Source: Clostridia bacterium
GTDB lineage: Bacteria; Bacillota; Clostridia; UBA1381
Assembly (NCBI GenBank): GCA_036307445.1
Contig: JAXJXP010000029.1
Span: 580-64,579, forward strand
Direction: 5' to 3'
DNA: 64,000 nt
Part shown: positions 1 through 64,000 of the stretch, piece by piece
Layout of the letters: every line of letters starts with the position of its first letter
Numbering within the stretch: the stretch's first letter is position 1
Notes under the pieces: model-generated
Told to the model about the DNA's origin: nothing
Database searches by the model: none
What the model saw: the letters and a program-made list of their open reading frames with translations, nothing else
Program-made: the position numbers and the translations under genes

Positions 1-662
1 TAAGGTACAAACTCAGTTCCTGACGAAACAGAATTAATATACGCATCTTTTGCAGCAGGAAGACACTCCATTACTCCTCTCTGGCATGCATCATCCGCGT
101 CGCCTCTGATAAACTCATTGAACGCAACACAAACACTGTCGTCTGATAAAATTTCAGGATATGCAGCACGATACGTCATTACAACCGTCCCGTCATCAGC
201 AGTTTCTGCACCATTTATATAGCAATCCTTAATTATACGTTCTCCCTGTGGAAGTGTTATCAGAACCTTATTTTCATCCTTGTTCCATAAAACATCCGCG
301 CCAAGAGCCTCACTTACCGCACGTACAGGTATAAGTGTTCTGTTATTTAAGGAAAATGCCGGTGTTTCAAGTTTCTTTTCCTCACCATTAATATAATACT
401 TATCTTCTCCCAGTGTAAGCATCAACGAAGAAAACCTCTTTGAAGCATATACAGTGTTTGTTTCAGGAATCCAGTCCACACTTGCACCAAGCTCTTCAAA
501 TATTTTTCGCAATGGCACAAAAGTACGATTATCGACTACAACAGGCGGCTGGTCGTCAAATACCACTTCTCTTTCATCAACAAATACAGAAACCTCTGCA
601 TAAGCAACAGACATCAAAAGAAGAAACGATAATGTATATATCATTATCCTTATTAACTTCAT
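1..662 (-). CDS. Secreted protein with copper-amine-oxidase N-terminal-like (stalk) domain; 3' end lies outside the window
   Basis: Hand translation of the minus strand from the ATG at 662-660 gives MKLIRIMIYTLSFLLLMSVAYA (signal peptide), then VFVDEREVVFDDQPPVVVDNRTFVPLRKIFEELGASVDW, typical of the Cu_amine_oxidN1 fold. The frame stays open to position 1. It is missing from the ORF track because no stop lies in the window. Confidence 0.6.
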   Translation of the reverse strand, partial: MKLIRIMIYTLSFLLLMSVAYAEVSVFVDEREVVFDDQPPVVVDNRTFVPLRKIFEELGASVDWIPETNTVYASKRFSSLMLTLGEDKYYINGEEKKLETPAFSLNNRTLIPVRAVSEALGADVLWNKDENKVLITLPQGERIIKDCYINGAETADDGTVVMTYRAAYPEILSDDSVCVAFNEFIRGDADDACQRGVMECLPAAKDAYINSVSSGTEFVP

Positions 663-683
663 ACAACCACCCCCTGCTTAGTT

Positions 684-1652
684 TTAAGAAATGCTGCGGA
701 AAAGATCTTCGTTCTTTACAACATTAAATCGTGCTTGAAGCTTCCACTCATTCATAGCAGCATCAAGCTTCTCGCGTGCTGCAACACTTTCAATCCTATC
801 AGAAACATCTTCTCTATTAATCGGCAAACGTTTTATTATATGAAAACCAAGACTGCTTTCAACCAAAGTTACACCGTTATATTCAAGAGATGCAGTACCT
901 TGCTCAAATTCAGGTACCATTTCTCCGCTTGCAAAAACATAGCCATTCGGATTCGTCTGAAGTCCCGGATCCTCCGAAAGCTCGTTCATCAGCATATCAT
1001 AATCTTCGCCGGATAAAATTCTTTGATATGTTGCTTCTGCAAGGGCTTTTTTCTTAAGCTTCACTTCTTCAGAAAGCGGAAGTCTTGTTGAAGTATCAAC
1101 CGTGGCAAAAAGAATATGCTTCGCATTATAATACTCCTCGGACACCTTACTAAATGCAGCATCTCTGTCACTTTCTGTAATTGGCGATTGTTTTACTGCC
1201 AGCTCCGCAAGTTTTTCAGAATATATTTGTGATTCGCATAACATTTCGATAAAATCATCATCTATACCAAGCTGTGTTAAAACAGTGTTATAATTGTTTT
1301 TACCGCCATATTGCATTATGAAATTTTGCTCTAATCTATCGGCATTTGCTTCTTCTGCATCGGTCAAATCAATGTCAAGAAAGTCAGCTATTTCGATATA
1401 AGCGATATTTTCAGCAGCAAGCTCCAAGGCACGTTCTTTGGCGACGTCAATCGCTTTCATACCCTCAATTTCCTGAGTTTGCCAATCCTCATCCGTTGCA
1501 AGTTCCGTTCCGCTCATTTGAGATTTTATGCTATTTAAGTAAAACTCAAACTCTCCCTTTGTAATCTTTTCATTACCTGCTGTTGCAACATAATCCAGAC
1601 CGCAAGAGGATAGTGCGAGAACAACTGATAAAATTACTAATATCTTTTTCAT
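684..1652 (-). CDS. prsA: PrsA/SurA-like parvulin-type peptidyl-prolyl isomerase lipoprotein
   Basis: Lipobox LALSSCG at the N-terminus. PpiC rotamase region (AKHILFATVD ... GFHIIKRL). Confidence 0.85.
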   Translation of the reverse strand: MKKILVILSVVLALSSCGLDYVATAGNEKITKGEFEFYLNSIKSQMSGTELATDEDWQTQEIEGMKAIDVAKERALELAAENIAYIEIADFLDIDLTDAEEANADRLEQNFIMQYGGKNNYNTVLTQLGIDDDFIEMLCESQIYSEKLAELAVKQSPITESDRDAAFSKVSEEYYNAKHILFATVDTSTRLPLSEEVKLKKKALAEATYQRILSGEDYDMLMNELSEDPGLQTNPNGYVFASGEMVPEFEQGTASLEYNGVTLVESSLGFHIIKRLPINREDVSDRIESVAAREKLDAAMNEWKLQARFNVVKNEDLFRSIS

Positions 1653-1695
1653 ATCTGTATTCTCCTGTATTGCAGATTTATATTATAATTATAAC

Positions 1696-4600
1696 CTATT
1701 TACCTTCGTTCTTCAATGATAAAATAGTCTGTAACACAAATTTAACATTGTTAAGCTTACTCTTTGGCTCCTTTTCAAAGTAAGTTATCTGAGGTATTTG
1801 CGATGTTCCTACCTTAATATTCATAGGGAACTTACCGATAAGTGCTATTACCGTTTCTGGTTCAAGCGCTCCCTCGTTAAAGGTGAATACAAAACGTCCT
1901 CCCTGTTTCTCGCTTATTTCAACTACACCGCACTCAGATGCTACAGTCTTGATTTCAGAAATCTTTATAAGATTCATTACCGCTTTTGGCACATCACCAA
2001 ATCTGTCAATAATTTCATCAATTACTTCTGCAGAATCTTCATCAGAAGCAATTGCAGCAATTTGTTTGTAGGCGTCAATACGTTGATTCTGATTTTTAAT
2101 ATACTTTTCAGGAATATATGCATCAACAGAAATATCAATCAATACCTCAGCATCTCCTTGTATCTTTTCGCCCTTTACCTCTCTGACACTTTCAGAAAGA
2201 AGTCTGCAGTACATATCATAGCCAACAGAATCCATATGCCCGTGTTGCTGTGCTCCCAAAATATTGCCTGCACCTCGTATTTCCAAATCACGCATTGCTA
2301 TTTTGAAGCCTGAGCCAAACTCAATAAACTCTCTTATAGCACTAAGACGCTTTTGTGCCGTTTCTGAAAGCACCTTATCACGCTTATAGGTCATATACGC
2401 ATATGCACTTCTTGTCGAGCGACCAACTCTTCCTCTAAGCTGATAAAGCTGCGATAATCCCATTCTGTCTGCGTTTTCTATGATAATTGTGTTAGCGTTG
2501 GGGATATCAAGTCCTGTTTCGATAATGGTAGTACATACAAGAATATCGGTATCACCGTTTACCATACTGTACATAATATCCTCAAGCTCATCTTCCTTCA
2601 TTCTTCCGTGAGCCACTGCAACTCTTGCATCCGGAATAAGCTTTCTGATATTCTCAGCGACAGTAAATATACCTTGTATTCTGTTATATAAATAGAACAC
2701 CTGTCCTCCTCTTGCAATCTCCTTTTTCATTGCATCAGCAAGAACAATCGGATTATGCTCCATTACATACGTTTCAACTGGATATCTGTTTTCAGGCGGC
2801 GTCTCAAGAAGGCTCATATCACGAACCGACAGCATTGCCATATGCAAAGTTCTTGGTATCGGTGTGGCTGTCATAGAAAGAACATCAATGTTCTTCTTAA
2901 GTTCCTTAATCCGTTCCTTATCCGCAACACCAAACCTCTGTTCTTCATCTATAATCAGCAGTCCTGCGTCTTTAAATTCAATATCTTTCTGCAATAATCT
3001 GTGTGTGCCGATAATAATATCTATCTCACCTGTTTTAACCTTTTTTATAATATTCTTCTGTTCCTTTTCTGTGCGGAAACGTGATAACATTTCTATTGTG
3101 ATAGGAAAATCAGCCATTCTTTTTCTGAAGGTTTCAAAATGCTGCATCGCCAGAATAGTTGTAGGACAAAGGTATATTACCTGTTTCGAATCGGTTGCAG
3201 CCTTAAATGCCGCACGAAGCGCTATCTCTGTTTTTCCGTATCCGACATCACCGCAAAGCAGTCTGTCCATCGGTCTGTCATTTTCCATATCAGCCTTAAC
3301 TTCTTCAATTGATCTTAATTGGTCAGGAGTTTCAGAAAAGGCAAATGTATCCTCAAAATCTCTCTGCCACGGAGTATCTCCGGAAAATGCAAAGCCTTTT
3401 GTATGTTCTCTTTCCGCATACAATTCAACAAGCTGCTTCGCCATATCTGCAGTTGCAGTTTTAACTCTTTGTTTTGCCTTGTTCCATTCACTGCCGCCAA
3501 GCTTATTAAGCTTAATCGTCTTTTCGCCACTGCCGACATATTTATAAAGCATATCCATCTGGTCAACTGGTACGTATAAAGTATCAGTACCATGATATTT
3601 AATATGAAAATAGTCCTTTGTTACACCGCCAACCTCCATCTTCTTAATGCCACAGTATTCACCGATACCATGCGCTCGATGGACAACATAATCTCCTACA
3701 TTTATATCGGTATATGCTTTGATTCTTCTTGCTTTATCAATCTTTTTGGCTCTTCTGCTTTTTTCTGCGGCAAAAATATCTTGTTCAGAAATAAGAACAA
3801 AAGAAAGCTCAGGATATTCAAACCCCTTCTTGCTATTGCCTTTAATAACAGTTATTTCGCCTTTATTAAATTCAGCACCGTCTTCGAGGTATGTTGCCAA
3901 AAAGCCCTTTTCATTAAGCGTACCGGCAAGATTTTTTCCCTTCGAACCGCTTGCAGTAAGTATTACAACAGTAGCACCTGCTTTTTTCCACCCGGTCAAA
4001 TCATCATAAAGATACTCTATTTTACCATGCAGGGAAACAGTACTCTTGGTTACAAAATCAACTATCAACGTATATTTGAAATCAAGTGATGTGTGAGCCA
4101 GCAAATTTAGTGATATTCTATTATGCGATGATAGCATTTCACAAAAAGCTCTGTATGCAATCCACGGAAGTGGCGTTTTGGGTATCATAACCTTACCCAA
4201 AAGTTCAGATATTCTTTCCCCTTCTTCCCATTCAAGCGTCTTAGCTCTTTCATTAAGACGTTTAGGCTCAGCAACAAATACAAGAGTGTCCTTTTCAAGA
4301 TGATCACATATGCACGGTATATTTTCAAAGAGGTATCCAATATATTTGTCAATAGCAGGAAATCTTTCATCCTCAGAATGCAATTCTTGTTCGTGTTCCA
4401 ATACTTGTAATAATTCTTCTGATGTGCTTTTTCTTCTTATAGCTTTATCAATATAATCTGAAAGCTTATTATTCTCTTCTTCTGTAAGGCACAGCTCAGA
4501 TACCGGTATTATACGACATTTGTCTACGTTTAGTTTAGACCTCTGGTCAACAGGATCAAAAAAACGAACAGAGTCAATCTCGTTATCAAAGAACTCAATT

Positions 4601-5157
4601 CTGACAGGCTCTTCATTATTAGGCGAAAAGATATCCAGAATACCTCCACGAACAGAAAACTGCCCCTGAACCTCAGTCATATCACATCTTTTATATCCCA
4701 TTGTAACAAGATTTTTTGTTAGTGACTCAATATCATAGCACTCGCCAACAGACACATCAAAGGCAAGCTTATCGAATCTATCCTTAGAAATAGTATAAGA
4801 TAGACAAGCAGCAACTGATGCTACAACAACTGCACCGTCTTTTATACGATCAAGTGCAAAAAGCCTTTGCAGTTCCCTTTCGTGATTTCTCACATCAATG
4901 TTATGAAATACGTATTCTTTATCAGGAAACAGTACCGCTTTATCTGTATAAAGCTCAAGCTCTCTTACCATTGCACGTGCTTCATTTTCGCTGTACACGA
5001 CAACAAGCGCACCTCTCTTATGAGACAGTGCGCCAATGAGTTGAACCTGTGCGGCCTCGGAGATACCGGAAACTGACACAGCTCCATTAGTCTTTGAAAT
5101 TTCCTTTTTTAACTGTTCATACGGCTTATAACCGTCTAAAATGTTAAGCAAATTCAT
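1696..5157 (-). CDS. mfd: Transcription-repair coupling factor Mfd
   Basis: 1153 aa. Contains a CarD-like RNAP-interacting region (VGDYVVHRAHGIGEY), SF2 helicase motifs (GDVGYGKTE, DEEQRFG, SMTATPIPRTL, QLRGRVGRS) and a TRCF C-terminal domain. Confidence 0.96.
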   Translation of the reverse strand: MNLLNILDGYKPYEQLKKEISKTNGAVSVSGISEAAQVQLIGALSHKRGALVVVYSENEARAMVRELELYTDKAVLFPDKEYVFHNIDVRNHERELQRLFALDRIKDGAVVVASVAACLSYTISKDRFDKLAFDVSVGECYDIESLTKNLVTMGYKRCDMTEVQGQFSVRGGILDIFSPNNEEPVRIEFFDNEIDSVRFFDPVDQRSKLNVDKCRIIPVSELCLTEEENNKLSDYIDKAIRRKSTSEELLQVLEHEQELHSEDERFPAIDKYIGYLFENIPCICDHLEKDTLVFVAEPKRLNERAKTLEWEEGERISELLGKVMIPKTPLPWIAYRAFCEMLSSHNRISLNLLAHTSLDFKYTLIVDFVTKSTVSLHGKIEYLYDDLTGWKKAGATVVILTASGSKGKNLAGTLNEKGFLATYLEDGAEFNKGEITVIKGNSKKGFEYPELSFVLISEQDIFAAEKSRRAKKIDKARRIKAYTDINVGDYVVHRAHGIGEYCGIKKMEVGGVTKDYFHIKYHGTDTLYVPVDQMDMLYKYVGSGEKTIKLNKLGGSEWNKAKQRVKTATADMAKQLVELYAEREHTKGFAFSGDTPWQRDFEDTFAFSETPDQLRSIEEVKADMENDRPMDRLLCGDVGYGKTEIALRAAFKAATDSKQVIYLCPTTILAMQHFETFRKRMADFPITIEMLSRFRTEKEQKNIIKKVKTGEIDIIIGTHRLLQKDIEFKDAGLLIIDEEQRFGVADKERIKELKKNIDVLSMTATPIPRTLHMAMLSVRDMSLLETPPENRYPVETYVMEHNPIVLADAMKKEIARGGQVFYLYNRIQGIFTVAENIRKLIPDARVAVAHGRMKEDELEDIMYSMVNGDTDILVCTTIIETGLDIPNANTIIIENADRMGLSQLYQLRGRVGRSTRSAYAYMTYKRDKVLSETAQKRLSAIREFIEFGSGFKIAMRDLEIRGAGNILGAQQHGHMDSVGYDMYCRLLSESVREVKGEKIQGDAEVLIDISVDAYIPEKYIKNQNQRIDAYKQIAAIASDEDSAEVIDEIIDRFGDVPKAVMNLIKISEIKTVASECGVVEISEKQGGRFVFTFNEGALEPETVIALIGKFPMNIKVGTSQIPQITYFEKEPKSKLNNVKFVLQTILSLKNEGK

Positions 5158-5167
5158 ATAAATTCAC

Positions 5168-5737
5168 CTATTTGTTTTTTGAATTAAATAAGTTCATAGC
5201 ATCGTTAGGTTTTCCCGATATAATAAGCTCGCAAGCTTTTGCCGCTCTTGTTATAGAATCCTCAAGTACTTGAATTTCACTTTTAGAAAACCTGCCAAGC
5301 ACGTGATCTGCAAGATCTGCACCATCTGCCTTTGCACCCACACCAATTTTTATTCTGAAAAATTCATCAGAACATAATCTGTAAATAATTGATTTAAGAC
5401 CATTATGTCCGCCGGCAGAGCCTTTCGGTCTTATTCTGATATTTCCGCAATTAAGGCTTACATCATCATTTATGATAATAACATTTTCGGGCGGAATTTT
5501 ATAAAAATCACAAAAATCCCCGACACAGTTTCCAGACAGGTTCATATATGTCTGAGGTTTTATCAAAAGCACCTTTTCACCGCCAATAAATGTTTCGCCG
5601 AAAAGTCCTTTAAATTTGAGTTTGGTCACCTTAACACTATGCTTATCTGCAAAATAGTCTATGAAATGAAAACCAATGTTATGCCTTGTCATATCATATT
5701 CCCGTCCAGGATTACCAAGACCAGCTACTATATACAT
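5168..5737 (-). CDS. pth: Peptidyl-tRNA hydrolase
   Basis: Canonical N-terminus MYIVAGLGNPGREYDMTRHNIGF and GGHNGLKSI motif. It sits in the conserved pth-mfd position. Confidence 0.95.
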   Translation of the reverse strand: MYIVAGLGNPGREYDMTRHNIGFHFIDYFADKHSVKVTKLKFKGLFGETFIGGEKVLLIKPQTYMNLSGNCVGDFCDFYKIPPENVIIINDDVSLNCGNIRIRPKGSAGGHNGLKSIIYRLCSDEFFRIKIGVGAKADGADLADHVLGRFSKSEIQVLEDSITRAAKACELIISGKPNDAMNLFNSKNK

Positions 5738-6624
5738 TATTTACCGTCCCTCCAAGATATAACATACTCTCTGTCAAGCATTATCTGCTTTGATAGTTCG
5801 TCAATAGTATCAAATTTTATCTCACCGCGTATGCGTTTATAAATATCAACATCAATCTTCTTGCCGTAAAGCTCGCCATCATAATCGAGTATATGAACCT
5901 CAACTGTTCTTTTCTCTGCATTAAAGGTAGGATTCTTGCCAATATTTAAAACAGCAGCAGAAGTTATATCAAGATATTTACATATGCAGCAATAAACGCC
6001 ATCTTTAGGTAAAAGCTGTTCATCACAGATTTTAATATTTGCAGTTGGAAAACCAAGCTTTCTGCCATTTTGCAAGCCCTTTACAACAGTACCGGAAATT
6101 CTCATCGGTCTTGTCATAAGCTTGTTTGCAGTTTCTATATATCCCTCAGTAATCAAGTCTCTGATAAAGCTACTTTTTACTGCGTTGTTACCAACATATA
6201 CAGCCTCAGTGATAGCAGTATCAATACTAAACTTATCAAGCCCTGTTTTTAGTTCTTCTGCATTCGCAGACGCACCTCTTCCGCAACGATAGTCATATCC
6301 AACAGAGACAGCCTTTACACCTATTCTGTTCAGATATTGGCAAAATTCGGCACAAGACATACTCTTAAATTCTTCATCAAAATCAACTACATAAGCAAAA
6401 TGAATACCAAGTGAAGATAATATACGAAGCTTTTCCTCAAGAGTTGTTATTACTTTAATGCCGCTTTGTGAATGATGCCTGAACAAAAGTACACCAAAAC
6501 TTTTCCCTGTTATCCTTGCGTTTTTGATTACTTCCAAGTGCCCGAGATGAATACCGTCGAAATTACCAAGAGCAATCGCAGGAAAAGGTTGTTCAATTTT
6601 TTCGTTAGAATAATAAATCTTCAC
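5737..6624 (-). CDS. ribF: Bifunctional riboflavin kinase / FMN adenylyltransferase
   Basis: LGNFDGIHLGH nucleotidyltransferase motif. C-terminal riboflavin kinase region (GFPTANI, VEVHILDYDGELYGK). Its stop overlaps the pth start. Confidence 0.93.
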   Translation of the reverse strand: MKIYYSNEKIEQPFPAIALGNFDGIHLGHLEVIKNARITGKSFGVLLFRHHSQSGIKVITTLEEKLRILSSLGIHFAYVVDFDEEFKSMSCAEFCQYLNRIGVKAVSVGYDYRCGRGASANAEELKTGLDKFSIDTAITEAVYVGNNAVKSSFIRDLITEGYIETANKLMTRPMRISGTVVKGLQNGRKLGFPTANIKICDEQLLPKDGVYCCICKYLDITSAAVLNIGKNPTFNAEKRTVEVHILDYDGELYGKKIDVDIYKRIRGEIKFDTIDELSKQIMLDREYVISWRDGK

Positions 6625-6630
6625 CTGTTT

Positions 6631-7512
6631 TCAACTCCAAAATGATTTTTTAAGTACAAGCTCAGAGCCATTATAGTATGATACTGACAAAAAATTGCTT
6701 TCTGTGTCATATACACGATACAGCTTGTTTTCTGCAAGACCTGATATTCTTATTTTTATACCGTTCTTGTGCATAGACGCCAAACGATTATTTAACACAA
6801 CTTTATCATACTCTCCAAATACCATATCCGGCCGTATAACCACAGAACTAAGTTGCTCGTTAATTTTTAATTCCTCCAGCTCTGAAAGTGTATGGCAATC
6901 AGATATCTCAAAACCGCCACTTTCTGTTCTTCTTAAGCTTTCCATATATCCGCCGCAACCAAGCCTGTTTCCAATGTCCTCGCAAAGAGTGCGGATATAT
7001 GTACCCTTTGAGCATTTAACATCTATCGTAACTCTGTCATTCTTTAAGTCAACATCTAAAATATCAATAGAATATATTTTAATCTTTCTTGGCTCACGCT
7101 CAACGGTTATGCCTTTTCGTGCTAACTCATAGAGCTTTTTTCCGTCCTTTTTTATAGCAGAAAACATAGGCGGAATCTGTTCGATTTCGCCTATAAATTC
7201 ACTTATTATGTTTTCTATATCCTCTTTGGTTACATTGACTTCTTTTTCTGTAAGAACGTTCCCTGATGCATCCTGAGTATCAGTTGTTTTACCAAGAACG
7301 AGTGTTGCGGTATATCTTTTATTGGAAGATGTCAGCATATCACATACCTTTGTGGCCTTGCCGATACAGACGGGTAATACACCGCTTGCATCAGGGTCCA
7401 GAGTACCTGTATGTCCCACCTTTTTAATACCTGTAAGCCGTCTTACAAAATAGACCATATCGTGCGATGTTTTACCAAGAGGTTTGTCTATCAGGATAAT
7501 TCCGTCCATCAT
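6631..7512 (-). CDS. truB: tRNA pseudouridine(55) synthase
   Basis: GIILIDKPLGKTSHD and GHTGTLDPDASGVLPV (catalytic Asp motif), plus a PUA-like C-terminus. A 4-nt ATGA overlap with the alaS stop suggests translational coupling. Confidence 0.95.
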   Translation of the reverse strand: MMDGIILIDKPLGKTSHDMVYFVRRLTGIKKVGHTGTLDPDASGVLPVCIGKATKVCDMLTSSNKRYTATLVLGKTTDTQDASGNVLTEKEVNVTKEDIENIISEFIGEIEQIPPMFSAIKKDGKKLYELARKGITVEREPRKIKIYSIDILDVDLKNDRVTIDVKCSKGTYIRTLCEDIGNRLGCGGYMESLRRTESGGFEISDCHTLSELEELKINEQLSSVVIRPDMVFGEYDKVVLNNRLASMHKNGIKIRISGLAENKLYRVYDTESNFLSVSYYNGSELVLKKSFWS

Positions 7513-10145
7513 TTAACCTGAGCAGTAACAATTGCTTCAACAGCAGCCAAAGCTTCGTCTGTCCTAGAGGCGTCTTTTCCGCCGCCTTGAGCCATATCAG
7601 GCTTACCGCCGCCAGAACCGCCCGCAAGCTTTGTAACCTCTTTTATAATATTGCCTGCGTGTACACCCTTTTCAACAGCACTCTTAGTGGCAGTAGCAAG
7701 GAACATAAGCTTATCACCGGAAAGTGATGCCAAAACAGCAACACCGCAATCCATTGAATCTTTAATCTTATCGCCCATTGTTCTCAAATCAGGAACAGAA
7801 AGACCGTCTGCACGTCCAACGGCAACCTTAACACCGTCTATCTCCTTCGCATTTGCCAAAACATCATCAGCCTTGCCGCCTGCAAGCTTTGCATTAAGTG
7901 ATTCAAGCTTTCTTGAAGTTTCTTTAGCTTCTGCAACTACAGCCTCTGCCTTCTTGTCAATTTCGTTGAGGAGGTTTGTTTTAAGTGCAGCTGCAGTTCT
8001 TGCTATAAGCTCGTCGTTGTTTTTAATATACTCAAGAACGCCTTCACCTGTTACAGCTTCAATTCTTCTCGTTCCTGCCGCAACGCCCGACTCGGACAAA
8101 ATCTTAAACAAGCCTGCTTCAGCAGTGTTAGTAAGATGCGTTCCACCGCAGAACTCAACAGAATAATCGCCCATAGATACAACTCGTACAACATCACCGT
8201 ATTTTTCGCCAAACTGAGCTGTTGCACCAAGTTTTTTAGCCTCATCTATTGGCATTTCCTTCACAACAATAGGCATTGCACTAAGGATTGCTTCATTTAC
8301 CTTAGCCTCAACCTCTGTAAGCTGCTCCGCCGTCATTGCCTCGAAGTGAGAGAAGTCAAATCTCAAATGCTTTGAGTTAACAAGCGAGCCTGCCTGTGCA
8401 ACGTGCGAGCCGAGAGTATCTTTAAGAGCTTTGTGGAGAAGATGAGTTGTTGAATGGTTTCTGCAAATCGCCATTCTGTTCTTCTTGCAAACCTTCATTT
8501 CAACCCTGTCACCTGTTGAAATATCCTCTAATGTATCTATCTCGTGAAGGTATATTCCATCACCGTTTTTGGTTGTGTTTTTTACTACAGCAACCTTTTT
8601 ACTATTCACGAAAATAGAGCCGATATCGCCTGCCTGACCGCCCATTTCTGCGTAGAACGGAGTTTCTTTTGTAACAAGAACAGCCTTCTTGCCTGCTAAA
8701 ACAGTTGCACACACTTCGCCGTCTGCTGCAAGACCAGCAACAGTCGTTTCGTGTGTAAGCTTATCATAGCCTACAAAAGCAGTTGACGAAACACCCTCAA
8801 AGCTATAGCTTGTCTCAGCATCCCAGCTTGAGCCGTCTTTTCTTGCTGCTCTTGCTGTTGTTTTTTGATTTTCCATTTCAGCCTTGTATCCGTCTAAATC
8901 TACACTAAGACCTTTTTCTTCGCAAATCTCAACTGTAAGGTCAATCGGAAAACCGTAGGTATCATTGAGCTTAAACGCTTCTTTTCCGCCAAGCATCGTC
9001 TTTCCCTCTGCTTTAGCTGCGTCTATATACTCATTCAGAATTGAAAGACCGTTGTCGATAGTGGCAGCAAATCTTTCTTCCTCAATCTTGATAATTTTTT
9101 TGATATAATCTCTCTTTTCCGAAAGCTCCGGATATCCCTGAGCAGATTCGTCGATAACAGTATCAGCAACCTTATACAAGAAGGCATCCCTAACATTAAG
9201 AAGCTTGCCATGGCGTGCAGCACGTCTTAAGAGTCGTCTTAAAACGTAACCTCTTCCCTCATTGGACGGAATAACACCATCTGATACCATCATTACAGTG
9301 CTTCTGATATGGTCTGTTATTACACGTAGTGAAACGTCTTTGTTTTCATCATCATGATAGTTGATACCTGCAAATTCAGAAATCTTTCTCATAATATTTG
9401 TTACAGTATCAACCTCAAAAAGATTGTTTACACCCTGAACAACTGCAGCAAGTCTTTCAAGTCCCATACCGGTGTCGATGTTCGGGTTAGGAAGTCTGTT
9501 ATAATTGCCCTCCTCGTCCTTATCAAACTGTGTAAATACAAGATTCCAAACTTCCATAAAGCGGTCGCAATCACAGCCGAGCTTGCAATCGGGCTTGCCG
9601 CAACCACACTCTACACCTCTGTCAACGTGTATTTCAGAACAGGGACCGCAAGGACCTGTACCATGCTCCCAGAAGTTTTCAGCCTTACCCATCTTAACGA
9701 CTCTTTCCGGTGCGACTCCAATTTCATTTACCCAGATATCTCTCGCCTCGTCATCTTCTTCGTACACAGTAATCCAAAGTACATCAGGTGAAAGACCTAT
9801 TTCCTTAGTCAAAAATTCCCATGCCCACGAGATTGCCTCTCTCTTGAAATAATCACCGAATGAAAAGTTTCCAAGCATTTCAAAGAAAGTGCCGTGTCTT
9901 GCCGTTTTACCGACATTTTCAATATCAGGAGTTCTGATACATTTCTGACAGGTTGCAACTCTTCTTCTCGGAGGTGTCTCAGCACCTGTAAACCATGGTT
10001 TCATCGGCGCCATACCTGAATTTATCAAAAGAAGACTGGCATCGTTTTTTGGAACTAACGAAAAGCTGTCCAATCTCAAACAGCCCTTGCTTTCAAAAAA
10101 GCTTAAAAATTTCTCTCTGATTTCGTTTACACCGTATTTTTCCAT
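7509..10145 (-). CDS. alaS: Alanine--tRNA ligase
   Basis: Class II AlaRS motifs (FFESKGCLRLDSFSLVP, RHGTFFEMLGNFSFGDYFK), editing-domain HxxxH/CxxxH (HSTTHLL, CGGTH) and a C-terminal DHHA1 region. I moved the start to the Met of MEKYGVNEIREKF, the 12th codon of the tracked ORF. Confidence 0.95.
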   Translation of the reverse strand: MEKYGVNEIREKFLSFFESKGCLRLDSFSLVPKNDASLLLINSGMAPMKPWFTGAETPPRRRVATCQKCIRTPDIENVGKTARHGTFFEMLGNFSFGDYFKREAISWAWEFLTKEIGLSPDVLWITVYEEDDEARDIWVNEIGVAPERVVKMGKAENFWEHGTGPCGPCSEIHVDRGVECGCGKPDCKLGCDCDRFMEVWNLVFTQFDKDEEGNYNRLPNPNIDTGMGLERLAAVVQGVNNLFEVDTVTNIMRKISEFAGINYHDDENKDVSLRVITDHIRSTVMMVSDGVIPSNEGRGYVLRRLLRRAARHGKLLNVRDAFLYKVADTVIDESAQGYPELSEKRDYIKKIIKIEEERFAATIDNGLSILNEYIDAAKAEGKTMLGGKEAFKLNDTYGFPIDLTVEICEEKGLSVDLDGYKAEMENQKTTARAARKDGSSWDAETSYSFEGVSSTAFVGYDKLTHETTVAGLAADGEVCATVLAGKKAVLVTKETPFYAEMGGQAGDIGSIFVNSKKVAVVKNTTKNGDGIYLHEIDTLEDISTGDRVEMKVCKKNRMAICRNHSTTHLLHKALKDTLGSHVAQAGSLVNSKHLRFDFSHFEAMTAEQLTEVEAKVNEAILSAMPIVVKEMPIDEAKKLGATAQFGEKYGDVVRVVSMGDYSVEFCGGTHLTNTAEAGLFKILSESGVAAGTRRIEAVTGEGVLEYIKNNDELIARTAAALKTNLLNEIDKKAEAVVAEAKETSRKLESLNAKLAGGKADDVLANAKEIDGVKVAVGRADGLSVPDLRTMGDKIKDSMDCGVAVLASLSGDKLMFLATATKSAVEKGVHAGNIIKEVTKLAGGSGGGKPDMAQGGGKDASRTDEALAAVEAIVTAQVK

Positions 10146-10363
10146 TGTATCTCTGCTCCTTACGCATAAATATTGCATTATATCTTATATATTATACCTA
10201 AATTACATTAACTTGTCAAGTTTAAAGAGAGTTTATATTGAGTACTAAAATAATATTAAATTTTATCATACAAAAAACGACCTCTTTTTTTACATTTTAT
10301 ATTGAAATTTCTGTTTAAATCTGTTACAATAGATTATATATGTACGAAAGGATGGGTTTTGAT

Positions 10364-11065
10364 ATGGACGAGAGAACAGTTCTTATTGTCGAAGACGACC
10401 CCAACATTGTTGATATACTTAAATTTAACTTTGAAAAGGAAGGCTATAACATACTTATTGCAACCGATGGCGCATCAGGCTTGGAGCAGGCTCAGACATC
10501 TAATCCCGATTTGATTTTGCTTGACGTTATGCTTCCCAAGATGGACGGTTTTGAGGTTTGCCGCAAGGTGAGAGAAAAATCAAACGTGCCTATAATTATG
10601 CTTACTGCCCGCGAAGAAGAGGTTGACAAGGTATTGGGTCTTGAGCTTGGTGCTGATGACTATATAACAAAGCCTTTTTCGATTCGTGAGCTGACCGCCC
10701 GAGTTAAAGCAAACCTTAGAAGAATGTCGATAGATATGTCTTCCGCTTCTCAGGATCCGTCAAGCACAATTACATCAGGAGAGCTTGTAATCAACATTGA
10801 GCGTTACGAGGTTCAAAAGCGTGGCAAGGTTATCGACATTACCTTAAGAGAGTTCGAGCTTTTGAAATTCTTAGCACAACAGCCTGAAAAGATTTTTTCA
10901 AGAGAAAATCTTCTCGAAAATGTTTGGGGATATGAATACTATGGCGATGTACGTACAGTTGACGTAACAGTCAGACGCCTTCGCGAGAAGATTGAAGATG
11001 ACCCAAGCCTTCCACGCTATATTGTTACAAAGCGCGGTGTAGGATATTACTTTAATAAGGCGTAA
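10364..11065 (+). CDS. walR: OmpR/PhoB-family response regulator, WalR (YycF)-like
   Basis: Receiver domain (VLIVEDD ... DLILLDVMLPKMDG ... MLTAR) and a winged-helix C-terminus (LTLREFELLKFL ... VRTVDVTVRRLREKI). Start chosen at MDERTVLIVEDD, with AAAGGA 11 nt upstream. The tracked ORF begins 24 nt earlier. Confidence 0.85.
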   Translation: MDERTVLIVEDDPNIVDILKFNFEKEGYNILIATDGASGLEQAQTSNPDLILLDVMLPKMDGFEVCRKVREKSNVPIIMLTAREEEVDKVLGLELGADDYITKPFSIRELTARVKANLRRMSIDMSSASQDPSSTITSGELVINIERYEVQKRGKVIDITLREFELLKFLAQQPEKIFSRENLLENVWGYEYYGDVRTVDVTVRRLREKIEDDPSLPRYIVTKRGVGYYFNKA

Positions 11066-11071
11066 ACAGAT

Positions 11072-12829
11072 ATGTTCAAAAGTATTCAATATAAAATAGT
11101 CGCCATTTTTGTAATCCTGATTTTAACGGTTACAATTGTAATGGGTGCATTTTTGACTACAAATATTGTCAGTTTTTATCACAGCGATTTTTCTGTTATG
11201 ATGGAGCAGGTCTTCACAGACAGCTTTATCAGCGAAATGTCAAAAACTGCATTACAGGAAAACGGCGCAGACAAACTTGACAAGGTTGTAAGGTCGTATA
11301 TCGGTCAGCTCGGCATTGATACATACCGTTTTTACTGCATAATGAATGCTTCTGACGCATCGGTATTATATACCTCCGATTATGAACTTAGCAAAAATCT
11401 TGATATGAGCGACAATATCATTGCAGCAATGTCAGGCGCAAGAGGTAACAGCGTCAACTCAGAACGTTCATATATGGACTATGCAATCAGCGTCGGAGAA
11501 GATAACAGCAGATATATCATATATGTACGAGATACAAAAGATGAATTAAATGGTATTACAAAGAATATTATTTATGTTATAATTCAATCACTTCTTGTTG
11601 CGTTGGTGATAACCATACTTCTTGCCTATCTTTTAAGCAGAACTATTACATCTCCAATTATTACTCTGACAAAAAGAGCCGAACGAATTGCAGGCGGAAA
11701 CTTTGAAAGTATACCCGTTTCAGATTCTAATGATGAGATTGGAAGGCTTTCCAATACATTCAGGTATATGTCCTCTGCTCTGTCTTCAACCATTGACGAA
11801 GTAAACACTGAGAAAAATAAGGTTGAAACAATTCTTCAGAATATGACAGATGGTATACTCGCTTTTAATTTATCCGGTGAGCTTATCCACATAAATCCTG
11901 AAGCACAAAAGCTTTTAGGTGCCAGCTACATAGGCGGAGTAAGCTTTGATGAATTATTTAAAGAGCTTGATATAGATGTCAGAATAGGTGATCTCTTATA
12001 CATAAAACAAGAAGACCCTATCGAACAGATTTCTTCGCTCGGAAGCAAGTATATACGTTTTAATTTTGCAACCGTTATGAAGGATAATAAGCCGGACGGT
12101 GTTTTGGTTGTACTTCACGATATTACAAATCAGGAAAAACTCGAGCTTTCACGAAGAGAGTTTGTCGCAAATGTTTCGCATGAGCTGAGAACACCGCTTA
12201 CTACAGTTAAGTCTTATGCTGAAACGCTTATAGATACGCCATTCGATGACGTAAAAGTACAAAATAGATTTTTGGGTGTGATTGCTCAGGAAGCTGATAG
12301 AATGACAAGAATTGTTAGAGACCTTCTTACACTTTCAAGACTTGACGAAAAGCGTCCTGACCCTGTTGCGCCCGAAGTAATTAACCTTAAGGCTTTTGTA
12401 AGCGACATTGTTGAGAGAATGAGTATCTCCGCAAAAGAAAAAAATCAAACTATAAAATATAAGCAAATGAATTCCGCCGGCGAATTCTTTGCTAACCGGG
12501 ATAAGCTTGAGCAGGTTATTATAAATATAATTTCAAACGCTATCAAGTATACACCAGATGGCGGCAAAATTGAAGTTTTTACAGGTAAAATTTACAGCGA
12601 TATATATATTAAGGTAGCCGATAACGGAATCGGTATTCCAAAAGAAAACCTGCCACGCATTTTTGAAAGGTTTTACCGTGTAGACAAGGCACGTTCCCGT
12701 GATACCGGCGGTACAGGTCTTGGATTGGCAATCGCAAAACAAATTATGGAGGAAATGGGCGGCGGCATTTCTATTACCAGCGAAGTTAACCAAGGTACCG
12801 AGGTTACAATTACCGTTTCGACTGCTTAA
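11072..12829 (+). CDS. walK: Sensor histidine kinase, WalK (YycG)-like
   Basis: Two TM segments flank an extracytoplasmic domain. These are followed by HAMP, PAS, an H-box (FVANVSHELRTPLT), and N/G1/G2 boxes (NAIKYTPDGG, DNGIGIP, GTGLGLAI). Confidence 0.85.
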   Translation: MFKSIQYKIVAIFVILILTVTIVMGAFLTTNIVSFYHSDFSVMMEQVFTDSFISEMSKTALQENGADKLDKVVRSYIGQLGIDTYRFYCIMNASDASVLYTSDYELSKNLDMSDNIIAAMSGARGNSVNSERSYMDYAISVGEDNSRYIIYVRDTKDELNGITKNIIYVIIQSLLVALVITILLAYLLSRTITSPIITLTKRAERIAGGNFESIPVSDSNDEIGRLSNTFRYMSSALSSTIDEVNTEKNKVETILQNMTDGILAFNLSGELIHINPEAQKLLGASYIGGVSFDELFKELDIDVRIGDLLYIKQEDPIEQISSLGSKYIRFNFATVMKDNKPDGVLVVLHDITNQEKLELSRREFVANVSHELRTPLTTVKSYAETLIDTPFDDVKVQNRFLGVIAQEADRMTRIVRDLLTLSRLDEKRPDPVAPEVINLKAFVSDIVERMSISAKEKNQTIKYKQMNSAGEFFANRDKLEQVIINIISNAIKYTPDGGKIEVFTGKIYSDIYIKVADNGIGIPKENLPRIFERFYRVDKARSRDTGGTGLGLAIAKQIMEEMGGGISITSEVNQGTEVTITVSTA

Positions 12830-12924
12830 ATGTTGTTTCATTTTAATGATAGTGTAATTGTTTTGTAACAGTATTTATGTTATAATCTATTTACGAAGAT
12901 TATATGATTAAGGAGGGATAAATA

Positions 12925-13386
12925 GTGAAAATTAGATTGATAAAGCTCGTACTTAGTATGCTTTTGGCATTTACTATGCTACTTCCCTCTGTTTGTTATG
13001 CTGATTATGGCAATACAATTCCCGTTTCTGCCATTGGAACAAAAGCTGACATAATCACAATTAAGAGACCCGAATCATTATCAGCCAGCACATCTGATAA
13101 GACCTATACAATTTCTGCAACAGGTACTCAAGGAACAAAGATTAAAGTTTACAAGCTTGATGTTTCTGAAAATATAGGTAAGATTGTTACAGCAGAACGT
13201 GCAATTGGTGCCAGTGGTCTTTACAGTACCGTTGTTGATTTAAATAATGATAGCAATACATTTATTATCTATGCTGAAAACAGCACAGGCTCACAGATAG
13301 TTAATATCAGTATTAACAAAATCAAAAAAAGTACAATAGACAGGCTAAAGAGCCTGACAGTAACAATTAAGAACTTTTTAAGCTAA
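12925..13386 (+). CDS. Secreted hypothetical protein (beta-rich, Ig-like?) encoded between walK and yycH-like
   Basis: GTG start 7 nt after AAGGAGGGA. Signal peptide MKIRLIKLVLSMLLAFTMLLPSVCYA. I recognise no family. Confidence 0.55.
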   Translation: MKIRLIKLVLSMLLAFTMLLPSVCYADYGNTIPVSAIGTKADIITIKRPESLSASTSDKTYTISATGTQGTKIKVYKLDVSENIGKIVTAERAIGASGLYSTVVDLNNDSNTFIIYAENSTGSQIVNISINKIKKSTIDRLKSLTVTIKNFLS

Positions 13387-13408
13387 TCACATATGAAAGG
13401 TTTCATTT

Positions 13409-14827
13409 ATGAAAGAAAGATTTAAAAGTCTTGTTCTTGTTGTTTTGGTTATTTTGAATTTTATATTGGGCAGCAGAGTACTGTCAACTGAAAAATTATG
13501 GTCGGGAGACGGCTATAATTTTTTTGTTAGCGGAACAAATAATCCTATAACCGAATTCTTCAGGAACATAAAACTAAGAATACAAGGCAAATCCTCGGCT
13601 GAAACACGCCTTGAAGCACCTGAGCTAATAATCATAAACACCGGAGACCAAACAAGCAGAATTGCATTCACAAGCGTTGATACAGAGTTTGCAACATTAC
13701 TCGAAATTGCAGACTTGTTTTTACGCAGTGCTTTTTCGGTCTCTCAACAATATACAACCGTTTCAACAGAAGACTTCTATTCAGCACTTACTTCAAAATC
13801 TATATATTTATCTTATCCTACCGACTATGATGCGGGACTGTTTTCGCACCTTCTGGGTGCAACAAGGGCAGATTTCTCCGGTATATTTTCACAGCTGAAG
13901 AATATCGTAATATCTGCTGATGGTTATATTTATATAGAAGATTCTGCATCAGACATTGTATATTGTTGTCATCCTAATGTCGATACAACCGGGCTTAATG
14001 AAATAATTGATTCACAAACGGAAACAGTTGATACCGATAAACCTATTATTAACTATGCTTTCGACTTAGGATTTGATAAGGCCTTCGCTACTCAAAAGAC
14101 TGTTCTTTCTCCAATGATTCCTATATATTCAAGCGGCTTTGAATTAGAAACAGTTTCTGTGTCAAGACCACTTTCGATGTTAGATGGCACGTTTAATGAA
14201 ACAGTTGTATCAGGTATTCTTCCTATGTTTAATATGAACCCAAACAGCTTTAGACGTTATACAGAGGTTGATGGCACAATCGTTTTTGTTGAGAATAACG
14301 CAACGCTTAAAATTTCACCTGACGGTTGTCTTGAATACACAGCAAAGGATAATGGTATGTCATTATCAAATACTACTCTTCCTTCGTCATATGATACAGT
14401 GGCTGCTGTTGCTGATTTTGTTGACACAATAAATTATTCTGCTAAATCTGACAGCACTATGCAGCTTTCATCAAAGCTTACATCAACCGAATTGTCTGAA
14501 AGTAGCTTTAGTATAACACTTGATTACTTAGCTAACGGCAGACGCGTTGTACTTAATCCAGGTAATATTGAACCGGCTGTTTCTGCAACAGTTACAAATA
14601 ATAGACTCGTTCACTATAAACAACATATGCGAAGCTTTTCTACTACTGTAAATTTTATGAGTGTCGATAATTACATCTATGCGCTTGATGATACAATTAC
14701 AAAGTTTCAAAACCAGATTACTGATATAGAAATCAACGAACTTGATATTATATATGAGGACAACTTTATTGATGAAATACTTACACCTCATTGGAATGTT
14801 TCTGTTAAAGAAATAGTGATTGACTAA
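13409..14827 (+). CDS. yycH: YycH-like two-component regulatory protein (N-terminal TM anchor)
   Basis: 472 aa with a single N-terminal TM helix (LVLVVLVILNFILG), located downstream of the WalRK-like pair. Size and topology match B. subtilis YycH. Assignment is by context plus architecture only. Confidence 0.5.
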   Translation: MKERFKSLVLVVLVILNFILGSRVLSTEKLWSGDGYNFFVSGTNNPITEFFRNIKLRIQGKSSAETRLEAPELIIINTGDQTSRIAFTSVDTEFATLLEIADLFLRSAFSVSQQYTTVSTEDFYSALTSKSIYLSYPTDYDAGLFSHLLGATRADFSGIFSQLKNIVISADGYIYIEDSASDIVYCCHPNVDTTGLNEIIDSQTETVDTDKPIINYAFDLGFDKAFATQKTVLSPMIPIYSSGFELETVSVSRPLSMLDGTFNETVVSGILPMFNMNPNSFRRYTEVDGTIVFVENNATLKISPDGCLEYTAKDNGMSLSNTTLPSSYDTVAAVADFVDTINYSAKSDSTMQLSSKLTSTELSESSFSITLDYLANGRRVVLNPGNIEPAVSATVTNNRLVHYKQHMRSFSTTVNFMSVDNYIYALDDTITKFQNQITDIEINELDIIYEDNFIDEILTPHWNVSVKEIVID

Positions 14828-14839
14828 AAGGAGATATTT

Positions 14840-15649
14840 ATGAACTGGAACAAAGCAAAAAACATTCTCATACTCTTTTTACTATTCACATCCATATTGC
14901 TTTCAGCAATGCTTTTTAGCTCTGAGAAAAAGAGTAAGCAGGTTGAACCGCAAACTGTAACCTATGCACTTAAACTCCTTAAAGACAAAGGTGTTAAAGT
15001 CTCTCCCGAACTGATACCAATAACGCTTGGCACAGTTCCTGTTTTTGAAAGCGAGAATGCAGTTACTGATTATGATGAATTTGCTAAACGTATATTCCCT
15101 ATCAACACAAAAATCACAGACAACTTATTTACATCACAAGATGGCAGTATTGTATTTAATGGCGACAGTTTTTCTATCAATTTTAATAATGGAATTGATA
15201 CGGATACAAAGCTCAAATCACCCTCCGAAAAAGCAAAATCATATCTATCAACCATTGGAATAGATGTTTTTAATGCAGAAGTTAATACCTCCAACAACGC
15301 GCAAGGTCTGTTCACCGTATCATTTACCGAAATTTTAGATAATAAGCGTTTCTTTGACAGTCAGATTTCAGTGAACTTACTTGGTAAAAAAATTATATCA
15401 GTTAACGGTACTTGGTTTACAAAAAAGAGCACATTATCAAATAATGCATCACTCGATTCAGCTCCAGGCTTATTAATAAAATTTGCTTCTGAAAACAATG
15501 ATTTTACTAATCTTGAAATCTCAAGTCTTGAGCTTGGATATGCAATAAATGAACAAGGCGTTTTCCACAAACAATCAACAATTCTTCCTGTATATCAAAT
15601 AATTACCACTGACGGACGAAAATTCTTTATAGATGCAAGACGAAAATAA
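14840..15649 (+). CDS. yycI: YycI-like two-component regulatory protein
   Basis: N-terminus MNWNKAKNILILFLLFTSILL closely resembles the YycI signature start (MDWNKTKTIFI...). It is 269 aa with a single TM and sits immediately after the yycH-like gene. Confidence 0.6.
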   Translation: MNWNKAKNILILFLLFTSILLSAMLFSSEKKSKQVEPQTVTYALKLLKDKGVKVSPELIPITLGTVPVFESENAVTDYDEFAKRIFPINTKITDNLFTSQDGSIVFNGDSFSINFNNGIDTDTKLKSPSEKAKSYLSTIGIDVFNAEVNTSNNAQGLFTVSFTEILDNKRFFDSQISVNLLGKKIISVNGTWFTKKSTLSNNASLDSAPGLLIKFASENNDFTNLEISSLELGYAINEQGVFHKQSTILPVYQIITTDGRKFFIDARRK

Positions 15650-15710
15650 ATAAGCTTCTGATAGAAGCACCGCCTGCGGGCGTAGGAATGTAGTAATTTA
15701 GTACATAATA

Positions 15711-15746
15711 AAAAGAAAGCGGTTATTCAATAGAATAACCGCTTTA
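15711..15746. terminator. Bidirectional rho-independent terminator between yycI-like (+) and serA (-)
   Basis: GCGGTTATTC-aata-GAATAACCGC stem flanked by an A-run and a T-run. Confidence 0.7.
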
Positions 15747-15760
15747 TCTATTTATTTAAT

Positions 15761-16924
15761 TTATTTAATAATTCTAACCTTTAATACACCATCAATTGCA
15801 GCAATCTTTTCTGCAAAATCAGCAGGGATTGCGCTGTCAGAATTAATAATTGTTGCTGCGTTGTCTTTCTTGCTCTTGTTAATCATATCAGCAATATTAA
15901 GACCAGCTTCAGCAAACATATTAGTAAACTGGCTAATCATATTAGGTACATTTTTATGAAGAATAGAAACTCTGCCGCCATCACCCATCGGAAGTGAGCA
16001 ATTCGGGAAGTTTACTGAATTAAGGATATCGCCTGTTTCAAGATATGATGCAAGCTCCTGTGCGGCCATCATAGCACAGTTATCCTCTGACTCTTCTGTC
16101 GATGCACCAAGATGCGGAATTGCAATTATACCCTTTTGGTTAATTGTTTCTGCATTTGGAAAATCAACAACATATTTTGACACTTTACCGCTTTCAATTG
16201 CAGCCTTTATATCATCATTATTAACAAGCTCGCCTCTTGCGAAGTTCAAAACTTTAACTCCGTCCTTCATCTTAGCAATAGTTTCCTTGTTAATCATATG
16301 CTTTGTATCAGGCATAAACGGAACATGGATAGTGATGTAATCTGACTTTTCATAAACCTCATCAGCACTCTTAGCCTTAATGATATGACTTGAAAGCTTC
16401 CATGCAGCATCTACTGAAAGGTATGGGTCATAACCCACAACATTCATACCAAGATGTCTTGCAGCATTTGCCACAAGAATACCGATAGCTCCAAGACCGA
16501 TTACACCAAGAGTTTTGCCTTGTACTTCACAGCCTGCAAAACCGCTCTTGCCCTTCTCGACCTGTTTTGCTATATCGTCGCCGCTAAGACCTGCTGCCCA
16601 TTTGATACCGCCATCAATATCTCTTGAAGCCATAAACATACCTGCAAGCACAAGCTCTTTTACGGCATTTGCATTAGCACCGGGAGTATTAAATACAACA
16701 ATACCCTTGTCTGTGCACTTATCAATAGGAATATTATTAGTTCCTGCACCAGCTCTTGCAACAGCTAAAAGCTTTTCAGGCAACTCCATATCATGCATAG
16801 CAAAACTTCTTAAAATTATACCATCAGCATTTGAAGCTGCATCATCCGTAACAGTGTACATAGCAGAATCAAGCTGGTCTAAGCCACATTTTGCAATTTT
16901 GTTAAGTGTCAATATATCAAACAT
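15761..16924 (-). CDS. serA: D-3-phosphoglycerate dehydrogenase
   Basis: 2-hydroxyacid dehydrogenase NAD-binding motif (GVIGLGAIGILVA) and a C-terminal ACT-like region. Located adjacent to serC. Start set at MFDILTLNKI, with AAAGGTG upstream. Confidence 0.88.
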   Translation of the reverse strand: MFDILTLNKIAKCGLDQLDSAMYTVTDDAASNADGIILRSFAMHDMELPEKLLAVARAGAGTNNIPIDKCTDKGIVVFNTPGANANAVKELVLAGMFMASRDIDGGIKWAAGLSGDDIAKQVEKGKSGFAGCEVQGKTLGVIGLGAIGILVANAARHLGMNVVGYDPYLSVDAAWKLSSHIIKAKSADEVYEKSDYITIHVPFMPDTKHMINKETIAKMKDGVKVLNFARGELVNNDDIKAAIESGKVSKYVVDFPNAETINQKGIIAIPHLGASTEESEDNCAMMAAQELASYLETGDILNSVNFPNCSLPMGDGGRVSILHKNVPNMISQFTNMFAEAGLNIADMINKSKKDNAATIINSDSAIPADFAEKIAAIDGVLKVRIIK

Positions 16925-16948
16925 TCTTCTTTTCGCACCTTTCAAGAC

Positions 16949-18031
16949 TTATAAATTCTCTGCTTCAAACTTCTTCATAAATTCAACAAGCTTTTCAACG
17001 CCCTCAACAGGCATAGCATTGTAGATACTTGCTCTCATACCGCCAACACTTCTGTGTCCCTTAAGGTTTACAAATCCAGCCTTTTTAGCCTCAGCAACAA
17101 ACTTAGCATCAAGCTCCTCGTTACCTGTTACAAACGGGACATTCATAAGCGAGCGATCCTCAGGAACAACAGTTCCCTTAAAAAGCTTTGAATTATCAAG
17201 GAAATTATAGAGAATCTCTGCTTTCTTTTCATTAATCTTCTGAACAGCAGCCACTCCACCCTGTTCCTTAATCCACTCGAGAACGAGCTTCATAACGTAA
17301 ATACCATAAGTAGGCGGTGTGTTATAAAGTGAATCGTTATCAACGTGAATCTGATAGTTAAACATAGTAGGAGTAATATCCATAGCATCGCCAACTAAAT
17401 CTTCACGAACAATAACAAGTGTAACACCCGCAGGACCCAAATTCTTCTGAGCACCTGCAAAAAGAAGACCAAACTTTGATACGTCAAGCTCTTCACTCAT
17501 AATCATTGAAGAAATATCGGCAACAAGAGGAACATCTCCTGTTTCAGGAAGCTGGTTATACTTTGTACCATAGATAGTATTGTTAAGACAGATATAGAAA
17601 TAATCAGCATCCTTTGAGAATGTACTCTTATCAAGCTTAGGAATATACGAAAAGGTCTTATCTGCAGAAGATGCTACTTCGTTAACAGTAATGTAGCGCT
17701 TAGCCTCCTGAGCAGCCTTCTTTGCCCACTGACCTGTAATAACAATATCAATCTTCTTATTCTTAGTAGCAAGATTCATAGGAATCATTGTAAACTGACT
17801 CGAACCGCCGCCCTGTAAGAAGAGAACCTTATAGTTATCAGGAACGTGCATAAGCTCACGAACAAGCTTTTCACAACCTTTTATAATATCATCGTAGTCT
17901 TTTGAACGATGGCTCATTTCCATTACAGACATACCCGCATTAGGATATTCGCACATCTCGTCCTGTGCTTTTTTCAGTACCTCAAGCGGAAGCATTGAAG
18001 GTCCTGCAGAAAAATTATAAACTCTGTTCAT
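16949..18031 (-). CDS. serC: Phosphoserine aminotransferase
   Basis: MNRVYNFSAGPSMLP N-terminus and class V aminotransferase core (GAQKNLGPAGVTLVIVRED). GGAGGGG lies 9 nt upstream of the chosen ATG. Confidence 0.93.
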   Translation of the reverse strand: MNRVYNFSAGPSMLPLEVLKKAQDEMCEYPNAGMSVMEMSHRSKDYDDIIKGCEKLVRELMHVPDNYKVLFLQGGGSSQFTMIPMNLATKNKKIDIVITGQWAKKAAQEAKRYITVNEVASSADKTFSYIPKLDKSTFSKDADYFYICLNNTIYGTKYNQLPETGDVPLVADISSMIMSEELDVSKFGLLFAGAQKNLGPAGVTLVIVREDLVGDAMDITPTMFNYQIHVDNDSLYNTPPTYGIYVMKLVLEWIKEQGGVAAVQKINEKKAEILYNFLDNSKLFKGTVVPEDRSLMNVPFVTGNEELDAKFVAEAKKAGFVNLKGHRSVGGMRASIYNAMPVEGVEKLVEFMKKFEAENL

Positions 18032-18108
18032 TGGTAAACACCCCTCCAAAATTATATACTACTATTATATACCTTTTTTTCTATTTGTCAACATCTTTAT
18101 ACCTCTTT

Positions 18109-18126
18109 TTGACAAATATTTGTCAA
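18109..18126. promoter_or_regulatory. Perfect 18-bp palindrome TTGACAAATATTTGTCAA upstream of the serC promoter
   Basis: Read directly from the sequence. It lies about 20 nt upstream of a TTGACA-N16/17-TATAAT promoter for serC. Function unknown. Confidence 0.35.
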
Positions 18127-18138
18127 TTAGTTGTAAAG

Positions 18139-18855
18139 TTATCTACTACATAAATCCAAATAATGCTTTGCAATGGTATCTGCAATAGCCCAGGCAATTT
18201 TCGCCCTATATTCTTCGTCATTTAACTTCTTTTCTTCACTTGGATTTGATAGGAACCCGCACTCAATCAAAATCGCCGGCATTGGTGGTGATTTCATCAA
18301 AAACAAACTCTTGTCTGCGGCTCTTACTGCTGTTACTTTGGCACCGGTAATGTCAGCCATTTTTGATTGAATATTCTCTCCCAACGTCTTGATTTCCTTA
18401 TGATTTGCTGCATAAAAAAGTCTCAAACCGTTTACATCCTTGGTAGGAAAGTGATTCATATGTATAGATATAAAAAGGTCCGCATCCGATTCTTTTACTG
18501 TCTTAAGTCTGAGTCTCATATCGTCCACCTTATTCCACGACTCTTTCTCTTTTTCTTTTATACCGTCATTCTCCGTGCGTGTCATTATAACAGTAATACC
18601 TTTATTTTCAAGAATCTCAGATACTTTTTTGGCAATATCGAGATTTAGTTCTGCTTCAACACTGCCGTTTACACCAACGGCACCGCCATCCGGCAGTCCG
18701 TGCCCTGCATCAACTACAACCTTTAGCTCCCCACCTTCAATTCCAAAAGTTTTTTTGTCAGGTATTATACCCACTACCCCGCCAAAAAACAATCCAACTG
18801 CTAAAAATATTGTACATATAATCAAGCACTTTTTCCTGTTTATGACCAAATACAT
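18139..18855 (-). CDS. cwlD: N-acetylmuramoyl-L-alanine amidase (Amidase_3), CwlD-like
   Basis: DAGHGLPDGGAVG, SIHMNHF and LIECGFLSNPSEE motifs with an N-terminal TM anchor. The size fits germination-specific CwlD. Start set at MYLVINRKK, 7 nt after AGGAGTG. Confidence 0.78.
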   Translation of the reverse strand: MYLVINRKKCLIICTIFLAVGLFFGGVVGIIPDKKTFGIEGGELKVVVDAGHGLPDGGAVGVNGSVEAELNLDIAKKVSEILENKGITVIMTRTENDGIKEKEKESWNKVDDMRLRLKTVKESDADLFISIHMNHFPTKDVNGLRLFYAANHKEIKTLGENIQSKMADITGAKVTAVRAADKSLFLMKSPPMPAILIECGFLSNPSEEKKLNDEEYRAKIAWAIADTIAKHYLDLCSR

Positions 18856-18976
18856 TTTCATCACTCCTGTGTTCAATTATATGAACACAAAATAGAAATA
18901 ATACCAACGTATAGAACACAAAAAGAAGCACTAATTGTGTGCTTCTTTTCTAAAATTATCAATTCAAAGAATTAAA

Positions 18977-19507
18977 TTAGCAATAGTTATCCTTATACGA
19001 TGCAATACATTCTCTGATTATATCCATAGCAGCATCTGCACCAAGAACATCAGAAACATCGGTTTCCTTATTTTCAAGAGATTTATAAACCCTGAAAAAG
19101 TGTCTGATTTCATCAAATGTATGTTGAGGAAGCTCCGATATATCCTTATACATATTCATAGATGGGTCATTAAAAGGTATTGCAATTATCTTTTCATCTA
19201 CCTCGTCATTGTCTATCATTTTGACAACACCTATCGGATAACATTGTACAAGTGTCATAGGTACAATAGATTCCTGGCAAAGCACAAGCACATCCAGTGG
19301 GTCATTATCTGCCGCATACGTTCTCGGTATAAAACCATAATTTGCTGGATAGTGTGTTGATGTATAAAGAACCCTGTCAAGTCTTAAAAGTCCTGTTTCC
19401 TTATCCATTTCATACTTATTCTTTCCGCCCTTAGGTATTTCAATCACTGCTATGAAATCCTCTGCAGAAATTCTTTTTGGACTTATATCGTGCCATATAT
19501 TAGACAT
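18977..19507 (-). CDS. ppa: Inorganic pyrophosphatase (family I)
   Basis: VIEIPKGGKNKYE, YPANYGFIP and DNDPLDVLVL motifs. Confidence 0.93.
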   Translation of the reverse strand: MSNIWHDISPKRISAEDFIAVIEIPKGGKNKYEMDKETGLLRLDRVLYTSTHYPANYGFIPRTYAADNDPLDVLVLCQESIVPMTLVQCYPIGVVKMIDNDEVDEKIIAIPFNDPSMNMYKDISELPQHTFDEIRHFFRVYKSLENKETDVSDVLGADAAMDIIRECIASYKDNYC

Positions 19508-19524
19508 TTACCCCGCTCCTTAAA

Positions 19525-21303
19525 TTAGTCTTCTTTCTTTTCGATAATTGAGATTGAAAGCTCCTCAAGCTGTTCCTTATCAACGCTTCCCGGAGCCTCG
19601 CTCATAAGCTCTGATGCATTTTGTACCTTCGGGAATGCTGTAACATCTCTTAAGCTTTCAGCACCTGACATTACCATTGCAAGCCTGTCAAGACCAATAC
19701 CCATACCGCCGTGAGGTGCAGCACCATACTTATAAGCTTCAACAAGAAAACCGAATTTCGCTTCAATTTCTTCGTCGCTAAGTCCTAACGACTTAAACAT
19801 TCTCTGCTGCAGCTCGTAATCTGTGATTCTGATTGAGCCGCTTGACATTTCCACTCCGTTTAAAACAAGGTCATATGCCTTGGCTTTAACTTTCTCAGGA
19901 TTGGAATCGAGATATTCTATACACTCATCCATCGGCATTGTGAACGGATGGTGCATAGCAAGGTATTTTCCGCTCTCGTCATCATATTCAAAGAATGGGA
20001 ACTCTGTAATCCAGAGGAAGTTAAACATTCCCTCAGGAATCATATCTAGCTGCTTTGCAACCTTACATCTTAGGTTACCGAGAGTAGGAAGCGTTACTCT
20101 GTTCTTGTCAGCAACGATAAGCATTACATCTCCCTTTTCCATATCGCCCTTTGCAAGAATTGCTTTCATTTCGTCTTCGGTCATAAACTTAGCAAAAGAG
20201 CATGCAGGCTCTTCCTCAAACCATCTGATAAACGCAAGACCCTTTGCACCAATGCCACGTACATATTCCGTCAGCTTATCAATCTCTTTTCTCGTAAGCT
20301 TGTCAGCACCGCCCTTGACTGTAATTGCTCTTACCGAGCCGCCGGCCTCAATAGCAGATGTAAATACACCAAAACCACATTCTTTTACAATATCAGAAAG
20401 GTCATAGATTTCCATACCAAATCTTGTATCCGGCTTATCACTTCCAAAACGCTCCATAGCCTCGGCATAAGTAAGGCGAGGAAGCGGCATTGTAATCTCT
20501 CTTTCGAGAACATCTTTAAATACACGGCTAATGAAGCCCTCAATCATATCAAGCACATCATCAACGTCAACAAAGGACATTTCAAGGTCAATCTGAGTAA
20601 ATTCAGGCTGACGGTCTGCTCTTAAATCCTCGTCTCTAAAGCATCTTGCAAGCTGAATGTATCTGTCAAAGCCCGAAATCATCAAAAGCTGCTTATAAAT
20701 CTGCGGAGACTGCGGAAGAGCATAAAACTTACCATGATGAATTCTCGACGGTACGAGATAGTCTCTTGCCCCCTCAGGTGTAGACTTCATCATCATCGGA
20801 GTTTCTATTTCAATAAAGCCGTTTTCATAGAAATAATCTCTTGCAGATTTTGCAATCTTAGAACGCATTACGATATTATCCTGTAATGGCTTTCTTCGTA
20901 AATCAAGATATCTGTATTTTAAACGAAGCTCTTCGTTTACATTCGAGTTTTCTACAATTTCAAACGGAGTTGTCTGTGCTTTTGCAAGTATTCTCAAATC
21001 GTCTACAAAGATTTCTACATTACCGGTTTTGATTGTGTCATTCTTGCTTTCACGCTCTCTTACAATGCCTTTCGCCATCAAAACAAATTCACTGCGGCAG
21101 GAAGCTGCTTTTTCAAAAATCTCTCTATCTGTTGTTTCATCAAATGCAAGCTGGACAATTCCGCTTCTGTCTCTTAAATCAATAAATATGAGTGTACCCA
21201 TATCACGGATTTTCTGTACATAACCGCCTACGACAGCAGTTGTTCCAACACCGCCGATATCAGCACAATAGCTTGTTCTTTTAAGTCCCTTCATTGTATC
21301 CAT
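19525..21303 (-). CDS. aspS: Aspartate--tRNA ligase
   Basis: OB-fold N-terminus, class II motifs (FRDEDLRADRQPEFTQID, GGMGIGLDRL) and a GAD insertion domain. Confidence 0.95.
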   Translation of the reverse strand: MDTMKGLKRTSYCADIGGVGTTAVVGGYVQKIRDMGTLIFIDLRDRSGIVQLAFDETTDREIFEKAASCRSEFVLMAKGIVRERESKNDTIKTGNVEIFVDDLRILAKAQTTPFEIVENSNVNEELRLKYRYLDLRRKPLQDNIVMRSKIAKSARDYFYENGFIEIETPMMMKSTPEGARDYLVPSRIHHGKFYALPQSPQIYKQLLMISGFDRYIQLARCFRDEDLRADRQPEFTQIDLEMSFVDVDDVLDMIEGFISRVFKDVLEREITMPLPRLTYAEAMERFGSDKPDTRFGMEIYDLSDIVKECGFGVFTSAIEAGGSVRAITVKGGADKLTRKEIDKLTEYVRGIGAKGLAFIRWFEEEPACSFAKFMTEDEMKAILAKGDMEKGDVMLIVADKNRVTLPTLGNLRCKVAKQLDMIPEGMFNFLWITEFPFFEYDDESGKYLAMHHPFTMPMDECIEYLDSNPEKVKAKAYDLVLNGVEMSSGSIRITDYELQQRMFKSLGLSDEEIEAKFGFLVEAYKYGAAPHGGMGIGLDRLAMVMSGAESLRDVTAFPKVQNASELMSEAPGSVDKEQLEELSISIIEKKED

Positions 21304-21306
21304 CGC

Positions 21307-22554
21307 TTATTTCCTCCCAAAAAATTCTGACAGATTATCTAATTTGATTTCTGTCTGCTCACCTGTTAGCATATCCTTGATTTTAGCATTACCGCTCTCA
21401 ATTTCATTATCACCCAGAACTATCGTATACTTAGCACCAAGCTTGTCGGCATATTTCATCTGCGCTTTAAGACTTCTTGACATATGGTCAAACTCAGCAC
21501 TAATGCATTTACTTCTTAGGTCAAATACAAGCTTTTGAGCTGTAATTGCAGCGGTATCTCCCATAGATGCAATATAAAGCTCCGGTTTATCTTGGTCAGT
21601 AATTTCAACGCCAAGCTCATCAAGTCTTAAAAGCAGTCTCTCTATTCCCAGGCCAAATCCAACAGCAGGAGTAGAATCGCCGCCAAACTCTTCAACAAGA
21701 CCGTCATATCTTCCTCCGCCACATACCGTAAAGCCTCCTGAAATTATCTCAAAAACCGTCTTGGTATAATAATCAAGTCCTCTTACAATGCCGTCATCAA
21801 TCTTGTACTCTATACCTGCAGTTTCGAGCGACTTTTTAAATCCTTCAAAGTGCTCACGGCAGTCATCACAAATATAATCCAGAAGTCTTGGTGCGCCTTC
21901 ACAAAGCTTATTACAGATTTCAGACTTACAATCAAGTATTCTTAAAGGATTTCTGTCAAATCTACTCTTGCAGGTATCACAAAGCTCTTCAGTTTTAGGT
22001 TTTAAAAACTCCTTTAGCGCCTCATTATACTTAGCACGGCACTCAGGACAACCGATACTGTTAATATTAACAGAGATGTCATTCAGTCCCACAGATTTTA
22101 AAAAGCTTACTGCAAAGGATACTACCTCAGCATCAATCACAGGGCCTTTTGCACCGAACACTTCAACACCAAACTGATGGAATTCACGGAGTCTTCCCTT
22201 CTGGCTTTTTTCATATCTGAAGCAAGGTACATTATAAAACATCTTAAGAGGCATTGGAAGCTGAAACAGACCATTTTCTATAAAGCTTCTTGCAACCGAC
22301 GCAGTACCCTCAGGGCGAAGTGTAATACTTCTGTCTCCCTTATCATTAAATGTGTACATTTGCTTTTGAACAACGTCAGTTGTATCACCTACACCGCGTA
22401 AAAACAGCTCTGTATGCTCAAATGTAGGAAAACGTACCTCTTTATAACCGTATACCTTTGCTGTATTATTGAATTTTTCTTCTACATACTGCCAACGGTA
22501 GCTGTCTTGAGGTAACAAGTCCTGCGTACCCTTGGGGGCTTTTGTAATCAGCAT
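21307..22554 (-). CDS. hisS: Histidine--tRNA ligase
   Basis: [41 protein letters not shown] and GGGRYDGL motifs, plus an anticodon-binding C-terminus. Confidence 0.95.
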
Positions 22555-22580
22555 AATCATATTCCCTTCTTTATCATATA

Positions 22581-23549
22581 TTAAAATCCGTATTCACAAA
22601 ATCCTTTTATTAATTGAATTGACGCATCCAAATCCTTCCTGTTAATCATTTCGCTCGGTGAATGAATGTATCTTGTTGGAATGGAAACACCGCCAGCTTT
22701 AACACCGTCTCGACTTGTGTGGATTGCGCCAGCATCTGTACCGCCGTCTGTCATTACTTCAAGCTGATAGGGTATTTTATTCTTTTTAGCAAGCTCAATT
22801 AATGTACTTCTTACTTCACTATTACAGATAATACTTCTGTCCATAACCTTAACAGCTGCACCCTTACCAAGCTCAACTGCCATTTTGGAACAATTGGGCG
22901 TATCACCTGTATCGGTTACGTCAACTGCAAGCGCATAGTCTGGATTAACAGAAAAAGCCGCAGCTCTTGCACCTCTTAGTCCAACCTCTTCCTGTGCAGT
23001 AAAGCAAAAATACAAATCATTATCACTCTTTACACTCTCTAATACTTTTATAAGTGAATAACAGCCTGCTCTGTTATCAAGTGCCTTGGATATAACAACG
23101 CTGTTCGTTTCTTTATATTCACCCTCAAAAACCGCCATATCACCAACATTGACATATTTTTCAGCCTCTTCCTTAGATTCAGCTCCAATATCAATATACA
23201 TCTTAGACATTTTGAGTTCTTTGTTATCCTCTTCTGTATCAATTACACCAATTGTACCATTTTGAAATCTTACCCTGCGGTTTAGAAGTCTTTTAACATA
23301 AACTCCGCCTATATTGGAAAACCGCAGAAATCCCTTTTCATCTATAAAAGTTACTGCAACGCCTATCTCGTCCATATGTGCTGCTAGCATTATTTTCTTT
23401 CCGTCGCCCTTTTTGTGAGCAATTAAATTGCCGAGCGCATCAGTATAAACTTCATCGGCAAGTCCGTTTACAGCATCATATATAACTTGAGTTATATCGC
23501 TTTCACGTCCTGACGGGCCAAAGCTTTGTGTAAGCTTTTCCAAAAGCAT
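22581..23549 (-). CDS. M42 family metallo-aminopeptidase (FrvX/TET-like), paralog 3
   Basis: [15 protein letters not shown] and [12 protein letters not shown] motifs. Confidence 0.85.
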
Positions 23550-23565
23550 TTCAATTACCAGCCTT

Positions 23566-24591
23566 TCAATCTATAAATTCATCTATTCTTCTTAAAAACG
23601 CACTCGCTAATTCCTTAACTGCGTTTATATCGTCTTTTGATGCTATGCCTGCAGGAGAGTGAATGTATCTGCAGGGAACAGAAACAGTGGCACACTTAAT
23701 TCCGCCTTGTGCAAGATGGATTGCTCCTGCATTATTACCTCCTGTTATTGCGGCCTTGGTCTGTACTTTTATGTTTTCTTCATTGGCAACAGATATGAGT
23801 TTTTTATAAAATTTTTCATTAGCAATGGTTGTTCCGTCCGCAAAGGATACTGCAGCACCGCCACCAAGTCTTATAACATAATCCTTTTCTTCGCTTGGAG
23901 CAACATCCGAACAGGTAGTGGCCTCTATTACAAGTCCAATATCAGGCTTTACCCTGTTGACTGCAATTTTTGCACCTCTGAGGCTTGTCTCTTCCTGAGC
24001 AGTAAAGCAAAAATAGGTGTCATAAACCGGCTTTTCTTTTATAAGCTCTATCAATACACTGCAGCCTGCACGGTCATCCAACGCTTTTGCTTTAATTGCA
24101 TTATCCGAAAGCTCATCATATTCGGTATCAAACGCAGCATAATCTCCAAGCTCTACATATTCTTCCGCTTCTTCCTTTGATTTGGCACCAATATCAATAT
24201 ACAGAGATTTTACCTTAGGTACTTCGCTACGTTCACTCTTTTCCAGAAGATGTATTGCTTTCATCCCAATAACACCGGGAATTTTATCCTTTCCAACCTT
24301 AACTCTCTTGGAAATCATTACCCTCGTATCTATGCCGCCAACCGTCTTGAATTCAAGAAAACCTTTTTCGGTAATTCCTGAAACAATTAAACCTACTTCA
24401 TCTGTATGCGCATCAAGCATTACAATCCTTTTACCGCTCATACCATTTCTCTTTGCAATAATATTCCCTATCGAGTCAATTTGAATTTCATCAGCATACG
24501 GTTTTATCTTGTCTATTATATAATCTCTGACAGCTTTTTCGTTACCGCTTACACCGTCAAGCTCGCATAGCTCTCTTAAAAGCACAACCAT
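23566..24591 (-). CDS. M42 family metallo-aminopeptidase, paralog 2
   Basis: AHTDEVG, ALDDRAGC and FTAQEETSLRGA motifs. It overlaps the upstream paralog by 16 nt. Confidence 0.85.
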   Translation of the reverse strand: MVVLLRELCELDGVSGNEKAVRDYIIDKIKPYADEIQIDSIGNIIAKRNGMSGKRIVMLDAHTDEVGLIVSGITEKGFLEFKTVGGIDTRVMISKRVKVGKDKIPGVIGMKAIHLLEKSERSEVPKVKSLYIDIGAKSKEEAEEYVELGDYAAFDTEYDELSDNAIKAKALDDRAGCSVLIELIKEKPVYDTYFCFTAQEETSLRGAKIAVNRVKPDIGLVIEATTCSDVAPSEEKDYVIRLGGGAAVSFADGTTIANEKFYKKLISVANEENIKVQTKAAITGGNNAGAIHLAQGGIKCATVSVPCRYIHSPAGIASKDDINAVKELASAFLRRIDEFID

Positions 24592-25616
24592 TCCTCCATG
24601 TTATCATCTATTCCTGCACAAAATCCCGTAATCAAATCGCACAAGTCCTCAACATCAGCAACATCAAGCGTTTCTACTGTTGTGTGCATATATCTTAACG
24701 GAATTGACAAAAGTGCAGTAGCAATTCCTGTGTCAACAACCTGAAGTATCCATGCATCAGTACCAGTATCCCCGCCTTCAACTTCAATGGTATATTTGAT
24801 TTCCCGTTCTTTTGCTGTATCAATCAGTCTGTTTGTAACATTGGGGTGTAAATTCGGTCCCTTTGCAATCGCAACACCACTGCCAAGCTCGAAGCCATTT
24901 TTTGAATTATCAGGTGTTAATCCGTGTGTAACATCAATAACAATTGCAACATCCGGCATAATACTGTATCCTGCAACTGCTGCGCCTCTGCCGCCAACTT
25001 CTTCACACACCGCTGCAACTGCATAGATATCACAATTGAGCTTTTTGTTCTTAAGTGATTCAAGCACCTTTATTAAAGCTGCAACTCCCGCTCTGTCATC
25101 AAGCGATTTCCCCGCAATTCTACCTGATAAAAGTGAGCAAAAATCGCCTCTTACCGTAATAGCATCACCCACAGAAACAAGCTCTTTTACCTCCTTGGTT
25201 TTTAATCCTGTGTCAATCACCATATCTGTCATAGGTAGTGCCTTTTTAGCTTCCTCAGCAGTTTGCAGATGAGGAGGCTTTGCACCTATTACACCTTTTA
25301 TATCCCTTGTTCCGTGAACAATCACCTCTCCGCCGGGTAGTATTCTGCTGTCAACTCCGCCGATATTCACAAAACCGATAAAACCATTTTCGTTTATATC
25401 TCGCACCATAAGACCTATTTCGTCCATATGTGCCTCTATCATAATCTTAGGAGCATCACTCTTCCCGCACTTTTTAACGGCTATTACATTTCCAAGCTTA
25501 TCGGTATATACTTCATCTGCATACGGCTGAAGCATATCCGAAATCACGTTTGAAATTTTATATTCGTTTCCTGAAATACCTCTAAGAGCTGAAAGCTTCT
25601 CTAATAGTTCCTTCAT
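24576..25616 (-). CDS. M42 family metallo-aminopeptidase, paralog 1
   Basis: AHMDEIG, SLDDRAGV and VCEEVGGRGA motifs. Start set at MKELLEKL, 5 nt after GGAGG. Confidence 0.85.
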   Translation of the reverse strand: MKELLEKLSALRGISGNEYKISNVISDMLQPYADEVYTDKLGNVIAVKKCGKSDAPKIMIEAHMDEIGLMVRDINENGFIGFVNIGGVDSRILPGGEVIVHGTRDIKGVIGAKPPHLQTAEEAKKALPMTDMVIDTGLKTKEVKELVSVGDAITVRGDFCSLLSGRIAGKSLDDRAGVAALIKVLESLKNKKLNCDIYAVAAVCEEVGGRGAAVAGYSIMPDVAIVIDVTHGLTPDNSKNGFELGSGVAIAKGPNLHPNVTNRLIDTAKEREIKYTIEVEGGDTGTDAWILQVVDTGIATALLSIPLRYMHTTVETLDVADVEDLCDLITGFCAGIDDNMEEWLCF

Positions 25617-25629
25617 TATTTCCTCCACG

Positions 25630-26991
25630 TCAGAGACTTAAAACAATTTCTTTAAAAAGATTTCCTCTTTCTTCAAAGTTATTGAACATATCAAAGCTGG
25701 TAGATGCAGGAGATAAAATAACTACGTCTCCTTTTGCAGCTTCATTTTTGGCAAGATTAACTGCCTCAGGATAGGTGTTGGCATGAAGTATCCTCACCTT
25801 ATCACCTCTATCAGCTTTTTTTACTGCAGCTTCTATTTTATCTGCAGTTTTACCAATCAAAACAAGCGACTTTACGTGTTCAACAACACAGGGGCCTATT
25901 TCGTCATACGGTATTCCCTTGTCTTTACCGCCTGCTATCATAATTACATTATTACCAAAAACACGAAGTGTATTAATCGAGCGGTTAGGACTTGAATCAA
26001 TTGAGCTGTTATAATACTTTACTCCGTCAAGAATTCTGACAAGCTCAATTCTGTGCTCAACTCCGCCAAAGCTATTTGCAACTTCGCAAAAAACCGACTT
26101 TGGCACAAGGTCACACACAGCTGCAATTGCTGTCATATAATTTTCAACATTGTGCATACCCGGTATTTTAATTTCGGCTATATCCAAAAGCTTTTCGTTT
26201 TCATTATATATCGAGCCATCTTTAATATAGATATCAGCATTACGATATGCAGAAAAGGTTATAACCTCTCCATTTGCGTTTCCTATAAGCTTGGCAGTTT
26301 CTTCATTATTGCTGTTTAGTACAACCTTACAGTTTTCCGACTGATAACGCATAATGTTCTTTTTTGCCTCAATATACTCGTTATAATCAGTATGCCAGTC
26401 AAGATGGTTAGGCGTAATATTGGTTATCACTGCAATATCAGGCGATTTGCGCATTGTGTGAAGCTGAAAGCTTGAAAGCTCAAGTACAATCCACTCATCA
26501 GAAGTTATCTCATCAATCTCACCAATTAAAGGTCTTCCAATATTACCTCCGAGCCTTGTTTTATATCCAGCAGCTACTAAAAATTTATTTATAAGTGTGG
26601 TAGTAGTTGTTTTTCCGTCGCTGCCGGTTACTGCAATTATTTTTGCAGGACAGACGTCAAAGAATACTTCCATTTCAGATGTTATCCACGCACCGCGCTC
26701 TCTTGCTTTTAGAAGTGCAGGATTGTCATAGCGCATACCAGGCGTCTTAAATATAATGTCTTCGTTAATTTCGTCAAGATAGCTTTCACCAAGGTTAAAA
26801 CATACACCCAGCTCTGAAAGCTCTGTGTAAATTTGTCCGAGCTGTTCTTTTTCTTTTTTATCATATGCCCAAATTTTAGCACCTTGTTTAATCAAAAATT
26901 TAATAAGCGGTACATTGGAAATTCCGATTCCGATTACGGCAATCTTTTTTCCCTTTACCCTTTCTGAAAATCGAACAAGCTTTTTATTCAT
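25630..26991 (-). CDS. murD: UDP-N-acetylmuramoylalanine--D-glutamate ligase
   Basis: Mur ligase P-loop (VTGSDGKTTTTTL) and the typical MurD N-terminal Rossmann region (VIGIGISNVPL). Confidence 0.93.
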   Translation of the reverse strand: MNKKLVRFSERVKGKKIAVIGIGISNVPLIKFLIKQGAKIWAYDKKEKEQLGQIYTELSELGVCFNLGESYLDEINEDIIFKTPGMRYDNPALLKARERGAWITSEMEVFFDVCPAKIIAVTGSDGKTTTTTLINKFLVAAGYKTRLGGNIGRPLIGEIDEITSDEWIVLELSSFQLHTMRKSPDIAVITNITPNHLDWHTDYNEYIEAKKNIMRYQSENCKVVLNSNNEETAKLIGNANGEVITFSAYRNADIYIKDGSIYNENEKLLDIAEIKIPGMHNVENYMTAIAAVCDLVPKSVFCEVANSFGGVEHRIELVRILDGVKYYNSSIDSSPNRSINTLRVFGNNVIMIAGGKDKGIPYDEIGPCVVEHVKSLVLIGKTADKIEAAVKKADRGDKVRILHANTYPEAVNLAKNEAAKGDVVILSPASTSFDMFNNFEERGNLFKEIVLSL

Positions 26992-27209
26992 TAACTAATT
27001 ACCTCTTTCAGTTATTGCTTATAATATCAATCAATATATTATATCACACCGCGTGAAACAGTTCAACCAATTTAGCAGAAATTTACAAAATAAATTTAAT
27101 TTCTTTTTAGGAATAAATTTATTCAATAAAATAATTCCAGAATGTAGAATTTTATATACTTTTAGTGTATAATAAATATTTGATATAATAATGTTAGGAG
27201 TGGATTATT

Positions 27210-27701
27210 ATGGATAGCAAAGCAAAAATTTTAGATATATTGGACAAGAACGGCGAACGAGCCAATTTGCAGAAGATTGCACAGATGATCGGTAAAAGCG
27301 AAGAAGACGTAGAAAATATAGTAAAAGGTCTTGAAAAGGAAAATGTAATAGTTGGATACAAGACATTAATTAACTGGGACCTTACCGATGCTGAAATAGT
27401 TGATGCACTAATCGAACTTAAAATAACACCTCAACGAGGCGAAGGCTTTGACCGAGTTGCAGAAAAGATTTATAAGTACCCACAGGTAAAGTCGCTTTAT
27501 CTTATGTCTGGTGCATACGACCTTGCGGTTATGATTCAGGGTACTACTATGAAAGACGTTGCGCTTTTTGTTGCAGAGAAGCTTGCGCCTATGGATCATA
27601 TTCTCTCAACAGCAACACACTTTGTACTGAAAAAATATAAGGAAGACGGATTAATCTTCTACAATAATGAAGAAGATACCAGGCAGGTAATTACGCTATG
27701 A
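27210..27701 (+). CDS. Lrp/AsnC family transcriptional regulator
   Basis: N-terminal HTH followed by an RAM/AsnC_trans_reg-type ligand domain (AYDLAVMIQG). A 4-nt overlap couples it translationally to the downstream aminotransferase. Confidence 0.8.
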   Translation: MDSKAKILDILDKNGERANLQKIAQMIGKSEEDVENIVKGLEKENVIVGYKTLINWDLTDAEIVDALIELKITPQRGEGFDRVAEKIYKYPQVKSLYLMSGAYDLAVMIQGTTMKDVALFVAEKLAPMDHILSTATHFVLKKYKEDGLIFYNNEEDTRQVITL

Positions 27702-28873
27702 TAAATTATGATAATATATTAAATGAAACAGTAAAACAGGTGCCGCCATCAGGAATCAGAAAGTTCTTTGACCTTGCAGCATCAATGGATGATGTTATTT
27801 CGTTAGGTGTCGGTGAGCCTGACTTTGCTACTCCCTGGGCAATCAGAGAAGCAGGTATATACTCTTTGGAGCGGGGCAGAACATTCTATACTGCAAACGC
27901 AGGTCTTCAGGAGTTAAGAGAAGAAATCTGCCGTTGGACAAACCGTAAGTATTCGGTAAAATACACACCCGATGAGGTTTTGGTAACTGTCGGTGGTTCA
28001 GAAGCAATTGACCTTATGATTCGTTCGGTTGTAAACCCGGGCGACGAGGTGATTGTACCCGAACCAAGCTTTGTATGCTACAAGCCGATAGCTAAGCTCG
28101 CAGGCGGTGTTCCTGTTGTAATCGAAACCTTGGAAAAGGATAACTTCCGTTTGATGCCGGAGCAACTCAAAGCTGCTATTACGCCAAAAACAAAGCTTCT
28201 CATTCTCCCTTTCCCAAACAACCCAACAGGCGGAGTAATGTCAAAATCGGATTTGGAAGCGATTGCCGAGGTACTTAAGGGCACTGATATTTTAGTCCTT
28301 TCAGACGAAATATATTCAGAGCTAAGATACGATGACGAAAGTCATACAACCTTCTCTGCAATAAAGGATATGAAAGAAAGAACAGTTGTAGTAAACGGCT
28401 TTTCAAAAGCATTTGCTATGACCGGCTGGAGACTCGGTTATGCTATGGGACCTGAGCCTATCATCTCTATGATGAAAAAGGTGCATCAATATGGTATTAT
28501 GTCCAGCCCGACCACAAGCCAGTTTGCTGCCATTGAAGCAATGAAGTCGTGCGACAACGACGTTGAAATGATGCGACGCGAATACAACTACCGCAGAAGA
28601 TATATAGTAGACGGTTTTAGAAATATGGGATTCTCCTGTTTCGAGCCTTATGGTGCTTTCTACATCTTCCCCTGTATTAAGAAGACAGGAATGACCAGCG
28701 AAGAGTTCTGCGAAAGACTTCTTGAAGAAGAAAAGGTTGCATGCGTTCCAGGAAATGCTTTCGGTCAAAGCGGTGAAGGATATATAAGAGTATCCTACGC
28801 ATATTCTATTGACAACATAGAAAAGGCATTAGAACGAATTGGTCGTTTTGCAAAAAAGTATATTAAAGAATGA
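27698..28873 (+). CDS. Class I/II PLP-dependent aminotransferase (aspartate/aromatic type)
   Basis: GVGEPDF, PNNPTG and the PLP-lysine motif NGFSKAFAMTGWRLGY. Confidence 0.85.
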   Translation: MINYDNILNETVKQVPPSGIRKFFDLAASMDDVISLGVGEPDFATPWAIREAGIYSLERGRTFYTANAGLQELREEICRWTNRKYSVKYTPDEVLVTVGGSEAIDLMIRSVVNPGDEVIVPEPSFVCYKPIAKLAGGVPVVIETLEKDNFRLMPEQLKAAITPKTKLLILPFPNNPTGGVMSKSDLEAIAEVLKGTDILVLSDEIYSELRYDDESHTTFSAIKDMKERTVVVNGFSKAFAMTGWRLGYAMGPEPIISMMKKVHQYGIMSSPTTSQFAAIEAMKSCDNDVEMMRREYNYRRRYIVDGFRNMGFSCFEPYGAFYIFPCIKKTGMTSEEFCERLLEEEKVACVPGNAFGQSGEGYIRVSYAYSIDNIEKALERIGRFAKKYIKE

Positions 28874-28874
28874 C

Positions 28875-28905
28875 AAAAGAGGGTGTATATTACACCCTCT
28901 TTGAT
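28875..28905. terminator. Bidirectional terminator
   Basis: AAGAGGGTGTA-tat-TACACCCTCTT lies between convergent genes. Confidence 0.7.
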
Positions 28906-28911
28906 TTATTC

Positions 28912-29574
28912 CTATTCGGTAAGTATTTTTCTCAAGGTCAACGAAGAATTACCATTTTCACCATCAGCAACAGAATAAGAAACAGAATTATCAGAAGTTT
29001 TTTTCTCGTCATTTAACAACAGTAACGGAATGTCCAGTGCATTGCAGAGCATTATCCCAACATCATTTCTTGTCGCGGCCGTGTTTACTCCCAGCATCAT
29101 ATCTTTTGTAACTCCAAGCTGTGTTGCATAAAATGTATATCCTGCAGGAAAACCGCCTCTCATTTCTGCTCCAATATCATAACCGAGTAAACAGACAATC
29201 ATTTTTATGATTTCTTCATTTGTGATTTCATTTTCAGGGTTAAATAATCCTCTTTCATCACCAACTACAATTCCTTCTCTTTTTAATGCACAAATGTACT
29301 TATACCCCCAGAAGTCTTTTTTAACATCGGGAAACGCTTCTTCCTCAACATACGTTTCCTCGACCTGTATATTTCCGGCAACACAAATCATTTTTGCTGA
29401 CTCCGCTCTTGTTATAGTATCACCAAGCCTAAGGTTTCCATTCTCATCACCTACCATTATACCGTAATTATACAATTCCTCTTTTTGTTTTTCATTTAAC
29501 GGCATTACCTGAGCAAAAGCTACGTTTAATATAATATTAAATACTGCCAGAATCGCACAAATCAACTTTTTCAT
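28912..29574 (-). CDS. Secreted SLH (S-layer homology) domain protein
   Basis: Signal peptide, then SLH-like repeats (GDTITRAESAKMI; FPDVKKDFWGYKYICALKREGIVVGDERGLFNPENEITNEEIIKMI). One nucleotide separates it from the blaR1-like gene. Confidence 0.7.
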   Translation of the reverse strand: MKKLICAILAVFNIILNVAFAQVMPLNEKQKEELYNYGIMVGDENGNLRLGDTITRAESAKMICVAGNIQVEETYVEEEAFPDVKKDFWGYKYICALKREGIVVGDERGLFNPENEITNEEIIKMIVCLLGYDIGAEMRGGFPAGYTFYATQLGVTKDMMLGVNTAATRNDVGIMLCNALDIPLLLLNDEKKTSDNSVSYSVADGENGNSSLTLRKILTE

Positions 29575-29587
29575 AATACCCCTCATT

Positions 29588-31492
29588 TCAATATATAATA
29601 TATTTTCCTTCTACCTTCCAGTCATCCTGCGTTTTGCTCTTTATCTCAACTGTATATGCACGGTCAGTGTCAAAGCCTAAAAATGTATATACGTTTTTGT
29701 TATTCGCAAGTACGGTATATTCTCCTACTGCTTCGTTTGTTTCGCTGTCATAAATATTAACATCCGTCAAATTATTACTGCTCACAGAAAAGTATACCGA
29801 TATATTTCCATTCTCATCGCACTTTATCCGTTTATCAGTTCTATTAGGTTCGTTATGATAGCTGTAATCACCAACAGTATAATTATATGACAAATCAACT
29901 GCATCCGAATTCGACATAGTTATACCATATTTTAATAGCTCACTCTCTATCCTCTGCATATCAGCATTGTCAATAACTGTTTGCTCAAATCCAATGTATG
30001 CCTCGTCTGCAACTGTTGTAGATTTTATTGCAATGTCAGCAGGTGTACTTGTCTTTTCCCCTGATTTCACAAAGTCAGCTTGCGGCAAAAGAAGCTCAGG
30101 ATTATAAAATTTATCATTCATTTCTATTTCAAAATGAAGTGCAATACCAGTTATTTCACCGGTATTCCCCACCTTCCCAATAATCTCATTTTGCAACACA
30201 TTATCTCCTATTGAAACTTCAATGTCGGACAAATGACAACAATTCACCTTTACGCCTTGTTCATTTTCTATAACCACATAATTTCCTTTTTGTTTGTCGA
30301 ATCCGGTCTCGGTCACCACACCGTCAATCGAAGAATATACCTCCGCATTCTCCGGTGCTACGATATCTATACCATTATGAGTTTTTTCTTCAAAGGTTAT
30401 GGGATGAATTCTGGTCCCGAACTTACCGCTTACCGTTCTTACATCAGTAGGCCATACGAAATAATATGGAGTATCAACATTATCATCTTCATCTATTGCC
30501 GCAATCAGCACAGCATTTGCAGTAAGTGCCGTAACAGCAATCACAGAAGCTACAATGCCTGAAACAAACCTCAAAACTCTCCCAACTCTGTCTCCCTGCT
30601 TAATCATAATAAATCTCTTTTTAATCAAAGCCTTTTTACCTGTCATTCCGGTTGAGTAAGAAGCAGCCTCTCTCTTACAATCAGACATTAGAGACAGAAT
30701 TGTATTTAGATATTCATTCTTTTGTTGCTCGTTCATCAGCTTGGTCGCTGTCAAATCACACGAAATCTCGCAATAGGTGCTTATTTGTCTGCTGATATAA
30801 TAAACAGCAGGATTAAACCAGTGAACACATTTAACCAACAGCAAAAACCATTTATAGAGAATATCATGTCTGTTGAGATGCGTCATTTCATGAGCAAGTA
30901 TATTCCCTAGCTCTGTTTGTGTCATTTCTGAATTAGGCAGGATAAGCATAGGTCTTATCATACCAATTATAAACGGTGATGAAATTTTATCACTCACCCT
31001 TGTCCTAATACTTCTTACTGTATATAATTTAAGCTCAGAACATTCAATTTCTTTTGAGTTTCTTTTTATTTTTACAAGAAATGCTATGTATCCTGCAATA
31101 TTTACGAAAATAAGTATTATTGCAACAGCAAGCCAGATGCGTGTTACAATTCCTCTGTTATCAATCAATACTGTCTTAATCTGCTGTAGCACAGGAGTTA
31201 TTTCCTCATTAGATATTTTACTATGTTGCGATTTGACAGGTATGTTATTTTTAATAACTTCCGGCGCAGTCTCCGTAACAGTCATACTCTCTTTTACCGA
31301 TGACTTTATATAAGTATCGTTTATACTTATTCTGACAGGAAGCATCATTATCAAAAGGACAACGAGCCATATATAATACTGCCAACTGACAGAAAATATT
31401 TTTCTTGTTAATGGCTTTATCAATGTCAACAATACTGCAATAGCTGTACCAACAGTAGAAGTAAGAAGTAATGATATAAAAATCTGCTCCAC
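29588..31492 (-). CDS. BlaR1/MecR1-family M56 signal-transducer peptidase fused to an M23 (LytM-type) peptidase domain and an unassigned C-terminal domain
   Basis: TM region with the M56 zinc motif HEMTHLNRHD. The extracytoplasmic part carries M23 motifs (HNGIDIVAP, GNTGEITGIALHFEI). GTG start 7 nt after AAGGGGGA, which lies inside the blaI 3' end. Confidence 0.8.
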   Translation of the reverse strand: MEQIFISLLLTSTVGTAIAVLLTLIKPLTRKIFSVSWQYYIWLVVLLIMMLPVRISINDTYIKSSVKESMTVTETAPEVIKNNIPVKSQHSKISNEEITPVLQQIKTVLIDNRGIVTRIWLAVAIILIFVNIAGYIAFLVKIKRNSKEIECSELKLYTVRSIRTRVSDKISSPFIIGMIRPMLILPNSEMTQTELGNILAHEMTHLNRHDILYKWFLLLVKCVHWFNPAVYYISRQISTYCEISCDLTATKLMNEQQKNEYLNTILSLMSDCKREAASYSTGMTGKKALIKKRFIMIKQGDRVGRVLRFVSGIVASVIAVTALTANAVLIAAIDEDDNVDTPYYFVWPTDVRTVSGKFGTRIHPITFEEKTHNGIDIVAPENAEVYSSIDGVVTETGFDKQKGNYVVIENEQGVKVNCCHLSDIEVSIGDNVLQNEIIGKVGNTGEITGIALHFEIEMNDKFYNPELLLPQADFVKSGEKTSTPADIAIKSTTVADEAYIGFEQTVIDNADMQRIESELLKYGITMSNSDAVDLSYNYTVGDYSYHNEPNRTDKRIKCDENGNISVYFSVSSNNLTDVNIYDSETNEAVGEYTVLANNKNVYTFLGFDTDRAYTVEIKSKTQDDWKVEGKYIIY

Positions 31493-31495
31493 GCA

Positions 31496-31867
31496 CTATT
31501 CCCCCTTATCTTCGATAATTGCTCTTAATTCCTCTATTTCCTTTTCATTTAATTTTTGTTCTTCAAAAAACGAAACAGCAAAATCTCGAACAGAGCCGTT
31601 ATACAATGTTTTTATCAAATTTTTAGTCTGGAGCCTTTTATACTCCTTCTCGGTTATCAATGGTGTGTAGTAATATAGCTTACCGCGCTTTGTAGCCGAA
31701 AGAGCACCCTTATCAACAAGTCTTGTCAAAAAGGTAGCAATAGTTGTCTTTTTCCACCCCTTATCTTCCACCTCTTTTCCAATATCAAGAGAAGTAATTT
31801 CTCCTTTTGTTCTCCAGACAACCTTCATAATTTCAAGTTCTGCATCTCCAATAGAGATATTCTTCAT
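31496..31867 (-). CDS. blaI: BlaI/MecI/CopY family transcriptional repressor
   Basis: 123 aa with a winged helix (ELEIMKVVW ... TTIATFLTRLVDKG) and typical family size. It sits directly upstream of the M56 gene. Confidence 0.88.
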   Translation of the reverse strand: MKNISIGDAELEIMKVVWRTKGEITSLDIGKEVEDKGWKKTTIATFLTRLVDKGALSATKRGKLYYYTPLITEKEYKRLQTKNLIKTLYNGSVRDFAVSFFEEQKLNEKEIEELRAIIEDKGE

Positions 31868-31890
31868 AATTCCACCTCAATTCTTCGTTC

Positions 31891-31926
31891 TACAATTGTA
31901 GTTTATTATATTCTACCACAGTAGAA
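31891..31926. promoter_or_regulatory. Candidate BlaI operators: two TACA/TGTA-type dyads
   Basis: CTACAATTGTAG (31891-31902, perfect palindrome) and TCTACCACAGTAGA (31913-31926) lie 24-60 nt upstream of the blaI start. BlaI/MecI operators are TACA/TGTA dyads. Confidence 0.6.
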
Positions 31927-31951
31927 TATGTTTGTCAATAGATATACAATA

Positions 31952-31986
31952 AAAAAGTTCGTATATAATTTATACGAACTTTTTTC
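31952..31986. terminator. Terminator after potD
   Basis: AAGTTCGTATA ... TATACGAACTT stem with flanking A and T runs. Confidence 0.7.
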
Positions 31987-31999
31987 ACTATACATTTTA

Positions 32000-33193
32000 T
32001 CAATAATTATCTCTGATTTTCTTTACAATATAGTTGTAAAGCATTATCGCTGCGAGTAAAAGTACTATACTAAGACTTGTAACATATACCCACGGCTCAA
32101 CGGAATTTTCTATTTTCAGTGTTTCCCATAGTACATTTTGGAGCATTAAAGTTTCAGGTTCAAGATTTTCAAAATACTGCGTTATTATACCCAGATTTTC
32201 CGGATAAAGAATTTCCATAACATCCTCGTTCCAGTCGGTCATATCGCTTATATAAACCTCACTCTCACGCACATTATCCAGCGGTGATGAGTACGCAATA
32301 TATTCAGCATTAGCAATTGCAATATCATCCGATAGCATAAAGTTTATATATAACTCTGCAAGCTCTTTGTTTCTTGCACAGGAAGGAATACACATCGAGT
32401 CAACAAAGACATTTGTTCCCTCTTTGGGAAAGTAGAATTTAAGACTTTCGTTACTATCGTGCATTGTGAGATAGTCGCCTGCATAGTACGGTGCAGCAGC
32501 AGCCGATCCGTTTTTCATTTTGTTGAAAATCTCGTCCATCACATAGCTTTGTACAAGCGGTTTTTGAGCCTTTAGCTTCTCTGCAGCATTCTCCCAAACA
32601 GCAGTATCGGTCGTGTTTACGTCCTGCCCTTCAGAATATATCGCAGTACCGAAAGCATCTCTTGGGTTATTAAACTGCAGAATTTGCCCTTTGTACTTTT
32701 CGTTCCACAGAAGCTCCCAGCTTCCGATATCCTCTTCATCAACCATCTCTTCGTTATAGATAATTCCTACCATACCGTATGTATAAGGCACAGAATACTC
32801 ATTTTCAGGGTCAAAGAAAAGGTCTTTATAGTTTTCATTTACATACTCATAATTCGGAATATTACTAAAATCAAGCTTTAAAAGCATATCTTCTGCTATC
32901 ATTTTCTCAATCATATAATCTGATGGGATTATAACATCATAGGATGCAGAGCCGCTTTTAATCTTGTTATACATATCCTCATTGCTTGCGTATGTAGTGT
33001 AATTAACCTTAACCTCTTTTCCAAGCTCTTCAATACAGTATTTTTCAAACTCCTCATTGACATTTACCGTACCCTCTGAGCCATCGGAAATATACTCACC
33101 CCAGTTATAGACATTAAGAGTAAGGCTTTCCTCGCCTGCGCCGCAGCTACTTAGCATCAAGACGGTAAAAATCATCAAAACCAGTTTTCTCAT
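32000..33193 (-). CDS. potD: Spermidine/putrescine ABC transporter substrate-binding lipoprotein with an extra C-terminal TM helix
   Basis: Lipobox MLSSCG and a PotD-like body (LNVYNWGEYI, YDVIIPSDYM). The C-terminal hydrophobic segment is PWVYVTSLSIVLLLAAIMLYNYIV. Confidence 0.85.
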   Translation of the reverse strand: MRKLVLMIFTVLMLSSCGAGEESLTLNVYNWGEYISDGSEGTVNVNEEFEKYCIEELGKEVKVNYTTYASNEDMYNKIKSGSASYDVIIPSDYMIEKMIAEDMLLKLDFSNIPNYEYVNENYKDLFFDPENEYSVPYTYGMVGIIYNEEMVDEEDIGSWELLWNEKYKGQILQFNNPRDAFGTAIYSEGQDVNTTDTAVWENAAEKLKAQKPLVQSYVMDEIFNKMKNGSAAAAPYYAGDYLTMHDSNESLKFYFPKEGTNVFVDSMCIPSCARNKELAELYINFMLSDDIAIANAEYIAYSSPLDNVRESEVYISDMTDWNEDVMEILYPENLGIITQYFENLEPETLMLQNVLWETLKIENSVEPWVYVTSLSIVLLLAAIMLYNYIVKKIRDNY

Positions 33194-33999
33194 TTTAATG
33201 CCGCCTTTCTGTCCGCTGTCTTTTCCTTTGATGAGATATTAGACATTACCATCAAAATTGTAACAGTAAGTATCATAAGTGTAGAAAGTGCGTATATATC
33301 AGGCTTTACCTCTTTTTTAGTCATAGAATAAATCAAAAGCGGCAAGGTCTGAAAATCATTCCCTGTTGTGAAATAACTTATCACAAAATCATCAAGCGAA
33401 AGCGTAAATGCAAGAATAAATCCCGAAACCACACCTGACATAATATTAGGAAGCTCCACCTTAAAGAATGACTGTATCGGTGTACATCCCAAATCCATCG
33501 CAGCTTCCGGAAGTGCTTTGTTCATTTGCAACAGCTTAGGTCTTACCGACAAAATCACATACGGCAGACAAAAGCTTACGTGTGCAATCAGCAGTGTACC
33601 AAACCCAAGCTTGTCCTCACTCCCCAAAATTGTACCGATAAACACAAACAACAGCATCATTGATATACCGGTCACAATATCAGGATTCATCATAGGGATA
33701 TTGGTAACAGAAAGAAGCGAGCTTTTTGTAATTTTTGTTTTAAACTTAGTTATACCAACTGCTGCAGCAGTACCAATCACAGTAGAAATGACAGATGCAC
33801 TTATCGCAAGGACGAGAGTGTTTTTAAGTGCATTAAAGGTATCGGGGCTGTTAAATAGCTCCTTATACCAGTAGAAAGAAAGCCCTGTAAGCGTTCCGGT
33901 ATTTGCCGTACTGTTAAAGGAAAAGAGCATAAGCACAAGAATTGGTATATACAAAATTGTAAATACGAGCGCAACATATATTTTAGAAACTGTCTTCAA
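33190..33999 (-). CDS. potC: Spermidine/putrescine ABC transporter permease
   Basis: Six-TM permease with an EAA-type loop (PEAAMDLGCTPIQSFFKVELP). Confidence 0.88.
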   Translation of the reverse strand: MKTVSKIYVALVFTILYIPILVLMLFSFNSTANTGTLTGLSFYWYKELFNSPDTFNALKNTLVLAISASVISTVIGTAAAVGITKFKTKITKSSLLSVTNIPMMNPDIVTGISMMLLFVFIGTILGSEDKLGFGTLLIAHVSFCLPYVILSVRPKLLQMNKALPEAAMDLGCTPIQSFFKVELPNIMSGVVSGFILAFTLSLDDFVISYFTTGNDFQTLPLLIYSMTKKEVKPDIYALSTLMILTVTILMVMSNISSKEKTADRKAALK

Positions 34000-34820
34000 T
34001 TCTCGTCCCCTCCCTCTTTGTCAGCAAATCTATTCATTATTGCCAGGGAAATAAGCACCAGAACCATCATCACAAGCGAAATTGCAGCACCGACATTGTA
34101 TGTACTGCTGTTCTGGAACTGTCTTTCTATTGTATCACCTATCAGTTCAAACGTGCCTCCGCCGAGCTTTTGTGAAATATAGAAGGTGCTGATAGACGGT
34201 ACAAACACCATTGTAACACCTGATATAATTCCTGAAGATGAAAGTGGCAGTACAACCCTTGTAAGTGTTCTAAAATAATTACAGCCCAAATCACCAGCCG
34301 CCTCAATAAGAGAGTTGTCAAGCTTTGCGATCGTTGTATAAATAGGCAGCACCATATACGGCAGAAAATCATATACCATTCCGAATATAACAGCACCCTT
34401 TGTTCCTATAAGATGCACTTTCCCAAGGTCAAGATAACCTAAAATAGTATTCAAAAATCCGCCATCGTCCATAATTGCCATCATTGAATATGTTCTTATA
34501 AGAAGGTTTGTCCACATCGGGAGCATAACAAGTGTTATCATAATTTTCTGAGCACGTTCCCCGCTTTTAGCTATTATGTACGCCAAGGGATAACCTACCA
34601 GAAAACATATGAAAGTAGCAATTACAGAAAGACTTATCGAAAGCATAAAAGTGTTTATATGTTCATTTAGTGCGGAGATATTATCAAACGTAAATGCACC
34701 TTCGGGAGTTGTAAATGTGTAATATACAACAAACAACAGTGGAGCAACTATAAAAAGTATTGCCCAAACAATATGCGGTGCAGCAGCAAGTCTGCCAAGT
34801 CCGCCTTTTACCTTATCCAT
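33996..34820 (-). CDS. potB: Spermidine/putrescine ABC transporter permease
   Basis: Permease with an EAA loop (IEAAGDLGCNYFRTLTRVVLP). Confidence 0.88.
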   Translation of the reverse strand: MDKVKGGLGRLAAAPHIVWAILFIVAPLLFVVYYTFTTPEGAFTFDNISALNEHINTFMLSISLSVIATFICFLVGYPLAYIIAKSGERAQKIMITLVMLPMWTNLLIRTYSMMAIMDDGGFLNTILGYLDLGKVHLIGTKGAVIFGMVYDFLPYMVLPIYTTIAKLDNSLIEAAGDLGCNYFRTLTRVVLPLSSSGIISGVTMVFVPSISTFYISQKLGGGTFELIGDTIERQFQNSSTYNVGAAISLVMMVLVLISLAIMNRFADKEGGDEN

Positions 34821-34822
34821 AC

Positions 34823-35938
34823 TTACTCCTCCACTGTTTCTGTATTTGATAGTTCTTCTATTTCATCACTAAATGTCGAATAGTCGCCATACTGACCGGA
34901 GTAATCGGATTTTTTCATAATATGAATTGCATCAGGCTCAATATAAATGCCTATTTCGGCATTAACTCCAACATAATCGGTAGACTGAATCATCCACTTA
35001 AAGCCGTCTATATCGACAATTATCTCATAATGAACGCCTTTAAAGGTTACTGACGTTACAGTACCTGTAAGCATACCCTTATCCTTCTCAACTACATCTA
35101 CATCCTCAGGCCTTACTACAACGTCTACGAGCTCATTTTTAGCAAAGCCCTTGTCTACACAATCAAATGTATGACCAGAGAAAGTAACCTTATAGTCTTC
35201 GTTCATAATTCCGTCAACTATATTACTTTCACCAATAAAGTCTGCTACAAAGGCATTTACCGGCTCATTATATATGTCAATAGGTGTTCCAACCTGTTGA
35301 ATTTGTCCGTCAGCCATTACAACTACTACATCTGACATAGAAAGTGCCTCTTCCTGATCGTGTGTAACGTAGATAAAGGTAATACCTGTCTGCTTTTGAA
35401 TTTTCTTAAGCTCGTTTTGCATATCCTTACGGAGCTTCAAATCAAGTGCACCGAGCGGTTCGTCCAAAAGAAGAATTCTCGGGTGGCTTATAAGTGCTCT
35501 CGCAATTGCAACTCTCTGCTGCTGTCCGCCCGAAAGCTTAGTAACATTCTTTCTCTCAAAGCCTTTTAGCGCCACAAGCTCAAGCATTTCTTTTACTCTC
35601 TTTGTTATCTCGGCATTAGAGAGCTTTTGCAGCCTTAGAGAAAAAGCAATATTTTCAAAAACATTAAGGTGCGGAAAGAGGGCGTATTTTTGGAAAACTG
35701 TGTTTATATGTCTTTTATGCGGAGGAAGATTATTGATTTTCTTACCCTCAAATAAAAGCTCACCTTCGTCCGGAGTTTCAAAGCCACCAACAATTCTGAG
35801 TGTTGTCGTTTTACCGCAACCTGAAGGTCCTAAAAATGTAACAAACTGTTTATCATATATATCAAGATTTATGCTGTCTAAAACCTTTTCTCCATCAAAC
35901 TCTTTTGATATATTCTTAAGCTCAATTATCTTTTTCAT
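34823..35938 (-). CDS. potA: Spermidine/putrescine ABC transporter ATP-binding protein
   Basis: Walker [10 protein letters not shown], signature [15 protein letters not shown], Walker B LLLDEP, and a TOBE-like C-terminus. Start set at [14 protein letters not shown], 8 nt after GGATGGGGTGA. Confidence 0.92.
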
Positions 35939-35964
35939 ATTTTTGTTCACCCCATCCAAAAATT

Positions 35965-36000
35965 AAAAAAACGGTAAGCAATGCAAAACATCGCTTACCG
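35965..36000 (-). terminator. Rho-independent terminator/attenuator in the potA 5' leader
   Basis: The minus strand reads CGGTAAGC-gatgttttgcat-tGCTTACCG followed by TTTTTTT. It ends about 25 nt before the potA SD. Confidence 0.7.
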
Positions 36001-36300
36001 TGAAAATCAGACATCATAATCCTTATGTACCAGAAAGATATTATCGGATAGGTTATAGAGCTTAAGTAAAGATTGCTTACGCGTACTCTTATTGACCGTT
36101 TCACAAGTCGATGTGTGCATCGTATATGGTTATAAAGTAACCAACTTATAAAATTTGAGCTTTTAACTCAATCAATAAGGCAGGTTATCCCTGCCAACCG
36201 ATTAACTCGGCGTTCGGCGTTCGACCCGGCTGTCCGTGTGGCCTTAGCTTGAAAAAAACACAAGCGGTCGTACATTCTCACTCTTGGAAAACCTATCTAA
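36001..36300 (-). promoter_or_regulatory. Unassigned structured leader or ncRNA region upstream of potABCD
   Basis: The mgtC-potA gap is 455 nt. It contains a locally GC-rich patch (about 36181-36250) with hairpins GGCAGG-gataa-CCTGCC and CCGA-gttaa-TCGG, plus a long-range complement GATAGGTT/AACCTATC. No convincing ORF or SD is present. Confidence 0.3.
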
Positions 36301-36393
36301 ATATCAGCTTGCTTCCAATTGTTTGATGATGAGAAAAGTATATCACAATTTTATTTTTATGTCAACAGAAAATTGTCGAATATATTGTAAATA

Positions 36394-37080
36394 TTATGCT
36401 AAAGGTGTTATGCTGCTCTTATACCCAGTAATTGATATTATCTCGTCCTCAGTTATACTTTTTGGAAGCTCAACTGTAAAGATATAATTTTTTGTCCTAT
36501 CATCATTCATTTTAACTGAAGTTGTATGAATTTTTACAGATTTTTCATTGAAAATATTTATCATTTTATGTTGGAAATCACTTTCGTCAACTCCTGTTAT
36601 AGAAAGCACCTTCATTCTCGCATTTTTGCTTCTGTGAAAATCAAGATGCAATAGTAGCTGTGCTAAAAGAATTACAAACGTTGCTCCAACGCCGATAAAA
36701 TACATTCCGGCACCAATTGCCATACCAATACCTGATGTTGCCCATATTCCTGCAGCAGTGGTGAGTCCGGTAATAGTGTTTTTGTGTACAAATATCATCC
36801 CCGCTCCAAGAAAACCTATACCGCTCGCAATAGTAGAAGCAACTCTGGAAGGGTCAAGTCTTATTTCTCCTTCAAAACCAACCGAGTTTGCGATTTCAGT
36901 AACGTCAAAGAATGCGTATTTTGATACAATCATTATAATAGCCGCACCGCAGGCAACGACAAAATGCGTTCTGATCCCTGCCTCCTTTGAGCGATTTTTA
37001 CGCTCCAATCCTACAATCATTCCGCATACTCCTGCAAGAATTATTCTAAAAATATAAACAAGCTCCAGCTGATTTATCAT
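36394..37080 (-). CDS. mgtC: MgtC/SapB family membrane protein
   Basis: FRIILAGVCGMIVGLERKNRSKEAGIRTH signature. Start set at MINQLELV, after GAGGGGAGAA. Confidence 0.82.
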   Translation of the reverse strand: MINQLELVYIFRIILAGVCGMIVGLERKNRSKEAGIRTHFVVACGAAIIMIVSKYAFFDVTEIANSVGFEGEIRLDPSRVASTIASGIGFLGAGMIFVHKNTITGLTTAAGIWATSGIGMAIGAGMYFIGVGATFVILLAQLLLHLDFHRSKNARMKVLSITGVDESDFQHKMINIFNEKSVKIHTTSVKMNDDRTKNYIFTVELPKSITEDEIISITGYKSSITPLA

Positions 37081-37111
37081 ATAACATTCTCCCCTCAATA
37101 CAAACATAGGT

Positions 37112-37699
37112 CTATTGTTTGATCTTTTTTTGTAATATTCCAATTATTTGTCCTGACAAAAATACTGTCAGCAAAGAAAAAATAATTCTTTTGAAATCAA
37201 GATATGTGAGCGATAATGCCAATACTATAAAATCGAAGATAAGATAAGACCAGCGAATATCCATTTTAAATATCTTGCTTAAACTCATCGCTAATGCATC
37301 ATCACCGCATGGTGCACCGTCTGCCGATACACATAGTCCTGTACCTATGCCGACAAATACCGCACCTGCGATTGCAGCCAAGAGCGGATACTCTGCAATT
37401 TGAGGAAACATAGGTCCTATCCATTCAAAAATGCCATAAAATGCCGAAAATCCCAATCCTGCTATAATAGAATATGCAACAAACCTCTTACCTAATACCG
37501 CAATTCCTATAATATACCCGCAGGCATTCAATACAAATCCGGAAACGGCAGGTGAAATATTAAACCAATACCTCAAAAGAAGGGTTAATCCAAGAAATCC
37601 CCCCTCAGTTACTCCCGAAAGTGAATGCACATTAAAGAGTCCGAACGATAAAATCGCACTTCCTGCTATATTAAGTAATATTTTATATTCTTTCCTCAT
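37112..37699 (-). CDS. YitT/YczE-family integral membrane protein
   Basis: Polytopic membrane protein (SFGLFNVHSLSGVTEGGFLGL ...) lacking the DUF2179 C-terminus. The start is ambiguous: TTG at 37735 or ATG at 37699. Confidence 0.55.
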   Translation of the reverse strand: MRKEYKILLNIAGSAILSFGLFNVHSLSGVTEGGFLGLTLLLRYWFNISPAVSGFVLNACGYIIGIAVLGKRFVAYSIIAGLGFSAFYGIFEWIGPMFPQIAEYPLLAAIAGAVFVGIGTGLCVSADGAPCGDDALAMSLSKIFKMDIRWSYLIFDFIVLALSLTYLDFKRIIFSLLTVFLSGQIIGILQKKIKQ

Positions 37700-37984
37700 T
37701 GTTTTAAACCTGCTTTTTATATTTTTATACGGCAAAGCGACACCGATGCCGACAACAATTTACCTAAACCATTCTCCATTGTATCACATTTTTGATATAT
37801 TCTTAATTTCAAAATTTTATAATTTGAGTATATAACAACAAATATATTTTGTCAACCAAAAGACAATACATCACGGTGAAAACGGGAATAAATATCAAAA
37901 TGTGAAATGAAGTCAATGAAAGAACTAAAAAATTATTGTCAAAAATAGAGTGCAGTTCAAAATCCGCACTCTAAAAAACAAAAT

Positions 37985-38449
37985 TTACATCATAATTTTC
38001 TCTGTAATACTTATTACCTCATTATCAGCTATATCAAAGAAAAATGGCATTTTCGGCTGAGAATTTTCGTAAGCATTTAGATATTTAATAAAATCTTCCT
38101 TATTTGTAGTAGAAAACTCTCTACTATTACCGTCTTCTACAAAATCATTTTTCCAATCAATAAAATTGTAAACAGTTTCTTGGGTTAATGTGTACTCTTC
38201 TAATACAACTTCAGTATTATTTATGTAATATCCATTTACCATATCAAAGTCTGTTAACTTGAGTTCAGCTATTCTTTCTGTGTCCTCAGCAGTAACACAT
38301 TCAGCGATATCAACAACAATTACATTATCTTTAATCTCTTTTACAAAAGCACAAATTTCAGTCTTATTCTCTACTGCTGTATCGTTATTACAAGCACAAA
38401 CTGAAAACATACATATCATAACTAAAATCGACAACAGAACCTTCTTCAT
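37985..38449 (-). CDS. Hypothetical lipoprotein
   Basis: MKKVLLSILVMICMFSVCACNND lipobox. I recognise no family. Confidence 0.6.
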   Translation of the reverse strand: MKKVLLSILVMICMFSVCACNNDTAVENKTEICAFVKEIKDNVIVVDIAECVTAEDTERIAELKLTDFDMVNGYYINNTEVVLEEYTLTQETVYNFIDWKNDFVEDGNSREFSTTNKEDFIKYLNAYENSQPKMPFFFDIADNEVISITEKIMM

Positions 38450-38633
38450 ACCAATTCCTCCTATATTCAATTATTGCACATTCATATTATATCATATAAA
38501 ACACCTTAAGTAAATATGTATAAGCAATAATATTAAAATTTATTTGTCTCCTAAATTAAAAAACTGTTTTCTTTTATTTTTTTGGACAATATAACAAAAA
38601 CAGATAACTAAGTATCTGTCTTTGATTAAAATA

Positions 38634-39068
38634 TTATAAGAATTTTCTAATATCTACTGCAAGCTTTTCTTCAAGGTTAATAAGACGCTTGCATATGTCT
38701 TTTGACACCTCGTCAGCAGCCTCATATTCATTTAAATATTTGTTAAGAGATTTAACACCCATATTACATCCATCTGTCATCAAATCAGCAATTGTATTAT
38801 CAGAATCATTCATTGCAAGTTTGATGTTGGTTTTCATCCAAGACATACTTTTAGCGATGGCTGCAGGCTCTTTGCCTTCATCCTGATACTTATCCAGAAG
38901 CTCCTGAATTTCGCTGTCGAGCTTTTCGTGTTCATTTTTACAATCGGTCAAAAGCTTTTCAAACTCTCCGCTTTCAACATTCCCTAATACATCCTCAATT
39001 GAAGAAATGCCCATTTTCACTCCTGCGTCGCATTCACGCAAAAGCCTTATTGAATCCTGCTCTATCAT
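38634..39068 (-). CDS. Hypothetical helical protein (possible four-helix bundle)
   Basis: AAAGGAG lies 8 nt upstream of the ATG at 39068. The sequence is helical, acidic and heptad-like. The family is not recognised with confidence. Confidence 0.5.
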   Translation of the reverse strand: MIEQDSIRLLRECDAGVKMGISSIEDVLGNVESGEFEKLLTDCKNEHEKLDSEIQELLDKYQDEGKEPAAIAKSMSWMKTNIKLAMNDSDNTIADLMTDGCNMGVKSLNKYLNEYEAADEVSKDICKRLINLEEKLAVDIRKFL

Positions 39069-39128
39069 AACAACTACTCCTTTATACTGTTTTATATTAA
39101 TTATTTCCAAATCTATTTGTAATATACC

Positions 39129-40100
39129 TCAGTTAATATAAAGGATTTGTTCACCTGTTACGAGCGGATAACTTATCAATGCATCAGATTCAAGATTTTC
39201 TTTATTCATATCAACGGCAGAAATCCGGTGATTTTCATATGTTTTGTAATAATATATACCCTTGTCAAGATTACAGCAAGAAGAATACACAGTAATTTCA
39301 TATTTGCCATCAAGATATACACTGCCTCTTTGCTGTTCTACTGATGAAAGTATATGAAAGCATTGACTTATACTTTCTTTCTCACTAACACCTGACGTTG
39401 AGTTCAATTTAACAAAAGAAGCTCTTACAAACCTTGACGCAGATGATAAATCTCCAGGCAAACCAATCCCTCCCATACCATTGCTGTAAGGCTCAAGTGA
39501 AATACTTTCGCAAAAACGGTTATTAGCTTCATTGCTTGTAACATTAAGATAGTTATTAAGCCAAAACAACTGATATTTAAATGACGGGTTGTTAGTCAGT
39601 ATGCCAACAGGATTGTCGTAAACCTTCAGCCCACTTTTTTCCTGCTCAACTACTATCGACTTATTATTGTGACAAATCATCCAATGCAGTGGTGTTGGTA
39701 GTAATTCTTTACTGAAAGCTTCATTAGTTATTACAACATTCTCTATCAGTTCTTTTACCTCGGTCAAATTTTTGCATCTGCCAAGCACCCATGGTATAAA
39801 CTCAAATGAAGAAATATTGTCTTTACCATTAGTTATCTCTTTGTAGTCTGCATTATCAGGGAAATTAAGTCCTGCTATTCCAACACCTTTTTCATTAATA
39901 GCATCATAATATAAAGGATAGTCATTTACCACATATGCCATTCCGATAATTGCGTAATGATTTACCATCGTCTGATTATGCCTAAACTTTAGCGGAAAGT
40001 TTCTCGGTGTGATAGTAACAGTTTCATTATACGAGTACTCTAAATCAAGATTTCTTCCAAAATAGTTTTCTTCTGTTTTATAAGTAATAGCTGTACACAT
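39129..40100 (-). CDS. bsh: Choloylglycine (bile salt) hydrolase / linear amide C-N hydrolase, Ntn family
   Basis: The MCTAITY N-terminus carries the catalytic Cys2. FGRNLDLE and other conserved Ntn-hydrolase core features are present. 323 aa. Confidence 0.85.
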   Translation of the reverse strand: MCTAITYKTEENYFGRNLDLEYSYNETVTITPRNFPLKFRHNQTMVNHYAIIGMAYVVNDYPLYYDAINEKGVGIAGLNFPDNADYKEITNGKDNISSFEFIPWVLGRCKNLTEVKELIENVVITNEAFSKELLPTPLHWMICHNNKSIVVEQEKSGLKVYDNPVGILTNNPSFKYQLFWLNNYLNVTSNEANNRFCESISLEPYSNGMGGIGLPGDLSSASRFVRASFVKLNSTSGVSEKESISQCFHILSSVEQQRGSVYLDGKYEITVYSSCCNLDKGIYYYKTYENHRISAVDMNKENLESDALISYPLVTGEQILYIN

Positions 40101-40175
40101 ATTCTCTCCTCCATATTGTTAAATATATTATGTACAGTTATTTGTTTATTATATAAATCAGGTGTAGAAACAACA

Positions 40176-40232
40176 AAAAAAACTGAAAGACACCTTCGGT
40201 ATCTTTCAGTTTTTGGTACGCGATCAGGGGCT
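40176..40232. repeat. Direct repeat copy 1 (57 bp): terminator hairpin plus 19 nt of the tRNA-Lys 3' end
   Basis: AAAAAAACTGAAAGACACCTTCGGTATCTTTCAGTTTTTGGTACGCGATCAGGGGCT is identical to 40348-40404. Confidence 0.95.
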
Positions 40233-40347
40233 ACGACTCGGACTTTGTCCTCGCTTGTATGCTCCGCCTTTTCCAATCACACTTCGCTTCGCTCGTCTTC
40301 TTGGTGGCTCCGCGATCTCACCCTTCGGGTTCTCGCCCTTTCGCAAT

Positions 40348-40404
40348 AAAAAAACTGAAAGACACCTTCGGTATCTTTCAGTTTTTGGTACGCGATCAGG
40401 GGCT
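40348..40404. repeat. Direct repeat copy 2 (57 bp), overlapping the genuine tRNA-Lys 3' end and its terminator
   Basis: Perfect identity with 40176-40232, read directly from the sequence. Confidence 0.95.
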
Positions 40405-40461
40405 CGAACCCTGGACACCCTGATTAAGAGTCAGGTGCTCTACCAACTGAGCTAATCACGC
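40386..40461 (-). tRNA. tRNA-Lys (anticodon CUU), CCA encoded
   Basis: The minus strand reads GCGTGATTAGCTCAGTTGGTAGAGCACCTGACTCTTAATCAGGGTGTCCAGGGTTCGAGCCCCTGATCGCGTACCA. This is a 76-nt cloverleaf with anticodon loop CU-CUU-AA and T-loop TTCGAGC. The acceptor stem has G1-U72 and U4-G69 wobble pairs. Confidence 0.9.
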
Positions 40462-40591
40462 ATATCTCACTGACAACTTCTATATAATACCACATTTATT
40501 ATGTGTTGTCAACACTTTTTTATAACTTTTTTAAAAAAATTTCTTATTTTTTTGCGGTATGAGGATGTTTTTTCCTCATACCGCATAATTT

Positions 40592-42220
40592 TTAAATATT
40601 ACTTGCTCTTTCAAGAGCCTCATCAATATTAGAGCAGAAGTTTTCTGCACCAATTGTTTCATACATACCCGACTTGACAAATGCTTTCATCGGCTGCTCA
40701 TTTACGTGGGACATAATGAGTGTAATACCCTTTTTCTTACACGACTTAATAATTCTGTTAAAGCTATGAAGTCCTGTAGCGTCAATCGCAGGTACACTTC
40801 TCATTCTGACAATAACAGCGCCCTTTTTGGCATCATTTATAAGCTCTGCAATCTTGTCGGCAGCACCAAAGAAAAGCGGTCCTGTAATTTCGTAAACATA
40901 TGTATTCTCAGGAATTTTCTTAAATCTGATATCCCTTGCTTCTTCCTCGCTTATCCATCCGTGAACATCTGTTACATCAGCCATTCTCTTCATAAAGAGT
41001 ACGGTAGCAAGCACAAATCCAACAATAATCGCAACAACCAAGTCAAAGACAACTGTCAATATGAAGGTTACAACAAGCACAAATATATCACTCTTAGGCA
41101 TTGTCTTTACAATTGCTGCAAACTCACGCCACTCGCTCATATTATACGCAACAATAAATAATATTGCCGCAATAACCGGCATCGGAATAATCGACGCATA
41201 CGGCATCAGCGAAACAAGCACAACGAGCAATACAACAGCGTGCACCATACCCGCAATCGGTGTTCTACCGCCGTTTTTAATATTAGCAGCAGTTCTTGCA
41301 ATAGCACCTGTCGCAGGAATACCGCCGAAAAGTGCTGAACAAATATTACCTGCACCCTGTGCAACAAGCTCCATATTAGAGTTATGTCTGCTTCCTATCA
41401 TACCATCAGCAACCACACAAGATAGAAGCGACTCTACTGCAGCAAGAACAGCAATTGTGAACGCATCGGGAAGAACCGCCGTTACAGTACCAAGCGAAAT
41501 AGCAGGCATCGAAAATTTCGGCAACGCACTTGAAATCTGATATAAGTCTCCGATTGTGAGGACATTCAAATTACCGAGCTTTACAACAGCCGAACAGACA
41601 ACTATAGCAATAATTGACGGTGGTACCTTCTTAAGAAACTTTGGCACTACAATCATAATAGCAAGAGCCAAAAGTCCAATCAAGGCTGCCTGCCAGTTAA
41701 GTGTATCAATGGTGTTTACAACCTCAGCCGCCTTTTCCATAGTTTCTACAGGTGAGTGCGTAAAGGTAAGGCCTAAAAAGTCTTTTATCTGCCCTATCGC
41801 AATAGTAACTGCAATACCTGACGTAAAACCAACAGTAATAGTTCTCGGTATAAACTTTATAAGATTACCAAAGCCCAAAAATCCCATTACAATTAGTATT
41901 ATACCTGCCAGCACGGTTGCAACAATTAATCCATCAAATCCGTTTGCTGCAATAATTCCGGCTACTATCGATGCAAAAGCTGCCGTAGGACCTGCAATCT
42001 GGACACGGCTACCGCCTAAAAATGATATAACAAAGCCCGCAACTATTGCTGTATATAATCCCTGCTCAGGACCAACTCCCGATGCAAGTGCAAGTGCAAT
42101 AGATAAAGGCAGAGCAATTATTGCGACAATTATACCAGATATAATATCCTTTATACACTGTTCCTTTGAATATGTTTTCATACACGAAAACAGTTTGGGC
42201 TGTAATTTGTTTAATTTCAT
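40592..42220 (-). CDS. SulP family anion (sulfate/bicarbonate) permease with C-terminal STAS domain
   Basis: Polytopic SulP core with a STAS region (VYEITGPLFFGAADK ... RMRSVPAIDATG). Start set at MKLNKLQPK, after AAGGGGGA. The tracked ORF carries a 45-codon upstream extension. Confidence 0.88.
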   Translation of the reverse strand: MKLNKLQPKLFSCMKTYSKEQCIKDIISGIIVAIIALPLSIALALASGVGPEQGLYTAIVAGFVISFLGGSRVQIAGPTAAFASIVAGIIAANGFDGLIVATVLAGIILIVMGFLGFGNLIKFIPRTITVGFTSGIAVTIAIGQIKDFLGLTFTHSPVETMEKAAEVVNTIDTLNWQAALIGLLALAIMIVVPKFLKKVPPSIIAIVVCSAVVKLGNLNVLTIGDLYQISSALPKFSMPAISLGTVTAVLPDAFTIAVLAAVESLLSCVVADGMIGSRHNSNMELVAQGAGNICSALFGGIPATGAIARTAANIKNGGRTPIAGMVHAVVLLVVLVSLMPYASIIPMPVIAAILFIVAYNMSEWREFAAIVKTMPKSDIFVLVVTFILTVVFDLVVAIIVGFVLATVLFMKRMADVTDVHGWISEEEARDIRFKKIPENTYVYEITGPLFFGAADKIAELINDAKKGAVIVRMRSVPAIDATGLHSFNRIIKSCKKKGITLIMSHVNEQPMKAFVKSGMYETIGAENFCSNIDEALERASNI

Positions 42221-42344
42221 TATGTATATCCCCCTTTTCCAAAAATCAATTTTACCACCAAACATATGTAATGTCAAGGTTTGAAAGGTTAAAAAAACGT
42301 AGTGGTCGATGCCCACATCGACCGCTACAAACAATTTAGTATTT

Positions 42345-42470
42345 TTATTCTTCAATATTTTCTTCGTTCACAAACTTTTCTTCCATTTGAAGCTGTACAT
42401 TTCTCAACTCCTCAATCACGTCTGTTACCTTATTAAAAAGCTCAAGATACATTTCCTTGTAGTCTGCCAT
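42345..42470 (-). CDS. Small acidic hypothetical protein (41 aa)
   Basis: A strong SD (GAAAGGAGAAAC) lies 4 nt before the ATG. The product is MADYKEMYLELFNKVTDVIEELRNVQLQMEEKFVNEENIEE, predicted helical. No family recognised. Confidence 0.45.
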   Translation of the reverse strand: MADYKEMYLELFNKVTDVIEELRNVQLQMEEKFVNEENIEE

Positions 42471-42502
42471 AATGTTTCTCCTTTCAAAAAAGCACACACA
42501 AT

Positions 42503-42533
42503 TAAAAAAGCGTGGCACAAATCTGCACCACGC
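42503..42533 (-). terminator. Terminator/attenuator directly upstream of the 41-aa ORF
   Basis: The minus strand reads GCGTGG-tgcagatttgtg-CCACGC followed by TTTTTT. Confidence 0.65.
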
Positions 42534-42729
42534 CAAAAAACGAGGCTCAGATTAAATTCACCACAAATCTCATCCGAATACGACTGTTCCTTACATTCTA
42601 GTAACTAGCACATATTTTAGCCTACGTTTTTTACAAACACATTATGCTAATTACTAAAAAGCCACAAAAATAAGAACCTATTAAAAAATTAAGGAACATA
42701 AAAATCGTATAAGATTTGTGGTTGTTTAC

Positions 42730-42758
42730 ATTATAACACAGGAAATATCTTAAATCAA
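42730..42758 (-). promoter_or_regulatory. Sigma-A-type promoter (TTGATT-N17-TGtTATAAT) driving the long leader upstream of the 41-aa ORF and SulP
   Basis: Read on the minus strand. It has an extended -10 element and a 17-nt spacer. Confidence 0.5.
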
Positions 42759-42896
42759 CACAAAAATAGACACATTATAAAATTTTCATTAAATAATGTG
42801 TCATATTTTGTCGAAATATCATAGTGTGACGTTCACGAACGTCCCGCGATTAACGGACCGTCCAGGAGTCCGGTCCCTACAATTATTAAATTGATA

Positions 42897-43898
42897 TTAT
42901 TTATTAAGTGCTTCTTCAACTGCAACCGCAATAGCAACAGTCATACCAACCATCGGGTTGTTACCTGCGCCGATAAGTCCCATCATTTCAACGTGAGCGG
43001 GAACTGATGAAGAACCTGCAAACTGTGCGTCTGAGTGCATTCTTCCCATTGTATCTGTCATACCGTAAGAAGCCGGACCTGCAGCCATATTATCGGGGTG
43101 AAGTGTACGTCCTGTACCGCCGCCTGATGCAACTGAGAAGTACTTCTTACCCTGCTCGATACATTCCTTCTTGTATGTACCTGCAACAGGATGCTGGAAA
43201 CGTGTCGGGTTTGTTGAGTTACCTGTGATAGAAACGTCAACGCCCTCAAGATGCATTATTGCAACACCCTCACGAACATCGTCAGCACCGTAGCAACGAA
43301 CCTTTGCTCTCTCACCATTTGAGTATGCTGTTTCCTTAACTACTGAAACCTTACCTGTTGAATAGTCAAACTGTGTCTGAACATAGGTAAAGCCGTTAAT
43401 TCTTGAGATAATCTGAGCAGCATCCTTACCAAGACCGTTAAGAATAACTCTCAAATCTTCTTTTCTTGCTTTGTTAGCTGAACGTGCAAGACCGATAGCG
43501 CCCTCTGCAGCAGCAAATGACTCGTGACCTGCAAGGAATGCAAAGCACTTTGTTTCTTCTCTTAGAAGCATTGCGCCGAGGTTACCGTGGCCGATACCAA
43601 CCTTTCTGTCGTCAGCAACCGAGCCGGGGATACAGAAGGACTGAAGTCCCAAACCAATTTTCTCAGCAGCGTCAGCAGCCTTCTTGCAATTTTCCTTAAT
43701 AGCAATAGCTGCACCTACAGTGTAAGCCCAGCAAGCATTCTCGAAACAAATCGGCTGAATGCTCTTTACGATACCATAAGCATCTACTCCTGCGTCATCG
43801 CAGATTTTCTTAGCCTCTTCAATGGAGGAAATGCCGTGTTTAGCAAGCTCCGCATTGATTTGGTCTATTCTTCTTTCATAACTTTCAAACAGTGCCAT
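42897..43898 (-). CDS. GGGtGRT family protein (conserved, function unknown)
   Basis: 333 aa containing the family-defining SGGGTGRT motif (FSVASGGGTGRTLHPDN). Confidence 0.8.
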   Translation of the reverse strand: MALFESYERRIDQINAELAKHGISSIEEAKKICDDAGVDAYGIVKSIQPICFENACWAYTVGAAIAIKENCKKAADAAEKIGLGLQSFCIPGSVADDRKVGIGHGNLGAMLLREETKCFAFLAGHESFAAAEGAIGLARSANKARKEDLRVILNGLGKDAAQIISRINGFTYVQTQFDYSTGKVSVVKETAYSNGERAKVRCYGADDVREGVAIMHLEGVDVSITGNSTNPTRFQHPVAGTYKKECIEQGKKYFSVASGGGTGRTLHPDNMAAGPASYGMTDTMGRMHSDAQFAGSSSVPAHVEMMGLIGAGNNPMVGMTVAIAVAVEEALNK

Positions 43899-43912
43899 TA
43901 TGCGTTACCTCC

Positions 43913-44605
43913 TTATTCATGTCTGGGGTCTAAGAGCTTTGCAGCATCGTCAACCCTACCGTACTGACCGCTTGCCTTCTCGAGTGCCTCGTTTGCGTCC
44001 ATACCCTTAGCAATCATTTCCATCATCTTGCCGAGGTGAACAAACTTGTAGCCGATAATCTCGTCATTATCGTCAACAGCAATCTTTGTAATATAACCTT
44101 CAGCAAGCTCAAGGTAACGGGGACCCTTTTCAAGTGTTGCATATGTAGTACCAACCTGTGAACGAAGTCCTTTGCCAAGGTCTTCAAGTCCTGCACCGAT
44201 GGGCAGACCGTCCTCTGAGAATGCAGTCTGTGTACGACCGTAAACAATCTGAAGGAACAATTCTCTCATAGCTGTGTTGATAGCATCACATACAAGGTCT
44301 GTATTAAGTGCCTCTAAAAGTGTCTTTCCAATAAGAATTTCTGCAGCCATTGCAGCTGAGTGTGTCATACCTGAACATCCAACAGTCTCAACAAGAGCCT
44401 CCTGAATAACACCCTCTTTAACATTAAGTGTAAGCTTACATGTACCCTGCTGCGGTGCACACCAGCCTATACCGTGTGTAAGACCGGATATATCGCTGAT
44501 AACCTTTGCTTGTGTCCATCTTCCCTCCTGAGGGATGGGAGCCGGACCGTGATATGCGCCCTTTTTAAGCGGACACATTGCTTCGACTTCGCTTGAATAT
44601 TTCAT
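43913..44605 (-). CDS. NifU/IscU-like N-terminal-domain protein (putative Fe-S scaffold-like)
   Basis: IscU-like pattern: GWCAPQQGTCKLTLNVKEGVIQEALVETVGCSGMTHSAAMAAEILIGKTLLEA. It forms an operon with the GGGtGRT gene (14-nt gap). Confidence 0.6.
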   Translation of the reverse strand: MKYSSEVEAMCPLKKGAYHGPAPIPQEGRWTQAKVISDISGLTHGIGWCAPQQGTCKLTLNVKEGVIQEALVETVGCSGMTHSAAMAAEILIGKTLLEALNTDLVCDAINTAMRELFLQIVYGRTQTAFSEDGLPIGAGLEDLGKGLRSQVGTTYATLEKGPRYLELAEGYITKIAVDDNDEIIGYKFVHLGKMMEMIAKGMDANEALEKASGQYGRVDDAAKLLDPRHE

Positions 44606-44808
44606 TCAAATTCTCCTTTCGTTATATACATAGCAATCTTTAGACTTCTATGCAAATTCCTACATTGTTAATTATACCACAAATTTTCCAATAATCAATA
44701 CCTACGAAAAAAAATCGTAAATTACGACAATTTTTTTATAAATTTAGGCATATATTTTATTATATAATATTGTAAGAAAAATTTTATAAGATTTTTTTAA
44801 AAAAAGTA

Positions 44809-44836
44809 TTGACAACTCAATTATTTATGTTATAAT
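44809..44836 (+). promoter_or_regulatory. Sigma-A-type promoter of the fur-family operon (TTGACA-N16-TGtTATAAT)
   Basis: Read directly from the sequence: consensus -35 and an extended -10. Confidence 0.6.
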
Positions 44837-44847
44837 AAAATCATAAA

Positions 44848-44862
44848 TGATAATGATTATCA
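44848..44862. promoter_or_regulatory. Perfect 7-1-7 Fur box TGATAATGATTATCA
   Basis: Exact match to the B. subtilis-type Fur box consensus TGATAATnATTATCA. It lies 12 nt downstream of the -10, overlapping the expected transcription start. Confidence 0.75.
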
Positions 44863-44888
44863 TTTACGAATGCAAGGGAGGTGATGTG

Positions 44889-45278
44889 ATGAATAATCAC
44901 TCACGGCACTCCAGGCAAAGAGAGGCGATTCTCGCTCTTCTGCAGTCAACGAAGCTGCATCCGACGGCCGACTGGCTATTCTCAGAGCTAAAAAAAGATT
45001 TTCCCAACATAGGTCTGGCGACAATCTATAGGAATTTGAAGCTTTTTGAGGAACAGGGATTAGTTGTCAGAATAGATGTCGGCGACGGCTTCGACCACTA
45101 TGACGCAGATACCAGCGACCATTACCATTTCTTCTGCGACTCTTGCAGAAAGGTTATCGACCTTGATATGCCGCCGTTGCAATTTGACGAGGTAATCCCT
45201 GATGGGTTCTCTTCCGAGCATCATCAGTTGGTTTTCTTCGGCAAATGCAAAAATTGTAAACCAGAGCTATGCTCATAA
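44889..45278 (+). CDS. Fur family transcriptional regulator (Fur/PerR type)
   Basis: HPTADWL, HYHFFCDSCRKVIDL and a C-terminal CKNC. Start set at MNNHSRHSRQ, after GGGAGGTG. Confidence 0.85.
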   Translation: MNNHSRHSRQREAILALLQSTKLHPTADWLFSELKKDFPNIGLATIYRNLKLFEEQGLVVRIDVGDGFDHYDADTSDHYHFFCDSCRKVIDLDMPPLQFDEVIPDGFSSEHHQLVFFGKCKNCKPELCS

Positions 45279-45307
45279 AAAAATATTTAATTTTGGAGGA
45301 AAAGATT

Positions 45308-45892
45308 ATGAAAAAGTTTGTATGTCCTGTTTGCGGTTATGTTCACGAGGGTGATTCTGCACCCGAGAAATGTCCACTTTGCGGTGTTCCCGGTGCTAAG
45401 TTCACTGTTATGGAAGAGGGCGCTGCTCTAGCTGCCCAGCACGAGTACGGAGTTTACGGCAAGACTGTAAAGAACAACCCCGATATCAGCGATGAAGATA
45501 AGAAGTTTATATTTGACCAGCTTATGGCTAACTTCAATGGCGAGTGTGCAGAGGTAGGTATGTATCTCTGTATGGCAAGAATTGCTCACAGAGAGGGCTA
45601 TCCGGAAATCGGTCTTTACTGGGAAAAGGCAGCCTACGAAGAAGCAGAACACGCAGCTAAGTTTGCAGAGCTTTTAGGTGAGGATTTAGAGCCGAATATG
45701 AAGGCTACAACAAAGGATAATCTCAGATGGAGAGTTGACTGCGAATATGGTGCTACAAAGGGTAAGTTTGACCTCGCTGTTTGCGCTAAGAAAAACGGCT
45801 TGGATGCAATCCACGATACAGTTCACGAAATGGCAAGAGACGAAGCTCGTCACGGCAAAGGCTTAGAGGGACTTTTGAAGAGATATTTCTAA
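45308..45892 (+). CDS. rbr: Reverse rubrerythrin (N-terminal rubredoxin-like domain, C-terminal diiron ferritin-like domain)
   Basis: CPVCGYVHEG...CPLCG sits at the N-terminus, followed by ExxH diiron motifs (EEAEHAAKF, DEARHGKGL). Confidence 0.88.
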   Translation: MKKFVCPVCGYVHEGDSAPEKCPLCGVPGAKFTVMEEGAALAAQHEYGVYGKTVKNNPDISDEDKKFIFDQLMANFNGECAEVGMYLCMARIAHREGYPEIGLYWEKAAYEEAEHAAKFAELLGEDLEPNMKATTKDNLRWRVDCEYGATKGKFDLAVCAKKNGLDAIHDTVHEMARDEARHGKGLEGLLKRYF

Positions 45893-45948
45893 TTAAATAT
45901 ATTTGAGGCGGTTTATCAAAACCGCCTCAATCTAAATGAGGTGATTTT

Positions 45949-46461
45949 ATGTTAGATAAAAAGGTAGCAAAACTAATTAACGAACAAGTCAACAAAGAGC
46001 TATATTCTGCTTATTTATATCTTGATTTCTCGATTTTCTACGAGGCTCAAGGACTTGATGGTTTCTCAAACTGGTATATGATTCAGGCTCAAGAAGAAAG
46101 AGACCATGCAATGCTGTTTCTCAAATATCTGCAGAATAACGGCGAAAGTGTAACTTTAGATACCGTTGCAAAGCCTGATAAAGAATTGAAAATCCTTATG
46201 GATCCATTAAAATTCGGTTTTGAACACGAGCAGTATGTAACCAGCCTTATAAACGATATTTACGCTGCAGCATATGACGTTAAGGATTTCAGAACAATGC
46301 AGTTTTTGGACTGGTTCGTAAAAGAGCAGCTTGAAGAGGAAAAGAACGCAGATGATATGATTAAAAAGATGGAGCTTTTCGGCAACGATTCAAAAGGATT
46401 ATATTCTCTCGACAGCGAATATGCCGCAAGAATGTATACTCCACCTTCATTAGTGTTATAA
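45949..46461 (+). CDS. ftnA: Non-haem ferritin
   Basis: Ferroxidase residues in LINEQVNKELYSAYLYL and QAQEERDHAM. 170 aa. Confidence 0.9.
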   Translation: MLDKKVAKLINEQVNKELYSAYLYLDFSIFYEAQGLDGFSNWYMIQAQEERDHAMLFLKYLQNNGESVTLDTVAKPDKELKILMDPLKFGFEHEQYVTSLINDIYAAAYDVKDFRTMQFLDWFVKEQLEEEKNADDMIKKMELFGNDSKGLYSLDSEYAARMYTPPSLVL

Positions 46462-46485
46462 TTATATAAAAGGAGATGTTTATAT

Positions 46486-46641
46486 ATGAAAAAATATGTA
46501 TGTCCGTGCGGATATGTTTATGACCCCGAAAAGGGCGAGCCGGAAAACGGTATCGCAGCAGGTACTGCTTGGGAAGACGTCCCTGAAGGTTATGTTTGTC
46601 CCGTATGCGGTCTTGGCAAAGATGCCTTTGAAGAGGAATAA
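46486..46641 (+). CDS. Rubredoxin (51 aa; below the ORF-track size cutoff)
   Basis: Hand translation gives [51 protein letters not shown], with both CxxCG knuckles. AAGGAG lies 8-9 nt upstream. Confidence 0.9.
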
Positions 46642-46646
46642 CGCAA

Positions 46647-46682
46647 AAGAACACTTCACATCAAGTGAAGTGTTCTTATTTT
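46647..46682. terminator. Bidirectional terminator between rubredoxin and pgm
   Basis: AAGAACACTTCAC-atcaa-GTGAAGTGTTCTT followed by a T-run. Confidence 0.75.
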
Positions 46683-48382
46683 TATAATCCAAGTTGTTTC
46701 TTTACATCTGCAAGAACATCATCAATCATCTTATCTGCGTATTCATAACTGTCAGCAGAAGTGCCAAGATAAATTTTGATTTTCGGCTCTGTACCTGACG
46801 GTCTTACAATGAAATATGTCTTTCCGTCAGATAAGCGATAGCTTAATACGTCTGATTTAGGAAGTCCTGTGTCATCGTTCTGGTAATCTGTAACAGAGGT
46901 TACATCCATACCAAAAGCAGAAGTAATCGGAGTTTTGCGGAGATTTGCAAGAAGCTCTGCCATCTTTTCCATTCCGTCCTTACCCGGCATCGTTATAGAA
47001 ATTGTTCTTTCTACAAAATAGCCGTACTTCTTATATATATTCTGCAATGCTTCATACGGAGACATACCCTTGGTTTTATAATATGCTGCCATTTCGGCAA
47101 TAAGCATAGTTGCAACTACACCGTCTTTATCCCTTGTGTGTGTTCCGACAAGATAGCCGTAGCTTTCCTCAAAGCCGATAAGGTATGTGTGTGAGCCTGT
47201 TTCTTCAAAGGCTGTCATCTTTTCACCAATATACTTGAAGCCTGTCAAAACATTCATTATTTCGGTGTTATAAGCCTTTGCAATAGCAGCGGCAAGCTCT
47301 GTTGTAACAATAGTCTTTATAACTACACCATTTGCAGGAAGTGTGCCGTTTTCCTCTTTTGCACGTAGAATATACTCGACAAGAAGTGCTCCAGTCTGGT
47401 TTCCGGTAAGCGTTCTGTATTCACCCTCAGCATCTCGAACAACTATTCCCACTCTGTCGCAATCGGGGTCGGTGCCGATAATCAAATCAACATCATTTTC
47501 CTTTGCAAGCTCAATCGCTCTTGTAAAGCCTTCTTTATTTTCAGGATTAGGCGATTTTACCGTCGGGAAGTTGCCGTCCTCTGTGTCCTGCTCTTCTACA
47601 ACAATAACATTTTTAAATCCAATTCTCTTTAAAACCTCTTTAATCGGCCTTGAGCCTGTTCCGTGGAACGGAGTGTAAACAAGGCGCATTGTGTCAGCAA
47701 CCTGATGAATAGCATCAGGTTTAATCTGCTGTTTCATTACGGTTGTGATAAACTTTTCATCAAGTGCATCGTCTGTATATGTAAGTAGTCCTGACTCAAA
47801 TGCTTCATCAAGTGTTACTATCTTCACTCCGTCAAACACATCACAAGCGGATATTGCATCAATAACAGTCTTAGCTGCCTCAGGCGGAAGCTGTCCGCCA
47901 TCAGGACCGTAAACCTTATATCCGTTATATTCCTTAGGATTATGGCTTGCTGTTATCATTACGCCCGCTGCGCAACCAAGCTCTCTTATACCAAAGGATA
48001 CCTCGGGTACCGAATGTACTTTAGGGAACAAATATGTTCTTATTCCGTTGGCACAAAGCACTCTGGCAGTTTCTTCAGCAAATACTCTTGAAAAGTTTCT
48101 TGTGTCATAACCAATAAGTACGCCTGCTTTTTTAGCCTCTTCACCTTCGACATTGACGTATTGAGCAACTCCCTGACTCGCCTGACGAACGTTATATATG
48201 TTTATTCTGTTAGTACCCATACCGAGTATACCGCGCATACCCGCAGTACCAAACTCAAGCTCACGGTAAAATCTTTCTTCAATCTCTTTTTCATCATCTG
48301 CAATTGCCATAAGCTCAGCTTTTTCCTCAGCGCTTAGCTCTTCCCTGTTTATCCATCTTTCATAATTTTCTTTATAACCCAT
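46682..48382 (-). CDS. pgcA: Phosphoglucomutase / phosphomannomutase (alpha-D-phosphohexomutase family)
   Basis: Active-site TASHNPKEYNGYK, metal loop GTDPDCDRVG, and GFEESYGY. Confidence 0.9.
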   Translation of the reverse strand: MGYKENYERWINREELSAEEKAELMAIADDEKEIEERFYRELEFGTAGMRGILGMGTNRINIYNVRQASQGVAQYVNVEGEEAKKAGVLIGYDTRNFSRVFAEETARVLCANGIRTYLFPKVHSVPEVSFGIRELGCAAGVMITASHNPKEYNGYKVYGPDGGQLPPEAAKTVIDAISACDVFDGVKIVTLDEAFESGLLTYTDDALDEKFITTVMKQQIKPDAIHQVADTMRLVYTPFHGTGSRPIKEVLKRIGFKNVIVVEEQDTEDGNFPTVKSPNPENKEGFTRAIELAKENDVDLIIGTDPDCDRVGIVVRDAEGEYRTLTGNQTGALLVEYILRAKEENGTLPANGVVIKTIVTTELAAAIAKAYNTEIMNVLTGFKYIGEKMTAFEETGSHTYLIGFEESYGYLVGTHTRDKDGVVATMLIAEMAAYYKTKGMSPYEALQNIYKKYGYFVERTISITMPGKDGMEKMAELLANLRKTPITSAFGMDVTSVTDYQNDDTGLPKSDVLSYRLSDGKTYFIVRPSGTEPKIKIYLGTSADSYEYADKMIDDVLADVKKQLGL

Positions 48383-48463
48383 TACTTTTTCCTCCTATTC
48401 ATATATTTAAATATATTATACACCATTTTTTTCCATATTTCAATCGGTTTTTAAATTATATAT

Positions 48464-48501
48464 AAAATAGACGGTACGGGAATGTCCGTACCGTCTATTT
48501 T
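48464..48501. terminator. Terminator closing the pfl operon
   Basis: TAGACGGTACGG-gaatgt-CCGTACCGTCTA (12-bp stem) with A/T-rich flanks. Confidence 0.75.
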
Positions 48502-48736
48502 ATATATTAGCATGAAATGTTCTTGAAATAACATCATCCTGCTGCTCTTTTGTAAGCTTTATAAAGTTCACAGCATAACCCGACACACGAACTGTAAGCT
48601 GCGGATATTTTTCCGGATGTTTCTGTGCATCAAGAAGTGTTTCTCTTGTGAACACATTAACATTCAGATGATGTCCGCCCTGTTTTGCATATCCGTCAAG
48701 CAATGATACAAGATTATCAACCTGCTGAGTTGCCAT
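48500..48736 (-). CDS. grcA: Stand-alone glycyl-radical domain protein (GrcA/YfiD-like), equivalent to the PFL C-terminus
   Basis: [55 protein letters not shown] aligns with the last ~75 residues of PflB, including the RVSGYAV radical-glycine motif. It has its own SD (GAAAGGA) and ATG. Confidence 0.9.
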
Positions 48737-48754
48737 AAAAAAACCATCCTTTCG

Positions 48755-48931
48755 TTATTTATCATCAATATCCTTATGCAATGTCGGCACACTGCACGCA
48801 CCGCCCTCTAACGAGCAAGAGGCGCAGTTTTCTACATTACTGATTTCTCCTGTCTTTACATTGATATGACCGCTGCCCTTTTTTATGCAATTATCAATCA
48901 TATCAACAAGCTTTTCATAATCCTTTTCCAT
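48755..48931 (-). CDS. Small 58-aa four-cysteine hypothetical protein between the PFL core and the glycyl-radical domain
   Basis: Hand translation gives MEKDYEKLVDMIDNCIKKGSGHINVKTGEISNVENCASCSLEGGACSVPTLHKDIDDK. AAGGAAG lies about 7 nt upstream, overlapping the stop region of the PFL core. It is below the track cutoff. Confidence 0.5.
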   Translation of the reverse strand: MEKDYEKLVDMIDNCIKKGSGHINVKTGEISNVENCASCSLEGGACSVPTLHKDIDDK

Positions 48932-48933
48932 AA

Positions 48934-50991
48934 TTATTCTTCCTTAAGCTTGTCAAGGTCAAACTCTCCCGAAAATGTCGTATCATCCTTACCGAGCGCA
49001 CCGGGAATAATTGAGAAAGTATTTGAAATACCGTCCTGTGCATCGTCAAACGGCAGCTTTGCAACTGATGCAAGAGATGCTACTGCACCGTGCGTATCAC
49101 GACCATGCATCGGATTTGCTCCCGGAGCAAGAGGCACGCCTTCCTTTCTGCCGTCAGGAGTGTTACCCGTCTTTTTGCCATATACAACATTTGATGTAAT
49201 AGTAAGTATGGACATTGTAGGTACACCGTCGCGGTAGGTATGATGCTTACGTATTTTATCCATAAAGCGTTCAACTATATCGACAGCAAGCTCGTCAACT
49301 CTATCATCATTATTGCCGTACTTCGGAAAATCTCCTTCAATATCGTAATCAATAACAATGCCGTTTTCATCACGGACACATTTAACCTTTGCATACTTAA
49401 TTGCACTCAAACTGTCAGCAACAACCGACAAGCCTGCAATACCTGTTGCAAAATATCTCTTAACATCACGGTCATGGAGCGCCATCTGAATACGTTCATA
49501 AGCATACTTATCGTGCATATAGTGAATGACATTGAGCGTATTTACATACAAACCTGCAAGCCATTCCATCATAGCATCGTATTTTTCCATAACATCGTCA
49601 AAGTGGAGATAATCACCCTGAACAGCACGGTATTTAGGTCCAACCTGAATTTTTAGTCTTTCATCAACACCGCCGTTGATAGCATACAAGAGACACTTGG
49701 CAAGATTTGCTCTTGCTCCGAAGAACTGCATCTCTTTTCCCACTCTCATAGAAGAAACACAGCAAGCAATTGCATAGTCATCACCATGCGTAACCCTCAT
49801 CAAGTCGTCATTTTCATATTGTATAGATGATGTCTTAATTGACATCTTAGCGCAGTATTCTTTAAACTTTCTCGGTAAATTCACTGACCACAATACAGTC
49901 ATATTGGGTTCTGGTGCTGTGCCAAGATTTTCAAGAGTATGAAGATATCTAAAGGAGTTCTTTGTTACAAGAGGTCTGCCGTCGATACCTACACCTGCTA
50001 TTGACTCTGTTACCCAGGTCGGGTCGCCTGAGAAAAGCTCATTATACTCAGGAGTTCTTGCAAATTTGATAAGACGCAGCTTCATAATAAAGTGGTCGAT
50101 ATACTCCTGAGCCTGCTGTTCGGTAATAATACCATTCTTTAAATCTCGTTCAATGTAAATATCAAGGAAAGTAGATGTTCTTCCCAAGCTCATCGCTGCT
50201 CCGTTTTGCTCTTTAACTGCAGCAAGGTAGCCAAAATAGAGCCACTGAATTGCTTCCTGTGCAGTTTGAGCAGGACGGGAAATATCATAGCCGTAAATCC
50301 TGCCAAGCTCACAAAGCTCGTCCAAAGCTCTGAGCTGCTCTGTAAGCTCCTCACGAAGTTGCATATTCTTCGCTGTCATACGCACAAGCGATGTATCAAG
50401 CTGATGCTTCTTATCCTCTTTAAGTCTGTCAACACCATAAAGAGCAACTCGGCGATAATCGCCAATAATTCTGCCTCTGCCATATGCATCAGGCAGGCCC
50501 GTTATAATTGCTGACTTTCTGGCAAGACGCATTTCAGGTGTATAAACATCAAATACTCCCTGATTATGTGTTTTTCTGTATTTAGTAAAAATTTCTACTA
50601 TTTCAGGATCTACCTCGTAACCGTTTTCCTTGCAAGCATTTTGTGCCATTCTTATTCCGCCAAAAGGTTGCAACGAACGTTTAAAAGGCTTATCTGTCTG
50701 AAAACCAACTATTTTTTCAAGTGATTTATCAAGATACCCTGCTTTGTGAGATGTAATAGTCGAAACAATATCTGTGTCCATATCAAGAACACCGCCAGCT
50801 TCACGTTCCTTCTTTGACAGCTCAGTAACCATTCCCCAAAGCTTTGTGGTAGCTTCGGTGGGCTGAGCAAGAAACTCCTCACCACCATCATACTGTGTAT
50901 AGTTTGTGAGAATAAAATCTCTGACATTTATATCATCACACCATGCACCGGGCACAAAGCCTTGCCATTCGTGTGCCATATCTCTTCTCAT
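48934..50991 (-). CDS. pflB: Pyruvate formate-lyase (formate C-acetyltransferase) catalytic core lacking the C-terminal glycyl-radical domain
   Basis: INVRDFI, the catalytic Cys pair in [29 protein letters not shown], and the C-terminal ...[12 protein letters not shown]. It then runs into a non-homologous 15-aa tail and a stop. Start set at MRRDMAHEW, after GAGGGGG. Confidence 0.9.
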
Positions 50992-51163
50992 ACTTCCTGC
51001 CCCTCTCTGTGTGTTATACATTTACCGATATACTCGGTACATATATAATATCATTACATCTGTTTTTTGTCAATATATTGTGTTAAGATTTATAGCAATT
51101 CGTTTCAAATGTCAAAATATTGTATACTTAATCAATGTAAATTATTCATTTTGACATATAAGA

Positions 51164-51210
51164 CAAAAAAACAGCACAACAAACACTAAAATAAGCGAAT
51201 GTTGTGCTGT
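51164..51210 (-). terminator. Terminator after the ferredoxin gene
   Basis: The minus strand reads ACAGCACAAC ... GTTGTGCTGT followed by TTTTTTT. Confidence 0.75.
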
Positions 51211-51224
51211 AATTCGTTATACGA

Positions 51225-51392
51225 TTACGCCTGAGGAGCACCTACCGGACAAACACCTGCACATGCACCGCAATCGATGCAAGTACCCTCATCAATAACG
51301 TATTTTGCATCTCCTTCGCTGATTGCGCCTACGGGACAAGCACCCGCACATGCACCACAGTTGATGCAATCATCACTGATTTTGTATGCCAT
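51225..51392 (-). CDS. fdx: 2x[4Fe-4S] clostridial-type ferredoxin (55 aa)
   Basis: MAYKISDDCINCGACAGACPVGAI...CIDCGACAGVCPVGA. AAGGAGGTG lies upstream of the ATG at 51392. Confidence 0.92.
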   Translation of the reverse strand: MAYKISDDCINCGACAGACPVGAISEGDAKYVIDEGTCIDCGACAGVCPVGAPQA

Positions 51393-51519
51393 TCGGAAAC
51401 ACCTCCTTATCAATACCACGCTGCCCGAACAGTTTCGTTAAACGCGTTTAATCCTAAAAACATATAATAGCAGCTATGCTGCATAATTATATTCAAACTC
51501 TATTGTAACACAAATACAT

Positions 51520-52392
51520 TTATTCTTCAAGGTTTTTTAGCAATTCTTCGTCATTTTTTTCAGAAACACGGTCAATCTTAGGCTTTTTAATGACCTTGAC
51601 TTCATCTACAGAATAATCTCTGTGAATTTTTTCCTTATCATTTTCTATACCAACCTTAAGCTGACCTTTAAGAAGACTGACATATTCTACTGTACCGACC
51701 CCCTCGGGCGTTTCAACAACAGCGCCCTGACGAGGTGTAACCTTCAAAAGCTCTTCATAAGTGTCCTGTTCAAACTTAAGACAGCACATAAGTCTGCCAC
51801 AAGAGCCTGAAATCTTGGTAGGATTAAGGGACAGTCCCTGTTCCTTTGCCATCTTAATTGAAACAGGCTCAAACTCACCCAAAAACTGTGCACAGCAAAG
51901 ACCTCTTCCGCAAATACCAATACTTCCCAAGGTCTTGGATTCATCTCGTGCACCTATCTGGCGAAGCTCTATTCGCGTACGGTAAACATTTGCAAGCTCT
52001 TTTACAAGTTCACGAAAATCTATACGTCCGTCTGCAGTAAAGTAGAACAAAATTTTAGAATTATCAAATGTGTACTCAACTTCGACAAGCTTCATTTCAA
52101 GCCCGTGCTTTGCAATCTTTTCGTTACAGAGCTTAAAAGCCTCTGCCTCTTTCTTCTTGTTTTCTTCAACAATACGAAAATCTTCCTCAGTAGCTATACG
52201 AATAACCGGTCTTAACGGTTTTTTAATCACACTGTCATCAGCATTATGTTCTCCGACAACAACCTCACCCATTTCAACACCGCGAGAGGTTTCAACTATT
52301 ACCGAATCACCTACATTAACCTCAACTCCCGCAGGGTCAAAGTGATATACCTTACCCACCTTCTTAAATCTGACACCTATTATTTTATACAT
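51520..52392 (-). CDS. ricT: PSP1-domain protein RicT/YaaT (stage 0 sporulation / regulatory iron-sulfur complex component)
   Basis: GVRFKKVGKVYHFDP N-terminus and the Cys cluster GICGRGLCCAQFL...CGRLMCCLKFE. Confidence 0.88.
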   Translation of the reverse strand: MYKIIGVRFKKVGKVYHFDPAGVEVNVGDSVIVETSRGVEMGEVVVGEHNADDSVIKKPLRPVIRIATEEDFRIVEENKKKEAEAFKLCNEKIAKHGLEMKLVEVEYTFDNSKILFYFTADGRIDFRELVKELANVYRTRIELRQIGARDESKTLGSIGICGRGLCCAQFLGEFEPVSIKMAKEQGLSLNPTKISGSCGRLMCCLKFEQDTYEELLKVTPRQGAVVETPEGVGTVEYVSLLKGQLKVGIENDKEKIHRDYSVDEVKVIKKPKIDRVSEKNDEELLKNLEE

Positions 52393-52521
52393 CTATTAAC
52401 TCCTTAGTTGTTTACAATTTATAAATCAATACATAAATTATATTACAATTCAATTTTATTGTCAAGTTAATAGATAAAAATCACCCAACAAAAAAAGGCC
52501 ACAAATGTGGTCCTTTCAATT

Positions 52522-52878
52522 TCAACTTCGTGCTTTTGGTTTAAATATAATTGCTGACAGAAGCCCGAGAATAACCGCAGCGCCAAGTCCTGTTCCACAT
52601 GCTTCAAAGCCGCCGCAAAGTACACCCATCAGACCTTTATCCGAAACCGCACGAAATACTCCTTTGCAAAGATTATATCCAAAACCTGTAAGAGGTACAG
52701 TCGCTCCTGCTCCGGCAAAATCAACAATATATTCATAAACTCCGATAAGTTCGAGAAAGACTCCAGCCACAACGTAAGATACAAGTATTCGTGCAGGAGT
52801 AAGCTTTGTTTTGTCAATTAGAATCTGTCCTATTACACATATAAGACCACCCACTATAAAGGCCTTTAAAAAATTCAT
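52522..52878 (-). CDS. spoVAE: Stage V sporulation protein AE
   Basis: 118-aa membrane protein with the typical SpoVAEb sequence (FIVGGLICVIGQILID ... VPLTGFG). Confidence 0.85.
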   Translation of the reverse strand: MNFLKAFIVGGLICVIGQILIDKTKLTPARILVSYVVAGVFLELIGVYEYIVDFAGAGATVPLTGFGYNLCKGVFRAVSDKGLMGVLCGGFEACGTGLGAAVILGLLSAIIFKPKARS

Positions 52879-52879
52879 A

Positions 52880-53890
52880 TTATTTTACTCCTTCTAATAT
52901 TAATGCGTGCGCAACAGATGGAATTGACTCTCCCTGATTTATTGCCTGCGTATTCATAAGAGCGCCGGTTGCCATCAAAATCATCTTTTTAATCTTTCCA
53001 GCTTGCAGCTTTTTAATAGTATCTGCACAAAAAACGCTTGCAATACAACCGCATCCGCTGCCGCCGGCGTGCACGTCCTGCTCTTTAATATTAAATATCA
53101 GACAACCGCAATCTTTGTGTTTTTTCTTTATATCAAAGCCGTTTTCAAGCATTAAATCACAGAGAATATCCGAGCCAACCACCCCCAAATCACCGCTCAG
53201 GATTAAGTCATAGTCATCAGGATTTGTGCCCGTATCCTTGAATAGCGCCGTTAGAGTATCAGCAGCCGCAGGTGCCATTGCAGTACCCATATTTGATGCA
53301 TCCGAAATTCCCATATCAACAATTCTGCCCGGTGTAGCTCCCAAAATCCTAACTCCGTCACCCTCTTCAACAAGACAGGCACCGGATGCTGTAACTGTCC
53401 ACTGAGCTGTCGGAGAACGCTGACCACCATAATTGAGCGGCAGTCGAAACTGTTTTTCAGCCGAACAATAATGACTTGATGTTACAAATATACTCCGCTC
53501 GCTACAGCCCGAGTCAACCGACATTGCGGCCATTATCATTCCCTCGCAGAATGTCGAGCAAGCACCAAACAGGCCAAAAAACGGCACTCTCATATCCTTC
53601 AAGCCATAGTGTGCACCGACACACTGATTAAGCAAATCTCCCGCAAATATACAGTTAATATCGCTTTCGCATATTCCCCTTTTGTCAATCACAAGCTTAA
53701 CACATTCTCTTTGTAGCTTGCTCTCACTTCTCTCCCAGCTCTTTTCTCCCCATGTGTCATCCGTTAATGTAACATCAAACAAATTCCCAAGCGGCCCTTC
53801 TCCTTCCTTTTTACCGGCAATTGACGCATATGACGTAATTGCAGGCCGTCTGTCAAATACAAAGGTTTGTTTTCCCTTTCTGCTGCTCAT
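52880..53890 (-). CDS. spoVAD: Stage V sporulation protein AD
   Basis: 336-aa thiolase-fold-like protein directly upstream of spoVAE. The conserved N-terminal region is SYASIAGKKEGEGPL. Confidence 0.85.
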   Translation of the reverse strand: MSSRKGKQTFVFDRRPAITSYASIAGKKEGEGPLGNLFDVTLTDDTWGEKSWERSESKLQRECVKLVIDKRGICESDINCIFAGDLLNQCVGAHYGLKDMRVPFFGLFGACSTFCEGMIMAAMSVDSGCSERSIFVTSSHYCSAEKQFRLPLNYGGQRSPTAQWTVTASGACLVEEGDGVRILGATPGRIVDMGISDASNMGTAMAPAAADTLTALFKDTGTNPDDYDLILSGDLGVVGSDILCDLMLENGFDIKKKHKDCGCLIFNIKEQDVHAGGSGCGCIASVFCADTIKKLQAGKIKKMILMATGALMNTQAINQGESIPSVAHALILEGVK

Positions 53891-53956
53891 AAAATCACCT
53901 CTTAGGTATTTTCACCACAAGATACATTTTTATACAGAAAAAGGACCGATTTATAA

Positions 53957-54631
53957 TCAGTCCTCTTCTCCATCTATCTTTTTTCTTATATCCATCATTT
54001 TAAGGTCTGTTTCTGATATTGTATCAGCACAGACTTTCAGTTCAGCAAAAATTTCTTTTGCATTTTCCACATTCTTTTTATACTTCATACCATGCTCAAG
54101 ACTTGCCCAAAAATCCATTGCTATTGTTCGGAACTGCACTTCAACACGTATCTGCTGTTTTCTGTCCGAAAAGAAAACAGGGACTTCAATTATCATATGA
54201 TAACTTCTGTATCCGTTAGGCTTAGGATTTTTAATGTAATCCTTTATCTCTATAAGTGTTATGTCATCCTGACGAAGAAGCATATCTGCAACAACATAAA
54301 TATCGTCCAGAAATGCACATATAATTCTTACTCCAGCAACATCATTAAGGTTATTTACAATTGAGTCTATTGTAACATCAAGGCCTCTTCTTCTAAGTTT
54401 TTCCGAAATGCTCTCCGGGCTCTTAATCCTCGTCTTAATCATTTCTATCGGATTTCTGCTGTATCTTACACTCAGGTCATCATTCAAAACCTCGAACTTT
54501 GTCTGCACCTCACGGATTGCACAATTGTACATAGTCATTAGCTGTTCAAACATCTTGACCTTTTTAAACAACTCAATTCCGTCTTTAGGGAGGTTTCGTT
54601 CAGGTATTATCAGATTTAGTTCATTTTCCAT
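53957..54631 (-). CDS. relQ: Small alarmone synthetase (RelQ/RelP-type GTP pyrophosphokinase)
   Basis: RelA_SpoT synthetase domain (RIKSPESISEKLRR, DVAGVRIIC, GYRSYHMII, EVQFRTIAMDFWASLEH). Start set at MENELNL, after AAGGTGGAGGAAC. Confidence 0.88.
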   Translation of the reverse strand: MENELNLIIPERNLPKDGIELFKKVKMFEQLMTMYNCAIREVQTKFEVLNDDLSVRYSRNPIEMIKTRIKSPESISEKLRRRGLDVTIDSIVNNLNDVAGVRIICAFLDDIYVVADMLLRQDDITLIEIKDYIKNPKPNGYRSYHMIIEVPVFFSDRKQQIRVEVQFRTIAMDFWASLEHGMKYKKNVENAKEIFAELKVCADTISETDLKMMDIRKKIDGEED

Positions 54632-54654
54632 TTGTTCCTCCACCTTAAACCATA

Positions 54655-55029
54655 TCAGGTTTTCTTTACAAACTCATATCTGCAATGTGGACAACTAATT
54701 GCTATTTTCCCCTTTTTCTTCGGCACCTTTGTAACCTTACGGCAATTAGGGCATTTGAAATAGCGATAGTATCTTCTGTCTCTTTTCAGATATGCTTTGA
54801 TTTTGAACATCAATTCCATATACTTTCTGTTTTCATTCATACGGTAAACCGTGTTTTTTGACAGTATTCTGAAAATGCACCAGAAAAGCAAAGTATACGC
54901 AAGTGCAATGCATACACTTCCAAAAAAACCGCTCAGTATCATAAGAACAGCCGATGTAATTGCAAGTGCCTGACCAAGCTTATCAAAGCCATATCTTCCT
55001 ATCATAAATTTTCTTATTGAATCAAACAT
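54655..55029 (-). CDS. Membrane protein with a C-terminal zinc ribbon
   Basis: Two hydrophobic helices, then CPNC...17 residues...CPHC. AAGGAGAA SD upstream. Confidence 0.6.
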   Translation of the reverse strand: MFDSIRKFMIGRYGFDKLGQALAITSAVLMILSGFFGSVCIALAYTLLFWCIFRILSKNTVYRMNENRKYMELMFKIKAYLKRDRRYYRYFKCPNCRKVTKVPKKKGKIAISCPHCRYEFVKKT

Positions 55030-55116
55030 TGAAATTCTCCTTAAGCTTCTTTAACAACATTTTATACGAGCTTGGAAAATAAATCAATAGAGTTTACTCT
55101 TTGTTTACATTAAATT

Positions 55117-55220
55117 AACAAAAAACGGACTGTTTCGGGGTGGGTTATCCGAAACAGTCCGGCGGGTTTTGTTTGTGAGTAAATATCAAATGTGTGTCTG
55201 TGGAAAGATACCTGCTCACT
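55117..55220 (-). ncRNA. Candidate ~100-nt small RNA or terminator-containing 5' leader
   Basis: On the minus strand, TTGCAA-N17-TATAAT (55255-55227) is followed by a long imperfect hairpin (TGTGAGT...ACTCACA). A 13-bp terminator stem follows (CGGACTGTTTCGG...CCGAAACAGTCCG), then TTTTTT. No ORF is present. Confidence 0.4.
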
Positions 55221-55384
55221 CACATCATTATAATACAAGATTTGGAATTTTGCAAGAACAATTTTATTTAATCTTTATTCTCTTGCCAATCACACATTGA
55301 CAGAAATTCAAAAATTTGCTAATATAAATAGGAACTTTAGTTAAAAATACACTTAAAATTATATTACAAAGGCAGGGCACAATA

Positions 55385-56233
55385 ATGGTACAAATTATTA
55401 CAGATTCAGCAGCAGATTTTGAGCCGCACGAGCTTGAAAAATTAAATATAATTTGCGTTCCTATGAGCATAACCTTTGGTGAAAAGGATTACCGAGAAAA
55501 CGAAAATATTACCAAAGCTGAGTTTTATGAGCTTTTAGTGTCAAGTGAAGAATTCCCAAAAACATCACAGCCATCGCCTATGGAGTTAGAGGAGCACTTA
55601 TGCAAATTCAAAGCATTGGGCGACGAATGTGTTATTATAACAATCTCTTCGGCATTAAGCGGAACTTATCAATCAACCGTTCTTGTAAAGGATATGGTAG
55701 AATACGACTCGTGCTATGTTATAGACAGTCTTAACGCAACTGCAGGACAGCGTATACTTGTAGAGCACGCCGCAAAACTCAGAGACGAGGGTAAATCAGC
55801 AAAGGAAATTGCAAATTGTCTTGAACAATTAAAGGGGAAAATCAGGCTAATGGCGTGCGTGGACACCTTAGAGTATCTGTACAAGGGCGGCAGACTTTCC
55901 AAAGCCGCATACACAGTTGGCTCTATGGTTAATATCAAACCTATAATCCAAGTATCAGACAAGGGAAAGGTAGAGGTTTGTTCGAAAGCTCTCAGCATTC
56001 GCCAAGGTATACGCAGTATTTGCGACACCTTCACCAAAATCAATCTTGATACTTCCTACCCCATCTATGTTGTCTATTCACAAAACAGAAAGAATGCAGA
56101 AATTTTAGTAAAACATCTTCTAAGCAAAGGGTACGAAGTCCCGGAAGAAAGAATCGTAAACATAGGAGCAACAATTGGTGCACACGTCGGCACAAACGCC
56201 TGCGGCTATATCTGCATCGAAAAGGAGAATTAA
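55385..56233 (+). CDS. degV: DegV family fatty-acid-binding protein
   Basis: IITDSAADF N-terminus, SSALSGTYQS motif, and typical 282-aa size. Confidence 0.88.
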   Translation: MVQIITDSAADFEPHELEKLNIICVPMSITFGEKDYRENENITKAEFYELLVSSEEFPKTSQPSPMELEEHLCKFKALGDECVIITISSALSGTYQSTVLVKDMVEYDSCYVIDSLNATAGQRILVEHAAKLRDEGKSAKEIANCLEQLKGKIRLMACVDTLEYLYKGGRLSKAAYTVGSMVNIKPIIQVSDKGKVEVCSKALSIRQGIRSICDTFTKINLDTSYPIYVVYSQNRKNAEILVKHLLSKGYEVPEERIVNIGATIGAHVGTNACGYICIEKEN

Positions 56234-56236
56234 GTA

Positions 56237-58006
56237 ATGGCACTTGACAGTATTGCTGTTTCAGCTCTTATAAAAGAATTAAATGCTGCTCTCATCGATG
56301 GCAGAATTGATAAAATTCATCAGCCGGAGCGTGATGAGCTTACTGTTTCTGTCCGCACTTTTTCCGACAGCTTTAAGCTTGTAATAAGCGCAAGTCCGTC
56401 AAATGCGAGAGTTCATTTTACAGATACAGGAAAGGAAAATCCCAAAACAGCACCGATGTTTTGTATGCTGCTTAGAAAGCATATTCAGGGCGGCAAAATT
56501 ATATCTGTTTCACAGCCAGATTTTGAACGTATTATCGATATAACAGTTCAAACAAGAAACGAGCTTGGGGATATTGTATTAAGGCATCTGATTGTTGAGC
56601 TTACAGGCAGAAATGCAAATATAATTCTGACCGATGAAAATAGCCGGATCATCGAGGCGGCAAGGCACATAGACTTTACTCAAAGTTCAGTAAGACAGAT
56701 TTTACCCGGTCTTACCTATCTTTCTCCGCCTCCGCAGAATAAAATACCATTCCTTGACTCAAAGAGAGATTTTGATTTAAGCTTTGACGATATCACTATA
56801 ACAGCACAATCTGCTCTTATGGCAGAAATGTCAGGTATAAGTCCTATTTTTGCAAGAGAGGTAATATATCGTGTTACAAACCGTACTGATACAATGGCGT
56901 CAACCCTATCAATTGATGACAAAAATCAAATAATTACTCTTTTGAACCATTATCGGTTAAAAGCATCAAATGGCGAGTTTTCTCCTGTTGTTATAACAGA
57001 AAAAGAAACAGGAAGAATTATTGACTTTTCACCATTTGATATTTCACAATATGAGAGCGCATGCGAAATTACATCATTTTCTAAAATGGCCGATGCAATT
57101 GAGTGCTTTTACAGCACACGAGCATCAAAGGAAAGACTAAAGCAGCGTTCAGCAGACCTTTTGAAGCTTGTCAATTCTAACTTAGAGCGTTTATCAAAAA
57201 AGCTGATTATTCAGCAAAAGACATTAAAGGATGCCGAAAACAAAGAAAAATACAGGCGTTTCGGGGACCTTATCACTTCTTCATTATATATGATTAAGCC
57301 TGGAATGACAGAGGCTCAGGTACCCGATTATTTTGAGTCTGACGCACCTACTGTCAAAATACCTCTTTCACCACAGCTTTCTCCTGCAGAAAACGCACAA
57401 AAGTATTATAAAAGATATACAAAAGCAAAAAATGCAGAAATCGAGGTAAACAAACAGCTTGAAAGCACCTTGACTGAAACCGAGTACCTGCAAAGTACAC
57501 TTTCCTTTATAGAAAACTGCACAACCTTATCTGATATCAACGCTATAAGGTTAGAACTTTTACAGGAAGGGTATATAAAATCACATACAAACAACAGAAA
57601 AAAGCAGAAAGAGTCAGGTTCAATCCCCTATCACTTTATATCCAGCGACGGCTTTGACATATATGTCGGCAAGAATAATCTGCAAAATGATTTACTTACA
57701 CTCAAGTTTGCAAACAATCAGGACATATGGTTTCATACAAAAAAAATTCACGGCTCACATACTGTCATAAAGCTTGGTCTTGATAAGCAAGTACCTAAGA
57801 ACACACTTATTGAAGCGGCACAGCTTGCCGCATATTACTCAAAAGCACGCGAATCAGGTCAGGTACCGGTTGACTATACAACCATTAAAAATGTCAAAAA
57901 ACCAAACGGTGCTAAACCCGGAATGGTCATCTACGACAACTACAACACAATATATGCTACTCCAAAGTCTCCAGAGGAACTAAATCTTAAGATGATGGAT
58001 AAGTAA
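56237..58006 (+). CDS. rqcH: NFACT-family ribosome quality control protein RqcH (FbpA-like)
   Basis: NFACT-N (IDKIHQPERDELT), a coiled-coil middle region, and NFACT-R (DIWFHTKKIHGSHTVI). Confidence 0.85.
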   Translation: MALDSIAVSALIKELNAALIDGRIDKIHQPERDELTVSVRTFSDSFKLVISASPSNARVHFTDTGKENPKTAPMFCMLLRKHIQGGKIISVSQPDFERIIDITVQTRNELGDIVLRHLIVELTGRNANIILTDENSRIIEAARHIDFTQSSVRQILPGLTYLSPPPQNKIPFLDSKRDFDLSFDDITITAQSALMAEMSGISPIFAREVIYRVTNRTDTMASTLSIDDKNQIITLLNHYRLKASNGEFSPVVITEKETGRIIDFSPFDISQYESACEITSFSKMADAIECFYSTRASKERLKQRSADLLKLVNSNLERLSKKLIIQQKTLKDAENKEKYRRFGDLITSSLYMIKPGMTEAQVPDYFESDAPTVKIPLSPQLSPAENAQKYYKRYTKAKNAEIEVNKQLESTLTETEYLQSTLSFIENCTTLSDINAIRLELLQEGYIKSHTNNRKKQKESGSIPYHFISSDGFDIYVGKNNLQNDLLTLKFANNQDIWFHTKKIHGSHTVIKLGLDKQVPKNTLIEAAQLAAYYSKARESGQVPVDYTTIKNVKKPNGAKPGMVIYDNYNTIYATPKSPEELNLKMMDK

Positions 58007-58138
58007 TCTTCGTTAAATTCCACAAATTCCGACAGTATGTACTGTTGTTTTTGTGGAATTTGCTTATCAGAGTATTGACAAATTATTATGATAATGGTAT
58101 GATATAAATATCATATTATGAGTATTCGGAGCTGAAGA

Positions 58139-58747
58139 ATGGATAAGCTTAATGAACAGGAACTCTGCAGACTTTCTGACGAGGAAGTAGCAACACTTGC
58201 AGCAAATGGCAGTAAAGTCGCAGCAGACCACCTTATCGCACGTTACCGCAATTATGTTTATAAATGTGCATCATCTTACTTTGTAAACGGTGGAGATAAA
58301 GAGGACATTGTTCAGGAGGGTATGATTGGCCTTTACAAAGCTATCCGAGATTTCAACTCCGACATTTCGTGCTGTTTTTCTGTTTTTGCGGCAACCTGTA
58401 TTAAAAGGCAGATTATATCTGCTGTCAAAGCATCTACCCGTAAAAAGCACCTGCCACTTAATTCCTATATATCTCTTTCGGACACGGAATCGGAACACGA
58501 AAGTGCAGCACCTGAGATTAACGAGCCGTTATCGGTTATACTCGATAAAGAGTACAAAAGACGTGTTTCTGTTAAAATCAGCAAAAAGCTCAGCAAGCTG
58601 GAGTTAAAGGTTCTTTATTGCTATTTGGACGGAATGAGTTATCAAGATATAGCCAATTTAATTGGTAAAAATACCAAGGCTGTTGATAACGCAATATCAA
58701 GGATCAAAAAGAAGCTGTTATTCCTTCTTGGCAAGGATGACGAATAA
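58139..58747 (+). CDS. sigH: Sporulation-initiation sigma factor SigH
   Basis: Sigma-70 regions 2 and 4 with SigH-typical sequence (DHLIARYRNYVYKCASSYF...DKEDIVQEGMIGLYKAIRDF...FAATCIKRQIISAVK). A TTGACA-N17-TATGAT promoter lies upstream. Confidence 0.85.
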   Translation: MDKLNEQELCRLSDEEVATLAANGSKVAADHLIARYRNYVYKCASSYFVNGGDKEDIVQEGMIGLYKAIRDFNSDISCCFSVFAATCIKRQIISAVKASTRKKHLPLNSYISLSDTESEHESAAPEINEPLSVILDKEYKRRVSVKISKKLSKLELKVLYCYLDGMSYQDIANLIGKNTKAVDNAISRIKKKLLFLLGKDDE

Positions 58748-58846
58748 ATCTGTCTGTAGCTTAAGTAAAGCAGGTGGTACGATATGGGTGCAAGTCCCAT
58801 CAGGCAGGAAGAAAATATTATAAATAAATCAAAGTGAGGGAAAAAT

Positions 58847-59113
58847 ATGTACGAAGATAAGACACTTGTTTGTAAAGATTGCGGAAACGAATTTGTCTTT
58901 ACAGCAGGCGAACAGGAGTTCTATGCAGAGAAAGGTTTCCAGAATGAACCAATGCGTTGTAAAGATTGCCGCCAGGCTCGCAAGAACTCACAAAGACAAA
59001 GAGAATTTTATGAAATTGTTTGCGCTGATTGCGGAAAGGTTGACAAGGTTCCGTTCTTACCCAAGAATGATAAGCCTGTATACTGCAGTGAGTGCTTTGA
59101 AAACCATAAGTAA
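58847..59113 (+). CDS. Zinc-ribbon protein (repeated CxxC pairs)
   Basis: CKDCGNEF...CKDCRQ and CADCGK...CSECF pairs. GTGAGGGA SD upstream. Confidence 0.7.
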   Translation: MYEDKTLVCKDCGNEFVFTAGEQEFYAEKGFQNEPMRCKDCRQARKNSQRQREFYEIVCADCGKVDKVPFLPKNDKPVYCSECFENHK

Positions 59114-59228
59114 TATCCCTGCTTTGATTTGAGAATGGGATAGGTATTATATCTTTAGTACCACCGGATAATAGTACATAGCTTTTATATTAAAAGGCAG
59201 AACGACGTGTGCGTTCTGCCTTTTAGTT

Positions 59229-60743
59229 TTACATTGTAGGAATTATAAGCCTTTTGCCCTTTTCCACAGGAAGACCTTCATCAATATTATTAAGCTCTGC
59301 TACCATCGTTGGATCTGTTTTATATTCCTTTGCAATTTCCCATACACTTTCTCCGCCCTTTGCAAAAAAGATTATTAGCTGATTTGTTCCGGTTTCTTCT
59401 CCTCGTTCGATTTCTCTTATCATATTTATATCCTTTTCCATCCTGTTACTTGTATTAAATTCAACAGCAGCACGGATTTCAACATCTCCGGCACCTGTTA
59501 GAGTATAGCTTATATGTTCGCACTCAGCGGTTATCATTAGCTCCCCCGCTTCCTTTATATCAAAGGTATGCATAACAGGTATCTCTGCTTTTCTGCAGCA
59601 AACAGGGTTTTCGCTGTTGTCTGAAAGGTAAAGCACAGATACATCCAAGACACTGTTTGCTGTTACAGTGTTGTCATTCTTTTCGGTAGATACAATACGC
59701 GGTTTAGCAACAACATTATATACTGTCGCAATTTGCGGCATACGCGAATCGGCTGTTATAACCTCTCTAATGCTTTTTACAGCTGACGGCAATGTAATAA
59801 TTCTTTCTGTTTTAATCACATCGCTGTTGCACTTAGTTTCTGCACCAAAGCAGTAGCAATCGCAAAGACAGCAAATCCTTTCATCACGTCTTACCATAAT
59901 TTCTGCACGGACAAGAATTTCTATGTTAATATAATTTTCTCCGTTAGAGCCAGTTCCTTTCTGGCAACTTTTTTCTACAATTACGCAGCCTACCTCAACA
60001 CTATCTGTTTCCTCAATCCCTGAAACCTCAAATACCTCTGTAAAAGGAAACCTTGCATCAGTATTCTTTATACTATTATTTTCATCACAGTAAAGTACTG
60101 TTACCGCGACTATTCCCTTTACAATTACTTTATTTCCGGCAATACGCACTTCTTTGTCAGTAACAGATGCGTCACACTTTATTACCTCAAGATTTTGACA
60201 ATTCCCCAATTCAAGCTGTTCTTTTATTAAAAATTCACATTCGTCGTTTGTCAGCATTCGATAAAGATTGACTTCGTTACATTTATACGCAGCATCTGTA
60301 GAATTTACCGAAGTTATGTACTCAATTTCTCTGTTTTCAAATAACTCACAGTCCACAGAAACTATTGCCTTTAATGAAATCTTTCTTGAATTTATAAGAT
60401 TTATATCAAGTTGTTCAATATCGCACATTAACTTAATACACATATCATCCTTTATCTCAGGAGAATCAATAATGTCATTAAATTCAAAAACTGTCGGTAA
60501 AGTTTTAACACCACTATCTTCCCCGTCAGGCAGGTATATTACATCAGCAAAAACCTTACCCTCAAAGCTTATTCTGCCGTTTGTCAGAGTTTTTTTGACA
60601 ATCGAACAGGTTGCATCAACATGCAGTATTTTCAAAATGTCCGGATTTCTATCCGGTACTATCACATTACATTCACTGTTACATCTCATACTCCGCTCAA
60701 GCACACGAGCCGATGCAGTAATCTGCTCTCTAACCACTTCCAT
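59229..60743 (-). CDS. sipL: DUF3794-repeat protein with C-terminal LysM domain (SipL-like spore morphogenetic protein)
   Basis: C-terminal LysM (GGESVWEIAKEYKTDPTMVAELNNI...GKRLIIP). The size and architecture resemble clostridial SipL. Assignment is by architecture only. Confidence 0.6.
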   Translation of the reverse strand: MEVVREQITASARVLERSMRCNSECNVIVPDRNPDILKILHVDATCSIVKKTLTNGRISFEGKVFADVIYLPDGEDSGVKTLPTVFEFNDIIDSPEIKDDMCIKLMCDIEQLDINLINSRKISLKAIVSVDCELFENREIEYITSVNSTDAAYKCNEVNLYRMLTNDECEFLIKEQLELGNCQNLEVIKCDASVTDKEVRIAGNKVIVKGIVAVTVLYCDENNSIKNTDARFPFTEVFEVSGIEETDSVEVGCVIVEKSCQKGTGSNGENYINIEILVRAEIMVRRDERICCLCDCYCFGAETKCNSDVIKTERIITLPSAVKSIREVITADSRMPQIATVYNVVAKPRIVSTEKNDNTVTANSVLDVSVLYLSDNSENPVCCRKAEIPVMHTFDIKEAGELMITAECEHISYTLTGAGDVEIRAAVEFNTSNRMEKDINMIREIERGEETGTNQLIIFFAKGGESVWEIAKEYKTDPTMVAELNNIDEGLPVEKGKRLIIPTM

Positions 60744-60827
60744 TTTCTCTTCAATCCTCCAAATTTGTATATTAAGAAAAGCTCTCTCACAGTAATACTA
60801 TGAGAGAGCCTAAAAAATTATTCTATA

Positions 60828-62309
60828 TTATTTTATTATTTCAAGCCACTTTGCATAAGCATTATCCCATGCTTGTGAATCCTCTGGCTCATACCTTGCA
60901 ATATCAAAGGAATTTTTAACAACCTTTCTTCCTTCATTAAGATCTGAAATTGCACCGACTGCCATTGCCTGAACAAGAACATTGCCTATACTTGTCGCCT
61001 CAACCGGACCTGCTTCAACAACTCGCTTAGTAGCATTTGCGGTAAAGCGGCAAATCATCTTGTCCTTAATGCCACCGCCAACAATATGAACACTGTTGTA
61101 CTTTTTACCATTAACAGCCTCCATACCCTCAATTGTCTGACGGTACTTAAATGCAAGGCTTTCTGCGATACAACGAACAATTTCGCCCTTTGTTTCAGGA
61201 ACCTTCTGTCCTGTCTTTTCGCAGTATTCACGGATTCTTCTGGGCATATTACCAGGTGTCTGAAATGCCGGATAGTCAGGGTCAATAAGACTTGCAAACG
61301 GTGTAGCCTCATTAGCCTGTTTTTCTAGCTCGTCAAAGCTCAAAAGCTCGCCTTCTCTATCCCACTGTCTGCGTGATTCCTGAATGAGCCACAAGCCCAT
61401 TATGCTCTTAAGGAAACGGATTGTCTTATTAACTCCACCCTCATTTGTATAGTTGTAGTTAAGCGCATCCTCCGAAACATTAGGTGTGTCAAGCTCTACA
61501 CCCATCAATGACCATGTTCCGCTCGAAATATAGATAAAATCCTTTTCATCAAGAACAGGTACAGATGCAACTGCTGAGCCTGTATCGTGTGATGCAACCG
61601 CAATTACAGGCACTTCTGCAATGCCAAGCTCTTCTGCAAGCTCTGGCTTAACAGTACCGACAACCTCTCCAGGATATACCATTTCAGGAAAAATATCAGT
61701 AGGTATGTCAAATTTTTCAAGCAAATCCTTTGCCCAAGTATGTGTTCTCGAATCGAACATCTGTGATGTCGATGCAATTGTGTACTCAACCTTTTTCTTA
61801 CCTGTCAAGAAGAAATTGAAAAGGTCCGGCATAAAGAGCATTGTTTTAGCATTTTCCAAAGTTACATCATTAGAAATCTTAGCAGACAAAAGCTGGAACA
61901 GAGTATTGAACCAGTTAAATGCAATTCCTGTTTCTGCATAAATCTCTTCTTTTGGTACAACTGCAAATGCTTTATCGTACATTCCGTCTGTACGTGTATC
62001 ACGATAGTGATAAGGATTACCTAAAAGCTTGTCATTAGCATCTAAAAGACCGTAATCAACACCCCATGTATCAATGCCGATACAGTCGATATCTCTGTCG
62101 CCCGAATTTGCACATTTTAATATTCCCTGCTTAATCTCAAAGAAAAGACGAAGAACGTCCCAATGCAATGAACCGTTAATATCAACAGGGTCATTGGAAA
62201 ATCTATGCTTCTCCTCAAGTGTTATTTTTTCTCCGTCAAACGTTGCAAGCATTGCTCTGCCGCTTGATGCACCAAAGTCAAACGCCAAAAACTTATAATT
62301 CTTTTTCAT
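60828..62309 (-). CDS. rhaB: FGGY-family carbohydrate kinase, rhamnulokinase-like
   Basis: FLAFDFGASSGRAM N-terminus and FGGY C-terminal motif (VHIVGGG). Start set at MKKNYKF, after AAAGGAG. Confidence 0.7.
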   Translation of the reverse strand: MKKNYKFLAFDFGASSGRAMLATFDGEKITLEEKHRFSNDPVDINGSLHWDVLRLFFEIKQGILKCANSGDRDIDCIGIDTWGVDYGLLDANDKLLGNPYHYRDTRTDGMYDKAFAVVPKEEIYAETGIAFNWFNTLFQLLSAKISNDVTLENAKTMLFMPDLFNFFLTGKKKVEYTIASTSQMFDSRTHTWAKDLLEKFDIPTDIFPEMVYPGEVVGTVKPELAEELGIAEVPVIAVASHDTGSAVASVPVLDEKDFIYISSGTWSLMGVELDTPNVSEDALNYNYTNEGGVNKTIRFLKSIMGLWLIQESRRQWDREGELLSFDELEKQANEATPFASLIDPDYPAFQTPGNMPRRIREYCEKTGQKVPETKGEIVRCIAESLAFKYRQTIEGMEAVNGKKYNSVHIVGGGIKDKMICRFTANATKRVVEAGPVEATSIGNVLVQAMAVGAISDLNEGRKVVKNSFDIARYEPEDSQAWDNAYAKWLEIIK

Positions 62310-62442
62310 AGCATAAGCTCCTTTATGTATATTACTATAATTATACAAAACTTAGTTTGTTCTGTCAATAATGACTTGAAAAATTATCCGAAATAATATA
62401 TAATAAAATCAAAAAAGAAATTATAAGGGACGGATTAGATTT

Positions 62443-62703
62443 ATGGCAAAGTTTTCATTTACACCAAGAGGTGTTTGTTCGGCACAAATTGATTTTGAAA
62501 TTGAGGATGGAATTGTTCACAACGTGCAATTTACCCGCGGTTGCAGCGGCAATACACAAGGCGTTGCCAAGCTATGTGAAGGCAGAGAAGCTAAAGAGCT
62601 GATTTCTCTTTTAAAAGGAACTGATTGTAATATGCGCGGCACCTCCTGCCCCGACCAGCTTGCTAAGGCTTTGGAATTAGGTTTAGCTGAGCTGAATAAA
62701 TAA
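62443..62703 (+). CDS. TSCPD-domain small protein (TIGR03905-like, uncharacterised)
   Basis: GVCSAQIDFEIEDGIVHNVQFTRGCSGNTQGVAKL...GTSCPDQLAKAL pattern. Confidence 0.6.
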   Translation: MAKFSFTPRGVCSAQIDFEIEDGIVHNVQFTRGCSGNTQGVAKLCEGREAKELISLLKGTDCNMRGTSCPDQLAKALELGLAELNK

Positions 62704-62789
62704 TATAAAAGGAGTATTTCTTTAACGCACTCGTTTTTCCGCCTGAACAATTATTAATAAATTTTATTTCTTTTTCCAAAATTTATATT

Positions 62790-62818
62790 GAATACAAATA
62801 TCAAAACAGCACAAAATA
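62790..62818 (+). promoter_or_regulatory. Possible forespore (sigma-G/F-type) promoter of the SASP gene
   Basis: GAATA-N17-CAAAATA lies about 70 nt upstream of the ssp start. It resembles the GNATR-N17/18-CATNNTA class. The match is weak. Confidence 0.35.
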
Positions 62819-62887
62819 CCTGTGTAGTCGACAGAAATCGATTATAAATAAGCACGGCGAAAGTGCAAAAATTTTGGAGGAAGAAAA

Positions 62888-63079
62888 ATGAGTAAGTCAA
62901 AGATTGTTGTCCCCGAGGCAAAGAAGGCAATGGAAAATTTCAAAATGGAAGCCGCTAATGAAGTTGGGGTAAATTTGAAGCAGGGTTATAACGGAGACCT
63001 CACTTCAAGACAGGCAGGTTCAATCGGCGGACAGATGGTTAAGAAGATGATTGAAGATTACGAAAACAAGATTAAATAA
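62888..63079 (+). CDS. sspA: Alpha/beta-type small acid-soluble spore protein
   Basis: KMEAANEVGV and LTSRQAGSIGGQMVKKMIE signature motifs. GGAGGAAG SD upstream. Confidence 0.92.
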   Translation: MSKSKIVVPEAKKAMENFKMEAANEVGVNLKQGYNGDLTSRQAGSIGGQMVKKMIEDYENKIK

Positions 63080-63170
63080 GTAATCCTTTCGTAATCGGCG
63101 CATATTTTCTGTTAAGCTCACTGTAATAGATGATACTACAAGCTTGATATCAAGAAAATAGCCAGCAACG

Positions 63171-63216
63171 AAGACAGACACTTTGAAAATATTCTTTTCA
63201 AAGCGTCTGTCTTTTT
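63171..63216. terminator. Bidirectional terminator
   Basis: AGACAGAC-CTTTGAAAA...TTTTCAAAG-GTCTGTCT long stem followed by TTTTT. Confidence 0.75.
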
Positions 63217-63220
63217 GTAT

Positions 63221-63970
63221 TTATTCATAATCTACTACATTTACCCATGAAAGTAAGAATTCTCTTTCTTCAGGCTTGCCCTTGACTGACTGAGATGCAG
63301 CTACAATTGGCATCCATTTCTGTACATACTGTTTTGCAGTATCACTCTTTTTACAGAACAAATCAAGATACTTTTTTGCCACGTCTTCCTTGCCTTCAAG
63401 GCAGAAGAGAAGATATGTTCTTGCAACATCGGCTGATGCATTACCTCTTGTAACGTGCGACCAGTCGAGAATAAACATCTCTCCGTCGTTATTTATTATA
63501 ATGTTACTTGGGTTAAAGTCACCGTGGCAAACCTTGTTATGCTTAGGCATCGCATTGAGTCTTGTATGAAGCTCGTAGCGCGTTGTGGCATCAAGATCGG
63601 TCTGTGAAATCTTAGCATCCATCTTCGCCTTAAGGCTGTTAAGAGAAGGAGCGGTCATTGAATGTACCTTCATCTGCAAATCTACAAACAGCTCAAGATA
63701 TTCGTCGTACTTACCGGGATTTTCTTCCATTAGTGTAGCAAGTGTCTTACCGCTTATATAGTCAGACACAATCGCCCACTTGCCGTCAATAGTCGTTACT
63801 GCGTGAATTTTGGGAGTATTAAGACCTATTCCCTCTATTCTCGCCTGATTTAGTGCTTCATTTAAGACGTCTGCCTTAGAAAAGTCCGAGTCAAATACCT
63901 TTACAACAGTATCACCATCACGATAAATTGTCTTATTCTTTCTCTTTGCAATAATATTATCAAGTTTCAT
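63221..63970 (-). CDS. Aminoglycoside/choline-kinase-like phosphotransferase (APH family)
   Basis: Catalytic loop CHGDFNPSNIII and ILDWSHV (Brenner/DxD-like) motifs. Confidence 0.75.
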   Translation of the reverse strand: MKLDNIIAKRKNKTIYRDGDTVVKVFDSDFSKADVLNEALNQARIEGIGLNTPKIHAVTTIDGKWAIVSDYISGKTLATLMEENPGKYDEYLELFVDLQMKVHSMTAPSLNSLKAKMDAKISQTDLDATTRYELHTRLNAMPKHNKVCHGDFNPSNIIINNDGEMFILDWSHVTRGNASADVARTYLLFCLEGKEDVAKKYLDLFCKKSDTAKQYVQKWMPIVAASQSVKGKPEEREFLLSWVNVVDYE

Positions 63971-64000
63971 AGCAATTTCCTCTCTCTCACAGATTTTCAG

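Follow-up and report, generated by a model that had tools for sequence, protein, structure and literature searches.

An operon of a Clostridia bacterium very probably encodes an obligately split pyruvate formate-lyase with a separate radical module

Can a pyruvate formate-lyase (PFL) gene that ends before its radical glycine encode a working enzyme? The question is raised by a locus in a 64-kb stretch of DNA from a gut-type Clostridia bacterium (the window), in which the catalytic part of PFL and the glycyl-radical loop are encoded by separate genes. PFL is central to fermentation in gut and rumen anaerobes and is very abundant in them. An earlier note on this DNA had read the pair as a functional two-polypeptide PFL and not as a decayed gene. 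Purifying selection, independent assemblies, a layout found in 68 of the best 80 species-level genomes and the lack of an intron match support that reading. We consider it very probable that the operon encodes an obligately split PFL made of two pieces, one of them a radical cartridge that can be replaced, together with a third, accessory element.

The operon comprises three open reading frames, all on the minus strand, in a single promoter-to-terminator unit with closely spaced start and stop codons. The pflB core (ORF1, positions 48934..50991) encodes a PFL of 685 amino acids that lacks the glycyl-radical loop. It is followed by ORF2 (48755..48931), a conserved small protein of 58 amino acids whose ATG lies 2 nt past the stop codon of ORF1, and by grcA3 (ORF3, 48500..48736). 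The latter encodes a free-standing glycyl-radical module of 78 amino acids, built up from a helix, strand beta-10, the Gly loop RVSGYAV and a C-terminal helix. Shine-Dalgarno-like sequences precede all three frames, in agreement with the good ribosome-binding site that had been described for each piece. The core had been given as 695 amino acids, which is indeed the length of the longest frame from the first ATG (48934-51021, minus strand). The likely start, however, is the ATG at 50991, which has the ribosome-binding site GAGAGGGG, yields 685 residues and is also the start in the gene calls of relatives.

A sigma-70-like promoter (51045..51073, minus strand; TTGACA, 17 nt, TG-n-TATTAT) is predicted for the operon, solely from its match to 11 of 12 consensus positions and the extended -10 TG. 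It is located downstream of a terminator-like hairpin of the preceding gene, which encodes a 2x[4Fe-4S] ferredoxin of 55 amino acids (51225..51392, minus strand; Pfam Fer4 families). At the other end, the operon is closed by an intrinsic terminator (48456..48509, minus strand), a perfect hairpin of the 26-bp class with a T run behind it, which gave spurious miRNA-family matches in Rfam. The placement of the operon between a ferredoxin gene and a terminator, as noted earlier, is thus correct. The gene order PSP1, ferredoxin, PFL recurs in three relatives (L003, L004 and L007), and the ferredoxin is a possible electron donor for the PFL activase. Oxidative-stress genes, like the ferredoxin gene, adjoin the operon.

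ORF1 matches the Pfam PFL-like family (E 4e-217) and NCBIfam TIGR01255 (formate C-acetyltransferase) with 1123.2 bits, which passes the cutoff of 994.2 although the match (positions 2-664 of 744) leaves out the final 80 positions of the profile. It aligns to E. coli PFL structures over residues 6-679. All catalytic blocks are kept. The ACCVS motif (residues 409-413) lies within a conserved block aligned to the PFL structures, and its Cys pair 410-411 (codons at 49759..49764, minus strand) corresponds to E. coli Cys418/Cys419. Profile matches and structure alignment therefore agree with the core hallmarks, Cys pair included, that had been recognized from the sequence. Of the Pfam Gly_radical family, the chain covers just positions 2-50 of 106, i.e. 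the first half. The loop RVSGYAV is absent from ORF1, which stops after TIGR01255 position 664, and is present on ORF3, so that the enzyme fits PFL only as a two-chain assembly. A structure prediction of the core by AF2 without an alignment reached a pLDDT of 33.7, and the Foldseek matches of that model are meaningless.

The PflB homology of the core stops at ...IPGALGKDD (residue 670). This break point stands as the earlier note had placed it, but the 15 residues that follow, which had been called unrelated, form a conserved motif. This C-terminal tail (48937..48981, minus strand) is specific to split PFLs, and its motif x-F-x-G-[DE]-x-D-x-D occurs in every split core parsed. Within the clade of the window, pN in the tail is 0.05-0.27, compared with a pS of 0.43-1.3.

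ORF3 is by model a full-length member of NCBIfam NF038360 (rad_fix_GrcA3), scoring 167.3 bits (cutoff 158) across positions 2-78 of 78. It covers Pfam Gly_radical positions 52-106 of 106 and TIGR01255 positions 665-743; its alignment to E. coli PFL spans residues 683-756, and that to YfiD residues 67-125. ORF1 and ORF3 together tile the TIGR01255 profile as exact complements without overlap. The small frame, with its own Shine-Dalgarno sequence, ATG and RVSGYAV loop, thus resumes where the homology of the core ends, as had been proposed. Since the core aligns to E. coli PFL up to residue 679 and ORF3 from residue 683, the break lies ~55 residues before Gly734, the distance stated before. The predicted radical glycine of GrcA3 is Gly53 (codon at 48578..48580, minus strand), equivalent by alignment to Gly734 of E. 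coli PflB and Gly102 of YfiD. Residues R50, V51, S52, G53, Y54, A55 and V56 are invariant among 20 family members. Thousands of relatives with 77-81 amino acids are 80-96% identical. ORF3 stays below the cutoffs of two related models. It scores 96.5 bits against 170 for TIGR04365 (spare_glycyl, GrcA/YfiD), of which it matches positions 65-124 of 126 only, and 107 bits against 145 for the GrcA2 model NF008341. [quoted passage not shown]

The split is not confined to one strain. The identical arrangement is found in two independent assemblies, and the three-cistron layout is kept in relatives with an ORF2 of only 61-86% identity. All three frames are under strong purifying selection: at nearly saturated synonymous sites, dN/dS amounts to 0.02-0.06 (core), 0.07-0.18 (ORF2) and 0.01-0.12 (GrcA3). 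Close relatives of GrcA3 are encoded in at least 587 species-level genomes, of which we examined the best 80. A truncated core lies immediately upstream of a free radical module of 77-90 amino acids in 68 of these 80, and none of the 68 core neighbours is full length. The other 12 comprise 11 orphan GrcA3 genes with no core nearby and 1 single polypeptide. Whether the split is conserved or strain-specific, a check that the earlier note had suggested, is thereby answered in favour of conservation, both in diverged relatives and across the best 80 genomes. Because the partner PFL lacks a radical domain of its own, here and in the 68 species, GrcA3 would be an obligate subunit.

No frame with the radical-SAM motif CX3CX2C is found anywhere in the 64 kb of the window, and in the closest relatives no activase gene lies beside the operon. 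This agrees with the earlier statement that no PFL-activating enzyme is encoded next to it. The activase gene is located directly downstream in the loci of Lachnotalea, Fimimorpha, Ruminococcaceae and L. phytofermentans; across these lineages the core is 68-96% and GrcA3 80-99% identical.

Taken alone, a PFL frame that ends ~55 residues before the radical glycine resembles a nonsense or frameshift lesion, as expected for a decaying pseudogene or for a sequencing or assembly artefact that breaks a normal pflB of ~750 amino acids. We give this explanation almost no credence and rejected it on the grounds of the independent assemblies, the conservation and the dN/dS values. The layout persists across relatives at saturated synonymous divergence and is widespread (68 of the best 80 species-level genomes, and probably hundreds of anaerobe species in all), each piece has its own Shine-Dalgarno sequence and ATG, and ORF2 and the core tail are conserved at the protein level. 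Uninterrupted pflB genes in relatives or an assembly error had been named as findings that would speak for such a lesion; the relatives turned out to be split and the two assemblies identical in this arrangement. Alternatively, splicing of the RNA, programmed frameshifting, readthrough or ligation of the proteins might restore a full-length chain. About 250 nt separate the two homology blocks, one relative (L051) encodes a single chain with a Cys-containing linker, and group I introns can occur in glycyl-radical genes of phages (T4 nrdD). Nevertheless, we hold a restored chain to be highly improbable. An Rfam scan of positions 48300-51300 with E values up to 10 returned no intron or ribozyme, just the terminator hairpin and chance matches. 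The offset between the frames of ORF1 and ORF2 is 5 nt here, 4 nt in L005 and 14 nt in L010, and the gap to GrcA3 varies from ~0 to 400 nt among the split loci. The lack of an intron family match together with the variable frame offset makes splicing or programmed frameshifting unlikely, and argues against the spliced transcript that the earlier note had considered; programmed frameshifting was rejected because both offsets and gaps differ among relatives. Furthermore, purifying selection acts on the protein encoded between the two blocks, GrcA3 invariably comes with a Shine-Dalgarno sequence and an ATG of its own, and there are no inserts of intein size.

Another explanation takes GrcA3 as a conventional spare part that rescues an intact, oxygen-damaged PFL encoded elsewhere, with the adjacent truncated gene inactive or otherwise employed. 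The name of the NCBIfam family, 'autonomous glycyl radical cofactor', and the 11 orphan genes among the best 80 loci are in line with it. We nevertheless judge it improbable. The truncated core retains all catalytic blocks at a dN/dS of 0.02-0.06, lies directly upstream of GrcA3 in 68 of the 80 species without ever being full length, and tiles the PFL profile with ORF3 without overlap. An additional argument comes from L. phytofermentans, which carries a split-PFL operon, likely Cphy_2823-2820 as judged from the locus tags, and two other 'pfl' genes, which we take to belong to microcompartment loci. This species appears, as we partly infer, to have no other true PFL, yet formate is made. The two further genes are listed in PMC3561251, and the excretion of formate is described in PMC9765743.

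How does the locus relate to known systems? In current reviews (PMC13450708, PMC12288474), free radical modules figure solely as optional spare parts of facultative anaerobes, E. coli being an example. E. coli GrcA/YfiD and phage T4 Y06I (TIGR04365) are likewise free-standing glycyl-radical domains with RVSGYAV and are ~70% identical to GrcA3 over the structured part. Spare parts of this type are activated by PFL-AE and can complete a PFL without radical loop (PMC8683613, PMC13450708). YfiD, however, has 127 amino acids with a disordered N-terminus of 60 residues that GrcA3 lacks, is unlinked to pflB and, in facultative anaerobes, serves the full-length enzyme once oxygen has damaged it, whereas GrcA3 shares an operon with a truncated core in strict anaerobes. 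The name of NF038360 also implies an optional repair part, whereas here the partner PFL has no radical domain. We found no paper using the GrcA3 name in the literature searched.

The closest experimental counterpart is engineered: a pair of E. coli PFL(1-695) and truncated YfiD(61-127) had the activity of the wild type once activated (Andorfer et al. 2021, PMC8683613). The cut is nearly the same as the natural break, which corresponds to E. coli residues 679/683. In that work, residues 696-733, a leftover copy of the helix and the beta-10 strand, were a recognition element promoting YfiD binding, and E. coli tPFL bound and activated YfiD poorly in vitro (PMC8683613). Assembly in trans is therefore not automatically efficient. 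Unlike the E. coli pair, the natural split PFL has an acidic tail, a Cys-x-x-Pro motif and ORF2 as further conserved elements, which may solve the problem of weak binding and activation; ORF2 is a natural free-standing copy of the same helix and strand as in 696-733.

The best structural-database matches to the core are PDB entries 38la and 38lb ('Formate acetyltransferase') with 1139 and 1120 bits, compared with 1028 for E. coli PFL. Both are split-type cores from organisms other than this one. The chain of 38la (687 amino acids) ends exactly at ...SLGKED, and 38lb (739 amino acids) has a Cys-containing tail, ALGKSGNVMFGECDMCE. A GrcA3-like chain is not deposited. In the literature searched, we found neither a description of a natural obligately split PFL nor an experiment on one. 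The earlier impression that such an enzyme had not been described holds to this extent and is limited to that literature, since NCBIfam already has a curated GrcA3 family and the PDB contains split-type cores.

Based on these comparisons we propose the following mechanism. The 685-residue core would fold as the PFL barrel with its Cys-Cys pair, without strand beta-10 and the glycine finger, and GrcA3 would provide both elements in trans. A PFL-activating radical-SAM enzyme would take a hydrogen from Gly53 of GrcA3. Its gene, directly downstream in most other genomes, is assumed to lie elsewhere in this one because neither the window nor the flanks of the operon in the closest relatives contain it. 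The docked module would then hand the radical to Cys411/Cys410 of the core, leading to cleavage of pyruvate with CoA into acetyl-CoA and formate. Oxygen cuts the chain of a glycyl-radical enzyme at the radical glycine and thereby destroys the enzyme. With a separate module the cell would therefore replace a cartridge of 9 kDa and not an enzyme of 77 kDa. Beside the pair there is a third conserved element, which consists of the acidic core tail and the Cys-x-x-Pro motif, the latter here on ORF2.

That ORF2 and the core tail are conserved candidates for a function had been passed over in the earlier note; by sequence, ORF2 represents a previously unannotated family of small proteins. This family and the conserved core tail are what the present analysis adds. 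The N-terminal helix and strand of ORF2 are homologous to the first helix and strand of the glycyl-radical domain (hhalign against the GrcA3 family: 95.4% probability, E 1.8e-8, ORF2 columns 4-36). In the C-terminal part, a Cys-x-x-Pro motif (ACSVPTL) is invariant and the end of the chain is acidic. At least 708 clusters (90% identity) and 312 representatives (50% identity) make up the family, all named 'hypothetical' and none with a Pfam domain; six close homologues share the gene context. An alignment of 114 family members shows no variation at Cys46 and His22 and hardly any at Cys39. AF2 with this alignment of 114 sequences reached a pLDDT of 63 and predicted helix 2-18 alone. ORF2 matches nothing in Pfam, NCBIfam or PDB sequences, metal-binding families included; in a profile search of the PDB sequences, a Nup62 coiled-coil at E 0.1 was noise. 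An HMM-based census of the 68 split loci detected the Cys element in 60, carried by ORF2 or by a fusion to the core, and did not detect it in the other 8. The fused core tails of other species contain C-x2-4-C or CGCCEGTC clusters, and in some split loci the element has one Cys or none. Since the fused type lacks the duplicated helix and strand, this duplication is not essential.

By homology and analogy, we regard ORF2 as a putative assembly or recognition factor, which might occupy the empty beta-10 slot as a placeholder or correspond to the 696-733 remnant that oxygen-cleaved E. coli PFL needs for YfiD binding. We tentatively suggest, as a possibility with the odds still against it, that the split PFL is a three-component machine, in which the acidic tail and the Cys-x-x-Pro element (here ORF2) form an unrecognised subunit. 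This subunit would gate the loading, activation or exchange of GrcA3, by plugging the site of beta-10 and the glycine finger or by redox or metal sensing.

For ORF2 itself, a different role is conceivable though rather doubtful: with its Cys motif it could be a metal- or redox-sensing regulatory subunit and not a placeholder. Small Cys-containing proteins are encoded beside the catalytic subunit in benzylsuccinate synthase (BSS beta/gamma) and 4-hydroxyphenylacetate decarboxylase (HPAD gamma); they bind 4Fe-4S clusters via at least four Cys and carry no radical glycine. These Fe-S subunits, which tune the mobility of the radical domain, would be the model for such a role. The conserved Cys46, His22 and Cys39, the Cys clusters of the fused tails, FGECDMCE in PDB entry 38lb and the ferredoxin and oxidative-stress genes beside the operon are consistent with sensing. 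On the other hand, two conserved Cys per chain, accompanied by one conserved His, are too few for a 4Fe-4S site within one chain and fall short of the four or more of the Fe-S subunits. ORF2 also matches no metal-binding family, and one or zero Cys in some split loci likewise speaks against this role. A two-polypeptide enzyme is also known from phage Aeh1, whose genes-in-pieces ribonucleotide reductase was split by a homing endonuclease gene. By sequence, ORF2 resembles none of the BSS, HPAD and Aeh1 proteins.

The obligately split PFL proposed here has several implications. In annotation pipelines and metabolic models, the truncated gene may count as partial and the small one as an accessory, and the hundreds of ORF2 clusters without annotation are a fresh target. 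As a natural solution to the weak binding between tPFL and YfiD, the system would provide parts for replaceable-radical versions of other glycyl-radical enzymes. The activase could act on a free substrate of 9 kDa, and the extraction of a buried radical domain from the barrel would therefore become experimentally separable. If the three-component reading is true, gut anaerobes would have a repair cycle that is both regulated and cheap for the most abundant of their oxygen-sensitive enzymes. In an obligately split enzyme, oxygen damage would cost a peptide of 78 residues and not the whole enzyme, which bears on how strict anaerobes survive transient oxygen.

All three open reading frames are on the minus strand, arranged head to tail: ORF1, the core of pyruvate formate-lyase (PFL), at 48934-51021 when read from its first ATG, ORF2 (58 aa) at 48755-48931, and ORF3 (grcA3, the 78-aa glycyl-radical module) at 48500-48736. 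No ribosome-binding site precedes the first ATG of ORF1 (51021). The ATG at 50991 is preceded by GAGAGGGG and agrees with the gene calls in relatives, so that the product is likely a protein of 685 aa starting there. Two nucleotides separate the ORF1 stop from the ORF2 ATG, and 18 nt the ORF2 stop from the ORF3 ATG, which has GAAAGGATGG ahead of it. A predicted promoter (near-consensus TTGACA, 17 nt, TG-n-TATTAT; 51073-51045, minus strand) sits past a terminator-like hairpin belonging to the upstream ferredoxin gene, and a strong terminator hairpin with a T run (48456-48509, minus strand) marks the operon end. As judged from the sequence, the three genes form a single transcription unit. A second sigma-70-like match (TTGACC, 18 nt, AATAAT; 48933-48962, minus strand) overlies the ORF1 stop and ORF2 start. 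If real, it could add grcA3 transcription; it may be due to chance, since the region contains 15 promoter-like matches for 10.2 expected. In Rfam the terminator hairpin also matches several plant and animal microRNA precursor families, at best with E 0.003 and with scores far under the gathering thresholds; long perfect hairpins produce spurious hits of this kind.

Core and module together cover a complete PFL. ORF1 matches the Pfam PFL-like model (E 4e-217) and only positions 2–50 of the 106 in Gly_radical; ORF3 matches positions 52–106. Against NCBIfam TIGR01255 (744 positions), ORF1 aligns to 2–664 (1123 bits, cutoff 994) and ORF3 to 665–743. Alignment to solved structures places the core at residues 6–679 of E. 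coli PFL and ORF3 at 683–756, in agreement with an earlier note that put the break about 55 residues before the radical glycine. The catalytic Cys-Cys pair is intact (core residues 410–411, codons 49759-49764), as is the RVSGYAV loop of ORF3 (Gly53, codon 48578-48580); that note had described the reading frames accurately in these respects. ORF3 exceeds the cutoff of the GrcA3 model NF038360 (167.3 bits vs 158) and falls below those of GrcA/YfiD (96.5 vs 170) and GrcA2 (107 vs 145).

The core tail and ORF2 had been undervalued. The last 15 residues of the core had been called unrelated to PFL; instead, every split core carries x-F-x-G-[DE]-x-[DE]-x-D-(L-D) right after the position of ...ALGKDD. 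ORF2 belongs to a family of 55–90-aa proteins, all named 'hypothetical', for which neither Pfam nor NCBIfam holds a model. The family comprises at least 708 clusters (90% identity), and an exhaustive HMMER search gave 312 representatives at the 50% level. Among 114 members His22 and Cys46 are invariant, and Asp13, Gly21, Asn24, Cys39, Ala45, Pro49 and Thr50 nearly so. By profile-profile comparison, the N-terminal ~33 columns of ORF2 share homology with the opening helix and strand of the radical module (hhalign 95.4%, E 1.8e-8); after these come a variable acidic loop, the motif D-C-x(3-6)-A-C-x-x-P-[TN]-[LE] and an acidic end. In an HMM-based census of 68 split loci the Cys element was a separate ORF2 in 28 and a Cys-containing tail fused to the core in 32 (e.g. 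...DIEVDLDCSNGACSTPTLFEGLDD, or ...LDCGCCEGTCK in Gastranaerophilales), hence present in 60 of 68, and went undetected in 8. The ORF2 profile found no match in the PDB. An AF2 model from the 114-sequence alignment contained only the N-terminal helix (pLDDT 63), as expected for a peptide whose folding depends on a partner.

An assembly artefact or a pseudogene could mimic such a layout. Two independent assemblies carry the identical 78-aa protein in the same gene neighbourhood, and six ORF2 homologues (61–100% identity) all have a 681–686-aa PFL core on one side and a 78-aa radical module on the other, in synteny with PSP1, ferredoxin and phosphoglucomutase genes; the split is thus conserved rather than strain-specific. 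Pairwise Nei-Gojobori dN/dS, with synonymous sites near saturation, was 0.02–0.06 for the core, 0.07–0.18 for ORF2 and 0.01–0.12 for ORF3. We therefore reject both explanations; purifying selection on all three frames and the conserved layout support the earlier proposal of a functional two-polypeptide enzyme rather than a decayed gene. An intron between the pieces was likewise rejected, as an Rfam scan (E up to 10) revealed no intron or ribozyme. A conserved recoding event is unlikely, because the offset from ORF1 to ORF2 varies (5 nt in the window, 4 and 14 nt in the related loci L005 and L010), as does the gap to the radical module (~0 to 400 nt across relatives).

A search with ORF3 returned at least 8000 candidates. 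The 120 best are nearly all 77–81-aa proteins of 86–96% identity, several bearing the NCBI name 'autonomous glycyl radical cofactor GrcA3'. Close relatives occur in at least 587 genomes (one per GTDB species). Among the best 80 of these, a truncated PFL core lies directly upstream of the module in 68, the module is an orphan in 11, and in one genome both parts form a single chain joined by a Cys-containing linker. Among the carriers are Lachnospiraceae, Oscillospiraceae, Ruminococcus (R. callidus ATCC 27760, a complete genome, included), Acutalibacteraceae, Erysipelotrichales, Gastranaerophilales and Veillonella parvula, with 68–96% identity to the window proteins for the core and 80–99% for the module. 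The single chain, in a Treponemataceae MAG (L051, about 2350-4734), is a 794-codon open frame of the same PFL type in which the core is linked through …ALGKDSSIDLASMKNYGNCMSCDTATIM… to a domain like GrcA3; it represents an ancestral form or else a re-fusion. Orphan modules in Gastranaerophilales/Melainabacteria (L023, L033, L057, L062, L064, L087) and Lachnospiraceae (L076, L078) lack a PFL core in the 4.5 kb upstream; they may serve as genuine spare parts or pair with a core located elsewhere.

A radical-SAM activase directly follows the split PFL in Lachnotalea, Fimimorpha, Ruminococcaceae and L. phytofermentans loci; in the clade of the window, phosphoglucomutase is encoded there instead. 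The absence of an activase gene beside the operon had been pointed out before, and the 64-kb window contains no CX3CX2C ORF, so this enzyme is presumably encoded elsewhere in the genome. The phosphoglucomutase gene alone stands between the oxygen-sensitive PFL operon and an oxidative-stress cluster (44847-46641, plus strand: Fur-family regulator, rubrerythrin with a rubredoxin-like domain, ferritin, rubredoxin). In L005, too, the split PFL is followed by rubrerythrin and FUR genes a few kb further on. At 42897-44605 (minus strand), a 230-aa ORF without a Pfam match adjoins the gene of a GGGtGRT-family protein (333 aa, E 1e-194); this family is also found near the split PFL in L005. At 52522-54643 (minus strand), ORFs resembling SpoVAC and SpoVAD by eye are followed by a small alarmone synthetase with a RelA/SpoT domain (Pfam); the SpoVA reading, if true, would fit a spore-forming Clostridia host.

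The GrcA3 protein is already a curated NCBIfam family, and the best PDB matches to ORF1 are two split-type cores, both named 'Formate acetyltransferase': 38la (chain 38la_A, 687 aa), which ends exactly at the natural break ...SLGKED, and 38lb (chain 38lb_A, 739 aa) with the Cys-bearing tail ALGKSGNVMFGECDMCE. Except for E. coli YfiD, the PDB contains no GrcA3-like chain. In the literature searched, which leaves out most subscription journals, we found neither a paper on 38la or 38lb nor any account of a naturally split PFL, and the term 'GrcA3' does not occur. A 2026 review of glycyl-radical enzymes and a review from 2025 present spare parts solely as repair proteins that are optional and belong to facultative anaerobes like E. 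coli (PMC13450708, PMC12288474).

Two obligate chains are the most economical reading of this PFL. The core would bring the barrel and the thiyl-radical cysteines, and GrcA3 strand beta-10, the glycine finger and the C-terminal helix, with the radical placed on Gly53 by the activase. After oxygen cleavage, a 9-kDa cartridge rather than the 77-kDa enzyme would be swapped, a proposed selective advantage that follows from the known oxygen-damage chemistry at the radical glycine (PMC13450708). That a split PFL can work is shown by engineered E. coli PFL(1-695) with YfiD(61-127), which equals wild type in catalysis once activated; binding and activation of this pair are weak (PMC8683613). In oxygen-cleaved PFL, residues 696–733, which duplicate the helix and strand beta-10, remain and act as a recognition element for YfiD (PMC8683613). 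In ORF2 the same helix and strand exist as a natural, free-standing second copy, and we therefore favour, by analogy, a role in assembly, in recognition or as a placeholder. The main alternative, suggested by its conserved Cys and His residues, is a metal or redox function. Indirect physiological support for the split enzyme comes from L. phytofermentans, whose operon encodes a core of 715 aa, ORF2 of 68 aa, a module of 85 aa and an activase of 251 aa. In published tables Cphy_2823 appears as pfl and Cphy2820 as the activase (PMC9765743, PMC3561251), so that two locus tags remain for the small genes, and the organism excretes formate (PMC9765743).

The PFL of the window thus adds to the many examples of an architecture that is annotated in databases and apparently unpublished, in which ORF2 with its Cys-motif element is possibly a new component. 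The comparisons support the view that the spare-part principle would here have been turned into an obligate subunit arrangement.
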